A stretch of DNA of 64,000 nt, taken from positions 6,276,850 through 6,340,849 of the forward strand of contig OZ241986.1 in NCBI GenBank assembly GCA_965204375.1. The letters are read 5' to 3'. Positions 1 through 64,000 of this stretch are shown here, one piece after another (position 1 is the stretch's first letter; each line of letters begins with the position of its first letter). A program made the translations under genes and the position numbers. The notes beneath the pieces were generated by a model. The model was not told the DNA's origin, did not search any database, and saw only the letters and a program-made list of their open reading frames with translations. The DNA comes from Candidatus Latescibacterota bacterium (GTDB lineage Bacteria; Latescibacterota; UBA2968).

Positions 1-32
1 CATCAAAGATAGAGCGCGAAAAGTCAAGGGTT

Positions 33-1016
33 CTAATGAATAAAGTTTGCCGCAGTCTTTAATATATCGACACCCGCATTCTTTTTGTACGCGTTTTCGC
101 TGATATATCGCCGCCAGGTTTTTGCACCCGGAATGCCGGCAAATAGGCCTATGAGATGTCGCGCTATATGGTGCAATCGCGTACCGCGCTCGAGTTGGTC
201 GGAGATATAAGGCAAATACGCGTGCAAAATTTCGTGTCGAGATGGTATTGGGCGAGTCTCACCGAAAAATCGATGGTCGGCATCGGATAGAAAATAGGGG
301 TTTGAGTAGGCTTCCCGCCCGACCATCACGCCATCGACATGCGCCAAATGTCCGGCGACTTCGTCGAGCGATGTAATTCCTCCGTTGATTACGATGTCCA
401 GATCTGGAAAGTCGCGTTTGATGCGATAGACTATGTCGTAAGACAATGGTGGGATTTCTCTGTTTTCTTTGGGACTCAGACCCTGAAGCCATGCTTTGCG
501 GGCGTGAAACGCAAAGATACGGCATCCCGATTCGGCAACGGTCTGGACAAAATGTACCAGTTCTTCGTAAGAATCGCGATTGTCAACGCCAATTCGCGTT
601 TTCACAGTTACGGGAATATTCACTGCGTCGCGCATTGCGCTTACACCATCGCGCACCCGTTCGGGTTCTTTCATCAAACACGCCCCAAAAAGCCCTGATT
701 GTACGCGGTCGCTCGGGCATCCCACATTCAGATTGATCTCATCATATCCCCAGTTTTCACCTACTTTGGCGCACAGTGCGAGATCGGCGGGGTCGCTTCC
801 GCCCAGTTGTAGTGCTATGGGATGTTCAATCGGATCAAATCCCAATAAAAGCGCGCGGTCACCGTGTATGATTGCGCCAGTGGCAACCATTTCGGTATAT
901 AGCAAAACCCGTTTGGAGATCAGGCGCAGAAAATACCGCTCGTGCCGGTCTGTACAATCCATCATGGGTGCGATTGAAAATCGCCTGCTGTTTCCAATAG
1001 GCATATAAAAATCCAA
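33..1016 (-). CDS. dusA: tRNA-dihydrouridine(20/20a) synthase DusA
   Basis: FSIAPMMDCTDRH, LQLGGSDP, INLNVGCPSDRVQSG and HARKAWLQGLSPKENR are DusA-type motifs. Confidence 0.95.
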   Translation of the reverse strand: MDFYMPIGNSRRFSIAPMMDCTDRHERYFLRLISKRVLLYTEMVATGAIIHGDRALLLGFDPIEHPIALQLGGSDPADLALCAKVGENWGYDEINLNVGCPSDRVQSGLFGACLMKEPERVRDGVSAMRDAVNIPVTVKTRIGVDNRDSYEELVHFVQTVAESGCRIFAFHARKAWLQGLSPKENREIPPLSYDIVYRIKRDFPDLDIVINGGITSLDEVAGHLAHVDGVMVGREAYSNPYFLSDADHRFFGETRPIPSRHEILHAYLPYISDQLERGTRLHHIARHLIGLFAGIPGAKTWRRYISENAYKKNAGVDILKTAANFIH

Positions 1017-1017
1017 T

Positions 1018-1057
1018 AAAAAAACGAGTCGATCACATGGGCAACCGACTCGTTTTT
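1018..1057 (-). terminator. Rho-independent terminator (possibly bidirectional)
   Basis: AAAAACGAGTCG...CGACTCGTTTTT inverted repeat with A/T tracts just downstream of the 1076 stop. Confidence 0.75.
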
Positions 1058-1075
1058 AATTTTCACCTGTGTTTG

Positions 1076-2221
1076 TCATGCATAAGCGGGAAGCCCGACT
1101 TCACTTGCATTGACAATACTGGGGGCTGCCTGTGGGGGATTGTCGCCGAGGAAGGGCAAGACATCGTCCGGGTCTTGCCAGGCGCCATAGCCATTCAGAA
1201 CACCAGCCACATTTGAAGCCGCCAAAGTGGCCATTCCCGAACGGGTCCATATTGTCGCCGATGCAATATGCGGTACAATGACCACATTGGGCAACTCTTT
1301 AAGCCCGGGTTTCATCAGGGGTTCGTCTTCAAATACGTCGAGGCCGACTTTGAAATCCGGATGGGTTTGGCAGTGTGCGACCAGTGCGACTTCGTCGATG
1401 ACCGGACCGCGGCTGGCGTTGATGAGAATCGCATTGTCCTTCATCAGCGCAAGACGCTCGGTATTCATCAGGTGGAAGGTGGTGTCATCCAATAGCGGAT
1501 GTAAGCTCACCACGTCGGCAGTTCTCAATACGTCTTCGACCGAGTCCAAACGCCGACAGGTGATGGGTTCGTCGCCTTGAGCTTTTAAGAATTCGCCATA
1601 AGCCGCGATATAATTTTCCATGTATTCATTGGGATACGGGTCAAAATAAACCACGTTCATTTTGAACCCTTCGGACATCATTTTGGCATAAGCACAGCCG
1701 ATGCGACCGGCGCCAATTACGCCGACTGTTTTCCCGGTCATCAATTCGCCCAGATAAAGCGTGGGCAACCAGCCGTGATATTTTTCAGCGCGCATAAAAG
1801 CATCGGCTTCGATTACCCGACGCGCGGCTGAAAAGGTGAGGGAGACGGCCATTTCAGCGGTGGTCTCGGTCAAGACGCCCGGCGTATTGCCTACCGGTAT
1901 GCCGTATTTTGTCGCTACGCCAACATCCACATTATTGTATCCCACGGCATAGTTGGAATACGCTTTGCCTCCCGCATTCTTGAGGACGGTGAACAGTTCT
2001 TCACCCCATTTTTCCGTCAATTGTCCGATTACGCCATCGCATTGATCGCCGATTTTGTCTCTGATTTCTTCGACACTCAAAATTTCCGTCGATGTGCCAA
2101 TCTCTACGCGGCAATCAGCAGCGGTGAGAATTTCAAGCCAGCGGTCGCCGGGCAATTCTTTGGTTACGACGACGCGCTTGCTGCCCGATTCGTTGTGTGT
2201 TCTCCAGTCATTGGTGCTCAA
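1076..2221 (-). CDS. D-glycerate dehydrogenase / hydroxypyruvate reductase (D-2-hydroxyacid dehydrogenase family)
   Basis: AVGYNNVD, NTPGVLTETTAE, GVIGAGRIG, LINASRGPVIDE, GLDVFEDEP, PHIASA. Confidence 0.9.
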   Translation of the reverse strand: MSTNDWRTHNESGSKRVVVTKELPGDRWLEILTAADCRVEIGTSTEILSVEEIRDKIGDQCDGVIGQLTEKWGEELFTVLKNAGGKAYSNYAVGYNNVDVGVATKYGIPVGNTPGVLTETTAEMAVSLTFSAARRVIEADAFMRAEKYHGWLPTLYLGELMTGKTVGVIGAGRIGCAYAKMMSEGFKMNVVYFDPYPNEYMENYIAAYGEFLKAQGDEPITCRRLDSVEDVLRTADVVSLHPLLDDTTFHLMNTERLALMKDNAILINASRGPVIDEVALVAHCQTHPDFKVGLDVFEDEPLMKPGLKELPNVVIVPHIASATIWTRSGMATLAASNVAGVLNGYGAWQDPDDVLPFLGDNPPQAAPSIVNASEVGLPAYA

Positions 2222-2319
2222 AATACATCCTCCTTATAAGTATGCGTTCTGTTCAGAAAATTGCGAGTGTGGAATATAACCAACCAGAGTGTTTGTTTCA
2301 AGTAATTCTCACTGTACAC

Positions 2320-2346
2320 AAAAACGCGCCCGAACGTGAGGGCGCG
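2320..2346 (-). terminator. Rho-independent terminator
   Basis: CGCGCCC/GGGCGCG stem followed by T5 on the minus strand. Confidence 0.6.
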
Positions 2347-2382
2347 AAATAAATTATTTACAGAAGCAGTCAGGGATGCATG

Positions 2383-2616
2383 CTACTTGGGGAGATTCAA
2401 CAAAATAGTGACTGTGGCACCGAAAATAGTGAGCAAGATCGTGAAGAGAAGGCCAATAACCCACTTGAAAAGGCTAAGCATGCGGTTTTCCAGGTTGATC
2501 ATACGATTGGATATATCACGCTGGCCTTCGTTCAGGCTGGCAAGCTGTTGGGTGATCTGCTCAACAATCCCTTCAAGTCTTGCAGTGCGAGCTTCAAGGG
2601 TGGGTAACTGTGCCAT
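2383..2616 (-). CDS. Small coiled-coil protein with C-terminal transmembrane helix
   Basis: AAAGGA RBS before MAQLPTLEAR; heptad-like region followed by hydrophobic WVIGLLFTILLTIFGATVTILL. Confidence 0.65.
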   Translation of the reverse strand: MAQLPTLEARTARLEGIVEQITQQLASLNEGQRDISNRMINLENRMLSLFKWVIGLLFTILLTIFGATVTILLNLPK

Positions 2617-2648
2617 TGGGTGTCCTTTTTGTGTTGTGGTGCCGCAAA

Positions 2649-5600
2649 TCAATATGATTGGGTTTCAGCATTTTCAATCACGGGCGCGATATCGAGGACT
2701 TCGCGGTCGAGTTTGGGGGGCGTTCCTTTGCCATTGAGCCAGTAGTTCGCCATTTTTTTGGCGGCGGCCATTTTGGGCCAGATCACTTCGCGGTAGCCCC
2801 GCACATCGTCGGGGAGGCGCAGTGCTTTTACATAAGTATCATATCGCTCTGTACTGTCAAAATCAAAATCATCTACCAGATCGATATACCAGTCTCGATA
2901 GTTTTTTTCCTCGCGGTGCCAGGCTGGTAGCCTGCGTAAAAAGCGCGTGCGTTTCATGATATTGAGCATCCAGTCGCGGGTTTGAATATCGAATCTGATG
3001 TCCAGTCCCAGGACGGTGAAATGCGGACGGGTTAAATGCCTGTAAGAAATCCGATCGCCGCGACTGGGATCGACATCGTAACGCACACGGTCGCGGCGAT
3101 ACTTTTCCTCGCTTGTCAATAGATGAGCCACGTAGATTTCATCTTTATAGGTCATCACGCGGGCGAGAAAGCGCACCACAGCATCGGTTGCGCGATACTG
3201 ATATTGGACATTATCGCGGTCGTAAATCCTTTTTACGCGATCGATATAAGACTGTGCGTATTCGACGCCTCCCCATTGGATGAGGTCGTAAACACCCAAA
3301 GCAAATTGCAATTTTGTCGCGTCCGAAAGAGACCAGTCGGCGATTGTCTCTGAGAGGGTGCGATAGGTTTCGGCCAAGTTGTCGCCCCGCGTTTTGGTCA
3401 GAATTTCCGTTTTATCGCCAATGAGGCCTCTGTATGTGGTTACGAGTTTGGGCTTGAAAAATGCATCGGGATCCAACGCGGCTTTGCGCCCCATCTCAAA
3501 TGCTTTGAGATTGGCTTCGAGTTCATTCGATTTGATATTTTGCTTCATCGCCCACCGGATATTCTCCAGTGTTAGGGGCAATGCGCCCCGTTGAAATGCC
3601 GCGCCCAGCAAGATGCTATTGGCATAGATTTTGTTGCCCAGGTATCGTTCGGAGATTTCGCCGAGGTCCATCCCAAAATACGTGTCGGAATTGGTATAAC
3701 GCCGCAACATATCCTCCAGATGATCTGTATCAAAATCGTCTCGGCCAATCATCGACAAAATGGTTTCGCGTTTGCCGGTTTCCACGACGGCTGTGGTGCG
3801 CTGAGGGCTGCCTACGCGACCGGTTCCATTCGGATCTAACCCGCGCACGGCCTCCAGAATGTCCAATCCCAACAGCAAGTCTGCATGCCCGTAGGGCGTC
3901 AATTGCGAAATCACCCGCTCGTCTTTGGTAAAACTGACGTGGGAATACACGCCGCCGTTGCGAATAGCCAGTCCCTTTTTGTTGGTGAAGCGAACGGTAT
4001 ATCCCTGCTTTGCGCCTGCAACGGCGATAATCGCAGAAATGGTGTTGATGCCCATGCCGCCTACGCCGGCTACATACGCGTACCACGCCGTATCAAAGTC
4101 GCGGCATTCGGGTTCGGGAATATCCGATAGATCTATCGATTCGGTTTGCACCTCGGGCGCGTGCGATCGGTGAACTGTCATGCGTTCAAAAGAGGGACAC
4201 GTTTTATCGCCATTGGCAACTTCGACCTTTGTACACGCCCCGTCTGCAACGCACAAAGATAGATCGGTCGCGACTTTTGGACCGTGAAGCGATTCTTCTA
4301 CGGTCAAGCCGCTACACCCGGTTGCCTGCGTGCATTCCAGACAATATTCACAGACTTCTGGCGTGATGTTGATGTGGGTTTCTTCCGACAGAAATCCCTT
4401 TTCCCGAACGGTCTGAATCTGCTCTGCGCGCACGCGACGGTGATATGTGATGCCACATTCTTTGTCGGCAATGACAATTTTGACGCCGTCTTTTAGAAGT
4501 GCTTGTTCCAGGACATCGCGATACGCCTCCCGATTTGCCGGGTTCATGCGGGCGACCATCACCGGACCATTTGTGCCGCCACCCAAACCGCGCACGACCT
4601 GTTCGATATCCTGAGCAAAGGTCGGGCGTCCCATCAGGTCAATATCTACCCCCGGCGTGGGCTGGTGCCCCGTCATTGCCGTGGTTTTATTATCTAAAAT
4701 GATATAGGTAATATCTTGCCCGTGTTTAATCGAATCGGAAATCGCCGCCATTCCGCTGTGGAAAAATGTCGAATCGCCCATGAACACGAGTTGTTTGTTG
4801 TCGATAAAAGGATCGATACCCGCACCCGTGCCACCACCGAGTCCCATTCCCGACAAATTGTGCATCAGCCGGTTAAATGGCTCGTATTTCAATAGGGAAT
4901 AACATCCGATATCTCCGTGAAAAATCAGATCCGTCGGATCTGTGCCGTGCTTGCGCCGCATATAATCGCCATCTTGCAAATCATCGATCATCTTGTCCAG
5001 CACGCTGGCTGAATCTCGGTGCGGGCAGCCCGGGCAAAACGAGGGCGTGCGAACCGTTGCGCTCAGGTCATAAGTTTCTGTCTGAGCCATCAAGGCGACA
5101 ACAGCATCAATGCGCTCGGCATCTACGGGCACTGTGGGGTCGTCGAGCGATTTCAACACTGGGGCCAATACATTGAGTGTGATGCTCGGATTGAGGCCAC
5201 AACTGTCGGGGAAACCGGATCCATGGGGAAAGCGTTTGCCCCATATCCGAAATGCCTTTGTTTTGCCGGCTTGATACAGGTTTTGCAAGGCAGTGGCAAT
5301 TTGTTCTTCCAGAAAACCGCGTTTTTCTTCCACTACATAAATTTCATCGACCATATTTGTAAATTCGCGCAAAATTTCCGAATCAATCGGATAGGTAATC
5401 CCATATTTCAAAATGGGAATGCTGCCCCCCAACCCAACCATATTGAGCGCGTGTTCCAAATAACAATAGGCCAAACTGCTGGTGACAAAGCCGATCCGCT
5501 TTTTGCCAGAGTCTGGCCGATATAAAATTCGATTCAACCCGTATGCTTTTGCGAGGGTGAGCAGCTTGGGAAAACGCTGCTCGAGGACCTCCTTTTCTTT

Positions 5601-6269
5601 TATCACAGTATGTGGGGGGATAATCACGCGATCATCTGGGGAAATCGTCTGTGGATCCAGGCGGATGGGATGGTTAAATGTTTTTTCGGGAAACTGGTTT
5701 GCGTGTACTTCGACCGTGCCCCCGCCATCTGCCTGGTTGGATGTCACGAGGTAGGCGATATAAAGCCGGGTTTTTTCCGACAACTCAAAGGCGACTTTGA
5801 TCCAGTCTTTCATTTCCTGAAAGGTGCTGGGTTCAAATATGGGCATATACAGGTGTTTGGCAATAAAGCGAGAATCAGCAGGCACTTGTGTGCCCTCAGA
5901 CCACGTATCATCGCCGAATACGGCAACCGCAGCAGCACCTTCACCTGTTCCGGCCATATTGCCCAGTGCCAGCGCGTCTGAAGCGACGTGCGCGCCCACG
6001 CTTTTCATGACTGCGATGGCGCGAATGGATTCCATCTGTGCCCCATTGAGACGCGCTGCTCCCAGGGCTTCGTTGTTGGCAATTTGCACCATCACGCCTT
6101 TTTCTACCAACAACTCGCGGATGCGCTCTGCTGCATCAAATACTTCTGCCACGGGTGATCCGGGATATCCCGTCATCAACCCCATGCCGCCTTCGAGGCT
6201 ACCCTTGACAATCAATTCATTGCCCGTAAAAATACCCGTGCCCTTTTCAAATGTAAATCGAGGATCCAT
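2649..6269 (-). CDS. Fused indolepyruvate:ferredoxin oxidoreductase family protein (alpha+beta, DUF6537-like C-terminus)
   Basis: TGYPGSPV, RTPSFCPGCPHR, GDIGCY, GDSTFFHSG (TPP), CEYCLEC ferredoxin, AGVGGMG beta domain, YKDEIYVA. Confidence 0.9.
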   Translation of the reverse strand: MDPRFTFEKGTGIFTGNELIVKGSLEGGMGLMTGYPGSPVAEVFDAAERIRELLVEKGVMVQIANNEALGAARLNGAQMESIRAIAVMKSVGAHVASDALALGNMAGTGEGAAAVAVFGDDTWSEGTQVPADSRFIAKHLYMPIFEPSTFQEMKDWIKVAFELSEKTRLYIAYLVTSNQADGGGTVEVHANQFPEKTFNHPIRLDPQTISPDDRVIIPPHTVIKEKEVLEQRFPKLLTLAKAYGLNRILYRPDSGKKRIGFVTSSLAYCYLEHALNMVGLGGSIPILKYGITYPIDSEILREFTNMVDEIYVVEEKRGFLEEQIATALQNLYQAGKTKAFRIWGKRFPHGSGFPDSCGLNPSITLNVLAPVLKSLDDPTVPVDAERIDAVVALMAQTETYDLSATVRTPSFCPGCPHRDSASVLDKMIDDLQDGDYMRRKHGTDPTDLIFHGDIGCYSLLKYEPFNRLMHNLSGMGLGGGTGAGIDPFIDNKQLVFMGDSTFFHSGMAAISDSIKHGQDITYIILDNKTTAMTGHQPTPGVDIDLMGRPTFAQDIEQVVRGLGGGTNGPVMVARMNPANREAYRDVLEQALLKDGVKIVIADKECGITYHRRVRAEQIQTVREKGFLSEETHINITPEVCEYCLECTQATGCSGLTVEESLHGPKVATDLSLCVADGACTKVEVANGDKTCPSFERMTVHRSHAPEVQTESIDLSDIPEPECRDFDTAWYAYVAGVGGMGINTISAIIAVAGAKQGYTVRFTNKKGLAIRNGGVYSHVSFTKDERVISQLTPYGHADLLLGLDILEAVRGLDPNGTGRVGSPQRTTAVVETGKRETILSMIGRDDFDTDHLEDMLRRYTNSDTYFGMDLGEISERYLGNKIYANSILLGAAFQRGALPLTLENIRWAMKQNIKSNELEANLKAFEMGRKAALDPDAFFKPKLVTTYRGLIGDKTEILTKTRGDNLAETYRTLSETIADWSLSDATKLQFALGVYDLIQWGGVEYAQSYIDRVKRIYDRDNVQYQYRATDAVVRFLARVMTYKDEIYVAHLLTSEEKYRRDRVRYDVDPSRGDRISYRHLTRPHFTVLGLDIRFDIQTRDWMLNIMKRTRFLRRLPAWHREEKNYRDWYIDLVDDFDFDSTERYDTYVKALRLPDDVRGYREVIWPKMAAAKKMANYWLNGKGTPPKLDREVLDIAPVIENAETQSY

Positions 6270-6278
6270 CAATATCCT

Positions 6279-7679
6279 TTAGAATGCTGTGCTTTGCCAA
6301 TTGGGATTGTAGAGTTCACCCGACATGGTCGAATGCACCAGTTCGTAAACGCCGGTTCCTCGGCGATCAAAAAATACAAAAATATATCGTCCCGACTTTT
6401 CGTAAGTCCAGGTATCTATGGCTTTTCCTATCGCAGCCGATGTGGTATAATCGCGCTCGCTGGGCGGCCCGTATTTGATATAAACACGTCCTTTGTCTGT
6501 GTCTGATCCCCGCTTCCCCGGTTGTGCCGTAAACGTATCATCGGAGTATTTCATGCGATTTATATGGTCTCGAAGCCGTTCATTTAAGGGCGTCTTTGGG
6601 GTCGGATCCAGTTTTTTCCAAAATGTCCGGAGGAATTTCATTTTCGAATCCCGTGTTGGCAAAGATTCGTAAAGACCGAGATCTTTTTCAGACGCAATGT
6701 GATGAATGGTTTGAAAATATCGCAATTGTTCCTGTTGTGCCTCCGTCAATTGTGGATTTTCATTTTCATCTGAAATGAGAAAGACTTTGCGTTTGTGCCG
6801 CACATGTTCGCGCGTGCTGCGGTCAAATAACTCGATTTGCAAATCGTACGCGCCGCCAGATAGTCCTTCTGTTTCCAGGGTTTCTGTTTTTACTACGCTT
6901 TCGCCGGGCTTGATCAGTCGCTTTGCCGGATACGATTTGACAACGACACCGGCGGTGTCGAGCAAACTGTATCCCAAAACAAATGAATCATTGGGATTGT
7001 CGGGCATGACCTTGAAGTTGTAAACCTCAAAGTAGGTCTGTATTGGTTTCCCCACGCGGAAGAACCGCGTTGTATTGGGGACGACGTGCCATCCATTTTT
7101 GACAAAGCGCCCGGCAGATTCGGCTTTTTTTAGTTCCGAAGCGAATACCACATCGCTTACGACCAACTCAGTACCCTCAAAACGACGCACGCGCATATTC
7201 CCTTCACAGGCACCTGAAATATCTCCGTAAATATCTTCGGCTGTCAGTGTCATTTTGTAAGGACCCGGCGCAATATCAACGGCGATGATATCGCGCACCA
7301 GCGCGCCATTTTGTTTCAATTCTCGGATATTTACTACCGAAACATTTCGCGTCCACAACTCTTGCACTGTAGGATTTCCCGCGGAGTCTTGCAGAGAAAG
7401 CTCAAAGTCAATTTGGGATACGTATTTACCATCTTCGGGTACAAACTGCAATTGTCGCGCATCGATTAATGTATAGACTTCCAGGCGCGTGAGGTTTTGA
7501 GGTCCCCGAAATGCAGCGGTTTCGGCAAAAACGCGCAATTCGCCCTTTGAGCGCAAAGGCATATCCCGATATACTGGTGCATCCTCTTGCCCATATGCCG
7601 TTGTCCAGAAACAGGCGGCGACTATCGCAACATACCATTTTATGATACGCATGACGATCCTCCAGGTGTTATATACCAC
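6279..7679 (-). CDS. GWxTD domain-containing secreted protein
   Basis: Signal peptide; FWKKLDPTPKTPLNE and GSDTDKGRVYIKYGPP. Confidence 0.85.
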   Translation of the reverse strand: MVYNTWRIVMRIIKWYVAIVAACFWTTAYGQEDAPVYRDMPLRSKGELRVFAETAAFRGPQNLTRLEVYTLIDARQLQFVPEDGKYVSQIDFELSLQDSAGNPTVQELWTRNVSVVNIRELKQNGALVRDIIAVDIAPGPYKMTLTAEDIYGDISGACEGNMRVRRFEGTELVVSDVVFASELKKAESAGRFVKNGWHVVPNTTRFFRVGKPIQTYFEVYNFKVMPDNPNDSFVLGYSLLDTAGVVVKSYPAKRLIKPGESVVKTETLETEGLSGGAYDLQIELFDRSTREHVRHKRKVFLISDENENPQLTEAQQEQLRYFQTIHHIASEKDLGLYESLPTRDSKMKFLRTFWKKLDPTPKTPLNERLRDHINRMKYSDDTFTAQPGKRGSDTDKGRVYIKYGPPSERDYTTSAAIGKAIDTWTYEKSGRYIFVFFDRRGTGVYELVHSTMSGELYNPNWQSTAF

Positions 7680-7740
7680 AATTCCCCGGCTGGTATTGTA
7701 AGAACAGTATAAAAAGTTGAGAAAATGGAATCAAGCGTTA

Positions 7741-8625
7741 TCAAGCCACTTGATCTGCAGCGTGGTAGGAACTGCGCACCAGTGGGCCGGATTCGACATG
7801 CCGAAAACCCAGTGTGAGCGCGAATTGTTTGAGCTCCAAAAATTCATCGGGATGGTAAAAGCGCGCCACAGGAACGTGTTGGGCAGACGGTTGCAGATAT
7901 TGGCCTATTGTGAGAATATCTGTTTTGCAATCTGCGATATCTCGTGTCGTCTGGCGCACTTCGGCCGGGGTTTCGCCCGCGCCGACCATAATACCCGATT
8001 TTGTGGGCATACCGCGCCCCATTGCTTTGGCCCGTTTCAAAAGTGCCAGCGACCTGGCGTATTTTGCCTGGGGACGCATGGTTTTATACAGGCGCGGCAC
8101 GGTTTCGACATTGTGGTTTAAGATATCGGGTGCTGCTTCTATGACCATGCGCAATGCCCGCCAATTGCCCTGAAAATCCGGGATTAAGACTTCGACCTTT
8201 GTATGTCTGCACAACCGCCGAATCGCATATATCGTTTCGGCAAAAATGCGTGCTCCCCCGTCTGGGAGTTCATCGCGATTTACCGACGTGACCACTGCAT
8301 GCCGCAATCCCATTGTCTGTACGGCTTTGGCAACCCGTTCGGGTTCTTCGGTATCAAGGCCCTCGGGACGACCGGTTTTTACCGCGCAAAATCCACAACT
8401 CCGCGTACACACATCTCCCAAAATCATAAATGTCGCCGTGCCAGAGTTCCAGCATTCGCCGATGTTGGGACAGCGCGCACTTTCGCACACTGTGTGGAGA
8501 TTTAACCCGCGCATCAAGTTTTTCAACGCGCGGTATCCCTCACTGCCCGGGGCTGGTACGCGAAACCATTCGGGTAGTCGCCTTCGGCGCACGGGAGGTG
8601 CTTCAATGTCCATCAGGCCATTCAT
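7741..8625 (-). CDS. lipA: Lipoyl synthase
   Basis: [30 protein letters not shown]. Confidence 0.97.
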
Positions 8626-9995
8626 TGCACCCTCCGTCCGGTCAGTGTGCGCAGGGTCGTTTGGGTAATCTCGACATCGGCTATCGCGTTGTCTGCGATG
8701 CCCTCTCGGGGAAATACGACCGTCTTGAAACCATCGGATTTGCCCACGGCGAAACCCTCGCCTTTGCGGGCATCTCCTTGTACCAAAACCTCAAGGGTGC
8801 GACCGATATAAGTCGCATTGATTTCTTCAGAAATGCGATTTTGTTGTGCTATAATAGTTTCGAGTCTTTGTACCTTTTCTTCTTCTGGTACCGTATCGGG
8901 CATCTCGCGGAAAGCGACCGTGCCTTTTCGAGCAGAGTACTTAAACATAAATGCGGAATCATAACGCACCTGCGCCATCAATGCCAGCGTAGCTTCAAAG
9001 TCGGTTTGGGTTTCACCGGAAAAACCGGCGATAATATCTGTACTCAAACACAGATCTGGCATTGCGCTGCGCAAATCATCGACCAGGGCGAGATAGTCTT
9101 CGACCGTATAGCTGCGCTTCATCGCTTTTAGAACGCGGTTTGACCCCGACTGCACGGGCAAATGAATAAAGCGACAAATTTTCTTTTCACGCGCCATTAT
9201 TTCAATGAATTTTTCAGAGAAATCACTCGGATGGGGCGAGGTAAAGCGAATGCGGTCAATGCCGTCTATGCGTGCAATCATCGAAAGTAAATCGGCAAAA
9301 TCGCAGGTGCCATCGCGATAAGAATTGACGGTTTGGCCCAACAGGGTAACTTCTCGAAAACCCGCATCGGCGGCAGCACGAGCCTGTCTGACAATTTCGC
9401 GCGCTGGCACACTGCGCTCTCTGCCGCGCACGTAGGGCACGATGCAGAATGTGCAAAATTTATCGCATCCGCGCATAATGGTGATCCAGGCATTGCTGCC
9501 CTCTTCGCGCAAGGGATCGATATCCATATAATATTCGCCGCGGTCCAGTCGCACATCCAGAGCTGAATCACCGCGTGCTTCGGCGATGAGTTCGGGTAGG
9601 CGCCGATACGAATCTGGTCCTACGACGAGATCGACGTAGGGCGCGTCGTTCATCAGGGACTCCGAAACGTGCTTGGCCATGCACCCCGATACCCCCATAA
9701 TCAGGTCTGGACGCCGATACTTCAGCCTGCGCAATTGTCCCAATCTGCCTCTTATTCGCTCTTCGGCGTGTTCGCGTATCGCGCAGGTGTTCAGCACAAT
9801 GACATCGGCATCTTCTGGACGATGGGCAGAGGTATAACCCGATTGCTCCAAAATGCCCAGCATCAGTTCCGTATCCGATACATTCATCTGGCAACCGTAC
9901 GTCTCGATAAAAACCTTTTGCCCGGATACGGGCGCGACAGGTATCTCGGTTTGCACAGCGCGACCGTCTAATTCAATATCGAGCAATGCGCTCAC
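8622..9995 (-). CDS. miaB: tRNA-2-methylthio-N6-dimethylallyladenosine synthase
   Basis: [38 protein letters not shown]-terminal TRAM domain. Confidence 0.95.
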
Positions 9996-11119
9996 GTTCG
10001 TTTCCTTGTTATTTTGTTTCTTGCCAAACGCATCTCTTCAATTACTTCTGCATCGCGTTCACACAACAGTGCTTTATCAAGTGCCCGTCTCGCCCGCGCA
10101 CCCCCAATTTTGCCCAGTGCCCAGGCCGCGTGTTGTCGCACGAGTGGCTCGTCGTCTTTCAGGGCATTTGTCAGGGCGGGAACTTCAGATCTGCTTCCCA
10201 CATTGCCCAGTGCGACGGCAACGTTTCGCAATAATCCACGCCGTTTGGCGCGTTTGATCGGGCTGTTTTTGAATCGCTTTGAAAAAGCCTCTTGATCCAT
10301 GTGGAGCAAGTCGGTTAGCGCGGGCGCATTCAAACCCTCGCGCGCTTGAAAAGCATGTTCAGAGGTTGGTTTTGCGTGTTTGAGATTCCAGGGGCATACT
10401 TCCTGGCAGATATCACATCCAAAGACCCAGTTGCCTATATCCGATCTCAAATCTCGCGGAATAGCGCCTTTCATTTCAATGGTTAAATAGGAAATGCACC
10501 GCCTCGAATCCACGACATAAGGTTCTGGAATAGCATCTGTTGGACACGCATCCAGGCACTGCGTACAGGTGCCGCAATGATCGGGTTGTGGACGATCGAC
10601 TTTGAGTTCGAGATTCAGAATAATCTCGCCCAAAAAAAACCAGGAACCGCGGCCCTTGTCAATTAAGCAGGTGTGTTTCCCAAACCAGCCCAGCCCAGCT
10701 CGGGCGGCGAAATCGCGCTCCAGAACAGGTCCGGTATCGACATAGACCCGCCCCTCAGCAGAGGGTTCGATTTGCTGAATTTCAGATAGGAGTTGTAGCA
10801 AGCGGTCTTTCATGACGGTGTGATAATCATCGCCACGCGCATAGCGGGCAATCTGCCCTTTGGGCTCACCGCCATTATCAGACCCATCGGAACGGGGCTG
10901 ATAATTGAGACCCACGCACAGTACTGATTTGGCGTCTGGAAATATCTGGCGAATATCTGAACGCCGATCCAGATTGCGAGCCAAATACCCCATTTCCCCC
11001 GCGTAGCCCATTCCCAACCACTTTTGATAAAATGCCCAGTGTTGCGGGGGATCTACGGATGCAATCCCCACGGGATCAAATCCCAAACGCCGCGCTGCGT
11101 TCTTAATCCGGTGGGTCAT
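9992..11119 (-). CDS. queG: Epoxyqueuosine reductase
   Basis: IARYARGDDYH, VDTGPVLER, CGTCTQCLDACPT, FGCDICQEVCPWN, HEAT repeats; start uncertain (11119 or 11155). Confidence 0.95.
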   Translation of the reverse strand: MTHRIKNAARRLGFDPVGIASVDPPQHWAFYQKWLGMGYAGEMGYLARNLDRRSDIRQIFPDAKSVLCVGLNYQPRSDGSDNGGEPKGQIARYARGDDYHTVMKDRLLQLLSEIQQIEPSAEGRVYVDTGPVLERDFAARAGLGWFGKHTCLIDKGRGSWFFLGEIILNLELKVDRPQPDHCGTCTQCLDACPTDAIPEPYVVDSRRCISYLTIEMKGAIPRDLRSDIGNWVFGCDICQEVCPWNLKHAKPTSEHAFQAREGLNAPALTDLLHMDQEAFSKRFKNSPIKRAKRRGLLRNVAVALGNVGSRSEVPALTNALKDDEPLVRQHAAWALGKIGGARARRALDKALLCERDAEVIEEMRLARNKITRKRT

Positions 11120-11135
11120 GCAGGCACTCCAAAAA

Positions 11136-11166
11136 TAGAGGGCAGGACACAACAATGCCCTGCCCC
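11136..11166. repeat. REP-like palindrome
   Basis: TAGAGGGCAGG...CCTGCCCC imperfect inverted repeat between genes. Confidence 0.4.
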
Positions 11167-11173
11167 GTGATTC

Positions 11174-11548
11174 TCAAGGCTGACGAGCCAGTTTGCCAAG
11201 TGCGTTGTGAACCGCATCTACCGCCAGATCAGCGGCGTGTTTTCGCGTGGGGGGCAAGCCGTCAAGCGCGGTCTCGATATCGGCACGAGCGATTTTGCAC
11301 GCTTGAATGGGCGTTTTGCCAACCACCCATTCCGTGAGTACAGATCCCGAAGCAATGGTTGCAGCACATCCTTGTGCTTGGAAGCACGCGCGATCAATAA
11401 CGCCGTCTTTGATGGCAAGATGCAGGGATAGGGTCGCCCCCGAAGCGGGATTTTCTGCAAATCCAGTCGCATCGGGGGTGTCCAATGCGCCGACATTTCT
11501 GGGATGTTCAAAATGATTCCGTAAGATCGTGGAGTAACCGTCAGACAT
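11174..11548 (-). CDS. IscU/NifU-family Fe-S scaffold-like protein
   Basis: HFEHPRNVG, FQAQGCAATIAS, LPPTRKHAA; two of the three canonical Cys appear replaced. Confidence 0.75.
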   Translation of the reverse strand: MSDGYSTILRNHFEHPRNVGALDTPDATGFAENPASGATLSLHLAIKDGVIDRACFQAQGCAATIASGSVLTEWVVGKTPIQACKIARADIETALDGLPPTRKHAADLAVDAVHNALGKLARQP

Positions 11549-11552
11549 GGAA

Positions 11553-13241
11553 TTACGCACCGGCCCGTGCAGAAGTTCCCGAGCGATAATTGCTATTGCG
11601 CCCGCGTCGTCCGTAGCGTCTTCCCCGGCTGCGCGGGATGCGTTTGCCAGAGCGACCAGCCCAATCTGTGGCGATTATTTGTCTAATCACCGTGATCTGA
11701 ACCTCGCCTGGATAGGTCATTTCCTCGCGAATCCGCTCAGCAATTGCAAAGGACAGATCTTTGGCCTGTTCGTCGTTCACACGCCCGGCATTGACCAGTA
11801 CGCGCACTTCGCGACCAGCATTGATGGCATATGCATCGCGCACGCCATCGAAAGATTGCGCCACCTCCTCTAAATCGCGCACTCGTTTGATATACCCTTC
11901 GGCATCGTCGCGCCGAGCGCCGGGCCGCGATGAAGAAATTGCATCGGCTGCTTTGACCAAAAACGAAAGCGGGGTAGAAGCCTCTGCCTCGCCGTGGTGA
12001 TAAAAAATACCGTTGATAACCTCCTGGCCCTCGCCGTATTTGCCAGCCAGGTGCGCGCCAATGTCGGTGTGTTTGCCTTCGAGTTCTTGGTCCACGGCTT
12101 TGCCAATATCGTGCAGCAGCCCACATCGCCGCGCGAGTTTTTCATCCATGCCCAATTCTGCTGCCATTGCACCGGCCAGAAAAGCCACTTCTTTGGAATG
12201 CCCCAGAACGCTTTGTCCATAACTCGTGCGATATTTGAGCTTCCCGATCAGTTTGACCAGTTCGGGATGCACTGATTCAATGCCCAATTCGCGCACTGCC
12301 CGACGGCCTTCTTCAGAAATGAGCGAATAGATCTTTTTTTCGCAATTGGCAACAACTGCTTCAACGCGACTTGGATTGATGCGACCATCGCGCACCAATT
12401 GCTCCATAGACAATCGCGCCACATCGCGCTTAACGGGATCAAAGCTGGATAAGACAACCGCCTCGGGTGTATCGTTTACAATGACTTTAACACCTGTGGC
12501 GGCTTCAAAAGCAATGATATTGCGCCCCTCTTTGCCGACAATCCGCCCCTTGATATGATCATCGGGCAATGTGACAACCGATATGGATGACTGAACGGTT
12601 TGATCGGTAGAACAGCGTTCTATTGCCTGTGCCAGAATTTTCTTGGCTTCGCGGTCGGCCCGTTCCCTGGCGTGATCGATAATTTCTCGGCCGATATTTG
12701 CAGCTGTCTGCCGCAGTGAATTTCGGATGTTTTCGAGTAGCATCTCGCGGGCGCGATCGGCATTCATGCCCGAAATACGCTCCAATTGCGCCCGTTGCTG
12801 ATCGAGAGTATCGGTCAGTTCCAGTTCTCGTTTCTCCAAACGGACGGCTTTTTGATTTCCTTCTTGTTCCCGCCGGGTTAAGGTCTTTTCTCGCTGACTT
12901 GCAACTTCGGCCTGTTTTGCCAGGCGAGTCTCTTGTTCGTGCAATTCGTCATTTCGACGATCTAAAGTACGCTGTTTTTGATCAAAAGACTTTTCAATTT
13001 CGGCCTTTTCTTCATACCAGCTATTTTTAATTTCTAAAAAAGCAGCCTTGCGATCTCGGTCTTCCTTTTTTGCGAGTTGGGTTGCGTGTTTCTCTGCCTG
13101 CTGTTCAATATCTCGCATCTTTCGATCTCTAATGCGGGTGCCAACAAACCACCCGATTCCAAACGTAATAAGGGCAATGGCGACTGCCAGATAGATGATA
13201 CTGTTAGCTGCCATTGAAGCTCCCTGAAGTAGCATGTCCAT
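11553..13241 (-). CDS. rny: Ribonuclease Y
   Basis: N-terminal TM, coiled coil, KH domain (KGRIVGKEGRNI), HD domain (LLHDIGK). Confidence 0.95.
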   Translation of the reverse strand: MDMLLQGASMAANSIIYLAVAIALITFGIGWFVGTRIRDRKMRDIEQQAEKHATQLAKKEDRDRKAAFLEIKNSWYEEKAEIEKSFDQKQRTLDRRNDELHEQETRLAKQAEVASQREKTLTRREQEGNQKAVRLEKRELELTDTLDQQRAQLERISGMNADRAREMLLENIRNSLRQTAANIGREIIDHARERADREAKKILAQAIERCSTDQTVQSSISVVTLPDDHIKGRIVGKEGRNIIAFEAATGVKVIVNDTPEAVVLSSFDPVKRDVARLSMEQLVRDGRINPSRVEAVVANCEKKIYSLISEEGRRAVRELGIESVHPELVKLIGKLKYRTSYGQSVLGHSKEVAFLAGAMAAELGMDEKLARRCGLLHDIGKAVDQELEGKHTDIGAHLAGKYGEGQEVINGIFYHHGEAEASTPLSFLVKAADAISSSRPGARRDDAEGYIKRVRDLEEVAQSFDGVRDAYAINAGREVRVLVNAGRVNDEQAKDLSFAIAERIREEMTYPGEVQITVIRQIIATDWAGRSGKRIPRSRGRRYGRRGRNSNYRSGTSARAGA

Positions 13242-13447
13242 TGGAGCCTCCTGTCAAAATTCAAATCCGGTTTTATATCCAGAACGCAGGTGCAGAAGAT
13301 ATCTTCAAGCTTCTGCACAAACTGCGCCGATGCGTATAACGCACCGCAAAATATGTAAAAAATAGACGTCATGCGTTTTTGTTCCTCAGAAGCTGTCTTA
13401 AATCGATAGAGGGATTATGTAGTTAACCCAAATATTTTAAGGGACCC

Positions 13448-13480
13448 AAAAGGGAGGAATCGCGAGACGACCCCTCCCTT
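13448..13480 (-). terminator. Rho-independent terminator after the sod-prx-iscA genes
   Basis: AAGGGAGG...CCTCCCTT stem with T4 on the minus strand. Confidence 0.55.
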
Positions 13481-13510
13481 CTGCACACCGGCATTTCTAC
13501 AAAGCGATGT

Positions 13511-13837
13511 TCAAACGCTGAACGATTCTCCACAGCCACACTGATTTTTGGCATTGGGATTGTTAAATCGAAATCCCGTTCCCATCAAGCCATCGTCGTA
13601 GTCCAGTTCCGTGCCTGTCAAAAAGAGCGCGCTTTTCATATCGATAAAAACTCGAATGCCATAGGCTTCGATTACGCTGTCATCTGTGCGGGTTGTCTCA
13701 TCGAAATCGAGCTGATATTGAAGGCCAGAACATCCGCCGCCGATCACTTTCAGGCGCAAACCATGATCTTCGGGACGTCCGTCTCGGTCCATGAGTTCTT
13801 TGATTTTGCCCGCTGCTGTTTCTGTGACGCGAACCAT
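13511..13837 (-). CDS. HesB/IscA/ErpA-family Fe-S carrier
   Basis: GGGCSGLQY, NPNAKNQCGCGESF; GGAGG RBS. Confidence 0.93.
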   Translation of the reverse strand: MVRVTETAAGKIKELMDRDGRPEDHGLRLKVIGGGCSGLQYQLDFDETTRTDDSVIEAYGIRVFIDMKSALFLTGTELDYDDGLMGTGFRFNNPNAKNQCGCGESFSV

Positions 13838-13848
13838 AACTGCCTCCA

Positions 13849-14328
13849 TTAACTCAACGCTTGCAGACACGCTTTGATCGCATCAAAATCGGGCAACTCG
13901 GTTGGATCGTCGGACACAGAAACAAAGCGCACCACACCGCTTTTATCTACGACAAAAGCAGAACGCTTTGCCACGCCCTTAAATCCAATCAGGTCTTCGA
14001 ATTGCGATCCATAAGCCGCGCTGACTTCTTTGTTGAAATCGCTGAGCAGGGGAATGGTAATACCTTCTTTCTCTGCCCATGCTTCCTGGGCAAAAGGACT
14101 ATCTACACTGATGCCCAAAACCTGTGCATCAAGTGCGTCGTAATCGGCCAAACCACCGCTGACCGAACACATTTCATCGGTACAGACGCCGGTATAAGCG
14201 AGTGGAAAAAACAAAATCACGACATTTTTGCTATCTCTGTAATCGCTCAGAGAAATATCGTTCATATCGTCACCAGATTTTGATTTCAGCGTAAAATCTG
14301 GTGCCTGGTCACCTACAGTAATACCCAT
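13849..14328 (-). CDS. Peroxiredoxin (AhpE/AhpC-TSA family)
   Basis: FFPLAYTGVCTDEMC, GISVDSPF, PLLSDF. Confidence 0.9.
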   Translation of the reverse strand: MGITVGDQAPDFTLKSKSGDDMNDISLSDYRDSKNVVILFFPLAYTGVCTDEMCSVSGGLADYDALDAQVLGISVDSPFAQEAWAEKEGITIPLLSDFNKEVSAAYGSQFEDLIGFKGVAKRSAFVVDKSGVVRFVSVSDDPTELPDFDAIKACLQALS

Positions 14329-14350
14329 TTCTCATATCCTTTGGAAAAAC

Positions 14351-14959
14351 TTATAGCGCAGCTTCGTAACGGCGGTTGACTTCGTCCCAATTAATTGTAT
14401 TGGTCCAGGCTTCAATATAATCGGGACGCAAATTCTGATACTTGAGATAATAAGCGTGCTCCCACACATCGAGGCCGAGAATGGGCGTTCCGTCACCTGT
14501 CATGATCGGATTATCTTGATTGGCAGTGCTCAAAATATCGAGTTTGCCGTCTTTGACTACGAGCCAGGCCCACCCACTTCCAAAGCGCGTTGTTGCAGCG
14601 GTGACAAATGTTTCCTTTGCAGCTTCCACGCCGCCCAAATCGGCGGCAATGGCTTCGGCGACTGCGCCTGTTGGCCCACCACCATTGGGACTCATAATTG
14701 TCCAGAACAAACTGTGGTTGGCATGGCCGCCGCCGTTGTTTTGAACAGCTGTGCGGATATCTTCTGGCACGCTGTCCAGATTGGTGATCAAACTCTCGAT
14801 AGACTGATTTGCCAGGTCATCGTGTCCTTCAAGTGCGGCATTGAGGTTGGTCACGTAGGCATTGTGGTGTTTGGAATGGTGAATTTCCATCGTCCGGGCG
14901 TCAATGTGTGGCTCGAGTGCATCATAAGCATAGGGTAAGTCGGGCAATTCGTATGCCAT
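14351..14959 (-). CDS. sodA: Mn/Fe superoxide dismutase (Mn-type signature)
   Basis: [23 protein letters not shown]. Confidence 0.93.
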
Positions 14960-15107
14960 TTTGAAACTCCTTGTTTAGAGATGAATAGCGTTACTGAGTC
15001 GGAAGTCAAAATATAATGAACTCCCATAAGGGCGTCAAGTCCTTATACAAGTCGTTTATTTTATATAACACAAATACTTACAATAAGTTGATATATATCT
15101 GGAAAAA

Positions 15108-15962
15108 TCATTTGACGCGAACCAGCGCGTTGTCTATCAGACGTGCATTGCCAAAACGCACAGCCACGGCCAGCAAAATGGAATCTTTTAGCTCTGTAAC
15201 GGGCGTGAGGTCTTTTGCATCTACGGCTTCGATATAGTCGATTTCTGCACAGTGCTGAGGTTCAATGACATCGCGCATAGCTTCAATGACCCTTTGGGCG
15301 CGCCTTTCGCCCTGAGCGATCATTTTTTGTCCTACCATCAATGCGCGGTAAAGCGCGGGGGCTTCGCGCCGTTCTTCAGCGCTCAAATAAGCATTTCTCG
15401 AACTCATCGCCAATCCGTCTGCTTCGCGCACTGTGGGAGCCATCAGTATCTCCACATCCAGGTTGAGATCGCGCACCAGGCGTTGAATAACTATTGTTTG
15501 CTGCGCGTCTTTTTGTCCAAAGACCGCCACATGAGGTTTTACTGCTGCAAGTAGTTTGGCGACGATTGTTGTCACACCTTCAAAATGTCCCGGACGACTT
15601 GCACCACAAAGTCCTTCGGTCAGCTTTGCCACGCGCACCGATGTCGCAAAATCTCCGGGATATATTTCTTTTTCCTCGGGCAAGTATGCGAGATGCACGC
15701 CGTGCTGGTCGATCAGTTCCAGGTCCCGATCAATGTCTCTTGGATAGGCTGCGAGATCTTCGGCGGGACCAAATTGCAGTGGGTTGACAAAAATGCTCAC
15801 CACAACCCGGTCTGTCACTTTTAATGCTTGGCGCACGAGGCTGAGATGGCCTTCGTGTAGATATCCCATTGTGGGTACAAGCCCGATGCGCAGACCGGCC
15901 TGTCGGATACGGTCCGCTGCGCGGTGCATCTCACGGACGGTTTTTATAATTTTTACGGCCAT
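15108..15962 (-). CDS. panC: Pantoate--beta-alanine ligase
   Basis: VPTMGYLHEGH, FVNPLQF, FGQKDAQQ, GLAMSSRN, RLIDN. Confidence 0.97.
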   Translation of the reverse strand: MAVKIIKTVREMHRAADRIRQAGLRIGLVPTMGYLHEGHLSLVRQALKVTDRVVVSIFVNPLQFGPAEDLAAYPRDIDRDLELIDQHGVHLAYLPEEKEIYPGDFATSVRVAKLTEGLCGASRPGHFEGVTTIVAKLLAAVKPHVAVFGQKDAQQTIVIQRLVRDLNLDVEILMAPTVREADGLAMSSRNAYLSAEERREAPALYRALMVGQKMIAQGERRAQRVIEAMRDVIEPQHCAEIDYIEAVDAKDLTPVTELKDSILLAVAVRFGNARLIDNALVRVK

Positions 15963-15991
15963 CGCATGCTCTTGGCGAATCTGCGAAATAA

Positions 15992-16070
15992 TAGGGCGAA
16001 AATTTTTTCGCCCCTACACGCCCCTATACATCTGCGTTCATCTGCGTTCATCTGTGGATTCGTCTATTCG
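15992..16070. repeat. REP-like palindrome plus short tandem repeats
   Basis: TAGGGCGAAAATTTTTTCGCCCCTAC, then CATCTGCGTT x2.5 and TTCGTCTATTCG overlapping the panB 3' end. Confidence 0.6.
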
Positions 16071-16889
16071 CGCTCTAAATCGGCGCAGTTCCGCGCTCTT
16101 GATTTTAAAACGGTGTCTGTCTTCTGGAAATCGACGCGACTTGATATCTGCGACATAGTCCGCAAATGCCTGATGCATCTCCCTTTTGAGATCGGTGTAT
16201 GTTTTGACAAAACGATAATAACTTTTGTAAACACCCAGCATATCGTGTGCAACCAGCACCTGTCCATCGCATACGCGTCCGGCGCCTATTCCAATGGTTG
16301 GCATGGACAACCGTTTGGTCACGACTTCGGCAATGCGCTCGGGCACGCATTCTAAAACCACGGCCAGCGCGCCGGCAGACGCCAGTGCATCGGCATCTTT
16401 CAGGACGTCGAGAGCTTCTTCGGCGCGGTCGCCAAACACAGGACGCTTACCCGTGCGCGTTTGAGGCGTGTAGCCAACATGCCCCACTACGGGGATACCC
16501 TCGGCGACGAGCGCCTCGACCTGGGGCGTTATATTGCGCCCTCCCTCGAGTTTAACCACTTCGGTGCCAGCGGAAACCAATTGTCGCGCATTTTCTATTG
16601 CTTGCTCCGGCGTTTCGTAAGCTCGATAGGGTAAATCCGCCATCAACAGAGCACTCACGACTCCGCGCCGCACTGCGCGCGTGTGGTGGAGCATATCATC
16701 CATTGTCACCTGCTGCGGGCTTTTATATCCCAACACATTGACGCCAACGGAGTCTCCCACAAAAATGACATCGACCCCGGCAGCATCCTGAAAAATAGCT
16801 GTGGGATGATCGTAACAGGTCAACATCGCAATGGGTTCGCCTCGTTGTTTCATCAGCGCGAGGGTTTCTGGTTTTACGCGCGATCCCAT
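16038..16889 (-). CDS. panB: 3-methyl-2-oxobutanoate hydroxymethyltransferase
   Basis: MLTCYD, FVGDSVG, VKLEGG, PTIGIGAG, DGQVLV. Confidence 0.95.
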   Translation of the reverse strand: MGSRVKPETLALMKQRGEPIAMLTCYDHPTAIFQDAAGVDVIFVGDSVGVNVLGYKSPQQVTMDDMLHHTRAVRRGVVSALLMADLPYRAYETPEQAIENARQLVSAGTEVVKLEGGRNITPQVEALVAEGIPVVGHVGYTPQTRTGKRPVFGDRAEEALDVLKDADALASAGALAVVLECVPERIAEVVTKRLSMPTIGIGAGRVCDGQVLVAHDMLGVYKSYYRFVKTYTDLKREMHQAFADYVADIKSRRFPEDRHRFKIKSAELRRFRARIDESTDERR

Positions 16890-16892
16890 AGG

Positions 16893-17546
16893 TCAAGTCC
16901 GCCTCGTTTTGCCAGCTTCCATGTGCGCTGGTCGATAATAACGGGTTCCGGACGGAGGCGATTTAATTTGTGCCAATAAATCCTCTAAGTGTTCCGGACG
17001 GTTTTCAAAATCGACCTCCGACACATTAACTGCGAGCAGCGGTGTTATCGAATAATGAAAGAAAAAATGGTTATAAGCTTCCAATAACTTCGAGATGTAT
17101 TCTTTTGTTATCTCTCTTTCATATCCACGCTCGTGGCGTCTTATACCCCGCATCAGATGATTGACTGTGGTTTGTAAATAAATCACCAGGTCTGGACGGG
17201 GAAGTTTTTCGCTCAATGTCTCGGCCAGCCGCTCATAGAGCGCAAATTCCGTATCATTGAGTGTCACGTTGGCGTAGATGCGATCTTTTTCAAAAATAAA
17301 ATTGCTGACCACGGCTTCTTCAAATAAATCCATCTGATGCAGTTCTTGTTGCTGTCGATAGCGGCTTAGCATAAAAAAGACCTGGGTTTGAAAGCCATAT
17401 TGATCGGGAGCCTCGTAGAACAAAGGCAAAAAGGGATTTTCTTCGGGTTCTTCGAGCATCAGGCGGGCATTTAGACGACGTCCCAAAAGGCGAGCCAAAC
17501 GCCTTTTGCCCACACCTGTTGCTCCTTCAATGGCTATATATCGCAA
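16893..17546 (-). CDS. Deoxynucleoside kinase
   Basis: IAIEGATGVGK, NPFLPLFY, PDLVIYL; usual folK-dNK-panB order. Confidence 0.88.
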   Translation of the reverse strand: MRYIAIEGATGVGKRRLARLLGRRLNARLMLEEPEENPFLPLFYEAPDQYGFQTQVFFMLSRYRQQQELHQMDLFEEAVVSNFIFEKDRIYANVTLNDTEFALYERLAETLSEKLPRPDLVIYLQTTVNHLMRGIRRHERGYEREITKEYISKLLEAYNHFFFHYSITPLLAVNVSEVDFENRPEHLEDLLAQIKSPPSGTRYYRPAHMEAGKTRRT

Positions 17547-17563
17547 TGCTAAATCCCCTGGCC

Positions 17564-18067
17564 TTATTTTTTTATGATCAAATTGAATCCTTCAATTTTT
17601 CGCACGGGCAAATTCCTGCCCAAAGACTCAGTCAAAAATTGAATCGATTGACCCAGGACGGGGTGTTTGAGGTCGGGTTTGAGGTCGCAAAGCGGCACCA
17701 GGACGAATGCGCGCTCGTGTAAGTGTGGGTGTGGCACCTGCAAGCCCGGCTGGTTGATGACGGCATCGCCATAGAGTAAAATATCGAGGTCCAGTGTGCG
17801 CGGGCCCCATCGCGTCTCGCGCAGACGACCAAATTTGCGCTCAATTGCCAATAGACAATTCAATAAACTTCGCGCAGAGAGACTGGTATGGACTTGCAGA
17901 ACTGCATTGAGAAAATACGGCTGGTCAACGACACCTATCGGAGCGGTTTCATAGACAGCAGAGGCAGCGATAATGGCGATTTCGGGTTTTGCATTTAGGA
18001 TACCCGTCGCGTCCTGGAGCGTTTTTTCTCGATCTCCCAAATTCGCGCCAATGCCAATGTAGATCAC
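17564..18067 (-). CDS. folK: 2-amino-4-hydroxy-6-hydroxymethyldihydropteridine diphosphokinase
   Basis: GIGANLGD, RWGPRTLDLDILL, PHPHLHERAFVL. Confidence 0.96.
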   Translation of the reverse strand: MIYIGIGANLGDREKTLQDATGILNAKPEIAIIAASAVYETAPIGVVDQPYFLNAVLQVHTSLSARSLLNCLLAIERKFGRLRETRWGPRTLDLDILLYGDAVINQPGLQVPHPHLHERAFVLVPLCDLKPDLKHPVLGQSIQFLTESLGRNLPVRKIEGFNLIIKK

Positions 18068-18423
18068 GTTTCACGTCTCACTTCAACTTCAACGCCATCG
18101 AAATTGACGGATACCGGTGGGTTGGGTTTGCGAACTCGCACGAGGAGTTTTGACAATCCCAATTTCGACTGCAAAACGTCAGCGATGCGGTCCGCCAGGG
18201 CTTCGACAAGGCCAAACCTTTCTCCTGTTACCACTTGCTCGACTATTTTACAGACGCGCGGATAATCTACGGACTGAGGCGTATTGTTGTGTGCAAATCC
18301 CCTGAAATTGCCATAGATTTCTACGTCAACTTCAAATTTTTGACCGAGTTTGGCCTCTTCTTCAAATAGTCCATGGTAGCCGTAAAAAGCCATATTTTTT
18401 ATTCTCAGCACGTCATTTGTCAT
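18064..18423 (-). CDS. folB: Dihydroneopterin aldolase
   Basis: FYGYHGLFEEE, GQKFEVD, VDY, VRKPNPP. Confidence 0.94.
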   Translation of the reverse strand: MTNDVLRIKNMAFYGYHGLFEEEAKLGQKFEVDVEIYGNFRGFAHNNTPQSVDYPRVCKIVEQVVTGERFGLVEALADRIADVLQSKLGLSKLLVRVRKPNPPVSVNFDGVEVEVRRET

Positions 18424-18468
18424 GGTGCTAATATTTACAATTCCATGTGTTAAGTCAAGGAGTTACTG

Positions 18469-18582
18469 GAAATAGACGAATAGACGAATAGACGAACCCC
18501 GCCCAACTGCCCAACTGCTTTCGTTGATTCGTTGATTCGTTGATGAACTGCTGACGCAGTTGTACCCCGTTCCGTTGATTCG
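18469..18582. repeat. Dispersed element with GAATAGAC / TTCGTTGA 8-mer arms (copy 1)
   Basis: Shares GAACCCCGCCCAAC and TTCGTTGATGAACTGCTGRCGCAGTTGTACMCCGTTCCGT with 41302-41430. Confidence 0.8.
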
Positions 18583-18590
18583 CTGCTTTT

Positions 18591-19565
18591 TCACACAAAT
18601 GGCAAGTTGACCACTTCGGCCTCTGATCCGTCGTCCAGTAGCACGCGCTGTCCTGCTTCGTGATAGCCCCGGCGGATGATGGCAAGGGCGATCACGCGAT
18701 TGAAGTGGAGCGATTTCACACATGTCGTTACCCGTCCGACAGTTTTATCGTTGACTGTGATATTGCCACAAACAGGCGTATTGCCGCTCAATGACAAGCC
18801 GGTTAGATAGCGGCGGGGGCGTCCCCGAAAGTGCATTTTGGCGATTACTTCTTGCCCAATGTAGCATCCTTTGTCAAAATCGACTGCGCGATTTAAACCA
18901 GCTTCGAGGGGCGCGACTGATTCATCGATCTCGGCGCCATAACGGGGAATACCAGCTTCAACCCGCAATATTTCTCCCACTTGCCAGCCGATTGGCGTTC
19001 CTCCGGCTGCGACGAGTGCCCGCCGCAATAGATCGGTGTGGTCTTGTGCTATGCGAAGATCACAGCCCGGTTCACCCGTGTATGATCGCGCTGTGACCCA
19101 GATTGGGGTACCTTCAAATTCGCGTATAATCGTATGGTGTTCGGGGAGATCAGCAGGTATGCGCCCAACAACTCGACCGGCCAGCTCAAGGGCTGTGGGA
19201 CCCTGTACCCCTAATATGGCCCAGGCGTCGGATTCGTCCGATAGTGTGACATCATCGGCGATCAGATATCGGTCCAGGGTTTCAATCAATTTTGTCGCAA
19301 GTCCCGGTTCTGTTTCCATATAGATACAATCTTGTAAGCGGTGGACCCAAACATCTAATAGCGTTTGTCCCCGCGCCGATGTGACTGCGGCGTAATTGCC
19401 CTCATTTTCGGCGAGGGATTCAACGGTATTGGTCACCATGCCGTGCAAAAATCTCAGACAATCCGCGCCTTCTGCTCGCACTTTACCCCGCTTGCTGCGG
19501 TTGAATATCCCCGCGTTTTCTCGAACGGCACGGTACTGTGTTTCCACATTTCGATGTGATGACAT
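18591..19565 (-). CDS. YgfZ/GcvT-family folate-binding protein
   Basis: FLHGMVTN, LRVEAGIP, FDKGCYIGQEVIAK. Confidence 0.88.
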   Translation of the reverse strand: MSSHRNVETQYRAVRENAGIFNRSKRGKVRAEGADCLRFLHGMVTNTVESLAENEGNYAAVTSARGQTLLDVWVHRLQDCIYMETEPGLATKLIETLDRYLIADDVTLSDESDAWAILGVQGPTALELAGRVVGRIPADLPEHHTIIREFEGTPIWVTARSYTGEPGCDLRIAQDHTDLLRRALVAAGGTPIGWQVGEILRVEAGIPRYGAEIDESVAPLEAGLNRAVDFDKGCYIGQEVIAKMHFRGRPRRYLTGLSLSGNTPVCGNITVNDKTVGRVTTCVKSLHFNRVIALAIIRRGYHEAGQRVLLDDGSEAEVVNLPFV

Positions 19566-19664
19566 ATATCCTATCCTCCTATTGCCTAATTGTGGTAATA
19601 TCTATATACTTTGAAAACGCCGTTTTTGTCAAAGGATTCTTATTTTCATCAAAAGGAGATTCAT

Positions 19665-20633
19665 GTGAAAGCTATTCGCATATCGCAATACGGTGGTGCA
19701 GAAGTTTTGAGTTTTGAAGATATTGATGTCGCAGATCCAGGCGAGGGACAGGTGCGGATTACCATAGAAGCAGCGGGTGTCAATTTTATCGATACCTATC
19801 ATCGCACGGGCCTTTATCCTCTGAATTTGCCGTTGACGCTGGGCCTGGAAGGCGCCGGCATCGTGAATGCGGTGGGCGCAGGGGTTTCGACTTTGACTGA
19901 GGGCGACCGCGTGGCATGGAAAAGTGTGGAGGGGTCTTATGCCGAGCAAGTTGTCGCAGCCGCAGCCGAGGTGGTCAAAATTCCCTCAGATGTCGCTACT
20001 AAAACCGCAGCCGCGGTGATGTTGCAAGGGCTGACTTCGCATTATCTGGTCAATAGCACCTATCCGATTCGAGAAGGCGATACCTGCCTCGTCCACGCAG
20101 CCGCAGGAGGCGTTGGTCTTTTGCTCGTGCAGATGGCAAAAATGCGCGGGGCACGGGTTATTGGCACCACATCTACAGAAGAAAAAGCGGCTCTGGCACG
20201 GGGTGCTGGTGCCGATGATATTGTTCTTTATACCGAACGGGATTTTGAAGCCGAAGTTCTGCGCCTCACAGATAGTCAGGGCGTCGAAGTTGTTTACGAT
20301 TCCGTTGCCCAGGCCACCTGGGAGAAAAGCATCAATTGCCTCAAGCCGCGCGGTTATATGGTCTTTTTTGGCAATGCCAGCGGGCCGGTTCCGCCGATTG
20401 ATCCCCTGCTTTTGTCGCAAAAAGGATCTATTTATCTCACGCGCCCGACGCTCAATAGCTACACGCAGACCCGCGAAGAATATCTCCAGCGCACCAGCGA
20501 GGTTATGGGCTGGATTCAAGACGGCAGTCTGGATGTGCGTATTGGCGAAGAACATCCTCTTGAAAATACGGCCGAAGCACATAAACGCCTCGAAGGTCGG
20601 CAGACTACGGGGAAAGTGCTGTTGATTCCATAG
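19665..20633 (+). CDS. qor: NADPH:quinone oxidoreductase (zeta-crystallin/MDR family)
   Basis: AAGGAG RBS + GTG; GVNFIDTYHRTG, HAAAGGVG, RQTTGKVLL. Confidence 0.9.
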   Translation: MKAIRISQYGGAEVLSFEDIDVADPGEGQVRITIEAAGVNFIDTYHRTGLYPLNLPLTLGLEGAGIVNAVGAGVSTLTEGDRVAWKSVEGSYAEQVVAAAAEVVKIPSDVATKTAAAVMLQGLTSHYLVNSTYPIREGDTCLVHAAAGGVGLLLVQMAKMRGARVIGTTSTEEKAALARGAGADDIVLYTERDFEAEVLRLTDSQGVEVVYDSVAQATWEKSINCLKPRGYMVFFGNASGPVPPIDPLLLSQKGSIYLTRPTLNSYTQTREEYLQRTSEVMGWIQDGSLDVRIGEEHPLENTAEAHKRLEGRQTTGKVLLIP

Positions 20634-20637
20634 TTGC

Positions 20638-21120
20638 ATGTGTATCGAGAATCACACTACGCTGATACTACTCGTGAGGGGCGATCCCATAACCCATGTT
20701 TTGCTCGGCTATAAAAAACGCGGGTTTGGCGCGGGGAAATACACGGGTATTGGCGGGAAAATTGAACCCGGAGAAACGGTGCGTGCAGCGGCTGTGCGCG
20801 AAATGCGTGAAGAAACAGGCGTTGTAGTGTCGCCCCATGACCTTGTGGATGCCGGGCATGTGACGTTTTATTTTCCCACCCGTCCCAAATGGAGTCTCAC
20901 GACCCGTATTTTTATTGGGCGCAGGTGGCAGGGCGAGCCGACGGAAACAGGGGAAATACGCCCCGTGTGGTTTGAAATCGATCACCTGCCCTTTGATACG
21001 ATGTGGGATGATGCTACCTATTGGTATCCCTATGTGTTGGAACATAAGCGCATCAGAGCGATATTTACATTTTCGACCGACTGCAAAACCGTCGCGACCA
21101 GCGAGATTGAGATGTGGTAA
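20638..21120 (+). CDS. NUDIX hydrolase, MTH1/8-oxo-dGTPase-like
   Basis: KKRGFGAGK, GGKIEPGET...AAVREMREETG Nudix box, MWDDATYW. Confidence 0.88.
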   Translation: MCIENHTTLILLVRGDPITHVLLGYKKRGFGAGKYTGIGGKIEPGETVRAAAVREMREETGVVVSPHDLVDAGHVTFYFPTRPKWSLTTRIFIGRRWQGEPTETGEIRPVWFEIDHLPFDTMWDDATYWYPYVLEHKRIRAIFTFSTDCKTVATSEIEMW

Positions 21121-21218
21121 GCTGTGTGTTTTTTACTTGACTCTTGTGGTAGAATGTCTATATATCAGGGCGTTTGATAAACGAAACTTAACAAACTCTT
21201 CACTTTCTCTTTGATGAG

Positions 21219-22079
21219 GTGATTATTTTGACTACATCGGCTAAAAGTTTTTCCAAAGATGCATTGCATCACTATCTCGAAGATGTGGCTTCGTCTCAAC
21301 CTCTGTCTTCCGAAGAGGAAGTTGCGCTCGCTGTTCGCATTCACAAAGGCGATCAAGAAGCGCGGGCAAAACTCATTGAAGCCAATCTGCGCTTTGTGAT
21401 TACAGTTGCCTACGAATATCAAAATCAGGGCGTTCCGCTCGTGGATCTCATCAGCGCGGGAAACGTCGGTTTGATCACAGCGGCAGAGCGTTTTGACGAG
21501 ACGAGGGGGTTTAAGTTTATCTCTTATGCTGTTTGGTGGATTCGCCAATCTATTTTGCAAACACTGGCGGAACACGCCAGAGTCGTGCGCCTTCCGCTCA
21601 ATCGCGTGGAATTGCTCAGACGCATATCTCGCTGTAGAAGTAACCGACAGCAAGAGACTTCGACACGCACTGCGGAAGAAGAAATTGCCGAAGAATTGGA
21701 TATTCCGGTAGAGCAGGTTACGGATATTCTCACCAGCGGGCAGCGCACTTTGTCCCTCGATACAGCTCTCGGCGATGGGGAAAATAGTCTTCTTGAAATG
21801 ATGCCCGACGATTCTCAAGAGTCGCCCGACGCAATGGCATTGAGAAATACCCTCAAAGCTGAAATCTCAAGTGCTTTGAGCACCCTTGATGAGCGCGAGC
21901 AAAAAGTGATCCGACTCTATTTTGGATTGGGCGGCGGTGCGGAGATGACGCTCGAAGAAATTGGCAAGCAATTTCGCCTGACGCGCGAACGGATTCGTCA
22001 AATAAAAGAAAAAGCACTCCGAAAATTGCGCCACCCCACGCGAGGGCGAAAATTGATGCCCTATGCCGAAGATACGTGA
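21219..22079 (+). CDS. Sigma-70 family RNA polymerase sigma factor (RpoD/SigA-like, no region 1.1)
   Basis: ANLRFV, DLISAGNVGL, KFISYAVWWIRQSI, TLEEIG...LTRERIRQIKEKALRKLR. Confidence 0.93.
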   Translation: MIILTTSAKSFSKDALHHYLEDVASSQPLSSEEEVALAVRIHKGDQEARAKLIEANLRFVITVAYEYQNQGVPLVDLISAGNVGLITAAERFDETRGFKFISYAVWWIRQSILQTLAEHARVVRLPLNRVELLRRISRCRSNRQQETSTRTAEEEIAEELDIPVEQVTDILTSGQRTLSLDTALGDGENSLLEMMPDDSQESPDAMALRNTLKAEISSALSTLDEREQKVIRLYFGLGGGAEMTLEEIGKQFRLTRERIRQIKEKALRKLRHPTRGRKLMPYAEDT

Positions 22080-22088
22080 ACGGAAACG

Positions 22089-23441
22089 CTAATTTTTCAA
22101 TTTTTTCACCCATTCTCGAAATCGCTCTCCGCGCTCTTCAAAGTTGCGAAATTGGTCGTAACTCGCCGATGCTGGCGATAGCAATACCACATCGCCAGAT
22201 TGTGCGAGACCTGTCGCGCAATCCATCGCTTCTTCCAAATTTTCTACGCGGTGAATATTGGTTTTCCCTTTTGCCGTTGCCGCAATCGCGTCCCCTGTTT
22301 CGCCCATCACAATTAGATGTGCGACCTTTTCCGCTATCGCCATTCCCAAATCGTCATACGCAATGCCTTTATCGTAGCCACCTGCGATCAGCACGATTGG
22401 TTTGTCATAAGCCATGAGTGCTGTCTGCGTGCGGTCGGGACTCGTGGCTATTGAATCGTTCACATAGAGGACGCCGTTTACTTCTGCCACTTGCTCCAAT
22501 CTGTGTGGTACCCCCTGAAATGTCTGCAAGACCTCGGCGATGTTTTCTTCAGATACGCCGCTTATGACCGCTGCACCCGTGGCTGCCAGTGCGTTGGCGA
22601 GGTTGTGCCGACCGCGCAAGGATATGGTATCGACAGAGCAGACGGTTCGCGTCTCACCTCCGATTGCGTGTTGAATTTTTCCGTCGTGGACAAATACATC
22701 CCCTTTTTCTCCAACGGCAAATACCACCCTCTGTCCCGCGCCCGCCCAACGAGACACTTCGTCATCTTCTCCGTTGACAATCGTCCAGTCGCCTTTTGTC
22801 TGGTGCATGACGATTTGTTGCTTGGCTTTTCGATACGCTTGTAGAGATCCGTGAACGTCGATGTGATTCGGCGCGAAGTTGGTTGTGACGGCGATGTGGG
22901 GACTCCACGGCAGATCTCCCAGTCGGTCGAGTTGGAAGCTCGATAATTCCAGTACGATGGGTACATCGGGGTGTAGCAGGTCCAATTCGTCCAGCAGGGA
23001 TCCTCCGATATTGCCACCGATTCGTGTGCGTTTATCTTTTTGCTTGAGCATTTCTCCTATGAGCGAAGTTGTCGTGGTTTTGCCACTGCTGCCCGTTATG
23101 CCGATTATGGGGGCGGGACAGCGTTCGACAAATAGGCAGATTTCCGATGTGATGGGTACGCCCGCAGATTCTGCGATTTTCAAGTATCGCGATGACCGGG
23201 GTACCGCGGGGTTGGCGACGATTAAATCTGCTTTCCGAAAATCCGTTTCTTCATGCCGTCCCAGCACAAAGGCGATGGGTAATCCATTCAGGGCGCGTAC
23301 CGAAGCGCGCAGGTCTTTTTCAGGGCGTAAGTCCGTCACTGTCACCACCGCGCCTTCGCGTACCAGAAAACGCACCGCTCCCACGCCCCCGCCAAATAAT
23401 CCCAATCCCATTACTGTGACGCGCTGGCCTTTTAAGTTCAC
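22089..23441 (-). CDS. murD: UDP-N-acetylmuramoyl-L-alanine--D-glutamate ligase
   Basis: GITGSSGKTTT, GGNIG, LELSSFQL, HRLE, NDSIAT, LLSPASASYDQF. Confidence 0.93.
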   Translation of the reverse strand: MNLKGQRVTVMGLGLFGGGVGAVRFLVREGAVVTVTDLRPEKDLRASVRALNGLPIAFVLGRHEETDFRKADLIVANPAVPRSSRYLKIAESAGVPITSEICLFVERCPAPIIGITGSSGKTTTTSLIGEMLKQKDKRTRIGGNIGGSLLDELDLLHPDVPIVLELSSFQLDRLGDLPWSPHIAVTTNFAPNHIDVHGSLQAYRKAKQQIVMHQTKGDWTIVNGEDDEVSRWAGAGQRVVFAVGEKGDVFVHDGKIQHAIGGETRTVCSVDTISLRGRHNLANALAATGAAVISGVSEENIAEVLQTFQGVPHRLEQVAEVNGVLYVNDSIATSPDRTQTALMAYDKPIVLIAGGYDKGIAYDDLGMAIAEKVAHLIVMGETGDAIAATAKGKTNIHRVENLEEAMDCATGLAQSGDVVLLSPASASYDQFRNFEERGERFREWVKKLKN

Positions 23442-23467
23442 GGGAAGTCTCCAAGTGTCAGTTGTCG

Positions 23468-23496
23468 ATAGGTACGGGTTTGAAACCCGTACCTAT
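23468..23496. repeat. REP-like perfect palindrome
   Basis: ATAGGTACGGGTTT-G-AAACCCGTACCTAT (14-bp arms). Confidence 0.65.
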
Positions 23497-24479
23497 TCTT
23501 TTAACAATTGATCGATGAGATCGACCGGGGTGATGCCTTCGGCTTCGGCGTTGAAATTTGTGACGAGGCGATGGCGCAAGACGGGTTTGGCGACAAAAGA
23601 GACGTCGTCAATAGATGGTGCATAGCGTCCGCTGAGTACGGCGCGCGCTTTGGCGCCCAGGATGAGGCATTGAGATGCGCGCGGGCCGGCGCCCCATCTG
23701 AGCATGTTGCCGATGGATGTGTCTGCATTTTGGGGGCGGGTTTTGCGGACGAGATCTACTGCGTGATCTACGATGTGATCGGCTACTGGAACTTTGCGGA
23801 TGAGTTGCTGGAGGTTGCGAATTTGTTTGGCGTTAAGTACGGGCTGCACGTCGTGGGTTTGGGCACCTGTGGTGGCTTTGACAATGGCGCGTTCTTCTTC
23901 CTTGGTGGGATAATCGATCCACAGGTTAAATATGAAGCGGTCGAGTTGGGCTTCGGGCAGGGGATAGGTGCCTTCTTGTTCGATGGGATTTTGAGTGGCT
24001 AAGACAAAGAACGGTTCTTCGAGGCGAAAGGTTCCTCCCCCGGCGGTGACTTCGTGTTCTTGCATAGCCTGCAATAAGGCGGCCTGGGTTTTGGGCGGGG
24101 TGCGGTTGATTTCATCGGCCAGGATGATGTTGGCAAATAAGGGACCTTTGACAAAGCGGAATGCTTTGTGTCCGGTGGTCTGGTCTTCTTCGAGGAGTTC
24201 TGTGCCCGTGATGTCCGAAGGCATGAGATCGGGGGTAAATTGGATGCGGCTAAAAGACAGGTCGAGGGCGCGTGCGAGGGTGCTGATGAGGAGTGTTTTG
24301 GCAAGGCCGGGCACGCCGACGAGCAAACAATGGCCCCCGCACAGGAGGGCAATGAGTAGCTGATCGACGATTTCCCGCTGGCCAATAATCACTTTGCCTA
24401 TTTCGGCGACGATCTGGTCATACGCGGTTTTTAATTGTTCAACGGCCTGGAGATCTTCGTGAGGTGATGCTTCGGGCAT
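23493..24479 (-). CDS. MoxR-family AAA+ ATPase
   Basis: GVPGLAKT, RIQFTPDLMPSD, DEINRTPPKTQ, ATQNPIEQEGTYPLPEAQLDRF; start moved to MPEASP. Confidence 0.93.
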   Translation of the reverse strand: MPEASPHEDLQAVEQLKTAYDQIVAEIGKVIIGQREIVDQLLIALLCGGHCLLVGVPGLAKTLLISTLARALDLSFSRIQFTPDLMPSDITGTELLEEDQTTGHKAFRFVKGPLFANIILADEINRTPPKTQAALLQAMQEHEVTAGGGTFRLEEPFFVLATQNPIEQEGTYPLPEAQLDRFIFNLWIDYPTKEEERAIVKATTGAQTHDVQPVLNAKQIRNLQQLIRKVPVADHIVDHAVDLVRKTRPQNADTSIGNMLRWGAGPRASQCLILGAKARAVLSGRYAPSIDDVSFVAKPVLRHRLVTNFNAEAEGITPVDLIDQLLKE

Positions 24480-24492
24480 TTTGTTTCCTTTC

Positions 24493-25872
24493 TTATGTTT
24501 TGCGTTTTTCCTTTTTCGCCGCCGGGAAGAGAATATTGTTGAGGATGAGGCGATAGCCAGGCGAATTTTTGTGCAGTGCGAGTTGCGTGGGCGGGTCGTT
24601 GACAAAGTGCTGATAGTCTTCCGGGTCGTGTCCTGCATAAAATGTGAATGTGCCTTTGCCGATGTTGCCGTGGATGTATTTGACGTGGTCTGTGCCGGGT
24701 ATGTCGCCCATGATGGTGACGGATTTTTTGATGCGGTTTTTGCGAAAGGCCGTGGTTTGGCCCAAAAAGCCGGGGACGATGGGTGTGTGGTTTTGCGTGA
24801 GCATGGTGGGTACGGGATCGTATTTTGCCGAGAATTCAAATAGTGAAAAGGCATCGATATCGGCATTTTTGACCTGGCTCATTTCAATGGGCGACAGGTC
24901 GATGTCGGCGTGTTCGTATTCGAGGGGGTCCATAACGAGGTTGAAGTTTTCAAAGGCTACTGTGCGCGAGAAATCGAGTTTTTGACGCGCCTGCGGGTCT
25001 GCGGGATCGCCGTCGTAAACGCTATCGACAATGTCGATTCCGCGGGCTGCAAGGGCAATGTCAAAGGTATCGGTGGCCGAGCACATGGCAAAGAGAAATC
25101 CGCCTTGTGCGACGTAGTTGTAAATGGCCTGTGCAACCGCGCCTTTGAGGTGGGAGACTTTGGAAAAACCCAATTTGCCAGCGAGGGCTTTGAATCCGGC
25201 CTGTTGTTGGCGGTACCAGAGGGTGTGACCGTGGCTGCGATAAAATTTGCCGTATTGTCCTGTGAAGTCTTCGTGATGCAGGTGCAGCCAGTCGAAATTT
25301 TCGAGTTTGCCCATGAGGACTTCTTCGTCCCACAAGGTGGTGTAGGGGATTTCCGCATACGTGAGCGCCAGTGTGACGGCGTCGTCCCAGGGCTGTTTGT
25401 TCGGGGGGGTATAGACCGCGATGCGGGGTGCTTTTTCAAGGCGCATGCGGTTCATGTTGCCGGATTCAATGTCGGCGTAGATGCGCGTGGCTTGCGCGGC
25501 TGAGATGGCTTGGAAGGCGACGGCGCGTATTCGGGCTTCGCGCGCGATGGTTTCGTGGTTGTCGATGAGGAAGGATCCACCGCGGTAGTTGAGCAACCAC
25601 TCGACGGGATGGCCCTGTTGCAATGCCCAATACGCAATGCCGTAGGCTTTGAGATGATCTGTTTGCGATACGTCCATGGGAATGAGTATTTTGCCGACGT
25701 TCGCACTCCCACCACCAATCGCCGCTGGGGAGATGGATGGTGTTGTGAGAATGAAGAGGGCGAGAAGTGATAGATAAATCGCCCGGGCCAATTTCTGTTC
25801 AGACGTAACGAAATCAGCCTGCCGGGTGGCAGGCTGATTCTCGGGATTCTGTCTTTTTTTTTCTCTTCTCAT
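24493..25872 (-). CDS. Conserved secreted protein (family often auto-annotated 'asparagine synthetase B')
   Basis: LIPMD...HLKAYG, WLLNYRGGSF, WLHLHHEDFTGQYGKF, GHDPEDYQH, SPGYRLILNN; no AsnB motifs; N-terminus probably island-derived. Confidence 0.7.
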   Translation of the reverse strand: MRREKKRQNPENQPATRQADFVTSEQKLARAIYLSLLALFILTTPSISPAAIGGGSANVGKILIPMDVSQTDHLKAYGIAYWALQQGHPVEWLLNYRGGSFLIDNHETIAREARIRAVAFQAISAAQATRIYADIESGNMNRMRLEKAPRIAVYTPPNKQPWDDAVTLALTYAEIPYTTLWDEEVLMGKLENFDWLHLHHEDFTGQYGKFYRSHGHTLWYRQQQAGFKALAGKLGFSKVSHLKGAVAQAIYNYVAQGGFLFAMCSATDTFDIALAARGIDIVDSVYDGDPADPQARQKLDFSRTVAFENFNLVMDPLEYEHADIDLSPIEMSQVKNADIDAFSLFEFSAKYDPVPTMLTQNHTPIVPGFLGQTTAFRKNRIKKSVTIMGDIPGTDHVKYIHGNIGKGTFTFYAGHDPEDYQHFVNDPPTQLALHKNSPGYRLILNNILFPAAKKEKRKT

Positions 25873-25878
25873 TGGGTT

Positions 25879-26106
25879 TTACCTTGCTTGTGCCAAAGTG
25901 TCTGTCTCTTCTATCTCGAATTTTGTGACAGTGTTACGAAAGTCTTGACCAATCATAGCCCAGTCCATCCAAATCGCTGTATTGTCCGTCTCTTGACCTG
26001 TTGGAGATGTATTGTACGTGTTCAAAGTGTTTCCGAAGTCCATAATACGCGCTATGCCCTCCAGAAATGATGGTCGCGCGCAAAGGAAGTGGGTATTTAT
26101 CTCCAT
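25879..26106 (-). CDS. Small hypothetical protein
   Basis: GAGGA RBS; ARPSFLEGIARIMDFG...DW..IGQD resembles (from recollection) small proteins found upstream of DUF2335 genes. Confidence 0.55.
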   Translation of the reverse strand: MEINTHFLCARPSFLEGIARIMDFGNTLNTYNTSPTGQETDNTAIWMDWAMIGQDFRNTVTKFEIEETDTLAQAR

Positions 26107-26189
26107 TTTTTACTTCCTCATAAAATTATCACATTATACTTATGTGCCTAATGCATAATTATATTGTAAACAATACTATATTGTCAAGG

Positions 26190-27611
26190 TTATAACGCAT
26201 CTTTTAGTTTTCTTACCGCTTCCATTGCCTCAGAAATCTCTTTTTTCATAGTGTTGACAATGGTGGCATGGCTGAGCGGGTTCAGGATAATGCTTTTGTA
26301 CAGTTCAATCTTGTTGATGAGAGACTCTTGTAAAAAAGGGTTACCACTCTTGTCTTCACCATTTTTTATTGACACCCAGAAATCTTCGCTTGTCAGACGC
26401 TTTGGGTTTTCGCGGTACTTAACCTTGAGATTCTTATTTTCACAGAATTTCTTGATTGCCACTTCAAAAGCGGTGCGAAGGTAAATCGCACAGGCTTTGT
26501 AGTCGTTGCCATCAAAATATTCCTTCGCCTTTTCAAGATACGCTCGATCTTCCACATAGACTGGAATCTCGTATTCGTCAGTTTTCGAGAAGTAGAATTC
26601 AGCGTATTTCCATTCGCTATCTTCCGTCCGTTGCCTGACAATTTCATACCAAGCACGGTCGTAGGTCATAAAAAAGATTTGATAATCTGAGAAGTATTCT
26701 TTTAGAATATTGATTACTGGCAGGCGGTTTGACATATCCAGGCCAATCAATACGTCATCCAGAGCGAGAATTTTCAGTTCGCTTTCTGGCTGAAGCAGGA
26801 AAGACGCGAAGGTGATGGCTATAGCGATTGCCGATAGTTTCGCCTCATTCAGAAAGCGGTGATGCACAGGGAGGTCTCTGTCGAAGAACTTGACCGTCAA
26901 GAGTATTTGCTGATTATCAAATGTCTTGTTAGTGCGATTGTATGTGATACCCTGAAAGTCAAAGTCGAGGGCAACATTGTATTTAAACTTGTCAAGTATT
27001 TCAGATGCCTGACTTTTTAATTCTTCTAATTTGCCGAATAGTCCATTGTTGAAATTCTGTATCCGTTCTTGCAGTGCCTCAACTTGTCTTTCTGTGGTTC
27101 GACGCGGAACAGCCTGTTTAATATCATTCCAATCATCGACAAAACTTCGATCCGTCACATCGTTGATAGTGTTGGCTAAGAGATTATCGACCAGAAAATC
27201 AAAGATATTCACGGTCTCCTCTTTGTATTGTATATAATGCGTCTCCAGCAGCGTTTTATAGTCGAGAAAGCCTTTACTCTTTGATGCATCAGTGATCAGA
27301 AGATCATTAGTCTCTTTAACGGTCTTTGACCATTCATAAACATGCTGTCTTGATTGCGGATCAGCCCTGAGACAAAGTTTGATGTAGCTACTCTCATTGT
27401 CTTTGATAAATATATTTTGATGCGCGTCAAATTGCTCATTGCTCATTGTGGATTCCAAGAACAGTTTCAAAGCGCGATATAGCGATGATTTTCCACTACC
27501 ATTTTCGCCGTAAATGAGCAGGTTTTTACCAGACTTGTGCAAATCGATTCGGTACGGACACGGACCGTAGAAGGCCCTGAAGTTTTTAATTTCAATTTCT
27601 GTAATTCTCAT
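26190..27611 (-). CDS. ABC/SMC-like ATPase with HEPN-like C-terminus (PrrC/RloC-like)
   Basis: IKNFRAF, Walker A GENGSGKS, Walker B LALDD, C-terminal YLRTAFE...ILNPLSH; overlaps the MTase stop. Confidence 0.65.
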   Translation of the reverse strand: MRITEIEIKNFRAFYGPCPYRIDLHKSGKNLLIYGENGSGKSSLYRALKLFLESTMSNEQFDAHQNIFIKDNESSYIKLCLRADPQSRQHVYEWSKTVKETNDLLITDASKSKGFLDYKTLLETHYIQYKEETVNIFDFLVDNLLANTINDVTDRSFVDDWNDIKQAVPRRTTERQVEALQERIQNFNNGLFGKLEELKSQASEILDKFKYNVALDFDFQGITYNRTNKTFDNQQILLTVKFFDRDLPVHHRFLNEAKLSAIAIAITFASFLLQPESELKILALDDVLIGLDMSNRLPVINILKEYFSDYQIFFMTYDRAWYEIVRQRTEDSEWKYAEFYFSKTDEYEIPVYVEDRAYLEKAKEYFDGNDYKACAIYLRTAFEVAIKKFCENKNLKVKYRENPKRLTSEDFWVSIKNGEDKSGNPFLQESLINKIELYKSIILNPLSHATIVNTMKKEISEAMEAVRKLKDAL

Positions 27612-30600
27612 GCCTTGCCTTCTATGATGCGGATAGTTTCCAAACTATCAAGAAAGAAAAGATTCTTCCGAACAGGATGTCTTCTATCAAAAAGTCGCTC
27701 GAAGATGCTACGGATTACAGACATTTTATCGCTGCTGATCTCCTCAATTAGGGGAAGATATTCGTCCAACAACGTCTTGAAGAAGTATTTGCCAGCACGA
27801 TGAAGTTCATCGGTCAGATAGAGTTCATAAATCAGTCCGTCAATTATCTGCTCAAAATATTTGACCATTATATAGTCGCGGGCATGTGCTAAATTTTTGC
27901 CATCTGTAGATGGCTGCTTCTTGAGATAGATGATATAATCAACGAGGATTGCGATAATGTCATGCTTGTCAGCAGAGATTTTGGGGATGGGCAACTGTTC
28001 CAATTCATAGCCTTGTACATGATTGTTCGTAGAGGTGATACGGAAAAACCAATCCATAAACTTGGAGTTGAGTAATCCCAGAAACGCTTTACTATGCGCT
28101 TGGTTTTTCAATTGTGTCTTATTGACAGAATGACCCCATAGAAATTCTTTTGACGATTTGGTAGTCAGGGCAAAATGCAAGCGACGAGGATCTACCGTTC
28201 CCGTAACTTCTTGAGAAATCAAGAAAGTATCACGTTTGTTTGCATCAACTTTGGCTCTCATAAATCTCGGTTCGCAATACTCGGTCGCATCATCGTACCT
28301 AATCACAAAACGTGCAACATTCCTTCCGCGTAAAAGTCTCACTCGAGAATACTTGTTAGAAAATCTCTTGGAATGCGTTGTTAAGTTGAGATCGCCTTGG
28401 ACAATACTGGCAGCGTAATGACGCAATGGTTTGATGTTTTTGTCACTGGCGATTTTTTCCAAAATGGCGACACTGCCTTCCCTAATATGCGGAAAACAGC
28501 GCAGGTCTGGGTAGAGAGCTAAAATCGCATCTCTAGTAATTTTAGCAAAGCGCAAATCGGCTATAGTATGGGTGTCATTGCCCACTGAAATTCTGATTGG
28601 CTGGTCACCGGGCGATGATTTAGTGAACTGATAGATGCAAGTGCCTTGCGTCACAGTTGTAAAAACTTGAGCTTCTCGCTTCTTTGCTTCCTTGGGAAAC
28701 TCAATAATATGTTTCAACTGCGTATGTTCTAGAAGAAGTTGCCGAGTAGCAGCAGATGAAAGGTCACACATCAGGCTACTTTGCACGATGAGGGTGACCA
28801 AGCCACTGTATTTACAAAGGTTGTACGACTGCTCTACGAACAATTTATAAAGATTTTGTTTGCCCTTGTCTTTGCCTTCCGAATACGGGAATTGGGTGGC
28901 TGCATAGGTGCCTTTTCGCACCTGTCGGTACGGCGGGTTTCCGATTACCACATCAAACCCACCGGTAACGCCGAACATATACTCGGGATCGAACCAGTCA
29001 GCTTTAGCGTTCTGATCGTAGGGATCCCAGTTGGCAATTTTACCGGTGTCGGCAGCAGCCCAGCCAACCCGTTCCAACTCCGCTGCTAGGTCATTCCGCA
29101 ATCTTTTGTCCTTCTCCCGGTACTTCAGCTTCAGGGGGCGCGTGGTGGCGTGAAAATGCCGCTCGCGGTTTTCGTTCAATTCTTGCTCCAGCCGGATGAC
29201 AGCATTCGTTTGCCCCAAGCTCAGTTGGTCCGGTTTGTCTAATGCCAACAGGACATCAGCGGCGACAAAGCGCGTCTCTAAATTCGGTAGTGGTTTGATG
29301 CCGAAGTTCTCTGTAGTCTCGTCGAGTTCCTGTTCAATCGCCAAAGAAATAAAGAAGCGTAGTTTGGCTATCTGGCAAGCGATCGGCTGGATGTCTGCGC
29401 CAAAGATACTGTTCTGGATCAGATATAGCTTGCGTCCAAAGTCGTCCGCATATCGCTCAAAGGTTTCGCTAATCTCCAGCAACTCAGCGTCGCGTTCTCG
29501 CTGATTTCGGGTCTCAAACGCCGCGTCTGCCTTTGCTCTGGCGCGTTCTTTTTGCAGGGCTTCCCAGCGACTGTTGTCGGGGTCAATGCGTCTTAGAACA
29601 AGGGTGAGTTTGTGCAGCATGCCCATGGGAAACGCGCCGGAACCGACTGCGGGATCTAGCACTTTGATCTCTGCAATCACCCGCACAATGTCCTCTGCTT
29701 CATCTTCCTCAAAAAGCTCGTTGGCGTCATCGAATGCGTCCTCATAATCCAGTAGATAACGCAAGCGTTCTTGCCAGAAGGCTGTGTCGCCATCGGTCGG
29801 CCGACACTTTTCCGCCAGTGTTGCCATTAGGGCCTCATTTACCATGTAGTCCACCACGGCGCGAGGCGTATAAAAAGAGCCGGTCTGCTTGCGGGCTGTT
29901 TCGTGGGTTTCGGGATTGTAAGCGGCCAACAGATTCTCGAACACCTTGCCGAGCAGTTCTGGGTCCAGCGCAACTTCTTGCTCTATGGGCGTGTTCTCTT
30001 CCACCGTGAACTTGTAGTGGCTGAGTAAGGCAATCAGTCCGGCATCGTCAAAGAAGAGACGATTGGGAATGCTCAATTTTTTGTAATGCACATCGGAAAA
30101 GCAGTCAATGCGAGTACCACCAGCTTTGACGCCGTCAAAGCTGTCCAAGCAGTCAAAAAGGCCGCCATTGATAAAAGGTATTTGGGCAAATAGGTTTAGC
30201 AGTCTGTCGGGATCGTTAATCTCTTTCCTGTATCGGTACACGGAAAAATTGCGATGGTCGGCACGGTTTTGTTTACTGAAACGCCGCTTGTTTATCTCAG
30301 TGTTTAGAGTGGCGAAGAACAAGTTTTGCAAAACAGCACGATAGTAAGAATCGCCTGTGTTGCGGTTGAAGTTTTTTAACAGGTTGCGGATTTTTGTCTC
30401 GTTGAATAAGTCTTCTGATACAAGTCCCTTTTCCTTCATAAACCAGACAAAGAGTATGCGTGTGATTAGCCGGATAATGTGTTCTTGTGGATTCAACACC
30501 TTGTTTTCGTTTTCCGGAAATTTCGCTTCGGATACTGCCCACTCAAACCAGTCAAAAAGTTTGCGGTAGAACTGCCGGTTGAGTTCCTCAGTATCCAATT

Positions 30601-31249
30601 TGTCTAACCAAGCTGCCAGCAAGCTGTCGAAGTTTTTCGGCTGGTTGTTGGCTTCCATCCACGACAAAAGATTCGATAGGGATAATTCCGTGAGAATATC
30701 CAGATGTGCTCGATGCAGATTATGGGGACGAATATCTTTAATTAAAGTGACATGCTCCAGCACATCCCGCGTCCTATCGCGTTTGTGGGGGCGGCGACCA
30801 ACAAAGGCTATGGTCATCATGTTTCCCGCGCGAAAGAACACCACTGTAGGCACGTTTATTCGCTTGTTGATCTCGCGGGTGAACTCGGCGTATTGTCCGC
30901 GAGCGTAGTTTGTTTCCTTCAACACCACGGCAAAAAAGATAAAACTTTGCTGTTGTCCCTCATCGAAGGCGTCTGTTCCCAAACCCGTCGAGGCGATTTC
31001 ATAGCTGGTAAGCTGAAACACAAGTTGCACGGATTGGACGTTTTCGCAGAACACCTGCTCGGTCCTGGTGTTCTCGTTTGGGGCGGGAAATTGCTGGATG
31101 AAGTCCTCTGGATCACCTGAAAGTTCCAACATGCGCTCGCTCTGGTACCCGAGGACATCAAGGAGGTTTTTGGTCGTCAATAGGAAATTTTTGTTGGGCA
31201 CACCAGCCAAAGTGGATTGAATGCGCTCTTTGAGATCGCCATTGCTCAT
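27608..31249 (-). CDS. Eco57I/type IIG-like N6-adenine DNA methyltransferase with TaqI-like C-terminal target-recognition domain
   Basis: INGGLF, LLGKVFENLL, RKQTGSFYTP, LDPAVGSGAFP (motif I), VIGNPPY (motif IV), LLNSK. Confidence 0.9.
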   Translation of the reverse strand: MSNGDLKERIQSTLAGVPNKNFLLTTKNLLDVLGYQSERMLELSGDPEDFIQQFPAPNENTRTEQVFCENVQSVQLVFQLTSYEIASTGLGTDAFDEGQQQSFIFFAVVLKETNYARGQYAEFTREINKRINVPTVVFFRAGNMMTIAFVGRRPHKRDRTRDVLEHVTLIKDIRPHNLHRAHLDILTELSLSNLLSWMEANNQPKNFDSLLAAWLDKLDTEELNRQFYRKLFDWFEWAVSEAKFPENENKVLNPQEHIIRLITRILFVWFMKEKGLVSEDLFNETKIRNLLKNFNRNTGDSYYRAVLQNLFFATLNTEINKRRFSKQNRADHRNFSVYRYRKEINDPDRLLNLFAQIPFINGGLFDCLDSFDGVKAGGTRIDCFSDVHYKKLSIPNRLFFDDAGLIALLSHYKFTVEENTPIEQEVALDPELLGKVFENLLAAYNPETHETARKQTGSFYTPRAVVDYMVNEALMATLAEKCRPTDGDTAFWQERLRYLLDYEDAFDDANELFEEDEAEDIVRVIAEIKVLDPAVGSGAFPMGMLHKLTLVLRRIDPDNSRWEALQKERARAKADAAFETRNQRERDAELLEISETFERYADDFGRKLYLIQNSIFGADIQPIACQIAKLRFFISLAIEQELDETTENFGIKPLPNLETRFVAADVLLALDKPDQLSLGQTNAVIRLEQELNENRERHFHATTRPLKLKYREKDKRLRNDLAAELERVGWAAADTGKIANWDPYDQNAKADWFDPEYMFGVTGGFDVVIGNPPYRQVRKGTYAATQFPYSEGKDKGKQNLYKLFVEQSYNLCKYSGLVTLIVQSSLMCDLSSAATRQLLLEHTQLKHIIEFPKEAKKREAQVFTTVTQGTCIYQFTKSSPGDQPIRISVGNDTHTIADLRFAKITRDAILALYPDLRCFPHIREGSVAILEKIASDKNIKPLRHYAASIVQGDLNLTTHSKRFSNKYSRVRLLRGRNVARFVIRYDDATEYCEPRFMRAKVDANKRDTFLISQEVTGTVDPRRLHFALTTKSSKEFLWGHSVNKTQLKNQAHSKAFLGLLNSKFMDWFFRITSTNNHVQGYELEQLPIPKISADKHDIIAILVDYIIYLKKQPSTDGKNLAHARDYIMVKYFEQIIDGLIYELYLTDELHRAGKYFFKTLLDEYLPLIEEISSDKMSVIRSIFERLFDRRHPVRKNLFFLDSLETIRIIEGKA

Positions 31250-31461
31250 GCTTTCTCCTTTGCGATAATCAACCACGTTAAAAGCTCAAAATCGCGGATA
31301 GATATGGGGTACAATGAGCCATTTCTCTGACTCATTCACCGATCCCATTGTACAACACACCCAAGTCTGTTCACGACTCGTTTACACCACTCTCAGGCCC
31401 AGTTCATTTTTTGATTTAATCGGCATCTAAAATTGCACAGACTGTGATTAAGGCAGGTGGC

Positions 31462-31746
31462 TCAAGGTTGAGGCTGGCCGAATGCCAGCGATAAACCGCT
31501 ACTGCCAGCCAGTTTGCGAAAGTTGCACTCGACCTGAAGTCCGTGCCAAAATTCGTCGGACTGACCAAAGAAGGCACCAAAGCGGATTGACATGGCTGGC
31601 GTGATCGAACGCCGTGCGTGAACGATTTCGTTGATTGTCTGCGGCGCAATACCGATGGCGCGGGCCATGGTATTCTGCGAAATTCCCATTGGCTTGAGGT
31701 ATTCTTCCAGGAGAATTTCACCGGGTGTGATGGTCGTGTTCAGCAT
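31462..31746 (-). CDS. higA: HigA-family antitoxin, orphan copy 2 (frameshifted tail)
   Basis: [18 protein letters not shown]...INEIV..RRSITP....F...FG....FW; no higB adjacent. Confidence 0.75.
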
Positions 31747-31784
31747 TGCACTATATAAGGTTATAAGGAGTTTGTCAATGATAG

Positions 31785-32348
31785 TCAAGAATGTGTGATC
31801 ATCTCGGGATTGAGGATGATTAACCATGTTACCAACTCAAAATCGCCGGTAGAATTTTCAAATTTTACTGGCAATCTAAAATCGCGCTGACCGCCAATGC
31901 CCAGTTGCTGGATCTGTGTTGAGGTATTTGCCCTGTTAATGTGCTGCATGATCTTGTTCAACAATTGGTCGTAGCGGGCCATATCCTTGCCGTTTTGAGT
32001 TTCGTGGTCAAACTGGTCGCAGAGCTTTTGCAGTGGCTCGGTTTTGCCAATGGTTGCGGATTCAAACAATTCCAGCACTCGTCTGGCATTGGCACAACCG
32101 TAACGAATGTCGCCGTTATCGCGGATATACACGGCGTAATAAGGATGAATTGGGCTGGCTACTTTTTCTCGCTTATCCTCGCTGGCGTTGCGCTGGCGCA
32201 GGAAGAATATCACGCCCGGCCTTGTGGAATCACTCCCACCATCGGTCAGGGCATAGGCTCCATAGGGCGTTGCTTCCAGTTCTGCCTTGTTTTTTTCTAA
32301 ATATCGCAACAATTGGGCAAAGAAGTAATCGAGGGTGAAATCGCTCAT
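31785..32348 (-). pseudogene. Duplicated C-terminal 187 aa of the PLD-SNF2 helicase
   Basis: [14 protein letters not shown]...[11 protein letters not shown] matches the end of 36234-39533; no clear RBS. Confidence 0.8.
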
Positions 32349-32553
32349 GACGACGCCGTCAGAAAATCGCTATCAGGTATAGTTGTCAGAGCCGATAGAA
32401 TTTGTTCCTTTGTTTGACTAACGCTACTCATTGTACCTGCTCCAGAGGATTATACATTGCCATACTTCCGCTCCCATCAATAATTGTCTATATAGTTCCA
32501 TTTCGGTCGCAGGGGCATTTTCGATTCGGAACTTCACTCGCCAATCGCGGCGT

Positions 32554-34176
32554 TCAATAGTTTATCTTATTGGGCCATGTAATCAGCGTCTCCAGCGCCT
32601 GGTAACTCATTCGACGGCGCAGTTTGCTGAGTGCTTGATTCTTGATTTGGCGGATGCGCTCGCGTGTGAGATTCATCAAGGCGCCGATTTCCTGGAGCGT
32701 TAGGGGGCCGTTATCATCAAGGCCAAAATAGAGCCTGATAACGCGTGATTCGTGCTCTTTGAGAAGCCCTAAGGCTTGCATCAGCGTTGATTTGCGCAAG
32801 ATGTCGGCGTCAAGAGGAGTTGTCGTGTTATCGGTCAAGGTGTCAAGCAGGCTGCGGTTGTCGTCGGTGAGGAATTCGTCGAGCGAGTACACGTCGAAGT
32901 CGCTGAGGATAGTTTCTTGAATTTTCTTGGCTGGAACTTTAAGTTCAGCGGCGATTTCCACTATGTCCTCTTCGGCCAAGATTTCAGGTTCGGCGGCGAT
33001 TTCCTCTATGTCAGGCTCACTAATCCAGTCTTGACCCAGTTTGTACGAGGCTTTGGAAATCTCCCTGAGCAAGCTGGCCTTGTTAGCGGGGAGACGCACG
33101 AGACGCACATGCTCGTCGAGTGTTTGTAGAATGGATTGTCGAATCCACCAGACTGCATAGGTAATAAATTTGTTGCCCTTCGTCCCATCAAAGCGGTCGG
33201 CCGCCGTAATCAGCCCGAGATTGCCAGCGCTAATCAAGTCAGAGAGGGGCAGCCCGAGGTTCTGGTATTTCTTAGCTACATTAATGACAAAGCGCAAATT
33301 CGCCTGGATCATTTCATCGCGGGCGCGCATATCGCCATTTTTGATGCGGTCGGCCAGTTCTACTTCGCGCTCCCTCGAAAGGGGTGTGGACTCCACGACA
33401 TCGTCGAAGTAAAGTCGTAGATTGTTCTCTTCCCCTTCTGGGAATTTCTCCTCAGACACCGCCTGTTCAAGCCAGTCGGACGTATATCGGTAGAACTTCT
33501 GGTTGCGCTCTGTGGTGTCCAGCTTGGCAAGCCAGGCAGCCAGCAAACCTTCGCAGTTGTGCGGCTTGGCATTGGATTCCATCCACTTGGCGCACTCCGG
33601 CAGCGATAGCTGGAAAAAAATGTCGATATCGGCACGGCGCGGATTTTCTAAAGGAATATCCTTGCTCAACGACGTAACGCGCTCCAGCACATCACGGCTA
33701 TCATCGAGCTTATGCGGACGGCGGCCGATAACCGCGACGGTCAAGTGTGCTCCAGCGCGGAAGAAGACCACGGTTGGCAAGATTATCCGCTTATCGATCT
33801 CCCGCGTAAATTCGTCATATATCCCCGGGGCGTAGTTGTTCTCTTTCAATTCCACGGCGAAGAAAAGAATACTTTTCTGCCGGCCTTCCTTACGGGAAGT
33901 AGCCCTAAGCCCAGGTGTCTGCTGATTGGCTGAGACGATTTCATCATTTGTCATCTGAAAGACAATCCGTATGGATTGGACGTGCTTGCGGAATGTCTGT
34001 TCAGTTCCGGTGTTCTCGTTTAAGGCGGAAAATTGCTGGATGAAGTCCTCTGGATCGCCTGAGAGTTCCATTATGCGCTCGCTCTGGTATCCAAGGATAT
34101 TGAGAAGGTCTTTAGTTGCCGACAGAAAATCATAGGTGGGTATTGCCTTTAAAGCGGATTGGATATTCTCTCTCAT
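32554..34176 (-). CDS. Fusion protein: R-M methyltransferase N-terminal domain + sigma-70 factor
   Basis: First ~245 aa align with the N-terminus of the 27608-31249 MTase; remainder has sigma regions 1.2, 2 (ANLRFV, KFITYAVWWIRQSI), 3 and 4 (TLQEIG..LTRERIRQIK); GGAG RBS. Confidence 0.85.
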   Translation of the reverse strand: MRENIQSALKAIPTYDFLSATKDLLNILGYQSERIMELSGDPEDFIQQFSALNENTGTEQTFRKHVQSIRIVFQMTNDEIVSANQQTPGLRATSRKEGRQKSILFFAVELKENNYAPGIYDEFTREIDKRIILPTVVFFRAGAHLTVAVIGRRPHKLDDSRDVLERVTSLSKDIPLENPRRADIDIFFQLSLPECAKWMESNAKPHNCEGLLAAWLAKLDTTERNQKFYRYTSDWLEQAVSEEKFPEGEENNLRLYFDDVVESTPLSREREVELADRIKNGDMRARDEMIQANLRFVINVAKKYQNLGLPLSDLISAGNLGLITAADRFDGTKGNKFITYAVWWIRQSILQTLDEHVRLVRLPANKASLLREISKASYKLGQDWISEPDIEEIAAEPEILAEEDIVEIAAELKVPAKKIQETILSDFDVYSLDEFLTDDNRSLLDTLTDNTTTPLDADILRKSTLMQALGLLKEHESRVIRLYFGLDDNGPLTLQEIGALMNLTRERIRQIKNQALSKLRRRMSYQALETLITWPNKINY

Positions 34177-34218
34177 GCCTTCTCCATTTTTTATCGCTTC
34201 AAATATCTATGGCATCGG

Positions 34219-35892
34219 TTATTGGGTGCTGCCAAGCATCTCCAGTAGGTCGCCACGCCTGAAGGTCGCCGACAACTGCTGAAGCGAAACAGCCCTTTCG
34301 CCATAGCAAGCCTTTAACGCATCTTTGAGCAATTGGATGGCATCCGCATGGTATTGAGCTTGATTGTCTTCAAATGTCTGTAAAAGTCCCTGAACGTTTC
34401 GATGGGAAACTTGATCAGGGGAGATACCCTCATCTTTTAAGAGCTTGCGTCCGATTAACATGGCGATATAGTGGGACGAATAGGACAAAAAATCTGGTGG
34501 CTCTGCCGTTGTCGGGCGTTTTCTTTCATTTTCGACTGCCCTGAAAATCAAGACTGCAAGCAAGGTCTGCGCGGCATTGAGGTGCTTAAAAATATCCTCG
34601 TATAGTTTTCCGAAGTGCTCTTTACGACGGAATTTGGCCTGGTGGGGTCTTTCCCGCCAGATCGCGAGCACGGCTTCCGCCGCAATCAAACTGGTGATAA
34701 CCGATGAACCACCACCGCCTTCCTCCCTCTGGCGTCTATACGTATAGCCCAGATCAGACAAGCCCAACTCCAAATTTTTCTGCATCTCATCGTTGGATTT
34801 CAAATCTCTGAGATCCACTGGATTCTGACTATTGGTTGCGTAGGTGATGTCCTGGATAATTTCTCTATGTGTCTCGGCCAATTGATACACGCGAATCAAC
34901 AGATAGGCCGATTGAGCGACTATAGTGGGCAAATAGTCATTCAGTGTCTTTTGGATTGTCTTGCAGGTCTGACCTCCGTTAATCACCTGCATATTCTTGA
35001 GTTGTACCTGGTAGTCTGATTGCTGAAAGGCGTTGTAATCAAACCGGTCGCAGACCACAGTAATGCCGTTGTTGTAAAAGTAAAATTTGTCGGATTTAGT
35101 TGAATCGCAAAGCGTCTCGTGAATTGCCGTGTTGACGCGATTGGTGTGAAGTCCAAGATAACGACGGATATTGCGCTCGAGCAGTCTGTCTCCGTGATCG
35201 TTAAACAGTCGTTGGACCTCTTGAACGGAAACGCGCCCAACCAAAACGCGCATATAGTTCATATCTTCGACGATGGCTTCTCCGCTGAGTGTCAGGGAGG
35301 TATCCACCTGTTTATCGCGTTGCAAGATGCTGACGATGGAATCGTGGTTGAAGTGGATGAATGTTACTTTGTCGCCATAATTTTCTTTTGCACCAGCTAT
35401 CCAATCATCTGCTTGAGATGTCCACTTGTCTCCGTTATTGCAAAGGATAATTCGCACATTTGGGATATAACCCTCGCGAATCAACGAGCGAATTTCTTCA
35501 ATTTTAGGAGCTATTTTTTCATTTAGTGCTACTCGCCTGTAGGGATCAAACAACACGCGAACGGTACCTACAGCTTTTTGCACATCATTTTCCGGGAAGT
35601 TTGCTATGCCTCTCAAATCATTGATTTTGTACTTGCCCTGGAAAATCGTAACGAGAAACTCACCGTCTTCAACCTCGCCAACGTGAAGCCCATCAACGCC
35701 AGCATCGTTTCCTCCCTCGGTAAGCAATTCGGCACTGTCTTCAAGTGTCATTTCAAGGCAGGTTGACATGCACAGAAGAACAAATGCCGCCGACTTCTTT
35801 TTTGGGATATCGCTACCTGCTGGCAGCCATTCGGGATGATCTTCAACAATACCCGATACCCTCTGATCGATAATACTGACATTGATATTCAT
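34219..35892 (-). CDS. AIPR-family (abortive infection phage resistance) protein
   Basis: LERNIRRYLG, FYFYNNGIT, QVINGGQT, ATNSQNPV..RDLKSND. Confidence 0.88.
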   Translation of the reverse strand: MNINVSIIDQRVSGIVEDHPEWLPAGSDIPKKKSAAFVLLCMSTCLEMTLEDSAELLTEGGNDAGVDGLHVGEVEDGEFLVTIFQGKYKINDLRGIANFPENDVQKAVGTVRVLFDPYRRVALNEKIAPKIEEIRSLIREGYIPNVRIILCNNGDKWTSQADDWIAGAKENYGDKVTFIHFNHDSIVSILQRDKQVDTSLTLSGEAIVEDMNYMRVLVGRVSVQEVQRLFNDHGDRLLERNIRRYLGLHTNRVNTAIHETLCDSTKSDKFYFYNNGITVVCDRFDYNAFQQSDYQVQLKNMQVINGGQTCKTIQKTLNDYLPTIVAQSAYLLIRVYQLAETHREIIQDITYATNSQNPVDLRDLKSNDEMQKNLELGLSDLGYTYRRQREEGGGGSSVITSLIAAEAVLAIWRERPHQAKFRRKEHFGKLYEDIFKHLNAAQTLLAVLIFRAVENERKRPTTAEPPDFLSYSSHYIAMLIGRKLLKDEGISPDQVSHRNVQGLLQTFEDNQAQYHADAIQLLKDALKACYGERAVSLQQLSATFRRGDLLEMLGSTQ

Positions 35893-35914
35893 AGATTTTT
35901 CTCTTCAGGAGGTT

Positions 35915-36810
35915 GATGCCGGTTGGATGCCAGCGGTAAGCCGCTACTTTTCACTGGCCAGTTTGCGAAAGTTGCACTCGACCTGAAGTCCGTGCCAAAA
36001 TTCGTCTGACTGTCCGAAGAAGGCACCAAAGCGAATTGACATGGCTGGCGTGATCGAACGCCGGGCGTGAACGATTTCGTTGATTGTCTGCGGCGCAACA
36101 CCGATGACGCGGGCCATGGCATTCTGCGAAATTCCCATTGGTTTGAGGTACTCTTCCAGGAGAATTTCGCCAGGTGTGACGGGCGTGTTCATTATTGCAC
36201 TATATAAGGTTACAGGGAATTTGTCAATGATAGTCAAGGATGCATGTGCATCCCCGAATCGAGGATGATCAACCATGTTACCAATTCAAAATCGCCGGTA
36301 GAATTTTCAGATTTTACTGGCAATCTAAAATCGCGCTGACCGCCAATGCCCAGTTGCTGAATCTGTGTTGAGGTGTTTGCCCTATTGATGTGCTTCATAA
36401 CCTCGTTCAACAATTGGTCGTAGCGGGCCATATCCTTGCCATTTTGGGTTTCGTGGTCAAACTGGTCGCAGAGCTTTTGTAGTGGCTCGGTTTTACCAAT
36501 GGCTGCGGATTCAAACAATTCCAGCACTTGTCTGGCATTGGCACAACCGTAGCGAATGTCGCCGTTATCGCGGATATACACGGCGTAATAAGGATGAATG
36601 GGGCTGGCTACTTTTTCTCGCTTATCCTCGCTGGCGTTGCGCTGGCGCAGGAAGAATATCACGCCCGGTCTGGTGGAATCGTTTCCACCATCGGTCAGAG
36701 TATAGGCCCCATAGGGCGTTGCCTCTAATTCTGCTTTATTTTTTTCTAAATATCGCAACAATTGGGCAAAGAAGTAATCGAGGGTGAAATCGCTCATGAC
36801 GACACCATCG
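35915..36810. repeat. ~0.9 kb direct repeat, copy A
   Basis: Near-identical to 31462-32365. Confidence 0.9.
35944..36192 (-). CDS. higA: HigA-family antitoxin, orphan copy 1 (early TAG)
   Basis: Same HigA motifs; TAG followed in frame by RLTAGIQPASTS*. Confidence 0.75.
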
Positions 36811-39533
36811 GATAACTCGTCGAAGTCCAGCACTTCTTCGCGTAATTTTTTCAATTGCTCGTCGCGAAATTTGAGTTCCATTTGTGCTTGTGCTTCTTCA
36901 AATGCGTAGTCGTTCAACGGGTCATCGTCACCGCTGGCCGCTGCGTCTGCCAGGGCCATGCGTGCTTCTACGCGGCTTTGCAGGCGCAAATAGGCATCCA
37001 TGTCTTTGGTGGGCCAGTAGTTGATCATCCGCACGGATCGGTTGCGACTGCCAATGCGGTCGATGCGTCCAAAGCGCTGGATGATGCGTACGGGATTCCA
37101 GTGGATGTCGTAGTTGAGCACGGTGTCGCAGTCTTGCAAATTCTGTCCCTCTGAGATACAATCGGTAGCAATGAGCAGATCAATTTCTCCATCCACGCTG
37201 TTGCTGCGCTGGCGTGCGCGTGGGGCGAAGTTGGTCAGGATGGTGTTGAAGTCGTTAGCGCCGAAAGAGGTGCGTGTCGCGTCGCCGGATACCATTGCCA
37301 TGTTCAAACTGTGTTCTTTTGCCAACTCTGCCAAATTTTCGTAGAGGTATTCTGCTGTGTCCTTAAAGGTAGTGAACACCAGCATCTTGCGGTTGATCTT
37401 GCCGTCCTTGTCGGTTTTCGGATTTTGCGCTTTGTACCGAATGTGTTTCCGAATGGTTTTGAGCTTGTCATCTCGTGGCGGTGTGATAGCACCGACCTTT
37501 TCCCAGGCTGCTGTGAGAGTTTGCTTGTCTTTTAGCAAGTCTTTTTTCCAGCGAGGCAAATCCAATTCGCGCAGGTGATAGGGGGCGCGCGCCCGATTGA
37601 TCAGAAACTCCTCGTCATCTTCATCTTCGTCGGGCAGTATATCGGCCTGTGCATCCTGTATCGTTGGCATCTGCTCGTAGCGGTCTATCTTGTCTAATAG
37701 ATCGTCGATTTTACCGATGGTACGTCCGAGTGTTTCCGTCAGCGCATGTGCGGAACTCTCCAGACGTTTGAGAAAGTTTGTCTGCATCATGCCAATTAGA
37801 AAGCGTTCGCGGTCTGCCTGATTGAATCGCAGTTGTCTTTTTTCGTCCGCCAGCCGTTTCTTTGCCTCTGCACTAATGACATAGCTGGAAGGGCGGTAGA
37901 TGGATAGGGCGAATTGACCTATCTGATTGGACAAATCTCCATAGGAAAGCTCGCCTCTTATGTCGGTTTGTGGATAGGCATTTTTTGGTGGCTGTTGTGT
38001 GGGAAATCTGCCGATTCTATCCATTTCTTGGGCGTAAAACATCTTGATCTGTCGCCGTGAGCGGGCGATGGAAACGCCGCCTAACAAATGAAAGAAATCA
38101 GCCCCCAGCTTGTCTAATAACTCGGCTTTGTCTCTTTTTGTTTTTGAATTATTCTCCCATGCCTTAAACGCCTTTTGCGCCCGCCCCAACAAGGTCCCGA
38201 TATGCCCAATGCCCAGGCTGTTGCGGAATACATCCTCGCGCTTTTCGGTCATCAAATAGATTTGATTGCGCAGGTCAATAAGCGAAGTGTTGACCGGTGT
38301 CGCTGAAAGCATCAGTACTTTGGTTTGGGTGCCTTCCTTGATCACTTCCTCCAACAGCCGCGAGTAACGGCTATGGCGAATATTGCCGTCGTCATCAATG
38401 CGAGGTTTTGATTCATTGCGGAAGTTATGAGATTCATCAATAACTACCAGATCGAAATTGCGCCAGTTGAAATTTGCCAGATCAATATTGCCGACTTCTC
38501 CGCTATTGCGGGACAAATCGGTGTGCGATAGCAGCGTGTAACCGAAGCGGTCATCATCGAAAAGATTGTTGGTATGGGAGTTATACGCCGGATACAGTGC
38601 CCAGTTTTCGCGCAGCTTTTTCGGGCATAAGACCAGCACCCGCTCGTTTCGCAATTCAAAAAATTTGATCACTGCCAACGCCGTGTAGGTTTTTCCCAGC
38701 CCTACGCTGTCGGCTAAGATACAACCATTGTGCCGCAACAGACGGCTGATAACGCTTCTGGCCCCGTCTTTCTGGAAATCGTACAGTATGTTCCAAATTT
38801 GGGTATCGTAGAGGTGTGTATCCTCCAGTTGGCTTTCGCCTCTCTGTCTATCTTCTATATCTTCACGGAACAACTCGTATAGTGTTTTGTAATAGATAAA
38901 TTCTGGCGCATGGTCTTGACCGATTCGCGCCAGTGCGCGTAGCACGTCCCTTTTCACATTGCTGGTCAATTCCTCGTCTGCCCACAGGTCGTCAAACCAG
39001 GCGCTGAGTTCAGCGCGTGTTTCCGCGTCGTCAGTCGCCAGGTTGATTTCCACATTTGCACTTGTGCCACAGCCCAAACCGCTGCGGGTAAAGTTGGAAC
39101 TGCCGACCACTGCTGCGCCGCCGTTTTCAGATTCGGTGAGGTACATTTTGCCGTGCAAAAAATTGGATTTGCTGACAGAGCGAATTTTGACCCTTCTGCT
39201 GCGTACCCATCTGGCGCATTGCTGCGCGAGATATTTTTGCTGCAATGCGTGATTCGGCGAGAGCCGACCTTCGATTAAGTCAAAGGATTTTTGCGTTTTT
39301 TCACTGGGATCTACTTCGCCAACCGATGCCGGATCACCAAAGAGAAAACGTACGTCCTTTACACCGTGCAATTCGTTTTGCAGAGCCTCGTACCCGTAAA
39401 TGGTAAAATACGCCGATACCAGTCGGAATATCTCTGCGGTGGGTAGATGTCCGCGCAGATAATCGACGACTGTATTGAGGCGATTGTCCAGAATATGTTT
39501 GTCTTTTTGCTTATGGGTACCCTGTAATTTCAT
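36234..39533 (-). CDS. PLD-domain / SNF2-type helicase (restriction subunit-like)
   Basis: PLD-like FLHGKMY...GSSNFT; [40 protein letters not shown]. Confidence 0.9.
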
Positions 39534-41416
39534 CCCGCTTCCTTTGTTTTTTCGAGGGTTTGAATTTTTTGCCGGAGGTTTCGCAATCGCTCGCGGGCTA
39601 TGTCGGCTTCAAGGCTTAAAGGGTAGTTGACGAGCAGGGTTTCATAGATTTTTTGCGCGTCGTAATATTGTCCGAGGTATTTGTCGTAGATCGCGCCCTG
39701 TGCGATATGTGCGGCGGGGGAAAGTGGGCTTTCGGGTTGCGTGGCGATGAGTTTGCGATAGGTCTGAAGAGCTTGTGGATAGCGTTTTTGGTCGGTGTAA
39801 ATTTTTGCCTGATGGTCGAGCAGGCGATCCGCGAGAAAGGATTGCGGATGGGCGCGGTGAAGGGTTTCAAATGCGTCCAATGCCTCGTTTTGTTCTTTTT
39901 GGCGCAGCTTGAGGCAGGCACTGGCATACGCGCTGAGCAGGGTTGCGTCTGCGCGCTGGCCTTCTTGTAATAGCGCGGATAGGGCGATGGTGTCGTTGAT
40001 GATGTCGCGGTTGAGTTGTGTTTTGAGCACGGCGTTGAGCAGGGTTTGTGCCTGGTCGATCTGACCCGATAGAAAATGCAATTCGGCGAGGCGAAAGCGG
40101 GCTTCGGTTGCTTCGGGGGCGGTCGCTCTTTCGGCGATGATCTGGTGGTAGATGAGCCGCGTCTTATCTGTGTTGTTCGCCTGCAGATGTCCTTCGGCGA
40201 GGGCAAATAGTGCCTTGTATCGCCAGGTGCTGCGCCGATGGGTCTGGATCAGGTTTTGAAATGCCTGTTGGGCACCTGTAGCGTCATTGTGGTGGTCGCG
40301 CAAGATGATGCCCACGAGAAAACGGGCTTCGTCGGCCTCTGCGCGGTTGGGGTGACGGGTGATGAGGTCGCTATAGTGGTTTTGCGCTTCGGCGGGGCGG
40401 TTTGCAAGCTGATATGCTTTGCCCAGGCCCAATTGTGCGCGCGCCAGATGGTCGGGACGGTCTGCGCGGTCGCATATCGCCTGATAAGCGGCAATAGCGG
40501 TTGTGGGATTTTCATTGTCGAGGGCATAGTGCGCAATGCGGAAGAGATAATTCCAGTTATTGTCTGTGGGCGCGTTGGGCGAGAGCAAAAGGTCGAGTGT
40601 TTGCGCGACAAATCCAGCGGGCAGGGCGTATTCGATGAGCAGACTGAGATGGTTTTGATCACTGGGCGATGAGAGCAGGCCAAAGACTTCGGCGTGCTGG
40701 TCGCCGTTTTGGGCCATATCGCGCAGGCGCGCTTCAACGTGTGCGCGATACTGCGGGTTTTGCCGAATCCAGATCAGGTATTCGCGCACGGCATCGGGAT
40801 AATGGGCGCGGCGTTCGGCGAGTTCGGCGAGTTCGCGGGCAAAATGCGTTGTGTTTTTGAGTGCGGTTCTCGCGCGGCGATAGGTCTGTTCGGCGCGTTT
40901 GTCGAGGTTGCGTTTGCGATAGCGGTCGGCAATGATGGCAAAGGGGTGTGTGGTGGTCGCCTTCTGGAGCAGGGGTTCCCAGGATGCGGCTGCGGAATCT
41001 ATTTGTCCCAGTTCAAAGAGGGCAATACCCAGGCGAAGGCGCGCGTTGTTATCGTTTGGAACAGACGACAGACGCTGGCGAAATAGCGCGGCGACTTCGG
41101 CATGTCTGCCCGCCCGCGAAAGTGCGGATTCGAGGCGCATGAGAAGGTCGGCGCGATGGGGATGCTGGATGTAGAGGCCGCGGTAGATGTAGATCGCGCT
41201 TGTGAAGTCCTTTTTGGCTTCAAGGGCGATTGCGCGCTGGATCGCGGCGTTGATCTGCTCGGTAGATGCCGTGGCAATCCCCGCGAATAAGAGGAGGATG
41301 GCGAATAGACGAATAGACGAATAGACGAATAGACGAACCCCGCCCAACCACCCAAAGTCAGTGCGAACTCCCTTCGTTGATGAACTGCTGGCGCAGTTGT
41401 ACACCGTTCCGTACAT
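39530..41416 (-). CDS. Secreted tetratricopeptide-repeat protein
   Basis: Repeated A.F..A/..YP.S TPR-like units; hydrophobic signal RLFAILLLFAGIATA; start uncertain. Confidence 0.8.
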   Translation of the reverse strand: MYGTVYNCASSSSTKGVRTDFGWLGGVRLFVYSSIRLFAILLLFAGIATASTEQINAAIQRAIALEAKKDFTSAIYIYRGLYIQHPHRADLLMRLESALSRAGRHAEVAALFRQRLSSVPNDNNARLRLGIALFELGQIDSAAASWEPLLQKATTTHPFAIIADRYRKRNLDKRAEQTYRRARTALKNTTHFARELAELAERRAHYPDAVREYLIWIRQNPQYRAHVEARLRDMAQNGDQHAEVFGLLSSPSDQNHLSLLIEYALPAGFVAQTLDLLLSPNAPTDNNWNYLFRIAHYALDNENPTTAIAAYQAICDRADRPDHLARAQLGLGKAYQLANRPAEAQNHYSDLITRHPNRAEADEARFLVGIILRDHHNDATGAQQAFQNLIQTHRRSTWRYKALFALAEGHLQANNTDKTRLIYHQIIAERATAPEATEARFRLAELHFLSGQIDQAQTLLNAVLKTQLNRDIINDTIALSALLQEGQRADATLLSAYASACLKLRQKEQNEALDAFETLHRAHPQSFLADRLLDHQAKIYTDQKRYPQALQTYRKLIATQPESPLSPAAHIAQGAIYDKYLGQYYDAQKIYETLLVNYPLSLEADIARERLRNLRQKIQTLEKTKEAG

Positions 41417-41430
41417 TCGTCTATTCGTCC
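41302..41430. repeat. Dispersed GAATAGAC element (copy 2) inside the TPR gene 5' end
   Basis: (GAATAGAC)4 GAACCCCGCCCAAC...GAACTGCTGGCGCAGTTGTAC...TTCGTCTATTCG. Confidence 0.8.
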
Positions 41431-44400
41431 GTTGTCTTTTTCGCATCTTTAATCAGGTTTTCAAAATACCGCCGGATGAGGGCCTGGTATTCGGGTGAAT
41501 ATCCCTCTTTGAGGGCGTCGCGCATCAGATGGCGCAGGGGGTTGTCGGCTTCTCCCAAATCTGCGGGGAGCGTTCCAGGTCCGCGATAGGTCAGATTTAC
41601 GCCCGTGCGCGCCTGTCGCTTTTTGCTCTTTCCGCGCGATCTCATCGCCTGTTGGGCATCGAGCATGCGGGAGAGGATCTGTCGCTGTCGCATGAGGGTT
41701 TGGGGAGCGACCTGGCGCTGGAGCATTTCGCGTGCGGTTTCCTGCATGTCGCTGGCAATTTTGCCCAGGTCGCCGAGCATTTCGCGCTGTTGCCGCGCCA
41801 ATTCGCCGCGCAGGGCATTGAGTGCTTCCCGGATGGCGCGCTGTTGGGCCGCGAGTTTTTGCCACGAGGGTTGGCCGCTTTGCCCGGGTTGCCCAAATAG
41901 ATTTTCGGTTTGGGCGTTGAGTGATCCCTGTTGTTGGGCGAGTTGGGCCATTTTTGCCATCATTTCTTCAAAGCCCGTGCCCGATTCCGAAGAGGCGAGT
42001 TGTCCCAGTGCGTTTTGTACCATCATGGCCCCGCGATTGATTTCTCCCATGGCTTCGCGGGCGAGTTGGGCCGCCTGAGTGGCATTGCCCGCGTTGAGTT
42101 GTTCGGCAGCGCCTTCCATTTTGTTTAAGGCCTGACCGAGGGCTGCCTGTGCGCTGGGGGGCATGAAGAAGGTTTTTTGCGAGGCGTCCATCAGGCGCTG
42201 TGCCATGCGCGATGCCCCGGTTATCGCACGCGCCTGGTCCAGGGCGAGGGGAGCAGCGTCGTCGCGATTTTGCGCCTCATTGGCGCGCTGTGCCGTGCGT
42301 TCCTGCGCCCGAGATAAGGTGAGCAGGTCGTGCAATACGCGGTTGAGTTCTCTGGCGATCTCATCTTTTTGTCGCTGGATAAATTGCTGTCGGGTCTGCG
42401 CCAGGTTCTGGCTCAGATTTTGCAAGTCCCGGGCGAGAGAATCGCTGTTTTGTCCCGCGCTTTGTCGTTGTCTCAGGGCGAGGTCCTGGCGCACTTGATC
42501 CATGCGGGGGATGAGTTGTTTGTTTTGTATTGCGCTGGCGATTTGGTCGAGTTCGTCGTCGGTGGGGCTGTCCATTTTTTGCGATGCCTGTTGCAGTTCT
42601 GTACGCAATTGTTCGGTGTCTCGGGCGATTCGCGTCTGGCGGCGGATGAGGTCTTCGGTGGGTTCGCGTTCGATATTTTGCGTGATCTGATCCTGGGCGT
42701 GAGCGAGTTCTTCGAGTTTCTGGTTAAGCGCGTCGAGGGTTTGTTGTTGTTGTACGCGCCGCAAAAGGGCGAGGGTGCGGTCGATACTTTCGCGGAATTT
42801 TTCGCGCTCCATCTGAAATTGTTCAAGGGCTTCGCGCACCATGTTTGCATCGGCATTTTTGATGGCTTCGTCCAGTTTTTTCATGACGTCATTGAGTTCT
42901 GGTGTGCGGATTTGCGAGAGCAATGTTTGTAGTTCTTCGAGTTTTTGCAGGGTATCGTCTTCGAGCAATCCACTTTCTTGCAGGCGGTCGAGGGCGCGTT
43001 CGAGTTGTTCGGCTGTGGATTCAATTTGTTCGGCGAGTTGTTCCTGTGTTTGGCGCGCTTTTTCGAGTTCGCGTTTTTCCTGCCAATCGATTTTGTCTTT
43101 GGAGAGCATATCGCGGGCGAGTTCTTTGAGACGCGCGTCGAGTTCGCGCCCGCGTTGTTGCACGGTTTCGATCTCGTCAATGCTTTCGCGCTGTGTTTTG
43201 TCCGCTTCTCGATGGATTTCAAACAGGCTGGGCATGCGAATTGTAAAGGTGGCTGTTTCTCCATAAGAGGGTTTGGGATTGTTGTCGTAAGCGCGGATTC
43301 TGTAGGTTATTTGATCGCCTGGTAGCAAGTCGAGGTTGGACAGGTCCCAGTGATAAGATGTCTCAATTTCGCGACCGGGCGTTGTGATAATTGGAAGGAT
43401 GTGGTCTGTATCGTCGTCTTTCTGGTATCTGAGTTGCAGGCGTGAGATGCCATAGTCGTCAAAGGCTTCGGCAACGAGGGAGACGCGCATTGATTCTGTG
43501 AGGTCGATATCTTGTCCCGGACGCAACAGACGCACGTCGGGCGGTTGATCGGGTAGCGCGACAATGCGATATGATACCGGGTCTTTGTTGGCGATCATCT
43601 GGGGATCGCGCAAGTGTACGCGATAGCGCCCGTCTTTTTTCACTGTCAGGATCGCCTGTGCAAGTGATGAAGATACTGCGGCGGATAATTCGGTTGCGTC
43701 GTCAAATACGAGCGAGGCCGATTTGAGGGGTTTGTTGGCTTCAATGGTCAATGAGACTTCTGTGCCGATTGGTACAATGATGTCGCCACCCTGTTGATCG
43801 ATGCGGTCGGGCATGGCTGTGTGCGGCGGAAATCGGTCGCGGTGCGAGATGCGCGTGACAATGGGGCGCGGGTGTACGGTTGCGGTGTAGGTGGGGGTTT
43901 GCGCGTCGTGGGCAGACAGGCGGTAGTCAAAAGATCGCGTGACATTGGGGAAGTGGTGAGATGCGCCCGTTTGTTTGACTGGCAAGACAAAAGAGGCCCA
44001 CGTTTGTACGCCTTTTTCGCGCACATACAGGCGCGCGGTGCGCGGAACAATGCCCGCAAATTGTGCGGTGAGTGTAAGAGGCTCCCCACCGATGATTTCG
44101 ATATTGCCCGGTTGCAAAATTATGTACGTGTCTGCCGGGCGGGTGTATGGGGTTTGCGGGTTTGCGAGACGTTGGGCAGCTCCGGATAAAGCTGTGGGCC
44201 ATCCCGCGTGGAGCAAGAGCGCGATGAGGGCGAGTACGACAACTGCCGTGGCAGCGCGGATGGGTGGCTTGCGATTGATGAGTCTTTCATAAGGAAGATG
44301 CTGTGTGGCGCGTTCTGCCTGGATGATTGCGGCATCGACGAGTGCGGTGGCGTGTTTTTCTCGGTCTCTTTGTCGCCACAATTGGAGTGCGTTGATCAGG

Positions 44401-44711
44401 TGTTGCTGGAGGCCGCCGAAATGTTGTTCCACGCGCAGTGCGATCTGGTCGAGACTGGGCGGTCTGATAAATGGGATGACGCAGAAGCGGGCGAGCAGGT
44501 ATAAGAGACACAGGGCGCACAAACTCTCTAAAATAATTTTGAGGATTGGGCGCAGGTAGAATATCGATTCGAGGATGACGAGGGCAATCCCCGAGCTGAG
44601 GATAAATATCAGCGCGAGTCCCACGCCCGTTAGTGCCCGATTCGCCGCCAGCAGTGTGCGCAGTCTTGTGAGGCGGTGGGTGAGTTTTTGATGTGCGGAG
44701 TGTGAGGTCAT
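41421..44711 (-). CDS. DUF4175-family membrane / coiled-coil protein
   Basis: N-terminal TMs, PDQPPDV, AFDDYGI, Gln-rich coiled coil, YQALIRRYF. Confidence 0.8.
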   Translation of the reverse strand: MTSHSAHQKLTHRLTRLRTLLAANRALTGVGLALIFILSSGIALVILESIFYLRPILKIILESLCALCLLYLLARFCVIPFIRPPSLDQIALRVEQHFGGLQQHLINALQLWRQRDREKHATALVDAAIIQAERATQHLPYERLINRKPPIRAATAVVVLALIALLLHAGWPTALSGAAQRLANPQTPYTRPADTYIILQPGNIEIIGGEPLTLTAQFAGIVPRTARLYVREKGVQTWASFVLPVKQTGASHHFPNVTRSFDYRLSAHDAQTPTYTATVHPRPIVTRISHRDRFPPHTAMPDRIDQQGGDIIVPIGTEVSLTIEANKPLKSASLVFDDATELSAAVSSSLAQAILTVKKDGRYRVHLRDPQMIANKDPVSYRIVALPDQPPDVRLLRPGQDIDLTESMRVSLVAEAFDDYGISRLQLRYQKDDDTDHILPIITTPGREIETSYHWDLSNLDLLPGDQITYRIRAYDNNPKPSYGETATFTIRMPSLFEIHREADKTQRESIDEIETVQQRGRELDARLKELARDMLSKDKIDWQEKRELEKARQTQEQLAEQIESTAEQLERALDRLQESGLLEDDTLQKLEELQTLLSQIRTPELNDVMKKLDEAIKNADANMVREALEQFQMEREKFRESIDRTLALLRRVQQQQTLDALNQKLEELAHAQDQITQNIEREPTEDLIRRQTRIARDTEQLRTELQQASQKMDSPTDDELDQIASAIQNKQLIPRMDQVRQDLALRQRQSAGQNSDSLARDLQNLSQNLAQTRQQFIQRQKDEIARELNRVLHDLLTLSRAQERTAQRANEAQNRDDAAPLALDQARAITGASRMAQRLMDASQKTFFMPPSAQAALGQALNKMEGAAEQLNAGNATQAAQLAREAMGEINRGAMMVQNALGQLASSESGTGFEEMMAKMAQLAQQQGSLNAQTENLFGQPGQSGQPSWQKLAAQQRAIREALNALRGELARQQREMLGDLGKIASDMQETAREMLQRQVAPQTLMRQRQILSRMLDAQQAMRSRGKSKKRQARTGVNLTYRGPGTLPADLGEADNPLRHLMRDALKEGYSPEYQALIRRYFENLIKDAKKTTDE

Positions 44712-44840
44712 GGAAATGTGAAGTGTGAAGGTTGAAGTGTGAAGTGTGAAGTGTGAAGTGTGAAGGTTGAAGTGTGAAGGAACACCTGCCTTTGGGGTTG
44801 GGTTGGGTCTTCTTACTTCTCACTTCTTACTTCTTACTTT
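44712..44840. repeat. Heptamer tandem repeats
   Basis: (GAAGTGT/GAAGGTT)n about 9 units, then (CTTCTTA/CTTCTCA)n. Confidence 0.8.
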
Positions 44841-45503
44841 TTAATGTGTTAGTGCCCAGACAATGACGTTGGTGCCCATTTTGAGGGCTTCTTGTCTTTT
44901 TTCGGGCGGGTCGTTGTGTACGTCGGGGTCGTCCCATCCATCGGCGATGTCGCTGCTCGTGTTGTAAAAGACGATCAGGCGGTCTTCGTGAAATAGGCCC
45001 AGAGCCTGAGGAGGATCGCCGTCGTGTTCGTGGATTTTTGGCAAGCCGTTTGGAAATTGAAACGGCGTTTTGAAGAGGCCAAAAGAAGGGGGCAATTGGA
45101 CGAGTTTTTTGTCGGGGAATGCGCGTTTGAGTTCCCGACGAAAGGATTCGTCCAGGCCGTAGTCGTCGTTGGCGAAGAGAAATCCGCCGCGTTCGAGATA
45201 GAGGCGCAAGCGCCGCAGTTCCTCTTCGGAGAATCGGATGTTGCCATGTCCGGTGAGAAATAGAACGGGATAGGCAAAGAGGTGTTCGTCGGTGAGCGCG
45301 ACCTGGGCTTCTTGCTCGGCGGTGCGGATGGGCGTGTGTTGTCTGATAAATGCGAGCAGGTTGGGGATTTCTGTTGGCCCATTGTACCAGTCGCCGCCGC
45401 CGTCGTATTTGATACGCGCTATGGTGAATGCCGCAGGCGGGTCTTGCAATTGCGCCAGGCTGGGCGCAGAGATTATCAGGAGTAAGAGGTAGAAATGGCG
45501 CAT
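44841..45503 (-). CDS. DUF4159 domain protein
   Basis: IARIKYDGGGDWY, FLTGHGN, GGFLFANDDYG, GLPKIHEHDG, DIADGW. Confidence 0.88.
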   Translation of the reverse strand: MRHFYLLLLIISAPSLAQLQDPPAAFTIARIKYDGGGDWYNGPTEIPNLLAFIRQHTPIRTAEQEAQVALTDEHLFAYPVLFLTGHGNIRFSEEELRRLRLYLERGGFLFANDDYGLDESFRRELKRAFPDKKLVQLPPSFGLFKTPFQFPNGLPKIHEHDGDPPQALGLFHEDRLIVFYNTSSDIADGWDDPDVHNDPPEKRQEALKMGTNVIVWALTH

Positions 45504-45545
45504 GGTTTTTTTGACGCGAGAAGGCGGTTTTCGGTTCCGTCAAGG

Positions 45546-45584
45546 GAATAGACGAATAGACGAATCAACGAATAGACGAATCAA
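45546..45584. repeat. GAATAGAC/GAATCAAC 8-mer tandem (partial element)
   Basis: About five 8-mer units in an intergenic region. Confidence 0.7.
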
Positions 45585-45628
45585 GGTCCAATTGTAGGCG
45601 TTCATTGACGCATAGAGGTGGTCCCGAC

Positions 45629-45967
45629 TTACGGAGGTTCCGAGTTGTCAATTTGCAATATGGAAGGCTCTGTGCCAAAGGTGTAAGTGCAGTCGAAGTC
45701 AACTTCTGATAAACACCGCGTGTCAATTGGAAATGCCGCGCATTGTTTTGGGCGGTTTTCGTAGATGCTACAGAGGGTATCCCCGGTGTCATTTTTGATG
45801 AGAAATGGACATTTGAACAGGAGTTCGCAGCAGTTGCCACACTGGTTGCATTCACCCTGTCGGTTTTTTTCTTGTTGCGCGACATAGGCTTTGCGAAATC
45901 GCAGCAGTAAATAACGTCTTACTTTGCCTATGGCTTGTTCGCGCATTTTGCCAAAGGTTCTGGGCAT
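45629..45967 (-). CDS. YkgJ-like (CxxCxxCC) cysteine-cluster protein
   Basis: CNQCGNCC, CPFL, CSIYENRPKQCAAFP. Confidence 0.8.
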   Translation of the reverse strand: MPRTFGKMREQAIGKVRRYLLLRFRKAYVAQQEKNRQGECNQCGNCCELLFKCPFLIKNDTGDTLCSIYENRPKQCAAFPIDTRCLSEVDFDCTYTFGTEPSILQIDNSEPP

Positions 45968-45982
45968 GGGAAAGTCCTGTTC

Positions 45983-47125
45983 TTATTTCATTTGTTCGAT
46001 TTCGCGCTCTGCGGCCTGTACGCCGCTTCTGGTGTCGTGTACGGCGATGGTGAGGTCGCAGTGATAGGTTTCGTCCCCGTTGAGTGTGATGACGCGCCCG
46101 GCGTCGCGTTCAACGCTTTTGGCGTTGGGATAGTTGGTGGCGGGTTCGAGGCCTACGACATATCCATCTCGCGTTGCTGCGGTGTTTTTCCAGAGGGTAA
46201 AATACGGCATTTGTTTGAGTGCGTAGTGGAGCGAAGACCCTATGTTGCCTTCGGCGTTTTTGAGGAGGACAGATGTGTTGCCTTCGCTGTTGCCAGCGAG
46301 TTCGTAAAAATAAACTTGTTCGATATAACCCGGGGTGGGGCCGAGGCATTGGTCGAATGTGTTGACGCCTTCCTCTGCGCGTGGGTCGCGTGGGGAGACG
46401 GTTTTGTGCGGTGTTACGATGGATGCGCCTTCTTCGAGGAGGGGTGCGCCGTAGTTACAGTGGTAGAGCAGTTGCATTTCAGCGGGTTTGTCGTTGAGGT
46501 TGGTGACTTGATCGGCTATGGTGAAGTTGTTGCTGCCGAGTTCTGTCGATATGGTTGTGGCGAGGCGCAGCGCGGGACCAAACATCATGGTTTCATCGAC
46601 GATGCCCAATACGGTGATGCGATGGGGTGGTGTCAGGTCGATTTGTATTTCGACATAGCGCGCGGGTATGTTGGCGATTTTGCCGTGCAGGGGGACAAAG
46701 ACTTCGGCTTCGTTGCCGTTGTTGTCGATTACGATGTCGTTGCCGGGTGCGCCATTGCTGTCGAGGCCGCAGCGTACGATCCATTCGTTAAAGCCTTTGA
46801 GCCATCCCAGGCCGCCCCGGTCATTGAGTTCGATAAAGGCCGGGTTGACGAGGTCGCGCACGGGTGATTCCCAGCCGAGGGAGATACCGCGATAAGTGCC
46901 TTTCCATATTCCCATGCCGCGCGTGGGAACGATGAATACAGAGAGTGCCCCGTTGTCAATTTCAATGAGGTCAACCCCTTCTTGTACGCCGCCTTTGAGG
47001 GCGGTTTTTTGCACGCGCCATGTGTGTTCTGTGCCAAGTGGTAAGATGGATTCATCGATGGTCCACGATTCTGTCCAGAGTGCGCGTTCGACATCGGTGA
47101 GAACGAAGCGATAAGTGCCTTCCAT
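45983..47125 (-). CDS. Aldose 1-epimerase-like / DUF4432 family protein
   Basis: PTRGMGI, LGWESPV, PLHGKIAN, LLYHCNYG, GLEPATNYP. Confidence 0.85.
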   Translation of the reverse strand: MEGTYRFVLTDVERALWTESWTIDESILPLGTEHTWRVQKTALKGGVQEGVDLIEIDNGALSVFIVPTRGMGIWKGTYRGISLGWESPVRDLVNPAFIELNDRGGLGWLKGFNEWIVRCGLDSNGAPGNDIVIDNNGNEAEVFVPLHGKIANIPARYVEIQIDLTPPHRITVLGIVDETMMFGPALRLATTISTELGSNNFTIADQVTNLNDKPAEMQLLYHCNYGAPLLEEGASIVTPHKTVSPRDPRAEEGVNTFDQCLGPTPGYIEQVYFYELAGNSEGNTSVLLKNAEGNIGSSLHYALKQMPYFTLWKNTAATRDGYVVGLEPATNYPNAKSVERDAGRVITLNGDETYHCDLTIAVHDTRSGVQAAEREIEQMK

Positions 47126-47328
47126 GAAAATTTCCTTCAGATTATAGGGACAATGCGTCCATTTTTGTTGTGTACAATCATCAGAATATACGGGAAAATG
47201 CGCGAGGTGAAAAGCGCAACGTATGGGCGACGCGGCAGGATGCTGCCGGGACGGTTGTCAAAATGGGTATAAGAACGTATAATTTTCTAACGGATGTTAC
47301 GTAGCTTTTAGACGCTGGCGATTGGGAA

Positions 47329-48711
47329 ATGAAGAAACAAACTTTTTTCTTTTGCGGTATTGGTGGCAGTGGCATGAGTGCTATTGCACAGGTGTTGTTG
47401 CACCAGGGTCATGCGGTGCGCGGGTCGGATCGCAGCTATGACCGGGGGCAGAATGCGGATTTGTACGCGCGGTTGCAGGTGCTTGGGGTGGTGTTGTTTC
47501 CGCAAGATGGGTCGGGCGTGGATGCAGATGTGGATGTGCTGGTGGTGTCGAGTGCGGTCGAGCCGACGATTTTAGATGTACAGGCGGGGCTGGATCGCGG
47601 TATTGATATTCGCAAGCGGGCTGAGGTGCTGGCGGACTTGTTCCATCGGGAGACGGGGATTGCCGTGGGAGGGACGAGTGGAAAATCGACGGTGACGGGG
47701 ATGGTTGGTCATATTTTGAGCAGGACCGGGCGCGATCCCACGGTGATCAATGGCGGGATAATGCGCGATGTGGTGCAGCCACCGCGATTGGGCAATGCAT
47801 TATGCGGTGATGCCGAGTTGGTCGTGATTGAGGCTGATGAGAGCGATGGTACGATTGCGCTGTACGAGCCGACGGTGTCGGTGTTGACGAATATTTCGCT
47901 GGATCACAAGCCGATGGCGGAGTTGGAGTCGCTTTTTGGGGCGTTTTGCACACGGGCAAGAGATGCAGTGGTGGTGAATCGTCTGTGCGAGCGGTCGATG
48001 GCTTTGACGCAGGGGGTAAAACGGCGGGTGACTTTTGGGGTGGATTGCGAAGGGGCAGATGTGTGCGCTACTGATGTCGCGTTGTTGCCCGATGGCGCGC
48101 GGTGTGTTGTCAATGGGCAGGCCTGTCGGTTGCGCGTGCCCGGGCGGCACAATGTCGCCAATGCAGTGGCGGCTATCGCCGCGTGTGGGGTGCTTGGAAT
48201 AAGCGTGCGGGATGGGGCAGAAGCATTGGGTGATTTTCGGGGGATTGGCAGGCGGCTGGAGGTGGTGGGTAAGGCGCAGGGCGTGACGGTGATCGATGAT
48301 TTTGCACATAATCCGGATAAAATTGCCGCGAGTTTGGCTACGTTGAAGGCGCAGCCCGGGCGCGTGTTGTCGGTTTTTCAACCTCACGGGTTTGGTCCAA
48401 CGCGGTTTTTGATGGATGGGCTAATTTCGGCATTTGTCAATGGAATGGATGCGGATGATCTGGTGATTATGTCGGAGATTTTTTATGCTGGTGGGACAGC
48501 GCAAAAGGATATTTCGTCGGGGGATTTGATCGTCCAGATCGCGCGTGCCGGACGGCGGGCTGAGTATATTGAAAGGCGCGGGGATATTGTTGTGCGTTTG
48601 GCGGAGGAGGCGCAGGAGGGTGATCGCATTATAGTAATGGGTGCGCGGGATGATTCGCTGACGGTTTTTGCAAGAGATATATTATCTCAGATTGAGAGCA
48701 GGGTGCGATGA
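47329..48711 (+). CDS. MurC/Mpl-like Mur ligase
   Basis: GIGGSGMS, GTSGKSTVT, EADESDG, GIGRRLE, DDFAHNP, FQPHG. Confidence 0.85.
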   Translation: MKKQTFFFCGIGGSGMSAIAQVLLHQGHAVRGSDRSYDRGQNADLYARLQVLGVVLFPQDGSGVDADVDVLVVSSAVEPTILDVQAGLDRGIDIRKRAEVLADLFHRETGIAVGGTSGKSTVTGMVGHILSRTGRDPTVINGGIMRDVVQPPRLGNALCGDAELVVIEADESDGTIALYEPTVSVLTNISLDHKPMAELESLFGAFCTRARDAVVVNRLCERSMALTQGVKRRVTFGVDCEGADVCATDVALLPDGARCVVNGQACRLRVPGRHNVANAVAAIAACGVLGISVRDGAEALGDFRGIGRRLEVVGKAQGVTVIDDFAHNPDKIAASLATLKAQPGRVLSVFQPHGFGPTRFLMDGLISAFVNGMDADDLVIMSEIFYAGGTAQKDISSGDLIVQIARAGRRAEYIERRGDIVVRLAEEAQEGDRIIVMGARDDSLTVFARDILSQIESRVR

Positions 48712-49598
48712 GATTACCTCCCAAATTACAATTCGGCGATGCCGTTGGCATCATTGCGCCGTCCGGGTCTTTTGAGCGCGAGCGGTTGGCGCCCGGGCTG
48801 GCGTTTTTGCGCGCGAAGGGGTTTAACGTGCGCGAGGGCGCATCGCTTTACGCTCAGGATCGGTATTTGGCTGGGATGGATCGGGCGCGTGCAGATGATG
48901 TGAATGCGATGTTTTCAGATGGCGACGTGAAGGGTATTTTTGTCGCGCGCGGCGGGTATGGGGCTGCCCGCATTTTGGCATTTTTGGATTGGGCGTCTAT
49001 TGCCCAAAATCCAAAGGTGCTGGTGGGGTTGAGCGATACGACGGCGTTGCAGTTGGCGATTTTTGCGCGAACTGGATTGGTGACGTTTTCCGGGTTTTTG
49101 CTGTGTTCAGATGTGACGGCGGATGGCGTTGACCAGGAGACGGAGCAGGCACTGTGGGAAGCAGTGTGTTCGCATCGGTTTGAGGGCGTTGGTTTAACGC
49201 CTCTGCGCGGCGGCGAGGTGAATGGCCCGATAGTTGGGGGGTGTTTGTCGCTGGTGGCGTCGCTGGTGGGTACGCGGTTTTTCCCGAAACTGGATGGTGC
49301 GGTGCTGGTGCTGGAGGATGTGAATGAGCCGCCGTATCGCGTGGATCGGATGCTGAATCAGTTGGCGATGGCCGGGGTGTTTGATCGGGTCGCAGGTGTG
49401 GTGTTTGGCGAGTTTGTGGATTGCGAACCCGAGCGCGAGATAGAGGGCCGTATCGAAGATGTGATGGATGATTTTGTTGCGCGGGTGTCTTGCCCGGTTT
49501 TTTGTGGTTTGCCTTATGGGCATGGCAAAGCGCGGCGGGTGTTGCCGATTGGTGTGGGTGTCAGGATTGTACGGGATGTGTTGGAGTTTGATTTATGA
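48708..49598 (+). CDS. LD-carboxypeptidase (S66 family)
   Basis: ARGGYG, GLSDTT, LEDVNEPPYRVDRML, YGHG. Confidence 0.9.
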   Translation: MRLPPKLQFGDAVGIIAPSGSFERERLAPGLAFLRAKGFNVREGASLYAQDRYLAGMDRARADDVNAMFSDGDVKGIFVARGGYGAARILAFLDWASIAQNPKVLVGLSDTTALQLAIFARTGLVTFSGFLLCSDVTADGVDQETEQALWEAVCSHRFEGVGLTPLRGGEVNGPIVGGCLSLVASLVGTRFFPKLDGAVLVLEDVNEPPYRVDRMLNQLAMAGVFDRVAGVVFGEFVDCEPEREIEGRIEDVMDDFVARVSCPVFCGLPYGHGKARRVLPIGVGVRIVRDVLEFDL

Positions 49599-50389
49599 AA
49601 AAAATACCACTGATATTTTTTGTCGCTTTGACGCTGTCGTGCGCGGCAATAAATCGACTGAATTTGTTGACGCCCGAGCAAGAGGTAGAACTCGGCAGGC
49701 AAGCCTCGCGCGAGGTGGAGCGGTCAATGCGACTATACAGGGATCCGATGGTGCGTACCTATATAGATAGTCTGGGGCAGGCTCTGGTGCGGGCGTCGAG
49801 GCTGTCGCAGTTTCGCTATTATTTTAAGGTGGTTGATGCGCCCGAGGTGAATGCGTTTGCTCTGCCGGGGGGATTTATATATGTGAATCTCGGCCTGATT
49901 AAAGCGGCTGAGACCGAGTCGGAGTTGGTCGGGGTGATCGGGCACGAGATTGGGCATGTGGAGATGCATCACGGGGCTAAGAAAATTTCACAGCAGTATG
50001 GGCTTGCTGTGATAGTCGATATTATAGCTGGTGGCGGAGACCCATCGCTGAGGCGAAAAATCCTCGCCCAATTGGCGGGTTTTGGCGGGGGATTGAGCGT
50101 GCTGAAATACGGACGAGAAGCAGAGCGCGAGTCCGATGCGTTCGCCGTGCATTGTGTAGTGAATGCGGGTGTGGATCCCGAGGGCATAGCGCGTTTTTTT
50201 GAGACGCTGTTGAAGTTGCACAAACGCGAACCCAAAGGGGTTGAGGGATGGTTTTCAACACATCCTCCAACGCAATCGCGTATCGATTTTGTCCGATCTG
50301 AAATTGCCAAACTTCCAAATACCGCGGGCCTTAAAAAAACATCCGAGCGGTTCAAACAAATCCGCGCTCGTGTGTCTCCCAATTCTTAA
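49595..50389 (+). CDS. M48-family metalloprotease lipoprotein
   Basis: Lipobox-like LTLSC; NAFALPGG, HEIGH, ESD, STHP. Confidence 0.9.
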   Translation: MKKIPLIFFVALTLSCAAINRLNLLTPEQEVELGRQASREVERSMRLYRDPMVRTYIDSLGQALVRASRLSQFRYYFKVVDAPEVNAFALPGGFIYVNLGLIKAAETESELVGVIGHEIGHVEMHHGAKKISQQYGLAVIVDIIAGGGDPSLRRKILAQLAGFGGGLSVLKYGREAERESDAFAVHCVVNAGVDPEGIARFFETLLKLHKREPKGVEGWFSTHPPTQSRIDFVRSEIAKLPNTAGLKKTSERFKQIRARVSPNS

Positions 50390-50401
50390 TTTTTAATTTC
50401 T

Positions 50402-51430
50402 ATGATTCGTTTTCTCAAATGGTTCTTCCCAATTAGCCTGGCGGTTCTGATCGTTGTGGTCGCCAGCGCGTACTGGTATGTGACGCCGCAACGGTTGAAG
50501 GCGATTGTACAGCCGCAGTTGTCGTCGGCTTTGGGGCGAGAGGTGGTGTTTGACCGTATAGAGTGGGGGCTGTCTGATGGTGCGGTGATTTCGGGTTTGA
50601 GGGTGGAAGGTCGGATTGGTGCCGATCCTTTGCTGGTCGCGGAACAGGCACAGGCGTATATGTCGCGGTGGAAGTTGTTGTCGAGTTTGGGCGCGTTGGT
50701 GCTGAGAGGCGAGATGCCTGGGACGGGTAAGCAGAGCGATGCCGAAGGTGCGCCAATTCTATCCATAGATCGCGTCCGGTTTCAGGATGGTGCGTTGCGG
50801 TTAAAAAATCGCGGACCGAGGCATATTAAAGTTGTTTTTGATCATTTGGAGGCGGCTTTGCAGGTCGAGGATGGGCGTGTGAATCTGGGGGCAATTCAGG
50901 GGCAGGTGTGCGAGGGTACGCTCACGGGTGATCTGGTGTGGAATAATGGCGCGTGGGATGGATCTGTGTCGCTTGTAAATGCCCAGGCAGAACAGGTGGT
51001 GCGTTCGATTGGTTGGGATATTCCGCTTTACGGTGTGGTTGATATAACAACACAGATTTCGGATGCGAGCATGAGTGGTACCGCAGACATGGCCGAGGGG
51101 CGCATTGTGAAGTGGGATTTTTTGCAGCGGTTATTGCACCCGCTGGCACAATGGGGTTTGATAGCCACCGATGAAGTTCCGCTCAAAGATGTGACAGTGG
51201 TTTTTCAGGTGCAGGGCAATGAGGTGATTCTGGATGGGACAAAGTTCACTGCTTCAGATATGGCCTGTCAGGTGAACGGTAATAGCAGGTCGGATGGACT
51301 GTTGGATTATGTGCTGGATGTGGAGATGCCTCTTCAATTTGCCGGGTTTCGCCTGGGCAGAGCCATTCCCATACGGGTAAAAATTAGGGGCACAGCAAAC
51401 GCGCCAGAGGTGGCTGTGGAGATAAAATGA
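50402..51430 (+). CDS. AsmA-family protein
   Basis: N-terminal TM, SALGREV, beta-rich body, IRGTANAPEV C-terminus. Confidence 0.7.
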   Translation: MIRFLKWFFPISLAVLIVVVASAYWYVTPQRLKAIVQPQLSSALGREVVFDRIEWGLSDGAVISGLRVEGRIGADPLLVAEQAQAYMSRWKLLSSLGALVLRGEMPGTGKQSDAEGAPILSIDRVRFQDGALRLKNRGPRHIKVVFDHLEAALQVEDGRVNLGAIQGQVCEGTLTGDLVWNNGAWDGSVSLVNAQAEQVVRSIGWDIPLYGVVDITTQISDASMSGTADMAEGRIVKWDFLQRLLHPLAQWGLIATDEVPLKDVTVVFQVQGNEVILDGTKFTASDMACQVNGNSRSDGLLDYVLDVEMPLQFAGFRLGRAIPIRVKIRGTANAPEVAVEIK

Positions 51431-51551
51431 ATTTTAAGCCAGCAGAAGGATAATGATTATGCCGAGCACTGCCAATCCACCGAAAAAGACGACACAAAAA
51501 CCTTTGATAAACCCGCCCACAAAGCCATTGTTGTCATTATTATTCTTTATG

Positions 51552-51956
51552 TTACTCCCTCCCTTCAATATCGTCGCGAACAAAGCCATGAGTAGCCTTC
51601 AGCAGAACGGCTGGTAGCCGTTTCAGTTTTTCATTACGCGGGTCAACCTCGAATCCACCGGATTCCAAAGCAGTAACGCCGAGCAATGGTTCCGCCCCTT
51701 CTTCTCCATATACAATGGTCCCACCGACGATTTCTCCCTCGAATTCGATCTCGGCGATGGTTATATCCATGTCCACAGGATTTCCGTCTGCAAGTACGTA
51801 AGCGCGGCTACCCCTCGGTTCGAGTCCAATTTCTTCGAGACGCACTCTCGGCACGAGCGAGTCGAACGCGCCAGTATCGACTAAAAATTTGCCAGTCCAG
51901 CTACGTTGTCGGTCTGCGGGATTGCGGATTGTGACGTCAACATAAACCGCGGACAT
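51552..51956 (-). CDS. Clan AA (retropepsin-like) aspartic protease
   Basis: FLVDTGA, LADG, PLLGVTALE; AGGA RBS before MSAVYV. Confidence 0.85.
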   Translation of the reverse strand: MSAVYVDVTIRNPADRQRSWTGKFLVDTGAFDSLVPRVRLEEIGLEPRGSRAYVLADGNPVDMDITIAEIEFEGEIVGGTIVYGEEGAEPLLGVTALESGGFEVDPRNEKLKRLPAVLLKATHGFVRDDIEGRE

Positions 51957-52063
51957 GGTAGTTTTCCTATCGGGTTGGTTGCGGACAGCTTCTATCTGAA
52001 GGTATAGGACAAAATTGAGTATTACCACAGGAACAGAATATGGGAAAACGGACCGCAATGCAA

Positions 52064-52100
52064 TGCCCAATCCTTGTTCGACTGAAATATCTCTAATGAG
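52064..52100 (-). repeat. Degenerate solitary CRISPR repeat
   Basis: TGCCCAATCCTTGTTCGACTGAAATATCTCTAATGAG; 29/37 identical to the 52412 repeat. Confidence 0.8.
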
Positions 52101-52240
52101 TGGGCGGCAAGAAGTGGCTGAAGGTGGCACTGGAAATCAATGGACGTATCGGGAGTGTAAAAAATGTCAATGTGGCGCGGACGGCGGGGGTGCTGGAACG
52201 ATACAACCTCGACGAAGATCGGTACAAAAAAATAGCCCAT

Positions 52241-52328
52241 TAGGCACTGTGACGGGATTCGAACCCGCACACGAGCTCGGACAATTTTTCCGACCTCCGC
52301 TCTACCAGTTGAGACCTACACAGTGCCC
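52241..52328 (-). ncRNA. tRNA-like RNA (non-canonical, tRNA-Phe-like backbone)
   Basis: GGCACTGTG/CACAGTGCC acceptor, CTC-AACTGGTA-GAG D-arm, GCGGG-TTCGAAT-CCCGT T-arm, elongated anticodon-position arm, no CCA. Confidence 0.75.
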
Positions 52329-52342
52329 TGTGAGCTGTCAAA

Positions 52343-52371
52343 ATAATACAAAATTCTCCAAAAGAGCACAA
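52343..52371 (-). promoter_or_regulatory. Sigma-70 promoter for the tRNA-like RNA
   Basis: TTGTGC-17 nt-TATTAT, ending 14 nt upstream of the acceptor stem. Confidence 0.55.
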
Positions 52372-52411
52372 CCCAAATGTGGAGACGGTAGGAGTTTAAA
52401 AAACAAAAGCT

Positions 52412-52520
52412 GTTTCAATCCTTGTTCTACTGGAATACCTCTATTGAGAAGCGGCAGGGCTACAAGAAGGGCGAAGTAAAGGGGTTTCAATCCTTATTCT
52501 GGTGGAATGTCCTTATGAGG
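52412..52520 (-). CRISPR. Detached repeat-spacer-repeat unit with degenerate repeats
   Basis: Repeats at 52412-52448 and 52484-52520 with a 35-nt spacer. Confidence 0.85.
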
Positions 52521-52556
52521 CGTAGCGGCGGCTATCTCTGGTGTGTTATCGAATGA

Positions 52557-52700
52557 CTAAGGCGCAAAGAACTTTAGCACCACCAGAACGGCGACCAGCA
52601 CAATAAGAACGGTCAAACGCTTTTCGATCCTGCCCATGTGCTGGTTGAAATTATCCACTTCGCGCAGGCGTCTGATTCTCTCGCGGTCGTCTTTGTTCAT
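52557..52700 (-). CDS. 47-aa small membrane protein encoded between CRISPR repeats
   Basis: GGGAG RBS right after a repeat; MNKDDRERIRRLREVDNFNQHMGRIEKRLTVLIVLVAVLVVLKFFAP* (translated by hand). Confidence 0.65.
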   Translation of the reverse strand: MNKDDRERIRRLREVDNFNQHMGRIEKRLTVLIVLVAVLVVLKFFAP

Positions 52701-52713
52701 GGCGAATCTCCCA

Positions 52714-55700
52714 GTTTCAATCCTTGTTCTGGTGGAATACCTCTGAGAATATCAGGCAGTGGGCGCAGGAGCTTGGCGTCACTGTCGTTTCAATCCTTGT
52801 TCTGGTGGAATACCTCTGAGAATGAGATAGTGCGGGGCAGCCCCTCCAGGTCGCACTCCGTTTCAATCCTTGTTCTGGTGGAATACCTCTGAGAATTCCG
52901 CACGATCCTGTGTCCACATCTAAATAAGGAGGGTTTCAATCCTTGTTCTGGTGGAATACCTCTGAGAATTCCATTTTTAATCGCGATGCATGCAGCCAGA
53001 ATACCATGTTTCAATCCTTGTTGTGGTGGAATACCTCTATTGAGCCGTATTGCCCTGTTTGCTTGCCTTACGCGCATGCTGTTTCAATCCTTGTTGTGGT
53101 GGAATACCTCTATTGAGTGGATATTGCTGGTAGAGAGCTTGCACATCATCTTGTTTCAATCCTTGTTGTGGTGGAATACCTCTATTGAGACAGACGGGAG
53201 AGTAGAGGAATTTCCCCATGATGTGTTGCAGTTTCAATCCTTGTTGTGGTGGAATACCTCTATTGAGGGCGCCGGCAGTAGTCTTTTGTTTCTTTTTACC
53301 GGGTTTCAATCCTTGTTGTGGTGGAATACCTCTATTGAGCATTGCTCCATGCGTCGGAACCCGTCAATTTATCGGCACGTTTCAATCCTTGTTGTGGTGG
53401 AATACCTCTATTGAGTAACAAGCTCCAGCTGGAGTGGAAACAAGTTAAGGGTTTCAATCCTTGTTGTGGTGGAATACCTCTATTGAGGCAAGCTGGCCAG
53501 CGGCGGAAGCACCAGCAGCGAGTTTCAATCCTTGTTGTGGTGGAATACCTCTATTGAGGCGTGGGCGAACTCGACGAGAAAACGACAGAGCAGGAAGGTT
53601 TCAATCCTTGTTGTGGTGGAATACCTCTATTGAGTCATATCAACGGATCCTTCCAGAGCTACCACAGGCAAGTTTCAATCCTTGTTGTGGTGGAATACCT
53701 CTGAGAAGATGGGTCGTCTTTCGCCACGCGCCACAGGTTGTTATGTTTCAATCCTTGTTGTGGTGGAATACCTCTGAGAAGATCATCTGAGTCAACATAA
53801 ACATCGAGACAAAACCCGGTTTCAATCCTTGTTGTGGTGGAATACCTCTGAGAAGTTTCCGATAATAGTGCGGATATTCTGCGCCCTTGCAGTTTCAATC
53901 CTTGTTGTGGTGGAATACCTCTGAGAAGCACGTCACTAATCGTTTTTGTGATAAGACCGATATAGTTGTTTCAATCCTTGTTGTGGTGGAATACCTCTGA
54001 GAAGGCTTTGTTTCGCTTGCTGTGTAACGGAACAGGTATTGTTTCAATCCTTGTTGTGGTGGAATACCTCTGAGAAGCGTATGCGACAAGACATCTATAC
54101 GCGCCGTGACCGGTTTCAATCCTTGTTGTGGTGGAATACCTCTGAGAAGGAAACCCACCACACCAAGCCCATCACTCTTTCCATGTTTCAATCCTTGTTG
54201 TGGTGGAATACCTCTGAGAAGGGGGTGAAAGACTACATCACCGTCACTCATGCTCTTGTTTCAATCCTTGTTGTGGTGGAATACCTCTGAGAAGTCACCC
54301 GTTGGTGACAATAAATTTCGATGATGATGCAGTTTCAATCCTTGTTGTGGTGGAATACCTCTGAGAAGTGATGTAGTGGATGTAGTTGCACTCGGCGACT
54401 GCACGTTTCAATCCTTGTTGTGGTGGAATACCTCTGAGAAGATAGACATCGTTGGCTACATCATAATAATACCTCGCAGCGTTTCAATCCTTGTTGTGGT
54501 GGAATACCTCTGAGAAGCCAAGAGCGTCGGCGGCAGCCTGAGGAGGCCACTATGGTTTCAATCCTTGTTGTGGTGGAATACCTCTGAGAAGTGGATCCAC
54601 CACCCCATTTCGGGACCCACCCATCACGGGTTTCAATCCTTGTTGTGGTGGAATACCTCTGAGAAGTGCAGATGCGTTGCCGCCGTCCACGATGTACCGT
54701 CCGTTTCAATCCTTGTTGTGGTGGAATACCTCTGAGAAGTTACCGAAACGGTAGAGGGCAGGTCGGGTTTTTAATGTTTCAATCCTTGTTGTGGTGGAAT
54801 ACCTCTGAGAAGGGAAGGAATACCAAAAGCACTGGTAAGCCGACGGCGTTTCAATCCTTGTTGTGGTGGAATACCTCTGAGAAGAATACGAATACCTGTA
54901 CGCTCCTCAAATTCAACAGGTTTCAATCCTTGTTGTGGTGGAATACCTCTGAGAAGCGAGCCCACTGACCATAAGGCATATACGCATCATCGTTTCAATC
55001 CTTGTTGTGGTGGAATACCTCTGAGAAGAAGGTGAAGCCCCAGCCTTACCGTTCTTCTGATTGGTTTGCTGTTTCAATCCTTGTTGTGGTGGAATACCTC
55101 TGAGAAGTTTAGCGAAGCTGGTGTTATTATGATATTTATGATGTTTCAATCCTTGTTGTGGTGGAATACCTCTGAGAAGCAAGACCATTTTGACCGCTGG
55201 TGCTGCTCCGGCTGCGTTTCAATCCTTGTTGTGGTGGAATACCTCTGAGAAGATGGTGGGTGTTGCTCGCGCTAGGTATGGTCTCGACGCTGTTTCAATC
55301 CTTGTTGTGGTGGAATACCTCTGAGAAGCACCGGCCATTTTAAGATTCTCCTACATGAGAACCAGGTTTCAATCCTTGTTGTGGTGGAATACCTCTGAGA
55401 AGTCCCAAGAGATATGGACGCTGACGGACCTCGGGAGGTTTCAATCCTTGTTGTGGTGGAATACCTCTGAGAAGCGTGTGCTACCTACGGTCTCCATCGT
55501 CGCGAGCGTCGGAAGTTTCAATCCTTGTTGTGGTGGAATACCTCTGAGAAGTGAAGTGATGGACGATGCGCAGATCATATTTAACCTCGAGTTTCAATCC
55601 TTGTTGTGGTGGAATACCTCTGAGAAGAAGCTCGGTGCCTGCGCCCAGGTGGTTTATCCCTGTTTCAATCCTTGTTGTGGTGGAATACCTCTGAGAAGCC

Positions 55701-57022
55701 AAAGCAACCATCCAGCAGGCGAGCAGAATGATTACACACGGTTTCAATCCTTGTTGTGGTGGAATACCTCTGAGAAGCAAAAACGAATATGTCAACTTTT
55801 GGATCCATCTGGTTTCAATCCTTGTTGTGGTGGAATACCTCTGAGAAGCACAAGGGTATTCGTATCACCAGGCGCACCACCTTGTTTCAATCCTTGTTGT
55901 GGTGGAATACCTCTGAGAAGCCAGATCGTCCTGTTCGGGCGTGTACATTGTGATAGTTTCAATCCTTGTTGTGGTGGAATACCTCTGAGAAGCAAGACGA
56001 GGAAGCCTTTTCGCGCGATATGCTACACGGTTTCAATCCTTGTTGTGGTGGAATACCTCTGAGAAGATTGACTGAAGGGTTGCCTTTCAGGATGTACGGC
56101 GGTTTCAATCCTTGTTGTGGTGGAATACCTCTGAGAAGAGTGAAGGGCGCAAAGGATAATAGCACCGCACACACGTTTCAATCCTTGTTGTGGTGGAATA
56201 CCTCTGAGAAGCGCTTAGAAATGGTCGTCGCGTGATCGCGCTGGCAGCGTTTCAATCCTTGTTGTGGTGGAATACCTCTGAGAAGTGGTTTTGGAGAATT
56301 TTTATAGGAGAATTGTAATGAAGTTTCAATCCTTGTTGTGGTGGAATACCTCTGAGAAGTATATGCAGAAGGCCAGGAATCCACCCCACCACCCAAGTTT
56401 CAATCCTTGTTGTGGTGGAATACCTCTGAGAAGTTCGCGCAGGACCTCCAGGCGCTCGCCAGGATCGTGTTTCAATCCTTGTTGTGGTGGAATACCTCTG
56501 AGAAGAATAGATTTCGGATCTGCAAAAACTTCTGGATTGTCGTTTCAATCCTTGTTGTGGTGGAATACCTCTGAGAAGAAAACCAGTCCACGAATAGCAT
56601 GCTGGCGACGCATCTGTTTCAATCCTTGTTGTGGTGGAATACCTCTGAGAAGGAAGATGAGGAGGACGTGCTTCGCGCGTACGGGAATCTGTTTCAATCC
56701 TTGTTGTGGTGGAATACCTCTGAGAAGCTCTTGCGTGATCTGTAAGATGCGGGCTAATCGCTGTTTCAATCCTTGTTGTGGTGGAATACCTCTGAGAAGA
56801 CTCGTTTTCGTGGACGCACAAAAAAAGCCCCAGCAGTGTTTCAATCCTTGTTGTGGTGGAATACCTCTGAGAAGTTGAGGTACGACTTTGCTTTTTTCAT
56901 AATCTTACCCCCGTTTCAATCCTTGTTGTGGTGGAATACCTCTGAGAAGCCGCGGATTTCGGGCGGACTTTCACGTATCGCTATGGTTTCAATCCTTGTT
57001 GTGGTGGAATACCTCTGAGAAG
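52714..57022 (-). CRISPR. CRISPR array, 59 repeats of 37 bp / 58 spacers (hand count)
   Basis: Consensus on minus strand CTTCTCAGAGGTATTCCACCACAACAAGGATTGAAAC (ATTGAAAC 3' end); spacers ~34-42 nt; three repeat-variant blocks. Confidence 0.98.
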
Positions 57023-57193
57023 CGCATTTTATGTATATCGTTTGAAACAACAACAGGTTACGCGAATTGACTGACGGACAAAATCTCGGTTTGATATGTC
57101 TTTTTTACTTCTAAACGCAGACATTTTGCTCTCCTTTGCAGAATGGAATTTTTCCAACGTATTGATTTTCAATGGATTACACCATTGTTGTTC
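57023..57193 (-). promoter_or_regulatory. CRISPR leader
   Basis: AT-rich non-coding region between cas4 and the first conserved repeat. Confidence 0.75.
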
Positions 57194-57790
57194 TTATACG
57201 CAAATATTTTTATAGCAACAGTCACTACACTTGGCGCGGTGAGGTGTTTTTTTGGGCAGTCGCCCGGTTTGAATAATGTCGAGAATTTCAGCCACAATTT
57301 GTTGTGCGGTGATTTCTTCTGCCTCTCCTATCGGAACTTCTGCCAGGCGACTTCCACCGCGAATATATGCAATATATCCACGGGACACGGACTTTTGATA
57401 GGCTTCGCGAGCCAGCAGCCCGTAGAGTATGATTTGAATGCGATGGGTTTTGAAAGCGTGCTCGCGATAGGGTGAATATTTGTAATCCAGAGGCGCGAGA
57501 CTGCCATCTTGCAGGGTCAAGACTTCATCTACAATCCCACGCACACCCAGGCTGGGCGATGCCAGGTACACATTGAGGTCGCGATCAACAACGCCGATTT
57601 TTTTGCGAAGATAAAATCGGTTCTCTTTTTCCCGGCGTTTGTGAACTTCGCGGCCTTTGAGTACTTTGAAGCGGCGATCTTCAAACTGCGGGATATTGAG
57701 CACATTCATATAGTAGGTAAAACGCGGACAATAGATATGCTCAATCACCTCCGATGGCGTGATCATGATGGTTGTTTCGGTATCGCTCAC
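57194..57790 (-). CDS. cas4: CRISPR-associated exonuclease Cas4
   Basis: YCPR, GIVDEV, PLDYK, QIILYG, C-terminal CSDCCYKNIC. Confidence 0.93.
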   Translation of the reverse strand: MSDTETTIMITPSEVIEHIYCPRFTYYMNVLNIPQFEDRRFKVLKGREVHKRREKENRFYLRKKIGVVDRDLNVYLASPSLGVRGIVDEVLTLQDGSLAPLDYKYSPYREHAFKTHRIQIILYGLLAREAYQKSVSRGYIAYIRGGSRLAEVPIGEAEEITAQQIVAEILDIIQTGRLPKKTPHRAKCSDCCYKNICV

Positions 57791-58092
57791 AGGAACATGC
57801 TCCTCACGTCATCCGTAACCATTTTCTGGTCAAATGCCTGGCCCTGCAGGATCACTTTGCGAAAATCCATCATGCACATGGGAAAGATGTACACGCTGTC
57901 GGTTTCCTCATCAATCTGGTCTTCAATACGCATTGAAAGTTCGTCCAGGCGGTTGTGTTTGACCGTGCCGAGAAAGACGGATTTTTGAACGCGATAAAGT
58001 CCAGCTTCTTTACAGGCTTTGACCACATGTCGGCGGCTTTTGTCGTTAGAAATGTCGTAGAGTATCCAGGTGAGCGATTCATCGGATTTCAT
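57787..58092 (-). CDS. cas2: CRISPR-associated Cas2
   Basis: ILYDISNDKSR, RVQKSVFLG, DSVYIFP. Confidence 0.93.
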   Translation of the reverse strand: MKSDESLTWILYDISNDKSRRHVVKACKEAGLYRVQKSVFLGTVKHNRLDELSMRIEDQIDEETDSVYIFPMCMMDFRKVILQGQAFDQKMVTDDVRSMFL

Positions 58093-58099
58093 GGGCTTG

Positions 58100-59113
58100 T
58101 TACTCCTGTTGTGTGTCTTGTGGCAGCAGGTCATTTGCGATGCGGTGCAGATCGAATTGGATGCTGTCTCGCCGCGTGATGTTGCGCCCTCGATAGCGAA
58201 TGGCTGTGTCGAGATAGTCGGTAAATGCCTGGATGAGTATGGCTTTGCCCTCTTTGTTCAGGGTGAGGCCATTTTTTAATTTGTCGAATTGGTCTTGTTT
58301 AATTTTTCGCGCTGAAAAGAGGCCGAGAACGGTTTCGTCAGCCCAGATGCGATATTGTTCGATGAGATCAAAAATGAGAGAAGGTTTGTTGTAGTGATCG
58401 GTGTGGATAAAGCCGATGTAGGGATCGAGTCCCGAGAGCAAACAGGCGCGTTCAACGATGCCGTAAAGCATGCCGTAGCTGTAATTGAGCAGACAGTTGA
58501 AAGGGTCTTTGCCCGGGTTGCGGCTGCGACCTTCAAAGCGGTGATGGACGGGTAATAGCAGGGATACCGCCGCCCAATAGGTGCGCCCAGCGCGACCTTC
58601 AAGACCGAGCAAGCTCTGGCGCATGGTGTCGATACTGCTTGTCTCCGTATCAGCACATGTATTGCTTGCGAGGTCCTGCGTTTGCTCTTTGAGGGTTTTT
58701 AGACTGCCAATGGCTTCGGTAAGTGGTGCTGAAAGCCGCGTGCGACGGTCGCGCATGCGCGTGAGCAATGCAATCTGATTGTCGAATTTGCGCCCGATCC
58801 AGCCGAGGGCGAGTTGAACGCCGAGGTCGGTTTGCGCTGCTGCGAGTTGCATGCGGCGAATGGCTGTTGTAGAACCCGGTCGTCCGTGCCATACGCGCCC
58901 AAAGGGGTCGCCGTATTTGTCGAGAAAGAGGATGTCGATATTCTTCTCCACGGCAAGTTGAACCGCATCTGACGAAAACGCGGCTCCCGTTGAGATGAGA
59001 ATAGAGCGCACTTTGCGAGCGGAAATTTCAGTCGATTGGTCCTTCACTTTGATCTGAAACAATTCTCCCCGCCGACTCAAATATGCGCCATAAGTGTTGA
59101 GTACGAGTTGCAA
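58100..59113 (-). CDS. cas1: CRISPR-associated Cas1
   Basis: AGGAG RBS + TTG start; LEGRAGRTYW, NCLLNYSYGMLY, GLDPYIGFIH, LIFDLIEQYR. Confidence 0.95.
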   Translation of the reverse strand: MQLVLNTYGAYLSRRGELFQIKVKDQSTEISARKVRSILISTGAAFSSDAVQLAVEKNIDILFLDKYGDPFGRVWHGRPGSTTAIRRMQLAAAQTDLGVQLALGWIGRKFDNQIALLTRMRDRRTRLSAPLTEAIGSLKTLKEQTQDLASNTCADTETSSIDTMRQSLLGLEGRAGRTYWAAVSLLLPVHHRFEGRSRNPGKDPFNCLLNYSYGMLYGIVERACLLSGLDPYIGFIHTDHYNKPSLIFDLIEQYRIWADETVLGLFSARKIKQDQFDKLKNGLTLNKEGKAILIQAFTDYLDTAIRYRGRNITRRDSIQFDLHRIANDLLPQDTQQE

Positions 59114-59197
59114 AATGTTCTCCTGGGGATAATACCGAAGCACACCTGTTCATCACAAGCGTTCACAAAACAAATTTGATGGTGTAAAACTTGAAAC

Positions 59198-59225
59198 TTG
59201 ACATTTTTATGGTATTGGTTATAAT
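59198..59225 (+). promoter_or_regulatory. Consensus sigma-70 promoter, antisense to the cas operon
   Basis: TTGACA-16 nt-TATAAT, both hexamers perfect. Confidence 0.8.
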
Positions 59226-60154
59226 AGAATTGCCAGCGGACGAAATTCGGCTCCATAGCCGTGTGATTGCCGGGCTGCGGTTCGCGTAATCCTATATCCC
59301 TGGCTTTTTTCATTTTCTCGCCACACCAAAGCCGCTGCATTGAGCGGCTTTTTTTGTGTGTAATACACGCCATAGCCTGCCTCTCGTCTGTCATCGATAT
59401 CGTGTACGATCCGAAAAGCCCGCCACAGATACTTCACATACCGATCTTCTCCGCGTTCATAGAGCCTTTGTAAAGCCCAGACGAAATAATCCACAGCTTG
59501 TAAACCACCTTGCTCTTGCGGGGTTGACACAGATACTTTTAAGACCCCATCGCCTTCCGCGTTCTGTTGTTTGACAAAACGGTCTTGGGCAGTTTCAAGT
59601 GCCTGACGCAGGGCAGCAGTGCGGTTTGATCGACCTCGTTTTGAAAAGATAATATTATATCTACTGTTCTGATGTAGTCTTTCTTTGAACAGACGCCCTA
59701 TCAGATAATCGTAAAGTTCATTGGGGTGATAGCGATAGGCAGGAGTGCTTTCATTGCGTTGGCGAACATAGTCCAGTACGCGCCACTTGTCAGCAACCAC
59801 AGCAAAGAAGCGCAATCCTTCAGTGTCGCGTAAAATCCGGAAAACATCTCGTCGCACTTCGGGCAAATCGTCTTTGGCATGAAAGGCAATAGCTGTTTTT
59901 CGGACCTTTGCTTGCATGGATGGCACATCTTTGAAATATGAATCGTTCACCAGCCGCCCCCTCAGGTTGTCTAAGGCATGGTGTAATGTAGCTGGATCAG
60001 GCACATCCAATAGGCCGAGTATGAAAAATCGAGAACACCCTGACGTGCCGATCAGGACCTTTCCTTTGCTGGAGAACAACGTGCTATCTCCGCCTTCATC
60101 TATAAAATAGTAACGGATTGAAGTCTGTTTCTTTTGCAACGGCTTATTCTCCAT
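59219..60154 (-). CDS. DUF3800 domain protein (RNase H-like acidic motifs)
   Basis: YFIDEGGD, FFILG, FHAKDD, GLQAVDYFVWAL. Confidence 0.8.
   Translation of the reverse strand: MENKPLQKKQTSIRYYFIDEGGDSTLFSSKGKVLIGTSGCSRFFILGLLDVPDPATLHHALDNLRGRLVNDSYFKDVPSMQAKVRKTAIAFHAKDDLPEVRRDVFRILRDTEGLRFFAVVADKWRVLDYVRQRNESTPAYRYHPNELYDYLIGRLFKERLHQNSRYNIIFSKRGRSNRTAALRQALETAQDRFVKQQNAEGDGVLKVSVSTPQEQGGLQAVDYFVWALQRLYERGEDRYVKYLWRAFRIVHDIDDRREAGYGVYYTQKKPLNAAALVWRENEKSQGYRITRTAARQSHGYGAEFRPLAILL
59232..59310 (+). ncRNA. Structured small RNA, candidate DUF3800-associated RNA
   Basis: Starts 7 nt after TATAAT; 5' GCCAG pairs with 3' CTGGC, followed by T6; two internal hairpins. Confidence 0.7.
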
Positions 60155-60207
60155 AAAACGCCCTGTTCAGTACTTTGTCTCTCTCACTGACATAAAAGCC
60201 CTCGCTG

Positions 60208-60288
60208 TCAATTTCCCCTCATCTTAACCTGAAACAATTCCCCTCGCCGACTCAAATACGCGCCGTAAGTGTTGAGCACGAGTTGCAT
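60208..60288 (-). pseudogene. cas1 5' stub (26 aa)
   Basis: MQLVLNTYGAYLSRRGELFQVKMRGN* duplicates the cas1 N-terminus. Confidence 0.85.
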
Positions 60289-60293
60289 TTTAT

Positions 60294-60325
60294 GTTTAGT
60301 CCTTGTTCTGTTGGAGTGCCTTTTT
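60294..60325 (-). repeat. Degenerate array-type repeat overlapping the cas1-stub RBS
   Basis: + strand GTTTAGTCCTTGTTCTGTTGGAGTGCCT vs array GTTTCAATCCTTGTTCTGGTGGAATACCT. Confidence 0.7.
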
Positions 60326-60335
60326 AAAGGCCGTC

Positions 60336-60364
60336 TTGCTCTCCACACACGTGGGGATGAACCG
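60336..60364 (+). repeat. Solitary type I-E-like CRISPR repeat
   Basis: TTGCTCTCCACACACGTGGGGATGAACCG, 29 nt, with I-E hairpin and ATGAACCG 3' end. Confidence 0.7.
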
Positions 60365-60412
60365 AGTTTCCATCCTTATTTTTTTGGAGCAATTCTCGAT
60401 ATAGAAGTGACA

Positions 60413-62719
60413 TCAGAACATCCTCAGAGCATCATCTTGCTTTATAAATTGACCGCCCAAATGATCGTCATATTCCATTTCACAAAATACGATGTCCCCA
60501 TTTTCTGGATCTCTGAATTCATTCTCTTTAACATACCACGCGGGCATTTTGAGTTCATATTCGCGTCTGTCTCTGGGGCTTTCACTCTCTAAGACTTCAT
60601 CACGAAAATCTAACGGGATAACACTTAGCTGAATATATGTTTCTAAACGGGTAAGACGTTGTTCATCATCTTTTATAGGATCTAACATACCGAGAAATTT
60701 TCTTTGGTCATCGTCAACCAGGCTGATAGAATGCTTAAAACCCTCATGGACATCTATACGCTGGTTTTCGTACACTTTTTCGACAATATCTAAAAGTTGT
60801 TGCTCCGTAATATCATGGCCTTGATATTTCGAAAAAATATCAAAAGAACGTTTCAAAAGGCGTTCTTCGGGTTTTTGTTCAGTGCGTATATCATCAAAGT
60901 AAATGCGGTCTGATCCCGGTCCTGGCTGAAAAATGATCACTTGACCATTACGCTCTCGTTTGCGGTTGATTCGGCCTGCGCGTTGTGCTACTGCGTCTGG
61001 CGGCGCACACTCCGTAAACAAAATGTCGAAATTGATATCTAAAGCGACTTCAACTACTTGCGTTGCAATAACCAGGGAAGGATTTTCTTCAAGAATTTTC
61101 TTTTCCTTTTTTTTCCGATCTCTCAAGATAAACTTTGAGTGATAACAAATGGGATCAAAGTCTGCCAACGCTTGTGCAATTTCCTGACAACGTGCAACTG
61201 TATTTACTACAACGAGAACACGTTTGCCTTTGTCAGTCTGGTTGCGAATTTCTTGAAGATGGTTCAACAAATCTTCATCAACGGTTTGATAACGACTGCG
61301 TGCGGCTTGAAGCAATTCCTGATCGCGGACGATTTCTACCGGTGCAGATTTCTCAAGCAAAGATTGAAACATCTCAACCAGAGAACTGGGAAATGTCGCG
61401 CTCATAATCATAAACCTTGCTCCAACCGCTGCAAGTTGCTCAATCGCTTTGCATATCAAGCCCGTGGTATAGGGATCGTAGGAATGCACCTCATCCAACA
61501 CGATTGCAGAATCCTGGGCCGCAAATGTTTTTAACGGCCAACGACCACTATGAAAAAGCGTGGTTAGTAATTGATCCACTGTACCTACTGTAACGGGAGG
61601 AAAAAAGTGGCGATTGAATAACAAATTTCCGTACAGCTTAGATTCTCGTCCTGTACTCTCTTGATTTTCTTCTTTACGCAAAATGAGGTCGGCCATTGAA
61701 TGCGTCAAGCCAACGTGATGGTTATGAGTCGAGAAGAATTTTTCCATACGGTCATGAAGGCTGTTGGCTGTCACCATAGTGGGAAGCAAGTATAAAATTT
61801 TGCTCACATCCCTTTGCTTGATTTGGTTGAGTGCCCACAAAAGGGCAGCTTCTGTTTTTCCACTTCCCGTAGGTGCGACAGCAATAATGTGTCCCTTTAT
61901 TTTTCCACAATTTTCCTGAAATGCTCTAAATCCAGCATAAGATCCTCCGTCCTCTTCAACTTTTCGCTGCAAATATGGTGCGACCAAATCAGGTCCAACC
62001 AGAACATTTGTCGCATAATCTGGATCATTCGACGACGCACACCAATCAGCCGTCATAAGCAATCCCTTCATCAGAACGAATAACTCGCGTGCAGATGAAT
62101 AGTCAGAAACGTATTTATGTAGTTCCCTTGCGAAATTGCATACGGACTGCTTGTGTGCAACTTGAAAACATTTTTCAAAATCAATTTTAGGGTACGGAAC
62201 GCCGTAATCATCAAAGATTTTTTGTGCAACGCGCTTTCCCTCCGCTAAACTGCCCGGTTTCCATTTCAGGCTTTCGGGATTATTTCGCTCGCGTTCAAAA
62301 CGACTGAGGTCTGTATCAACTGTTTTATGATGTCCCAAAACGGCCATGGCTTCCAAAGGAATATGCGGATTTTGCTTGAGCAAAACACCTGTTTCTCTGT
62401 TGAGGCATAAAATAGCAGACCTTACGAAAGCAACTGATGCATATTCATGCCTAAAATTGGCAACCATAGCACGATGGCGTTCAGCATTCGACACAGCACG
62501 CATCATGCGTTGAAAGTTGGCGGACAACTTACCCATATCGTGAAGCGCGACCGTGAGCAGAGACCGGATAAGAAACCGGTCTCTATCCACTTGATGGCGT
62601 TGACAGATACGTTCAATGAGTGCCGCATGTCTCTCTATTAAGTTTTTCCAGGCCAAATAAACCTGCCAGACATGCTGTTCATAACATTCATTGGGACGGC
62701 ACTTAGCAAGAAAAATCAT
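60413..62719 (-). CDS. cas3: CRISPR-associated helicase/nuclease Cas3
   Basis: HD domain (LHDMGK), APTGSGKT, LDEVH, MSAT, ATQVVEVALDI, QRAGRINR. Confidence 0.95.
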   Translation of the reverse strand: MIFLAKCRPNECYEQHVWQVYLAWKNLIERHAALIERICQRHQVDRDRFLIRSLLTVALHDMGKLSANFQRMMRAVSNAERHRAMVANFRHEYASVAFVRSAILCLNRETGVLLKQNPHIPLEAMAVLGHHKTVDTDLSRFERERNNPESLKWKPGSLAEGKRVAQKIFDDYGVPYPKIDFEKCFQVAHKQSVCNFARELHKYVSDYSSARELFVLMKGLLMTADWCASSNDPDYATNVLVGPDLVAPYLQRKVEEDGGSYAGFRAFQENCGKIKGHIIAVAPTGSGKTEAALLWALNQIKQRDVSKILYLLPTMVTANSLHDRMEKFFSTHNHHVGLTHSMADLILRKEENQESTGRESKLYGNLLFNRHFFPPVTVGTVDQLLTTLFHSGRWPLKTFAAQDSAIVLDEVHSYDPYTTGLICKAIEQLAAVGARFMIMSATFPSSLVEMFQSLLEKSAPVEIVRDQELLQAARSRYQTVDEDLLNHLQEIRNQTDKGKRVLVVVNTVARCQEIAQALADFDPICYHSKFILRDRKKKEKKILEENPSLVIATQVVEVALDINFDILFTECAPPDAVAQRAGRINRKRERNGQVIIFQPGPGSDRIYFDDIRTEQKPEERLLKRSFDIFSKYQGHDITEQQLLDIVEKVYENQRIDVHEGFKHSISLVDDDQRKFLGMLDPIKDDEQRLTRLETYIQLSVIPLDFRDEVLESESPRDRREYELKMPAWYVKENEFRDPENGDIVFCEMEYDDHLGGQFIKQDDALRMF

Positions 62720-62721
62720 CG

Positions 62722-62752
62722 GTTTTCATCCTTGTTCTGCACAGGTGCTTTT
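62722..62752 (-). repeat. Degenerate array-type repeat overlapping the cas3 RBS
   Basis: + strand GTTTTCATCCTTGTTCTG vs array GTTTCAATCCTTGTTCTG (16/18). Confidence 0.6.
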
Positions 62753-63457
62753 TCAACGCAAAACCACCTGATAGTCATTGATCACAAATCCATCAACTGG
62801 CTCTGAAAGCGAGATTTTATTGCCCACAAACGTAAAGGGTTCGCGTGTTTGTACGGTTCGTCTATCTCCATCAAAAGAAAACGATACAGGCAGATTCGCC
62901 GTTGAGGTCGGGCGAATCTTTTGGGTCATAGGCAAGTCCAAAATACTTTCATCAGGCTTATAGAGTTGGGCAATATCGCCAGGCACCACGCAGTTCTCCA
63001 GGTTTTGTAGAGGTATGGGATCGGTCTCCAGAACTTCGATATTTCGCAGGTAAATCAAACTGTCGCTATGCCCGGCAGTAAGTGCATATACCGGATCATG
63101 AAACCCATTAGCAACTACATCAGCCGCTTCTTTTGACTGCGTGCCGTAAACAACCAGACAGGTTAAATCCACGCGATATTCTCGAATCAGAACATCCGAA
63201 ATTGTTTCCTTGCTGTTTACCTTGCGATATTTCCACAAATCTCGAAACTCCCCACGATCATGCCCCGCAACTCCAACGGATATGCTATTTTCTACAACAT
63301 AGCTTTGGGCAGACTCCATATCCAGACCGAGAGCAGCACCGAGCAAACCCACACAGGTAGTATATGGCGGCAATGCCAGAGTCTTGTGGAATGTATGGGT
63401 TTCCGCAGTTCTAAATGACGCGGTTTCAGCATACATCTCAAGGGCGACGAGAAACAT
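62753..63457 (-). CDS. cas5: CRISPR-associated Cas5 (type I-B-like)
   Basis: ASFRTAET..FHKTLALPPYTTCVGLLGAALG. Confidence 0.88.
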   Translation of the reverse strand: MFLVALEMYAETASFRTAETHTFHKTLALPPYTTCVGLLGAALGLDMESAQSYVVENSISVGVAGHDRGEFRDLWKYRKVNSKETISDVLIREYRVDLTCLVVYGTQSKEAADVVANGFHDPVYALTAGHSDSLIYLRNIEVLETDPIPLQNLENCVVPGDIAQLYKPDESILDLPMTQKIRPTSTANLPVSFSFDGDRRTVQTREPFTFVGNKISLSEPVDGFVINDYQVVLR

Positions 63458-63460
63458 AAT

Positions 63461-64000
63461 TTATGCTCCGTTCTGACCGTAACAAGACTGGACCCATTCT
63501 TTAATTTGTGAAAAAGCATCACCGACTGTTTTGGTCTCGTCGGGAGTGCCTTCAAATAAACCCGTACGGGAACCGAACACCGATCCGAGCACAACATTTT
63601 TATGATCTTCTAACACCTCTTCAAGCATCGCGCTACTTACTATCCTGCCTTGCACTTGAACGGATTCGAGAAAAATTGGGGCTTTAACCGTTGTAATAGC
63701 CGCAGCGACAAATTTGGGACTCAGATCCGCCAAGAATCGACTTTGACGGCCAGAACTCCACAAATTTTGCAATGCATTGAGCAGGGCTTCTACGCGCTCA
63801 GATTTTTCCTTATTATCTATGTCATTCTCAAATTCTTCGCCAGAACCAATGCGATCCAATTCGATCAAAATTGTACCGCGATAAAGCCCGCCATGTATTT
63901 CAGTTTCAAAGATGTTGGGATTTCCTCCCGCTTCTACACCCATATAATTGGTTCCAAAGTCCAGATCACCCTGGTAGGCACCTTGAGCGACCAAAGGTGA
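63461..64000 (-). CDS. cas7: CRISPR-associated Cas7 (Cst2/DevR-like), 5'-truncated by the window
   Basis: NIFETEIH.GLYRGTILIELDRIG, GRQSRFLADLSPKF; directly upstream of cas5. Confidence 0.82.
   Translation of the reverse strand, partial: SPLVAQGAYQGDLDFGTNYMGVEAGGNPNIFETEIHGGLYRGTILIELDRIGSGEEFENDIDNKEKSERVEALLNALQNLWSSGRQSRFLADLSPKFVAAAITTVKAPIFLESVQVQGRIVSSAMLEEVLEDHKNVVLGSVFGSRTGLFEGTPDETKTVGDAFSQIKEWVQSCYGQNGA

Follow-up and report, generated by a model that had tools for sequence, protein, structure and literature searches.

The window, by which we mean the whole stretch of 64,000 nucleotides analysed here, contains a CRISPR array of 61 repeats of 37 nt (52412-57022, minus strand), which is the sole array with this repeat in the 6.34-Mb genome. 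The adjoining cas operon, assigned with Pfam, occupies 57194-64000 on the minus strand and comprises cas7 (cut by the end of the window), cas5, cas3, a DUF3800 gene, cas1, cas2 and cas4; it runs over the coordinate origin of the genome, and cas6b (L060:1024-1683, minus strand, with Cas6b_N and Cas6b_C both above the Pfam cut-offs) and a WYL-domain regulator lie there in the same operon. Cas7 was recognized by NCBIfam as the type I-B protein Cas7/Cst2/DevR (102.5 bits against a cut-off of 72.75), and of the components of a I-B system Cas6b, Cas7 (I-B), Cas5, Cas3 and Cas1-2-4 are present. Since the Cas8b profile gave no match (340 in-frame codons upstream of cas7 belong to no family), the system is termed I-B-like. 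Between cas4 and the first repeat stands an A+T-rich segment of 171 nt (57023-57193, minus strand), a putative leader judging from its position.

The array is composite. Starting from the leader side it consists of 46 repeats of the form ..GAGAAG, 10 of the form ..ATTGAG and 4 of the form GTTCTGG..GAGAAT (plus-strand spelling), and past these four third-variant repeats follow a gap of 193 nt, a diverged repeat D, a 35-nt spacer, a repeat E, a unit of 311 nt, a relic repeat F and the flanking genes, all features lying on the minus strand. The regular part (52751-57022) includes the 46 and the 10 repeats together with three of the four third-variant ones and has spacers of 34-42 nt, a range that holds for 59 of 59 spacers other than the 193-nt gap. 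The last regular repeat (52714-52750) has 2 differences from the consensus and its 3' terminal 8 nt are ATTGAAAC (52721-52714). Repeat D (52484-52520) differs from the consensus at 9 of its 37 positions, and in its distal part it is similar to the variants with ..CCTTATGAG at their end that occur in other species of the genus (G015 and G020). According to the repeat map the 35-nt spacer extends over 52449-52483 and repeat E over 52412-52448, and the relic terminal repeat F, of repeat family D3, is found at 52064-52100 with a flank beyond it that is conserved across the genus.

The assignment of the transcribed strand rests on four points, which together suggest that the array would be transcribed as the minus strand: the minus-strand repeat ends in ATTGAAAC; the Rfam model CRISPR-DR7 fits the minus strand, with a score below the gathering score (28.8 against 37 bits); the diverged repeats are found at the low-coordinate end of the array; and the leader adjoins cas4-cas2-cas1, which are all minus-strand genes. 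Self-targeting was not detected: the longest stretch that any spacer has in common with the remaining genome is about 18 nt (at most 6 consecutive 13-mers), and with the 193-nt unit it is at most 10 nt.

The 193-nt gap (52521-52713) sits between the last regular repeat and the diverged repeat D. Read on the minus strand it begins with a 5' untranslated segment of 13 nt (52713-52701, TGGGAGATTCGCC), consisting of a T at 52713, a Shine-Dalgarno-like GGGAG at 52712-52708 and 7 further nt, continues with an ATG at 52700-52698, the open reading frame of 47 codons (52557-52700 including the stop) and a TAG at 52559-52557, and closes with a tail of 36 nt (52556-52521). The tail, from the stop codon to the next repeat, is of spacer length and may be a former spacer. 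The initial annotation had described exactly this succession, from the last regular repeat through start codon, 47 codons, stop and 36 nt to another repeat, and its description of a spacer-like gap that is a self-contained mini-gene holds on the crRNA-sense strand, where the Shine-Dalgarno motif, host-like codons and a predicted membrane helix are all present. Two marginal observations on the interior of the gap are left unexplained: a weak, gapped repeat-like match inside the ORF is equalled in 10 of 200 shuffles, and an exact 10-mer of the repeat core occurs in inverted orientation at 52580-52589 (3 of 200 shuffles). The idea of an old leader was also tried and rejected, the gap, the 311-nt unit and the leader sharing no similarity beyond that of shuffles.

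The product of the ORF, MNKDDRERIRRLREVDNFNQHMGRIEKRLTVLIVLVAVLVVLKFFAP (47 aa), carries 9 K/R and 6 D/E among its N-terminal 28 residues, and residues 28-47 are hydrophobic with Kyte-Doolittle means near 3. AlphaFold2 run without an alignment predicted one helix over residues 3-45 (pLDDT 91). The expectation of a basic N-terminus with one transmembrane helix was thus borne out in the form of a charged N-terminal half, a hydrophobic C-terminal half and a single predicted helix, and the product is a predicted single-helix membrane peptide anchored at its C-terminus. Look-alikes in the Atlas reached a best score of 0.85 (phospholamban 0.80) and, all being below 0.9, serve as leads only.

It had to be considered whether a frame of this kind may arise by chance. 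Complete ATG-initiated ORFs of at least 47 codons on the same strand were found in 150 of 5000 dinucleotide shuffles (3%) and in 164 of 5000 random genomic 193-mers, while 93 of 5000 dinucleotide shuffles had such an ORF with its start at most 20 nt from the 5' end; the length alone is unusual, not decisive. The codon usage is more informative, since the in-frame codon log-odds (0.240) lies at the mean of segments taken from long ORFs of the host (0.238 +/- 0.122), the other five frames scoring from -0.06 to -1.10. The control set of 667 spurious ORFs (45-70 codons) was drawn from alternative frames of genes instead of intergenic DNA and is therefore an imperfect null; only 1.5% of it reached this score. 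Two AGA codons are present, and they are not adjacent. In length, codon usage, frame retention in other assemblies (see below) and predicted helix, the ORF looks like a real gene. The RNA of the 193-nt unit folds no better than its shuffles (z = 0.2-0.3), therefore a coding role fits better than that of a structured non-coding RNA. A sigma-70 consensus scan of 51900-53100 on both strands found no promoter-like site and no terminator; being limited to sigma-70-type consensus, it leaves room for promoters of other kinds at the unit.

Among 5.8 billion proteins, a word-indexed search returned besides the window's own protein a single match, P0002, which is 98% identical (H21R), and a full HMMER scan of 1.84 billion representatives again gave P0002 only. 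A six-frame search of 40 relatives reached a best E-value of 0.4, the ORF was missing by DNA search from 20 other species of its own genus, 12 of them matching the repeat pattern, and scans of genome, viral and metagenome contigs gave pattern matches of which none was confirmed. No family was assigned to the ORF by Pfam, PHROGs or PADLOC. Two assemblies of public sequencing runs do carry it. The contig from run X4 (318 nt) spans 52497-52744 with 1 difference, which is H21R, and that from run X8 (685 nt) spans 52491-52744 with 9 differences and no gaps; 6 of these 9 are inside the gap, namely 1 in the tail, 2 synonymous, 2 in codon 6 (R6Q) and 1 giving H21R. The frame is therefore intact in three assemblies (window, X4 and X8), and the hydrophobic half of the peptide has zero changes in X4 and X8. 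The 2-3 synonymous against 2 replacement changes are indistinguishable from neutrality by a hand calculation (about p = 0.13). X4 and X8 may represent the same or a very close species, in which case shared trailer-end units are expected anyway. On the sequences compared, the 47-aa ORF is an ORFan whose relatives are near-identical copies, so that no deep conservation can be demonstrated; the homolog search that the initial annotation had proposed ended with these copies, and with no relative in the phage, plasmid and viral sequences searched.

The X8 contig is also informative about the array, as the sequence before its repeat D is identical to the flank preceding relic repeat F in the window (52043-52064). 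It follows that the ORF unit is the last array unit there, and that the tRNA-like unit, repeat E and the spacer of E do not intervene. In the window this latter unit, the second oversized one (311 nt, 52101-52411, minus strand), holds a tRNA-like element at about 52236-52335 with a fold z-score of -4.8; no tRNA was called in this unit, and ARAGORN called none in the tRNA-like elements. Contigs of the runs X5 (an RNA library) and X6 cover the tRNA-like unit and repeats only, those of the RNA library having the repeats of a relative; the stretch 52519-52694 is uncovered in both runs, which does not count as a finding about the ORF.

Other trailers of the genus were inspected in seven arrays, the trailer of G012 as well as G013 (repeats on a separate contig) and G017 (140 repeats) standing outside this survey, and all counts in relatives refer to fetched loci rather than whole genomes. 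Elements homologous to the tRNA-like element of the window lie between repeats in G002 and G015. The trailer of G015 has oversized gaps of 165, 214 and 175 nt and that of G002 has gaps of 182 and 1538 nt, and these contain tRNA-like elements, a leader-like A+T-rich stretch and, in G002, an ORF of 454 aa; no oversized gaps were found in G001, G009, G014 and G020. The oversized gaps, taken together with the conserved flank, indicate that the trailer is a site where cargo accumulates between repeats.

A further arrangement was met in a sister family. Of the 41 genomes searched in the order (G000 included), 26 carry this repeat family, and in the sister family it forms pairs or strings of repeats 219-246 nt apart, each gap of which has an ORF of 58-67 aa in crRNA sense. 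These ORFs are mutually homologous and share the motif W[HR]xDGTP..Y..AG.P.P....L..WA (alignments A2 and A3). A profile search located the mini-protein in 14 of 53 genomes of the order, all from the sister family, where one genus has it in 13 of 15 genomes and another in 1 of 2, with 0 of 30 in the family of the window. In 17 of 26 distinct copies the ATG stands 2-5 nt behind the 3' end of a repeat, the letters of the linker being variable; in the remaining 9 no repeat was found as far as 60 nt from the first in-frame ATG, and at least three of these nine have their own Shine-Dalgarno-like motif, in two of them as GGGAGA-N7-ATG, the spelling seen in the window. Where a downstream repeat was found, it mostly starts close past the stop, some copies reading into the repeat, and frameshifts or stops interrupt several of the copies. 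Of 5 genomes checked, 4 have the units 2.4-24 kb downstream of cas1 on the same strand, and the fifth has them on another contig. The mini-protein forms 15 clusters in a large protein collection, all of them unnamed or hypothetical, and it has no viral relatives and no Pfam, PHROGs or PADLOC family; its model (pLDDT 80) had no match in the PDB (best E-value 4.3). It is hydrophilic, unlike a membrane toxin. Other ORFs bracketed by repeats in the sister family are one of 29 aa, which is hydrophobic, and others of 96-107 aa; ordinary genes occur between repeats as well.

From these results we consider the 193-nt interval to be a captured gene cassette in the trailer of the array, co-transcribed with the pre-crRNA and probably released by Cas6b, and we assign to this reading a probability of roughly 0.5. 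It is based on the anatomy of the unit, the coding signatures, the retention of an intact ORF in X4 and X8, a cas6b gene within the operon, and the further cargo seen between repeats in array trailers of the clade. The cassette could have entered by recombination at the repeats, for example when a circle with one repeat integrates and leaves its cargo between two repeats, and such recombination would account for the assorted cargo in relatives. Because the sigma-70 scan shows no separate promoter, the unit is expected to be transcribed together with the pre-crRNA by read-through that begins at the leader; the array being 4.3 kb long, this read-through may be weak where it reaches the unit, which counts against the proposal. 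Type I-B Cas6 cleaves repeats so that an 8-nt 5' handle is left, as outlined in PMC8501985, and by analogy the handle of the unit would be ATTGAAAC. Cas6b would then cut 8 nt before the unit and again within the next repeat, giving an RNA of about 230 nt that ends in repeat D and starts with AUUGAAAC, one base and then GGGAG, so that the Shine-Dalgarno motif would come one nucleotide behind the crRNA 5' handle. The 47-aa product would enter the membrane as a helix anchored at its C-terminus, and its most likely role, at a guess from size and shape, is that of a small membrane-active toxin or modulator.

The captured cassette has to be weighed first against a non-functional relic, that is foreign or rearranged DNA in a decaying composite trailer, in which the frame is due to chance or is a dead, unexpressed gene. 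We regard this as unlikely on balance, yet as an explanation to be taken seriously. It is consistent with the ORFan status of the 47-aa frame, with its leader-distal place, where diverged repeats and another oversized unit are its neighbours, with the outcome of the sigma-70 consensus scan, where a promoter-like site was not found, with the trailers of relatives, which carry assorted material including broken copies of the mini-protein, and with a substitution pattern that is non-significant. On the other hand an ORF of this length (3%) with codons this host-like (1.5% of spurious ORFs) is jointly improbable by chance, the unit encloses a complete start context and a stop, and the three assemblies keep the frame while every change falls outside the hydrophobic half.

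A distinctly less probable explanation is a guard toxin gated by Cascade and similar to CreTA at the level of translation: the peptide would be made only upon loss or inhibition of Cascade and would then harm the cell. Cas5 and Cas7 assembled on the handle would cover both the Shine-Dalgarno motif (nt 2-6) and the AUG (nt 14-16), and it is true that the start signals are at most 16 nt from the handle. The ATG of the sister family, which in 17 of 26 copies follows the handle by 2-5 nt despite linkers of variable sequence, speaks for the same logic, but such a fixed distance could simply be co-inherited with a unit of repeat plus gene. The location of the sister-family units downstream of cas1 (2.4-24 kb, same strand, 4 of 5 genomes checked) also agrees with it, and small hydrophobic peptides are a common type of toxin; the conserved protein of the sister family is, however, hydrophilic and not membrane-toxin-like. 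Guard logic is known from type I systems, CreTA being the case described in PMC8501985. Against these points, both toxicity and occlusion are conjectural here, and the ORF is missing in 20 other species of the genus, 12 of which have this repeat pattern.

The initial annotation had named two further alternatives, and neither of them was supported by the comparison. That the adaptation machinery captured an oversized spacer from a phage or plasmid gene we hold to be very improbable. The gap is positioned directly behind a repeat, as a spacer would be, but its 193 nt depart from the 34-42 nt of all 59 other spacers (59/59), its codon usage is host-like, and a random fragment would not bring a whole gene with start signals and stop. 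Neither DNA nor protein matches were found in phages, plasmids, IMG/VR or genome and metagenome contigs: phage DNA gave a 25-nt chance match only, searches of phage and plasmid proteins gave none, and no protospacer for the gap was found in phages, plasmids or IMG/VR, the mobile elements searched being 50,697 phage records, 72,556 plasmid records and IMG/VR, where absence is not proof. Least credible of all is an origin from a run of spacer-repeat units that lost their internal repeats by decay or deletion, the ORF being formed from the remains, for in spite of the gapped repeat-like stretch (10/200 shuffles) and the inverted 10-mer at 52580-52589 (3/200) the repeat profile finds no remnant inside the gap (nothing on the sense strand, and on the antisense strand 0.8 bits, within the shuffle range with its maximum of 2.6), the positions are off the 36+37-nt periodicity, and the codon usage is host-like.

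If the captured cassette in the trailer is the right reading, arrays would carry and express genes, Cas6 would be an mRNA-processing enzyme and the loading of Cascade could gate translation. A complete protein gene between repeats would be a new use of them, and a conserved gene family with its start codon fixed a few bases behind the crRNA handle would be equally new. Such units would offer a direct test of how cells keep and police their CRISPR systems, as well as natural parts for gene control at the RNA level. A general scheme for the order, in which repeats at and beyond array trailers bracket small coding cassettes, Cas6 makes mRNAs of them, Cascade hides their starts so that the peptides appear only upon its failure, and recombination spreads a guard acting at the protein level, would go much further, and we think that it is improbable as a whole. 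It should be emphasized that array finders and gene callers handle units of this kind inconsistently, hence they are probably under-reported.

CRISPR arrays are, to our knowledge, taken to store spacers only, and the non-immune uses of repeats that we know of (CreA, CreR and viral decoys) are non-coding. A literature search at the level of titles and abstracts, with supplements and subscription journals outside its scope, turned up no account of protein genes that lie between CRISPR repeats, nor of tRNA-like elements in arrays. Several known systems share single features with the unit. The small hydrophobic toxins (Hok, TisB and AapA1, for example) that belong to type I toxin-antitoxin systems have fewer than 60 residues, one membrane helix and a charged segment, and the peptide of the window with its 47 aa, one predicted helix and hydrophobic residues 28-47 is similar to them; it differs in having no family match (Pfam, PHROGs, PADLOC), and no gene for an antisense RNA was evident to the sigma-70 consensus scan of 51900-53100. 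Integrons line up short genes as cassettes, with a repeated site at the boundary of each, whereas the array described here has neither an integrase nor attC sites. In engineered constructs Cas6/Csy4 sites are used to split mRNAs, and an endoribonuclease site before a coding sequence defines its 5' end; a natural use of CRISPR repeats in the same manner would be an analogy to these.

Among the closest known systems is CreTA, the CRISPR-repressed toxin-antitoxin RNA pairs of type I systems, as introduced in PMC8501985, PMC9458426, PMC10097628 and 10.64898/2026.06.02.729485. In these accounts CreT is an active RNA whose mini-ORF consists of 4-6 rare codons, it is located among the cas genes, and its promoter is repressed by the CreA guide. 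The unit resembles it in being small, in having a Shine-Dalgarno motif and start codon, and in lying beside diverged repeats in a type I locus; with a regular repeat on one side, a diverged one on the other and cas4 at a distance of 4.3 kb, its position in an I-B-like locus is CreTA-like as well. Cas6 makes an 8-nt 5' handle from such repeats, and the idea of a toxin linked to the integrity of Cascade is common to both. The differences are that the unit has an ORF of 47 codons, ordinary codons, a place in the array trailer and no guide-to-promoter match, and that the D-E mini-array beside it is missing in X8. A CreA-type guide was looked for with 14-nt seeds taken from the D-E spacer and from the 36 nt at the start of the unit; with up to 2 mismatches allowed, these gave nothing but self-matches in the cas locus, and their exact 14-mers gave nothing else genome-wide. 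A CreTA module as defined was therefore rejected, there being no seed match, no spacer targeting the unit and ordinary codons.

Standalone repeats and mini-arrays are reported to encode crRNA-like regulators (10.1101/2023.03.03.530964; 10.1101/2024.10.29.618823), which are likewise repeat-derived elements with non-immune purposes in or beside CRISPR-cas loci, but as presented there they act as guides, are non-coding and have gaps of 15-60 bp. The standalone-repeat survey (10.1101/2023.03.03.530964), to judge from the procedure it outlines, dropped hits overlapping ORFs, so that units of 120-330 bp with an ORF would have been missed. Viral solitary repeat units, characterized in PMC10651486 as RNA anti-CRISPRs, are another instance of CRISPR repeats outside the normal spacer context; these are, in that account, viral RNA decoys, whereas the unit of the window is chromosomal, lies by its own cas operon and has no viral relatives. 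A mobile element having a repeat beside a gene could nevertheless donate a repeat-bracketed cassette by recombination. CreTA, the crRNA-like regulators and the viral solitary repeats are the closest known systems, and all of them are non-coding or near-non-coding; compared with them the candidate novelty of the unit is a complete protein gene between repeats, a non-immune use of the repeat with a small chance of being categorically new.

The repeat family of the array also brackets a conserved family of mini-proteins (58-67 aa) in the sister family, a related family of the same order. They share the motif W[HR]xDGTP..Y..AG.P.P....L..WA and were found in 14 of 53 genomes of the order, all 14 belonging to the sister family, and the ATG lies 2-5 nt past the repeat end in 17 of 26 copies. 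Among the loci are L020 (G037:C12:9000-14800), L019, L018, L028 and L053; searches for a known family, a known fold or a viral relative found none.

Other reading frames were also recognized between repeats. In G025, another genome of the order, a 121-nt inter-repeat gap holds a 29-aa hydrophobic ORF (L053:1714-1803, minus strand) that starts (ATG) 25 nt past one repeat and stops 6 nt ahead of the next; it is a second small hydrophobic ORF so placed, and its sequence is unrelated to the 47-codon ORF of the window. In G002, another species of the window's genus, a 454-aa ORF without a Pfam family (L062:283-1647, minus strand) has a degenerate repeat on one side and the array's terminal relic repeat on the other, so the cargo between trailer repeats is not confined to mini-genes.

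The array trailers of three species, and additionally one coral-sample contig, carry a tRNA-like element between CRISPR repeats: at 52236-52335 (minus strand) in the window, at L062:1798-1979 in G002, and at L055:1930-2094 and 2132-2345 in G015, a further species of the genus. The element consists of an acceptor-like stem, a D-arm-like GGTAGAG and a T-arm GGTTCGA.TCC; its fold z-score is -4.8, and the stem changes between the window's genome and G002 look compensatory, as judged by eye. Neither ARAGORN nor Rfam called a tRNA in it. Elsewhere in the window ARAGORN predicted an 82-nt tRNA-Lys (anticodon ttt; 46084-46165, plus strand), and Rfam at the gathering threshold reported no tRNA in the window.

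The array (52412-57022) is built of blocks of differing repeat variants, 46, 10 and 4 repeats long, followed by diverged repeats that occur singly. Between these blocks, and between species, the repeat differs in its last 6-12 nt (plus strand), which suggests that array segments have been exchanged by recombination. Codons 38-41 of the 47-codon ORF spell an exact 10-nt inverted copy of the repeat core (52580-52589), so the mRNA could pair with repeat RNA; 3 of 200 shuffles reached such a match, which may simply reflect the use of Val/Leu codons. In X5, a public coral-sample RNA library, a 38-nt repeat contig (52713-52750) reached a depth of 2725, far over its neighbours; detection in a library of this type is not proof of transcription.

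The trailer is flanked by a 51-aa hydrophobic ORF (51434-51589, minus strand) and a retropepsin-like aspartyl protease ORF (51552-51957, minus strand), and the synteny of the two is kept in G015 and in G009, also of this genus.

In the cas operon the reading frame of cas7 runs on without a stop for 340 further codons across the coordinate origin of the genome (63461-64000 continuing into L060:1-1020, minus strand), with cas6b and a WYL/HTH regulator just upstream of the extended frame. The extension matched no family and no separate Cas8b was recognised; a gene fusion could explain this, as could a large subunit of very divergent sequence. Between cas3 and cas1 the operon includes a DUF3800 gene (59219-60154, minus strand), which PADLOC assigned to DUF3800_VII (E = 8e-16).

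Follow-up and report, generated by a model that had tools for sequence, protein, structure and literature searches.

Gene content of the locus and its array

The 64 000-nt window (the whole stretch of DNA that was analyzed) contains, on the minus strand, a type I-B (Cas6b) CRISPR-cas locus of a Latescibacterota MAG. The type I-B gene set with Cas6b is present: cas6b, cas7, cas5, cas3 and cas1-cas2-cas4, along with an array of 37-nt repeats. At the end of the window lies the 3′ part of a Cst2/DevR-type cas7 (63461..64000, minus strand; TIGR02585, E 2.2e-29), a gene cut by the contig end; it is followed on the same strand by cas5 (62753..63457; NCBIfam and Pfam Cas5 matches) and cas3 (60413..62719, start codon at 62719-62717), which codes for a 768-aa protein with HD nuclease and helicase (NCBIfam cas3_core, E 1.5e-76; cas3_HD, E 4.4e-18). 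At the point where the contig end cuts cas7 the relatives have ~1.05 kb of additional DNA, and about 2.1 kb separates their cas6 from the conserved cas7 part. The cas6b gene is situated at L037:1024-1683 (minus strand; Pfam Cas6b_N and Cas6b_C; PDB 4z7k 'Cas6b', E 1.8e-31); a 340-residue fragment at L037:1-1020, also from a gene cut by a contig end, produced no Pfam or NCBIfam match in a search for the cas8b signature.

The adaptation genes, all on the minus strand, are cas4 (57194-57790), cas2 (57787-58134) and a working cas1 (58100..59113; TIGR00287, E 4.1e-84 for the longer ORF), which has a TTG start at 59113 and its own Shine-Dalgarno sequence (SD); other cas genes of the operon are preceded by SDs as well. 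Between the working cas1 and a cas1 stub located next to cas3, a DUF3800-family gene is inserted (59219..60154, minus strand; Pfam PF12686, E 4.7e-09); L013 has it too, whereas L012 and L014-L018 lack it.

The array (52714..57022, minus strand) is transcribed in the direction of the cas genes. Its 59 repeats, each 37 nt long, comprise 46 of the main form, 9 of a variant that has four changes and 4 trailer repeats (52714-52969), the latter carrying the trailer variant quoted in an earlier, sequence-only reading of this DNA. Spacers are 34-42 nt long and the array period is 71-79 nt. The repeat's score against Rfam CRISPR-DR7, 31.2 bits, does not reach the gathering score of 37. That reading also saw in the repeat-like sites a retained short hairpin, which we could not support: the folding energy of the repeat is -1.6 kcal/mol, a value equalled or bettered by 195 of 200 shuffled versions.

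For comparison we used eight family loci (this genome and seven relatives), four of which, this genome, L012, L013 and L014, define the genus level, as well as 12 further distant loci. The 8-nt tag at the 3′ end of the repeat is invariant in the arrays of all eight family loci.

Repeat copies at gene junctions

Three strings quoted by the sequence-only reading were all found on the minus strand: before cas3, before the cas1 stub and in the trailer repeats. Outside the array we saw three sense-strand repeat copies, at the cas5|cas3 and cas3|cas1 junctions. With identity to the repeat of 21-27 of 37 bases and with the tag altered in all three, they do not look like functional array repeats; judged by sequence, they belong with the repeat-like elements already known from cas loci.

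The copy before cas3, psiR(cas3) (62722..62758, minus strand), is a repeat-length unit of 37 nt, in register with the repeat, that covers the last codon and the stop codon of cas5; its 3′ end is 2 nt before the cas3 start. Its last 18 bases are identical to the trailer repeat at 16 positions, while its 5′ half is unlike the repeat; overall identity is 21-22/37 to array repeats and 26/37 to psiR2, a copy described below. It is solitary, with no second match of the family profile within 100 nt. Aligned with the relatives, psiR(cas3) corresponds to a 37-nt gap in L012 and L014, a two-base microhomology leaving 2 nt of uncertainty in its register; in L013 it is present with 2 of the 37 bases substituted. 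By the family profile alone it stays at noise level (E 3.4 and 8.3). However, in a search of the 6.34-Mb genome on both strands it was the only place outside the array with no more than two mismatches to the last 18 bases of the repeat; three mismatches were seen at eight further places. By our own arithmetic, with equal base frequencies assumed, ~0.26 matches with up to two mismatches are expected genome-wide. Judging by the 16/18 match, the position and the 37-nt insertion relative to relatives, psiR(cas3) is real.

The cas3|cas1 element, which is wholly on the minus strand, is a mini-array of a degenerate repeat, a spacer-like stretch and another degenerate repeat. The first repeat, psiR1 (60366..60407), begins 5 nt past the cas3 stop codon; seven of its last eight bases are identical to the tag. 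Aligned with array repeats over 42-43 columns, it has 26-27 bases in common with them (family profile, E 0.7); it has nine mismatches to the 29-mer repeat core, a level reached by eight matches genome-wide; this one is 73 nt from psiR2. The spacer-like stretch, psiS (60330..60365), is 36 nt long, similar in length to array spacers. The second repeat, psiR2 (60294..60329), is the copy that has decayed least: it agrees with the repeat at 27 of 37 bases, though the tag at its 3′ end has changed bases and one base missing. Among non-array matches of the repeat profile genome-wide it ranks second (E 1.1, 12.5 bits), and it has E 0.012 with the family profile over 97 kb of cas-side DNA.

Five nucleotides after psiR2 the cas1 stub starts (60208..60288, minus strand; start codon 60288-60286). 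Its 26 codons and stop duplicate the N-terminus of the working cas1 (83% identity in tblastn of Cas1 residues 1-24), and L012 has an intact cas1 in its place; by this comparison, the stub is a remnant of the original cas1 5′ end. Both psiR2 in this genome and the cas1 copy in L013 precede a dead stub. The sequence-only reading had missed psiR1, hence the mini-array form, and the fact that psiR2 now serves only a dead stub.

Probable ribosome-binding role of the copies

The 16S rRNA of this genome has an anti-SD tail complementary to the five-base purine core of the repeat. Within -20..-5 of crude ORF starts the core occurs in 12.3% of cases as against 0.9% inside ORFs, a 14-fold enrichment. 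In psiR(cas3) this core (62729..62733, minus strand) is 9 nt before the cas3 start codon; in psiR2 (60300-60304) it is 11 nt before the stub start. Short spacers before the two starts contain no other SD-like site. Each insertion puts an SD-like core 9-11 nt before a start, and so makes it the only recognizable ribosome-binding site there. Spacing, complementarity and enrichment together bear out, at sequence level, the earlier proposal that the repeat core acts as the SD of both genes; it is plausible that repeat copies supply the ribosome-binding sites of cas3 and the cas1 stub. Such an overlap of repeat-like elements with ribosome-binding sites appears to be unreported.

One could argue that an ordinary A-rich SD context merely resembles the 3′ half of the repeat. 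The SD core alone is indeed common upstream of genes, as the enrichment figures demonstrate, and the cas3 copy does not rise above noise in the profile search. Against this stand the uniqueness of that copy among non-array 18-base matches, its sense orientation inside the cas operon, its being a discrete 37-nt insertion and the 27/37 identity of psiR2. Also, an 11-mer shared by the copies and the repeat occurs six times in the window, always on the minus strand (the four trailer repeats and the cas3 and stub sites), while shuffles gave a mean of 0.05 and a maximum of two occurrences, none of 100 reaching six. We consider chance resemblance highly improbable.

Related loci and the origin of the copies

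The cas3 copy is present in two of the eight family loci (this genome and L013, two of four at the genus level), and a copy before cas1 in four of eight, all of one genus: as a mini-array in this genome and L012, as a single copy in L013 and L014. The four more distant family loci have neither copy; in all four the junctions are overlapping stop and start codons. Among the 12 distant loci no repeat copies were seen. Conservation of these two elements in related loci, which the sequence-only reading proposed to survey, is partial within the genus and was not seen beyond it. By this pattern the copies are recent insertions, made at cas5|cas3 and cas3|cas1 junctions that formerly overlapped.

The copies have not clearly diverged more slowly than neutral sites, the neutral rate being estimated from 4-fold sites of cas3 (0.133 between this genome and L013, 0.107 between this genome and L012). 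In addition to the two differences in psiR(cas3) from L013, psiR1 and psiS together have 9 substitutions and 1 indel in ~78 nt in comparison with L012. In psiR2 with its 5-nt spacer only 1 of 41 bases differs from L012 (binomial P about 0.06, our own arithmetic). The earlier suggestion that the copies would covary with the resident array repeat did not hold: the L013 copy is closer to the array repeat of L014 than to that of L013.

These observations fit the view that the copies are tolerated relics, left behind at gene junctions by recombination or by insertion of repeat units, with only the SD selected and Cas6b having no useful action on them. Such relics would persist because the repeat brings an SD at a workable distance, replacing lost translational coupling. 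The sporadic and recent spread, near-neutral divergence of psiR1 and psiS, the tag mutated in every copy, the absence of covariation, the dead stub behind psiR2 and the repeat-unlike 5′ half of the cas3 copy all argue for it. On the other hand, psiR2 and its spacer have hardly changed between two genomes, degenerate copies are known as Cas6 substrates (PMC8501985), and a repeat-derived site before cas6 is kept despite divergence (see below). We regard the relic view as quite possible, if somewhat doubtful, and as a close rival to the Cas6b cleavage discussed below.

Repeat-derived sites before cas6

A third repeat-derived ribosome site precedes cas6 in seven of the eight loci, with 14-18 of 22 repeat-core bases kept; at the genus level, to which this comparison is confined, L014 differs from the other three loci at 31-44% of 4-fold sites. 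The conservation of the cas6 site suggests that selection acts on more than the SD in at least one of these elements. Every family-profile match with E<1 lies immediately upstream of cas6 or cas1, in sense orientation.

In two to three relatives the cas6 site belongs to a CreR-like self-targeting mini-array. In L015 and L016 it is the 3′ repeat of such a mini-array, whose guide mismatches its target within the first 17 positions at 6 and 12 alone, the 15 non-flipped positions all matching; the seed and PAM match the target promoter. Release of the guide from this mini-array would need the same SD-severing cut.

Could the cas3|cas1 mini-array act likewise? Here psiR1-psiS-psiR2 would give a CreA/CreR-type RNA guiding Cascade to partly matching DNA and repressing transcription, with the SD overlap at cas1 being secondary. 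The architecture is suitable (42 + 36 + 36 nt, 73 nt between the copies, within the range of the array period); the first copy retains the tag and the second the 3′-handle part, the CreA/CreR pattern (10.1101/2023.03.10.532045), even though the tag of psiR2 itself is altered. The mini-array is shared with L012, the first 11 bases of psiS being identical, and the same family has the convincing self-targeting mini-array before cas6 in L015 and L016. No psiS target was found, however. The 20-kb loci of this genome and of L012 contain no site with at least 9 of 10 seed positions; 25 full-seed sites elsewhere in the genome all lack the T-T-purine motif of the family's cas6 targets, and three that were inspected fall in ordinary coding ORFs. 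The motif-plus-seed pattern has no exact match in this genome or in G074, a viral collection gave no matches, and cas-gene and associated toxin-gene promoters showed no seed and PAM match. Furthermore, psiS differs from L012 at 4 of 36 positions, about the neutral rate; L013 and L014 have a single copy only; and the solitary cas3 copy is not explicable as a crRNA-like regulator. We therefore consider this explanation unlikely.

A possible Cas6b switch

How type I systems keep Cas3 and the adaptation proteins low relative to Cascade is partly understood; the known routes are transcriptional, via regulator proteins and crRNA-like guides. The Cas6b of M. maripaludis is said to read a short A-rich motif adjoining the cut.

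The Cas6b homologue from that species cuts the 37-nt repeat into 29 + 8 nt, a single repeat being sufficient in vitro (PMC3479195), so a cut at the same position here would fall inside the SD, as the sequence-only reading had proposed and as the homology supports. The predicted cuts are between 62730 and 62729 in psiR(cas3) and between 60301 and 60300 in psiR2; in both copies 11-12 bases across the cut are identical to the repeat. A type I-B Cas6 still cuts highly divergent repeat copies (11-16 of 30 bases identical to each other), and the 3′ handle stays Cas6-bound (PMC8501985).

On these analogies, binding and cleavage of the copies by Cas6b, severing the SD, is our leading mechanism, held with something short of even confidence. 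The copies would be transcribed as part of the operon mRNA and recognized by Cas6b in the way that haloarchaeal Cas6 recognizes strongly degenerate repeats. Binding and cutting 8 nt before the 3′ end of a copy (7 nt in psiR2), inside the SD, would divide the polycistronic RNA into Cascade, cas3 and adaptation parts and strip the SD from cas3, originally from cas1 too. More Cas6b would then mean less Cas3 and Cas1 relative to Cascade, although in this genome the cas1 arm would now act on a dead stub only. A Cas6-operated brake on expression is plausible from the sequence. The family context also speaks for it, namely the sense-strand placement of profile matches before cas6 or cas1, the kept cas6 site and the mini-arrays of L015 and L016. 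Against it speak the presence of the cas3 copy in only two of eight loci, the repeat-unlike 5′ half and noise-level profile score of that copy, tag changes in every copy, divergence close to neutral, the poor fit of the L013 copy to its own array repeat and the dead stubs in this genome and L013. The RNA-library data consulted were assembled contigs of relatives, in which no RNA ends are visible.

One could speculate further that repeat-derived ribosome sites in general are Cas6b switches: the cut that frees a CreR-like guide in the cas6 5′ UTR would fall between SD and start, and the same cassette would have been transplanted before cas3 and cas1, so that the level of Cas6b would set the Cascade:Cas3:adaptation ratio post-transcriptionally, atop RNA-guided transcriptional autorepression. 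In this full form the idea seems to us rather unlikely.

If Cas6b does cut copies that double as ribosome sites, the enzyme that processes crRNA would itself provide a natural layer of post-transcriptional control. Should the copies be relics, an origin of solitary repeats is still visible in the locus, exactly one repeat length being inserted at a formerly overlapping junction, and their persistence would be understandable, as the repeat carries a ready-made SD. Eight loci with dated states make the Cas6b question directly testable.

Comparison with known systems

The closest parallel is to the CreA and CreR elements, reportedly described by Li in 2021. As in those mini-CRISPRs, degenerate repeats occur apart from the array within a type I-B cas locus, in the same orientation (PMC8501985; 10.1101/2023.03.10.532045; 10.1101/2023.03.03.530964); two of them flank a spacer-sized stretch, the first keeping the 8-nt tag and the second the 3′-handle part, and Cas6-dependent processing would be expected by analogy. 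The literature on this class places type I-B crRNA-like elements preferentially near cas6. In contrast to CreA/CreR, no partly matching target was found for the cas3|cas1 mini-array, and the cas3 element is single-copy; also, unlike CreA/CreR as described, the copies here abut start codons and carry the SD. The words 'Shine-Dalgarno' and 'ribosome' do not occur in the text of Shmakov et al. (10.1101/2023.03.03.530964). In the host mini-arrays reported for type I-B, the targeted site lies between mini-array and cas6; here, by contrast, the end of the second copy is 1 nt from the start of cas6.

The M. maripaludis and C. thermocellum Cas6b systems (PMC3479195; PDB 4z7k/4z7l) have a homologous protein, a 37-nt unstructured repeat and the same 8-nt tag; the proposed substrates here differ in being degenerate copies in mRNA 5′ regions. 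Phage Racrs (PMC10651486) are likewise solitary repeat mimics expected to engage Cas proteins, but they are viral and inhibit the host system, while the copies described here are chromosomal, in an operon and next to start codons.

Finally, Cas6f/Csy4 sites have been engineered into 5′ UTRs (PMC13478208), and no natural Cas6 example of such translational control was found in the literature searched. In the logic of the proposed feedback the locus would share with these constructs, and with autogenous control, a site for the system's own protein that overlaps an operon ribosome-binding site, the effect in our case being a predicted one. Autogenous translational control at operon ribosome sites is familiar from ribosomal proteins and T4 gp32. 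If Cas6b acts as we propose, the repeat copies would be a natural counterpart of engineered Cas6/Csy4 insulators.

Organization of the cas locus

The window forms the final 64 kb of a single 6.34-Mb contig, whose source organism falls in one genus with three Latescibacterota MAGs. In transcription order, all on the minus strand, we found cas7, of which the contig end leaves the 3′ part (63461-64000), followed by cas5 (62753-63457); then cas3 (60413-62719), a spacer of 124 nt, a cas1 stub of 26 codons (60208-60288), a DUF3800-family gene (59219-60154), and the working cas1, with a TTG start at 59113, followed by cas2 and cas4. Behind cas4 a leader precedes the CRISPR array, whose 59 repeats run from 57022 down to 52714 with a period of 71-79 nt. 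The array repeat is 37 nt long and occurs in three variants: 46 copies of the main form, 9 with four changes and 4 trailer repeats (the last of the array) with two changes. Two more decayed repeats lie past the trailer, at 52412-52448 (after a 265-nt gap) and 52068-52100. The opposite end of the contig (L037) carries the 5′ part of the large-subunit gene (L037:1-1020) and cas6 (L037:1024-1683, minus), which encodes a Cas6b (Pfam Cas6b_N and Cas6b_C; PDB 4z7k, E 1.8e-31).

The cas8-cas7 region is thus interrupted by the contig ends (window 64000 and L037:1). In all seven related loci, the parts that become adjacent on joining the two ends are ∼1.05-1.1 kb apart, and about 1 kb of this region seems to be missing from the assembly; a 519-residue ‘cas8-cas7 fusion’ ORF across the joined ends was dismissed as a joining artefact. 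Among the sequencing runs with DNA resembling the window, three RNA-library runs (X1-X3) match it with small shares; X4-X8 are DNA runs. Most Logan contigs of X1-X4 are 90-95% alike to the window and therefore derive from relatives. Run X4 covers the whole stretch with a single letter different, and its near-identical DNA contig (one letter different) extends ∼3 kb past the window end; X4 is probably the source DNA, and thus not independent support.

Some further elements were seen in this genome. A gene for a regulator containing HTH, WYL and WCX domains (L037:3063-4064, minus) is located upstream of the cas operon, with homologues upstream of cas6 in three of the related loci (L012, L015 and L016); between this regulator and cas6 the own genome holds two copies of a ∼190-nt segment, each with the start of a small plus-strand ORF. 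There is a second Cas3 homologue (L011, G000:C1:179540-181351; 32% identity, E 2.2e-67), and an isolated 29-base site, G000:C1:2558392-2558420, differs from the repeat core at 7 positions and is distant from every array examined.

Repeat copies at ribosome-binding sites

A sequence-only reading of this DNA had proposed that repeat copies form the ribosome-binding sites of cas3 and of the original cas1 start, and the three strings it quoted were all found as given. An 11-mer common to the copies occurs six times in the window (shuffle mean 0.05): in the four trailer repeats, at 62729-62739 before cas3 and at 60300-60310 before the cas1 stub. The cas3 copy is the sole non-array site in the whole genome within two mismatches of the last 18 bases of the repeat, and the stub copy, psiR2 (60294-60329), is the second-best non-array match of the repeat profile. 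That the resemblance arose by chance is very improbable in our estimate. The purine core of the repeat stands 9 nt before the start codon of cas3 and 11 nt before that of the stub, the 3′ tail of 16S rRNA carries the matching anti-Shine-Dalgarno (anti-SD), and the five-base core is present in 12.3% of the −20 to −5 windows of 5930 crude ORF starts vs 0.9% inside ORFs; the proposal therefore holds at the sequence level.

A short hairpin, said to be retained in the copies, was not borne out: the repeat itself is unstructured, its −1.6 kcal/mol being equalled or bettered by 195 of 200 shuffles, and none of the copies folds significantly. An Rfam search at E ≤ 10 gave no match on the copies, and a promoter/terminator consensus scan gave nothing above shuffle expectation near them. 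Through two changes in its tag (the 8-nt 3′ end of the repeat), the cas3 copy acquires a start codon at 62727-62729 (minus), out of frame and 10 nt before the cas3 start; the first base of this codon coincides exactly with that of the predicted 3′ cleavage product.

Cas6b of Methanococcus maripaludis cuts a 37-nt repeat into 29 + 8 nt, one repeat being enough (PMC3479195); haloarchaeal I-B Cas6 is described as cutting repeat copies with as few as 11-16 of 30 bases in common, and as staying on the 3′ handle (PMC8501985). Both the cas3 copy and psiR2 have kept intact the 11-12 bases that span the predicted cut. On these grounds we rank first, albeit tentatively and short of an even chance, that Cas6b may bind the operon mRNA and cut it at the repeat copies. 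Such a cut would remove the SD, and it would part the Cascade, cas3 and adaptation segments of the mRNA.

A mini-array between cas3 and cas1

The sequence-only reading overlooked a more degenerate copy, psiR1 (60366-60407), that begins 5 nt past the cas3 stop codon. Downstream of it, at a distance of 73 nt (vs an array period of 71-79 nt), follows psiR2, and the 36 nt between the two copies (psiS) have the length of a spacer; thus the cas3-cas1 spacer is, by its anatomy, a mini-array. Seven of the eight tag bases are retained in psiR1, and the 3′-handle part in psiR2. Compared with the loci that have a single copy, the spacer is longer by ∼78-79 nt, matched by the length of psiR1 plus psiS (78 nt). 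We considered whether a solitary repeat had gained a spacer by normal acquisition, and set this origin aside, psiR1 and psiR2 sharing only 27 of 42 aligned positions.

This anatomy would fit a crRNA-like guide made from the mini-array, and such a guide could coexist with Cas6b cleavage of the mRNA, as both may hold. We nevertheless consider a guide unlikely, as no target was found in the own genome, in that of relative L012 or in a viral collection (0 matches of psiS). In the locus scan and the genome-wide seed scan the three best sites all fell within long coding ORFs, and scans of the own locus and of the L012 locus gave no site with at least 9 of 10 seed positions. A motif-plus-seed pattern had 0 exact matches in the own genome and in a relative's genome (G074); with one mismatch allowed there were 19 and 14 matches, respectively, vs 4 and 5 for a reversed control pattern, none of them convincing. 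The longest other match by blastn-short was 14 nt. A CreTA-type toxin beside the mini-array was considered and dropped, because in L012 the mini-array directly precedes an intact cas1 and because no target was found.

An 11-base string after psiR2 (60289-60299, minus; it includes the stub start codon) equals the last leader bases before the first repeat (57023-57033). Behind psiR2 of L012 the string is present as well, and conservation of the leader end extends to L012, L013 and L018.

Repeat copies in related loci

A Cas3 search over 168 genomes of the phylum yielded seven orthologous loci, L012-L018, with Cas3 identities of 92% (L012 and L013), 79% (L014) and 58-61% (L015-L018). Gene order is the same in the own locus and all seven relatives; the junctions differ. 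L015-L018 have no repeat copy between cas5 and cas3, nor at cas3/cas1, where stop and start codons overlap. In L014 and L012 stop and start overlap at cas5/cas3; at cas3/cas1, L014 has a single degenerate repeat abutting the cas1 start, and L012 the mini-array before intact cas1. L013 carries a 37-nt copy at cas5/cas3 and, behind cas3, a single degenerate repeat, a 28-nt stub and the DUF3800 gene; in the own genome there are the 37-nt copy and the mini-array before the dead stub. With the cas1 copy standing before a dead stub in both the own genome and L013, the proposed tuning of Cas1 would, if any, be past, or confined to L012 and L014.

The cas3 copy is thus present in two of the eight family loci only. 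Aligned with L012 and L014 it forms a 37-nt gap, which is exactly the repeat length and, but for a two-base microhomology, falls in repeat register. It is closer to psiR2 (26/37) than to the array repeat (21-22/37), which suggests that it was copied from the psiR2 element. Twelve more distant metagenome loci (Cas3 identity 40-42%) showed no repeat-like sequence at their cas3 junctions; an initial metagenome scan with a single protein as query had found nothing. Given the absence from these 12 loci and from L015-L018, the copies are, as far as these junctions tell, recent insertions limited to one genus and not an ancient feature of the subtype.

The 5′ end of cas1 holds the inserted DUF3800-family gene (59114-60288), and the first ∼72 nt of cas1 are doubled, in stub and working gene, with several mostly synonymous differences. 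In L013 the DUF3800 gene is in two tblastn pieces, suggesting a frameshift, and the stub is shorter, its start codon lost. Other, unrelated contigs of X3 and X4 contain further copies of a ∼53-nt stretch (59258-59310); in the window this stretch adjoins a strong hairpin with a T-run (59328-59351, plus) and a 12/12 consensus promoter match (59198-59225, plus). The segment 59258-59351, where the DUF3800 gene has its 3′ end, could represent a small dispersed repeat.

Divergence of the copies

Divergence at 4-fold sites of cas3 is 0.107 from L012 and 0.133 from L013. Own genome and L013 differ by 2 substitutions over the 37 nt of the cas3 copy. Against L012, psiR1 plus psiS have 9 substitutions and 1 indel in ∼78 nt, about the neutral rate (psiS alone, 4 of 36), and psiR2 with the 5-nt spacer differs at 1 of 41 positions (binomial P ∼0.06, our own arithmetic). 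Among the copies compared, only this last figure hints at constraint. One could also see the copies as tolerated relics in which the SD is the sole selected part; we rank this reading second, close behind cleavage by Cas6b.

The copies do not track the resident array, since the single L013 copy has more in common with the array repeat of L014 than with that of L013 itself. In L013, L017 and L018 the trailer variant is the main array repeat; the match of the copies to it is most simply explained if this variant is the older state.

A repeat-derived region upstream of cas6

In seven of the eight family loci, a 22-base stretch that ends at the cas6 SD shares 14-18 positions with the locus's own repeat core, and 6-7 unrelated bases then lead to the start codon. 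The cas6 5′ region of the own genome (L037:1684-1747, minus) has 14 of the 22 repeat-core bases, ending 7 nt before the start, and carries the cas6 SD; a tag-bearing partial copy, its last tag base changed, lies 55 nt upstream. Five family loci have such a partial copy with the 8-nt tag (last base changed) 55-57 nt upstream. Matches of a family profile with E < 1 were confined to the cas6 sites and the cas1 copies, all on the sense strand.

The stretch after the tag has candidate targets in the relatives. In L015 and L016 (guide parts 18039-18088 and 1866-1915) its match to a site lying 96 nt upstream of it (18168-18184 and 1773-1789, respectively) covers 15 of 15 non-flipped positions among the first 17, the only mismatches being those at positions 6 and 12. 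T-T-A stands just before this site; adjacent upstream are a consensus −35, a 17-nt spacer and a −10 hexamer with 4/6 matches. The site is identical between both loci, and the flanks are different. L013 has a 12/12 candidate target match beside a similar promoter, and L012 a 9/10 seed match. The first 11 bases after the own tag recur exactly within cas3 (61997-62007, minus); ∼0.04 such matches are expected per 20-kb locus (our own arithmetic), and since the T-T-purine motif of the relatives' targets is absent, this match is probably due to chance. In L012 the promoter-proximal candidate target and the cas6-upstream mini-array are separated by an ORF of ∼190 codons (∼10140-10705, minus). In L028, a locus with 41% Cas3 identity, a solitary repeat copy (L028:3055-3087, E 1.8e-05) occurs ∼4 kb upstream of cas3, its tag showing the last-base change that also marks the cas6-upstream copies in the family.

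The layout upstream of cas6 is, to judge from its parts, the CreR/crRNA-like autorepression design of type I-B. Maturation of the guide would need a Cas6b cut inside the cas6 SD, and we regard this case as the strongest, if indirect, support for ribosome sites operated by Cas6. It also shows that a putative repeat-derived ribosome site can be under long-term selection.

Comparison with known systems

Standalone repeat-like sequences and mini-arrays in cas loci are already known (Shmakov et al., 10.1101/2023.03.03.530964; 10.1101/2023.03.10.532045). A search of the full-text literature, with word searches of both preprints, supplements excluded (that of Shmakov et al. may list similar loci), gave no repeat copies forming ribosome-binding sites of cas genes and no natural control by Cas6 at such sites. 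Repeat copies doubling as putative cas-gene ribosome-binding sites would thus be new within a known class of repeat-like elements. CreA and CreR are described with the same tag/3′-handle pattern as psiR1 and psiR2 (10.1101/2023.03.10.532045). CreR/crRNA-like autorepression near cas6 is known for type I-B (Shmakov et al., 10.1101/2023.03.03.530964); here, however, the 3′ repeat of the candidate guide doubles as the cas6 ribosome-binding site.
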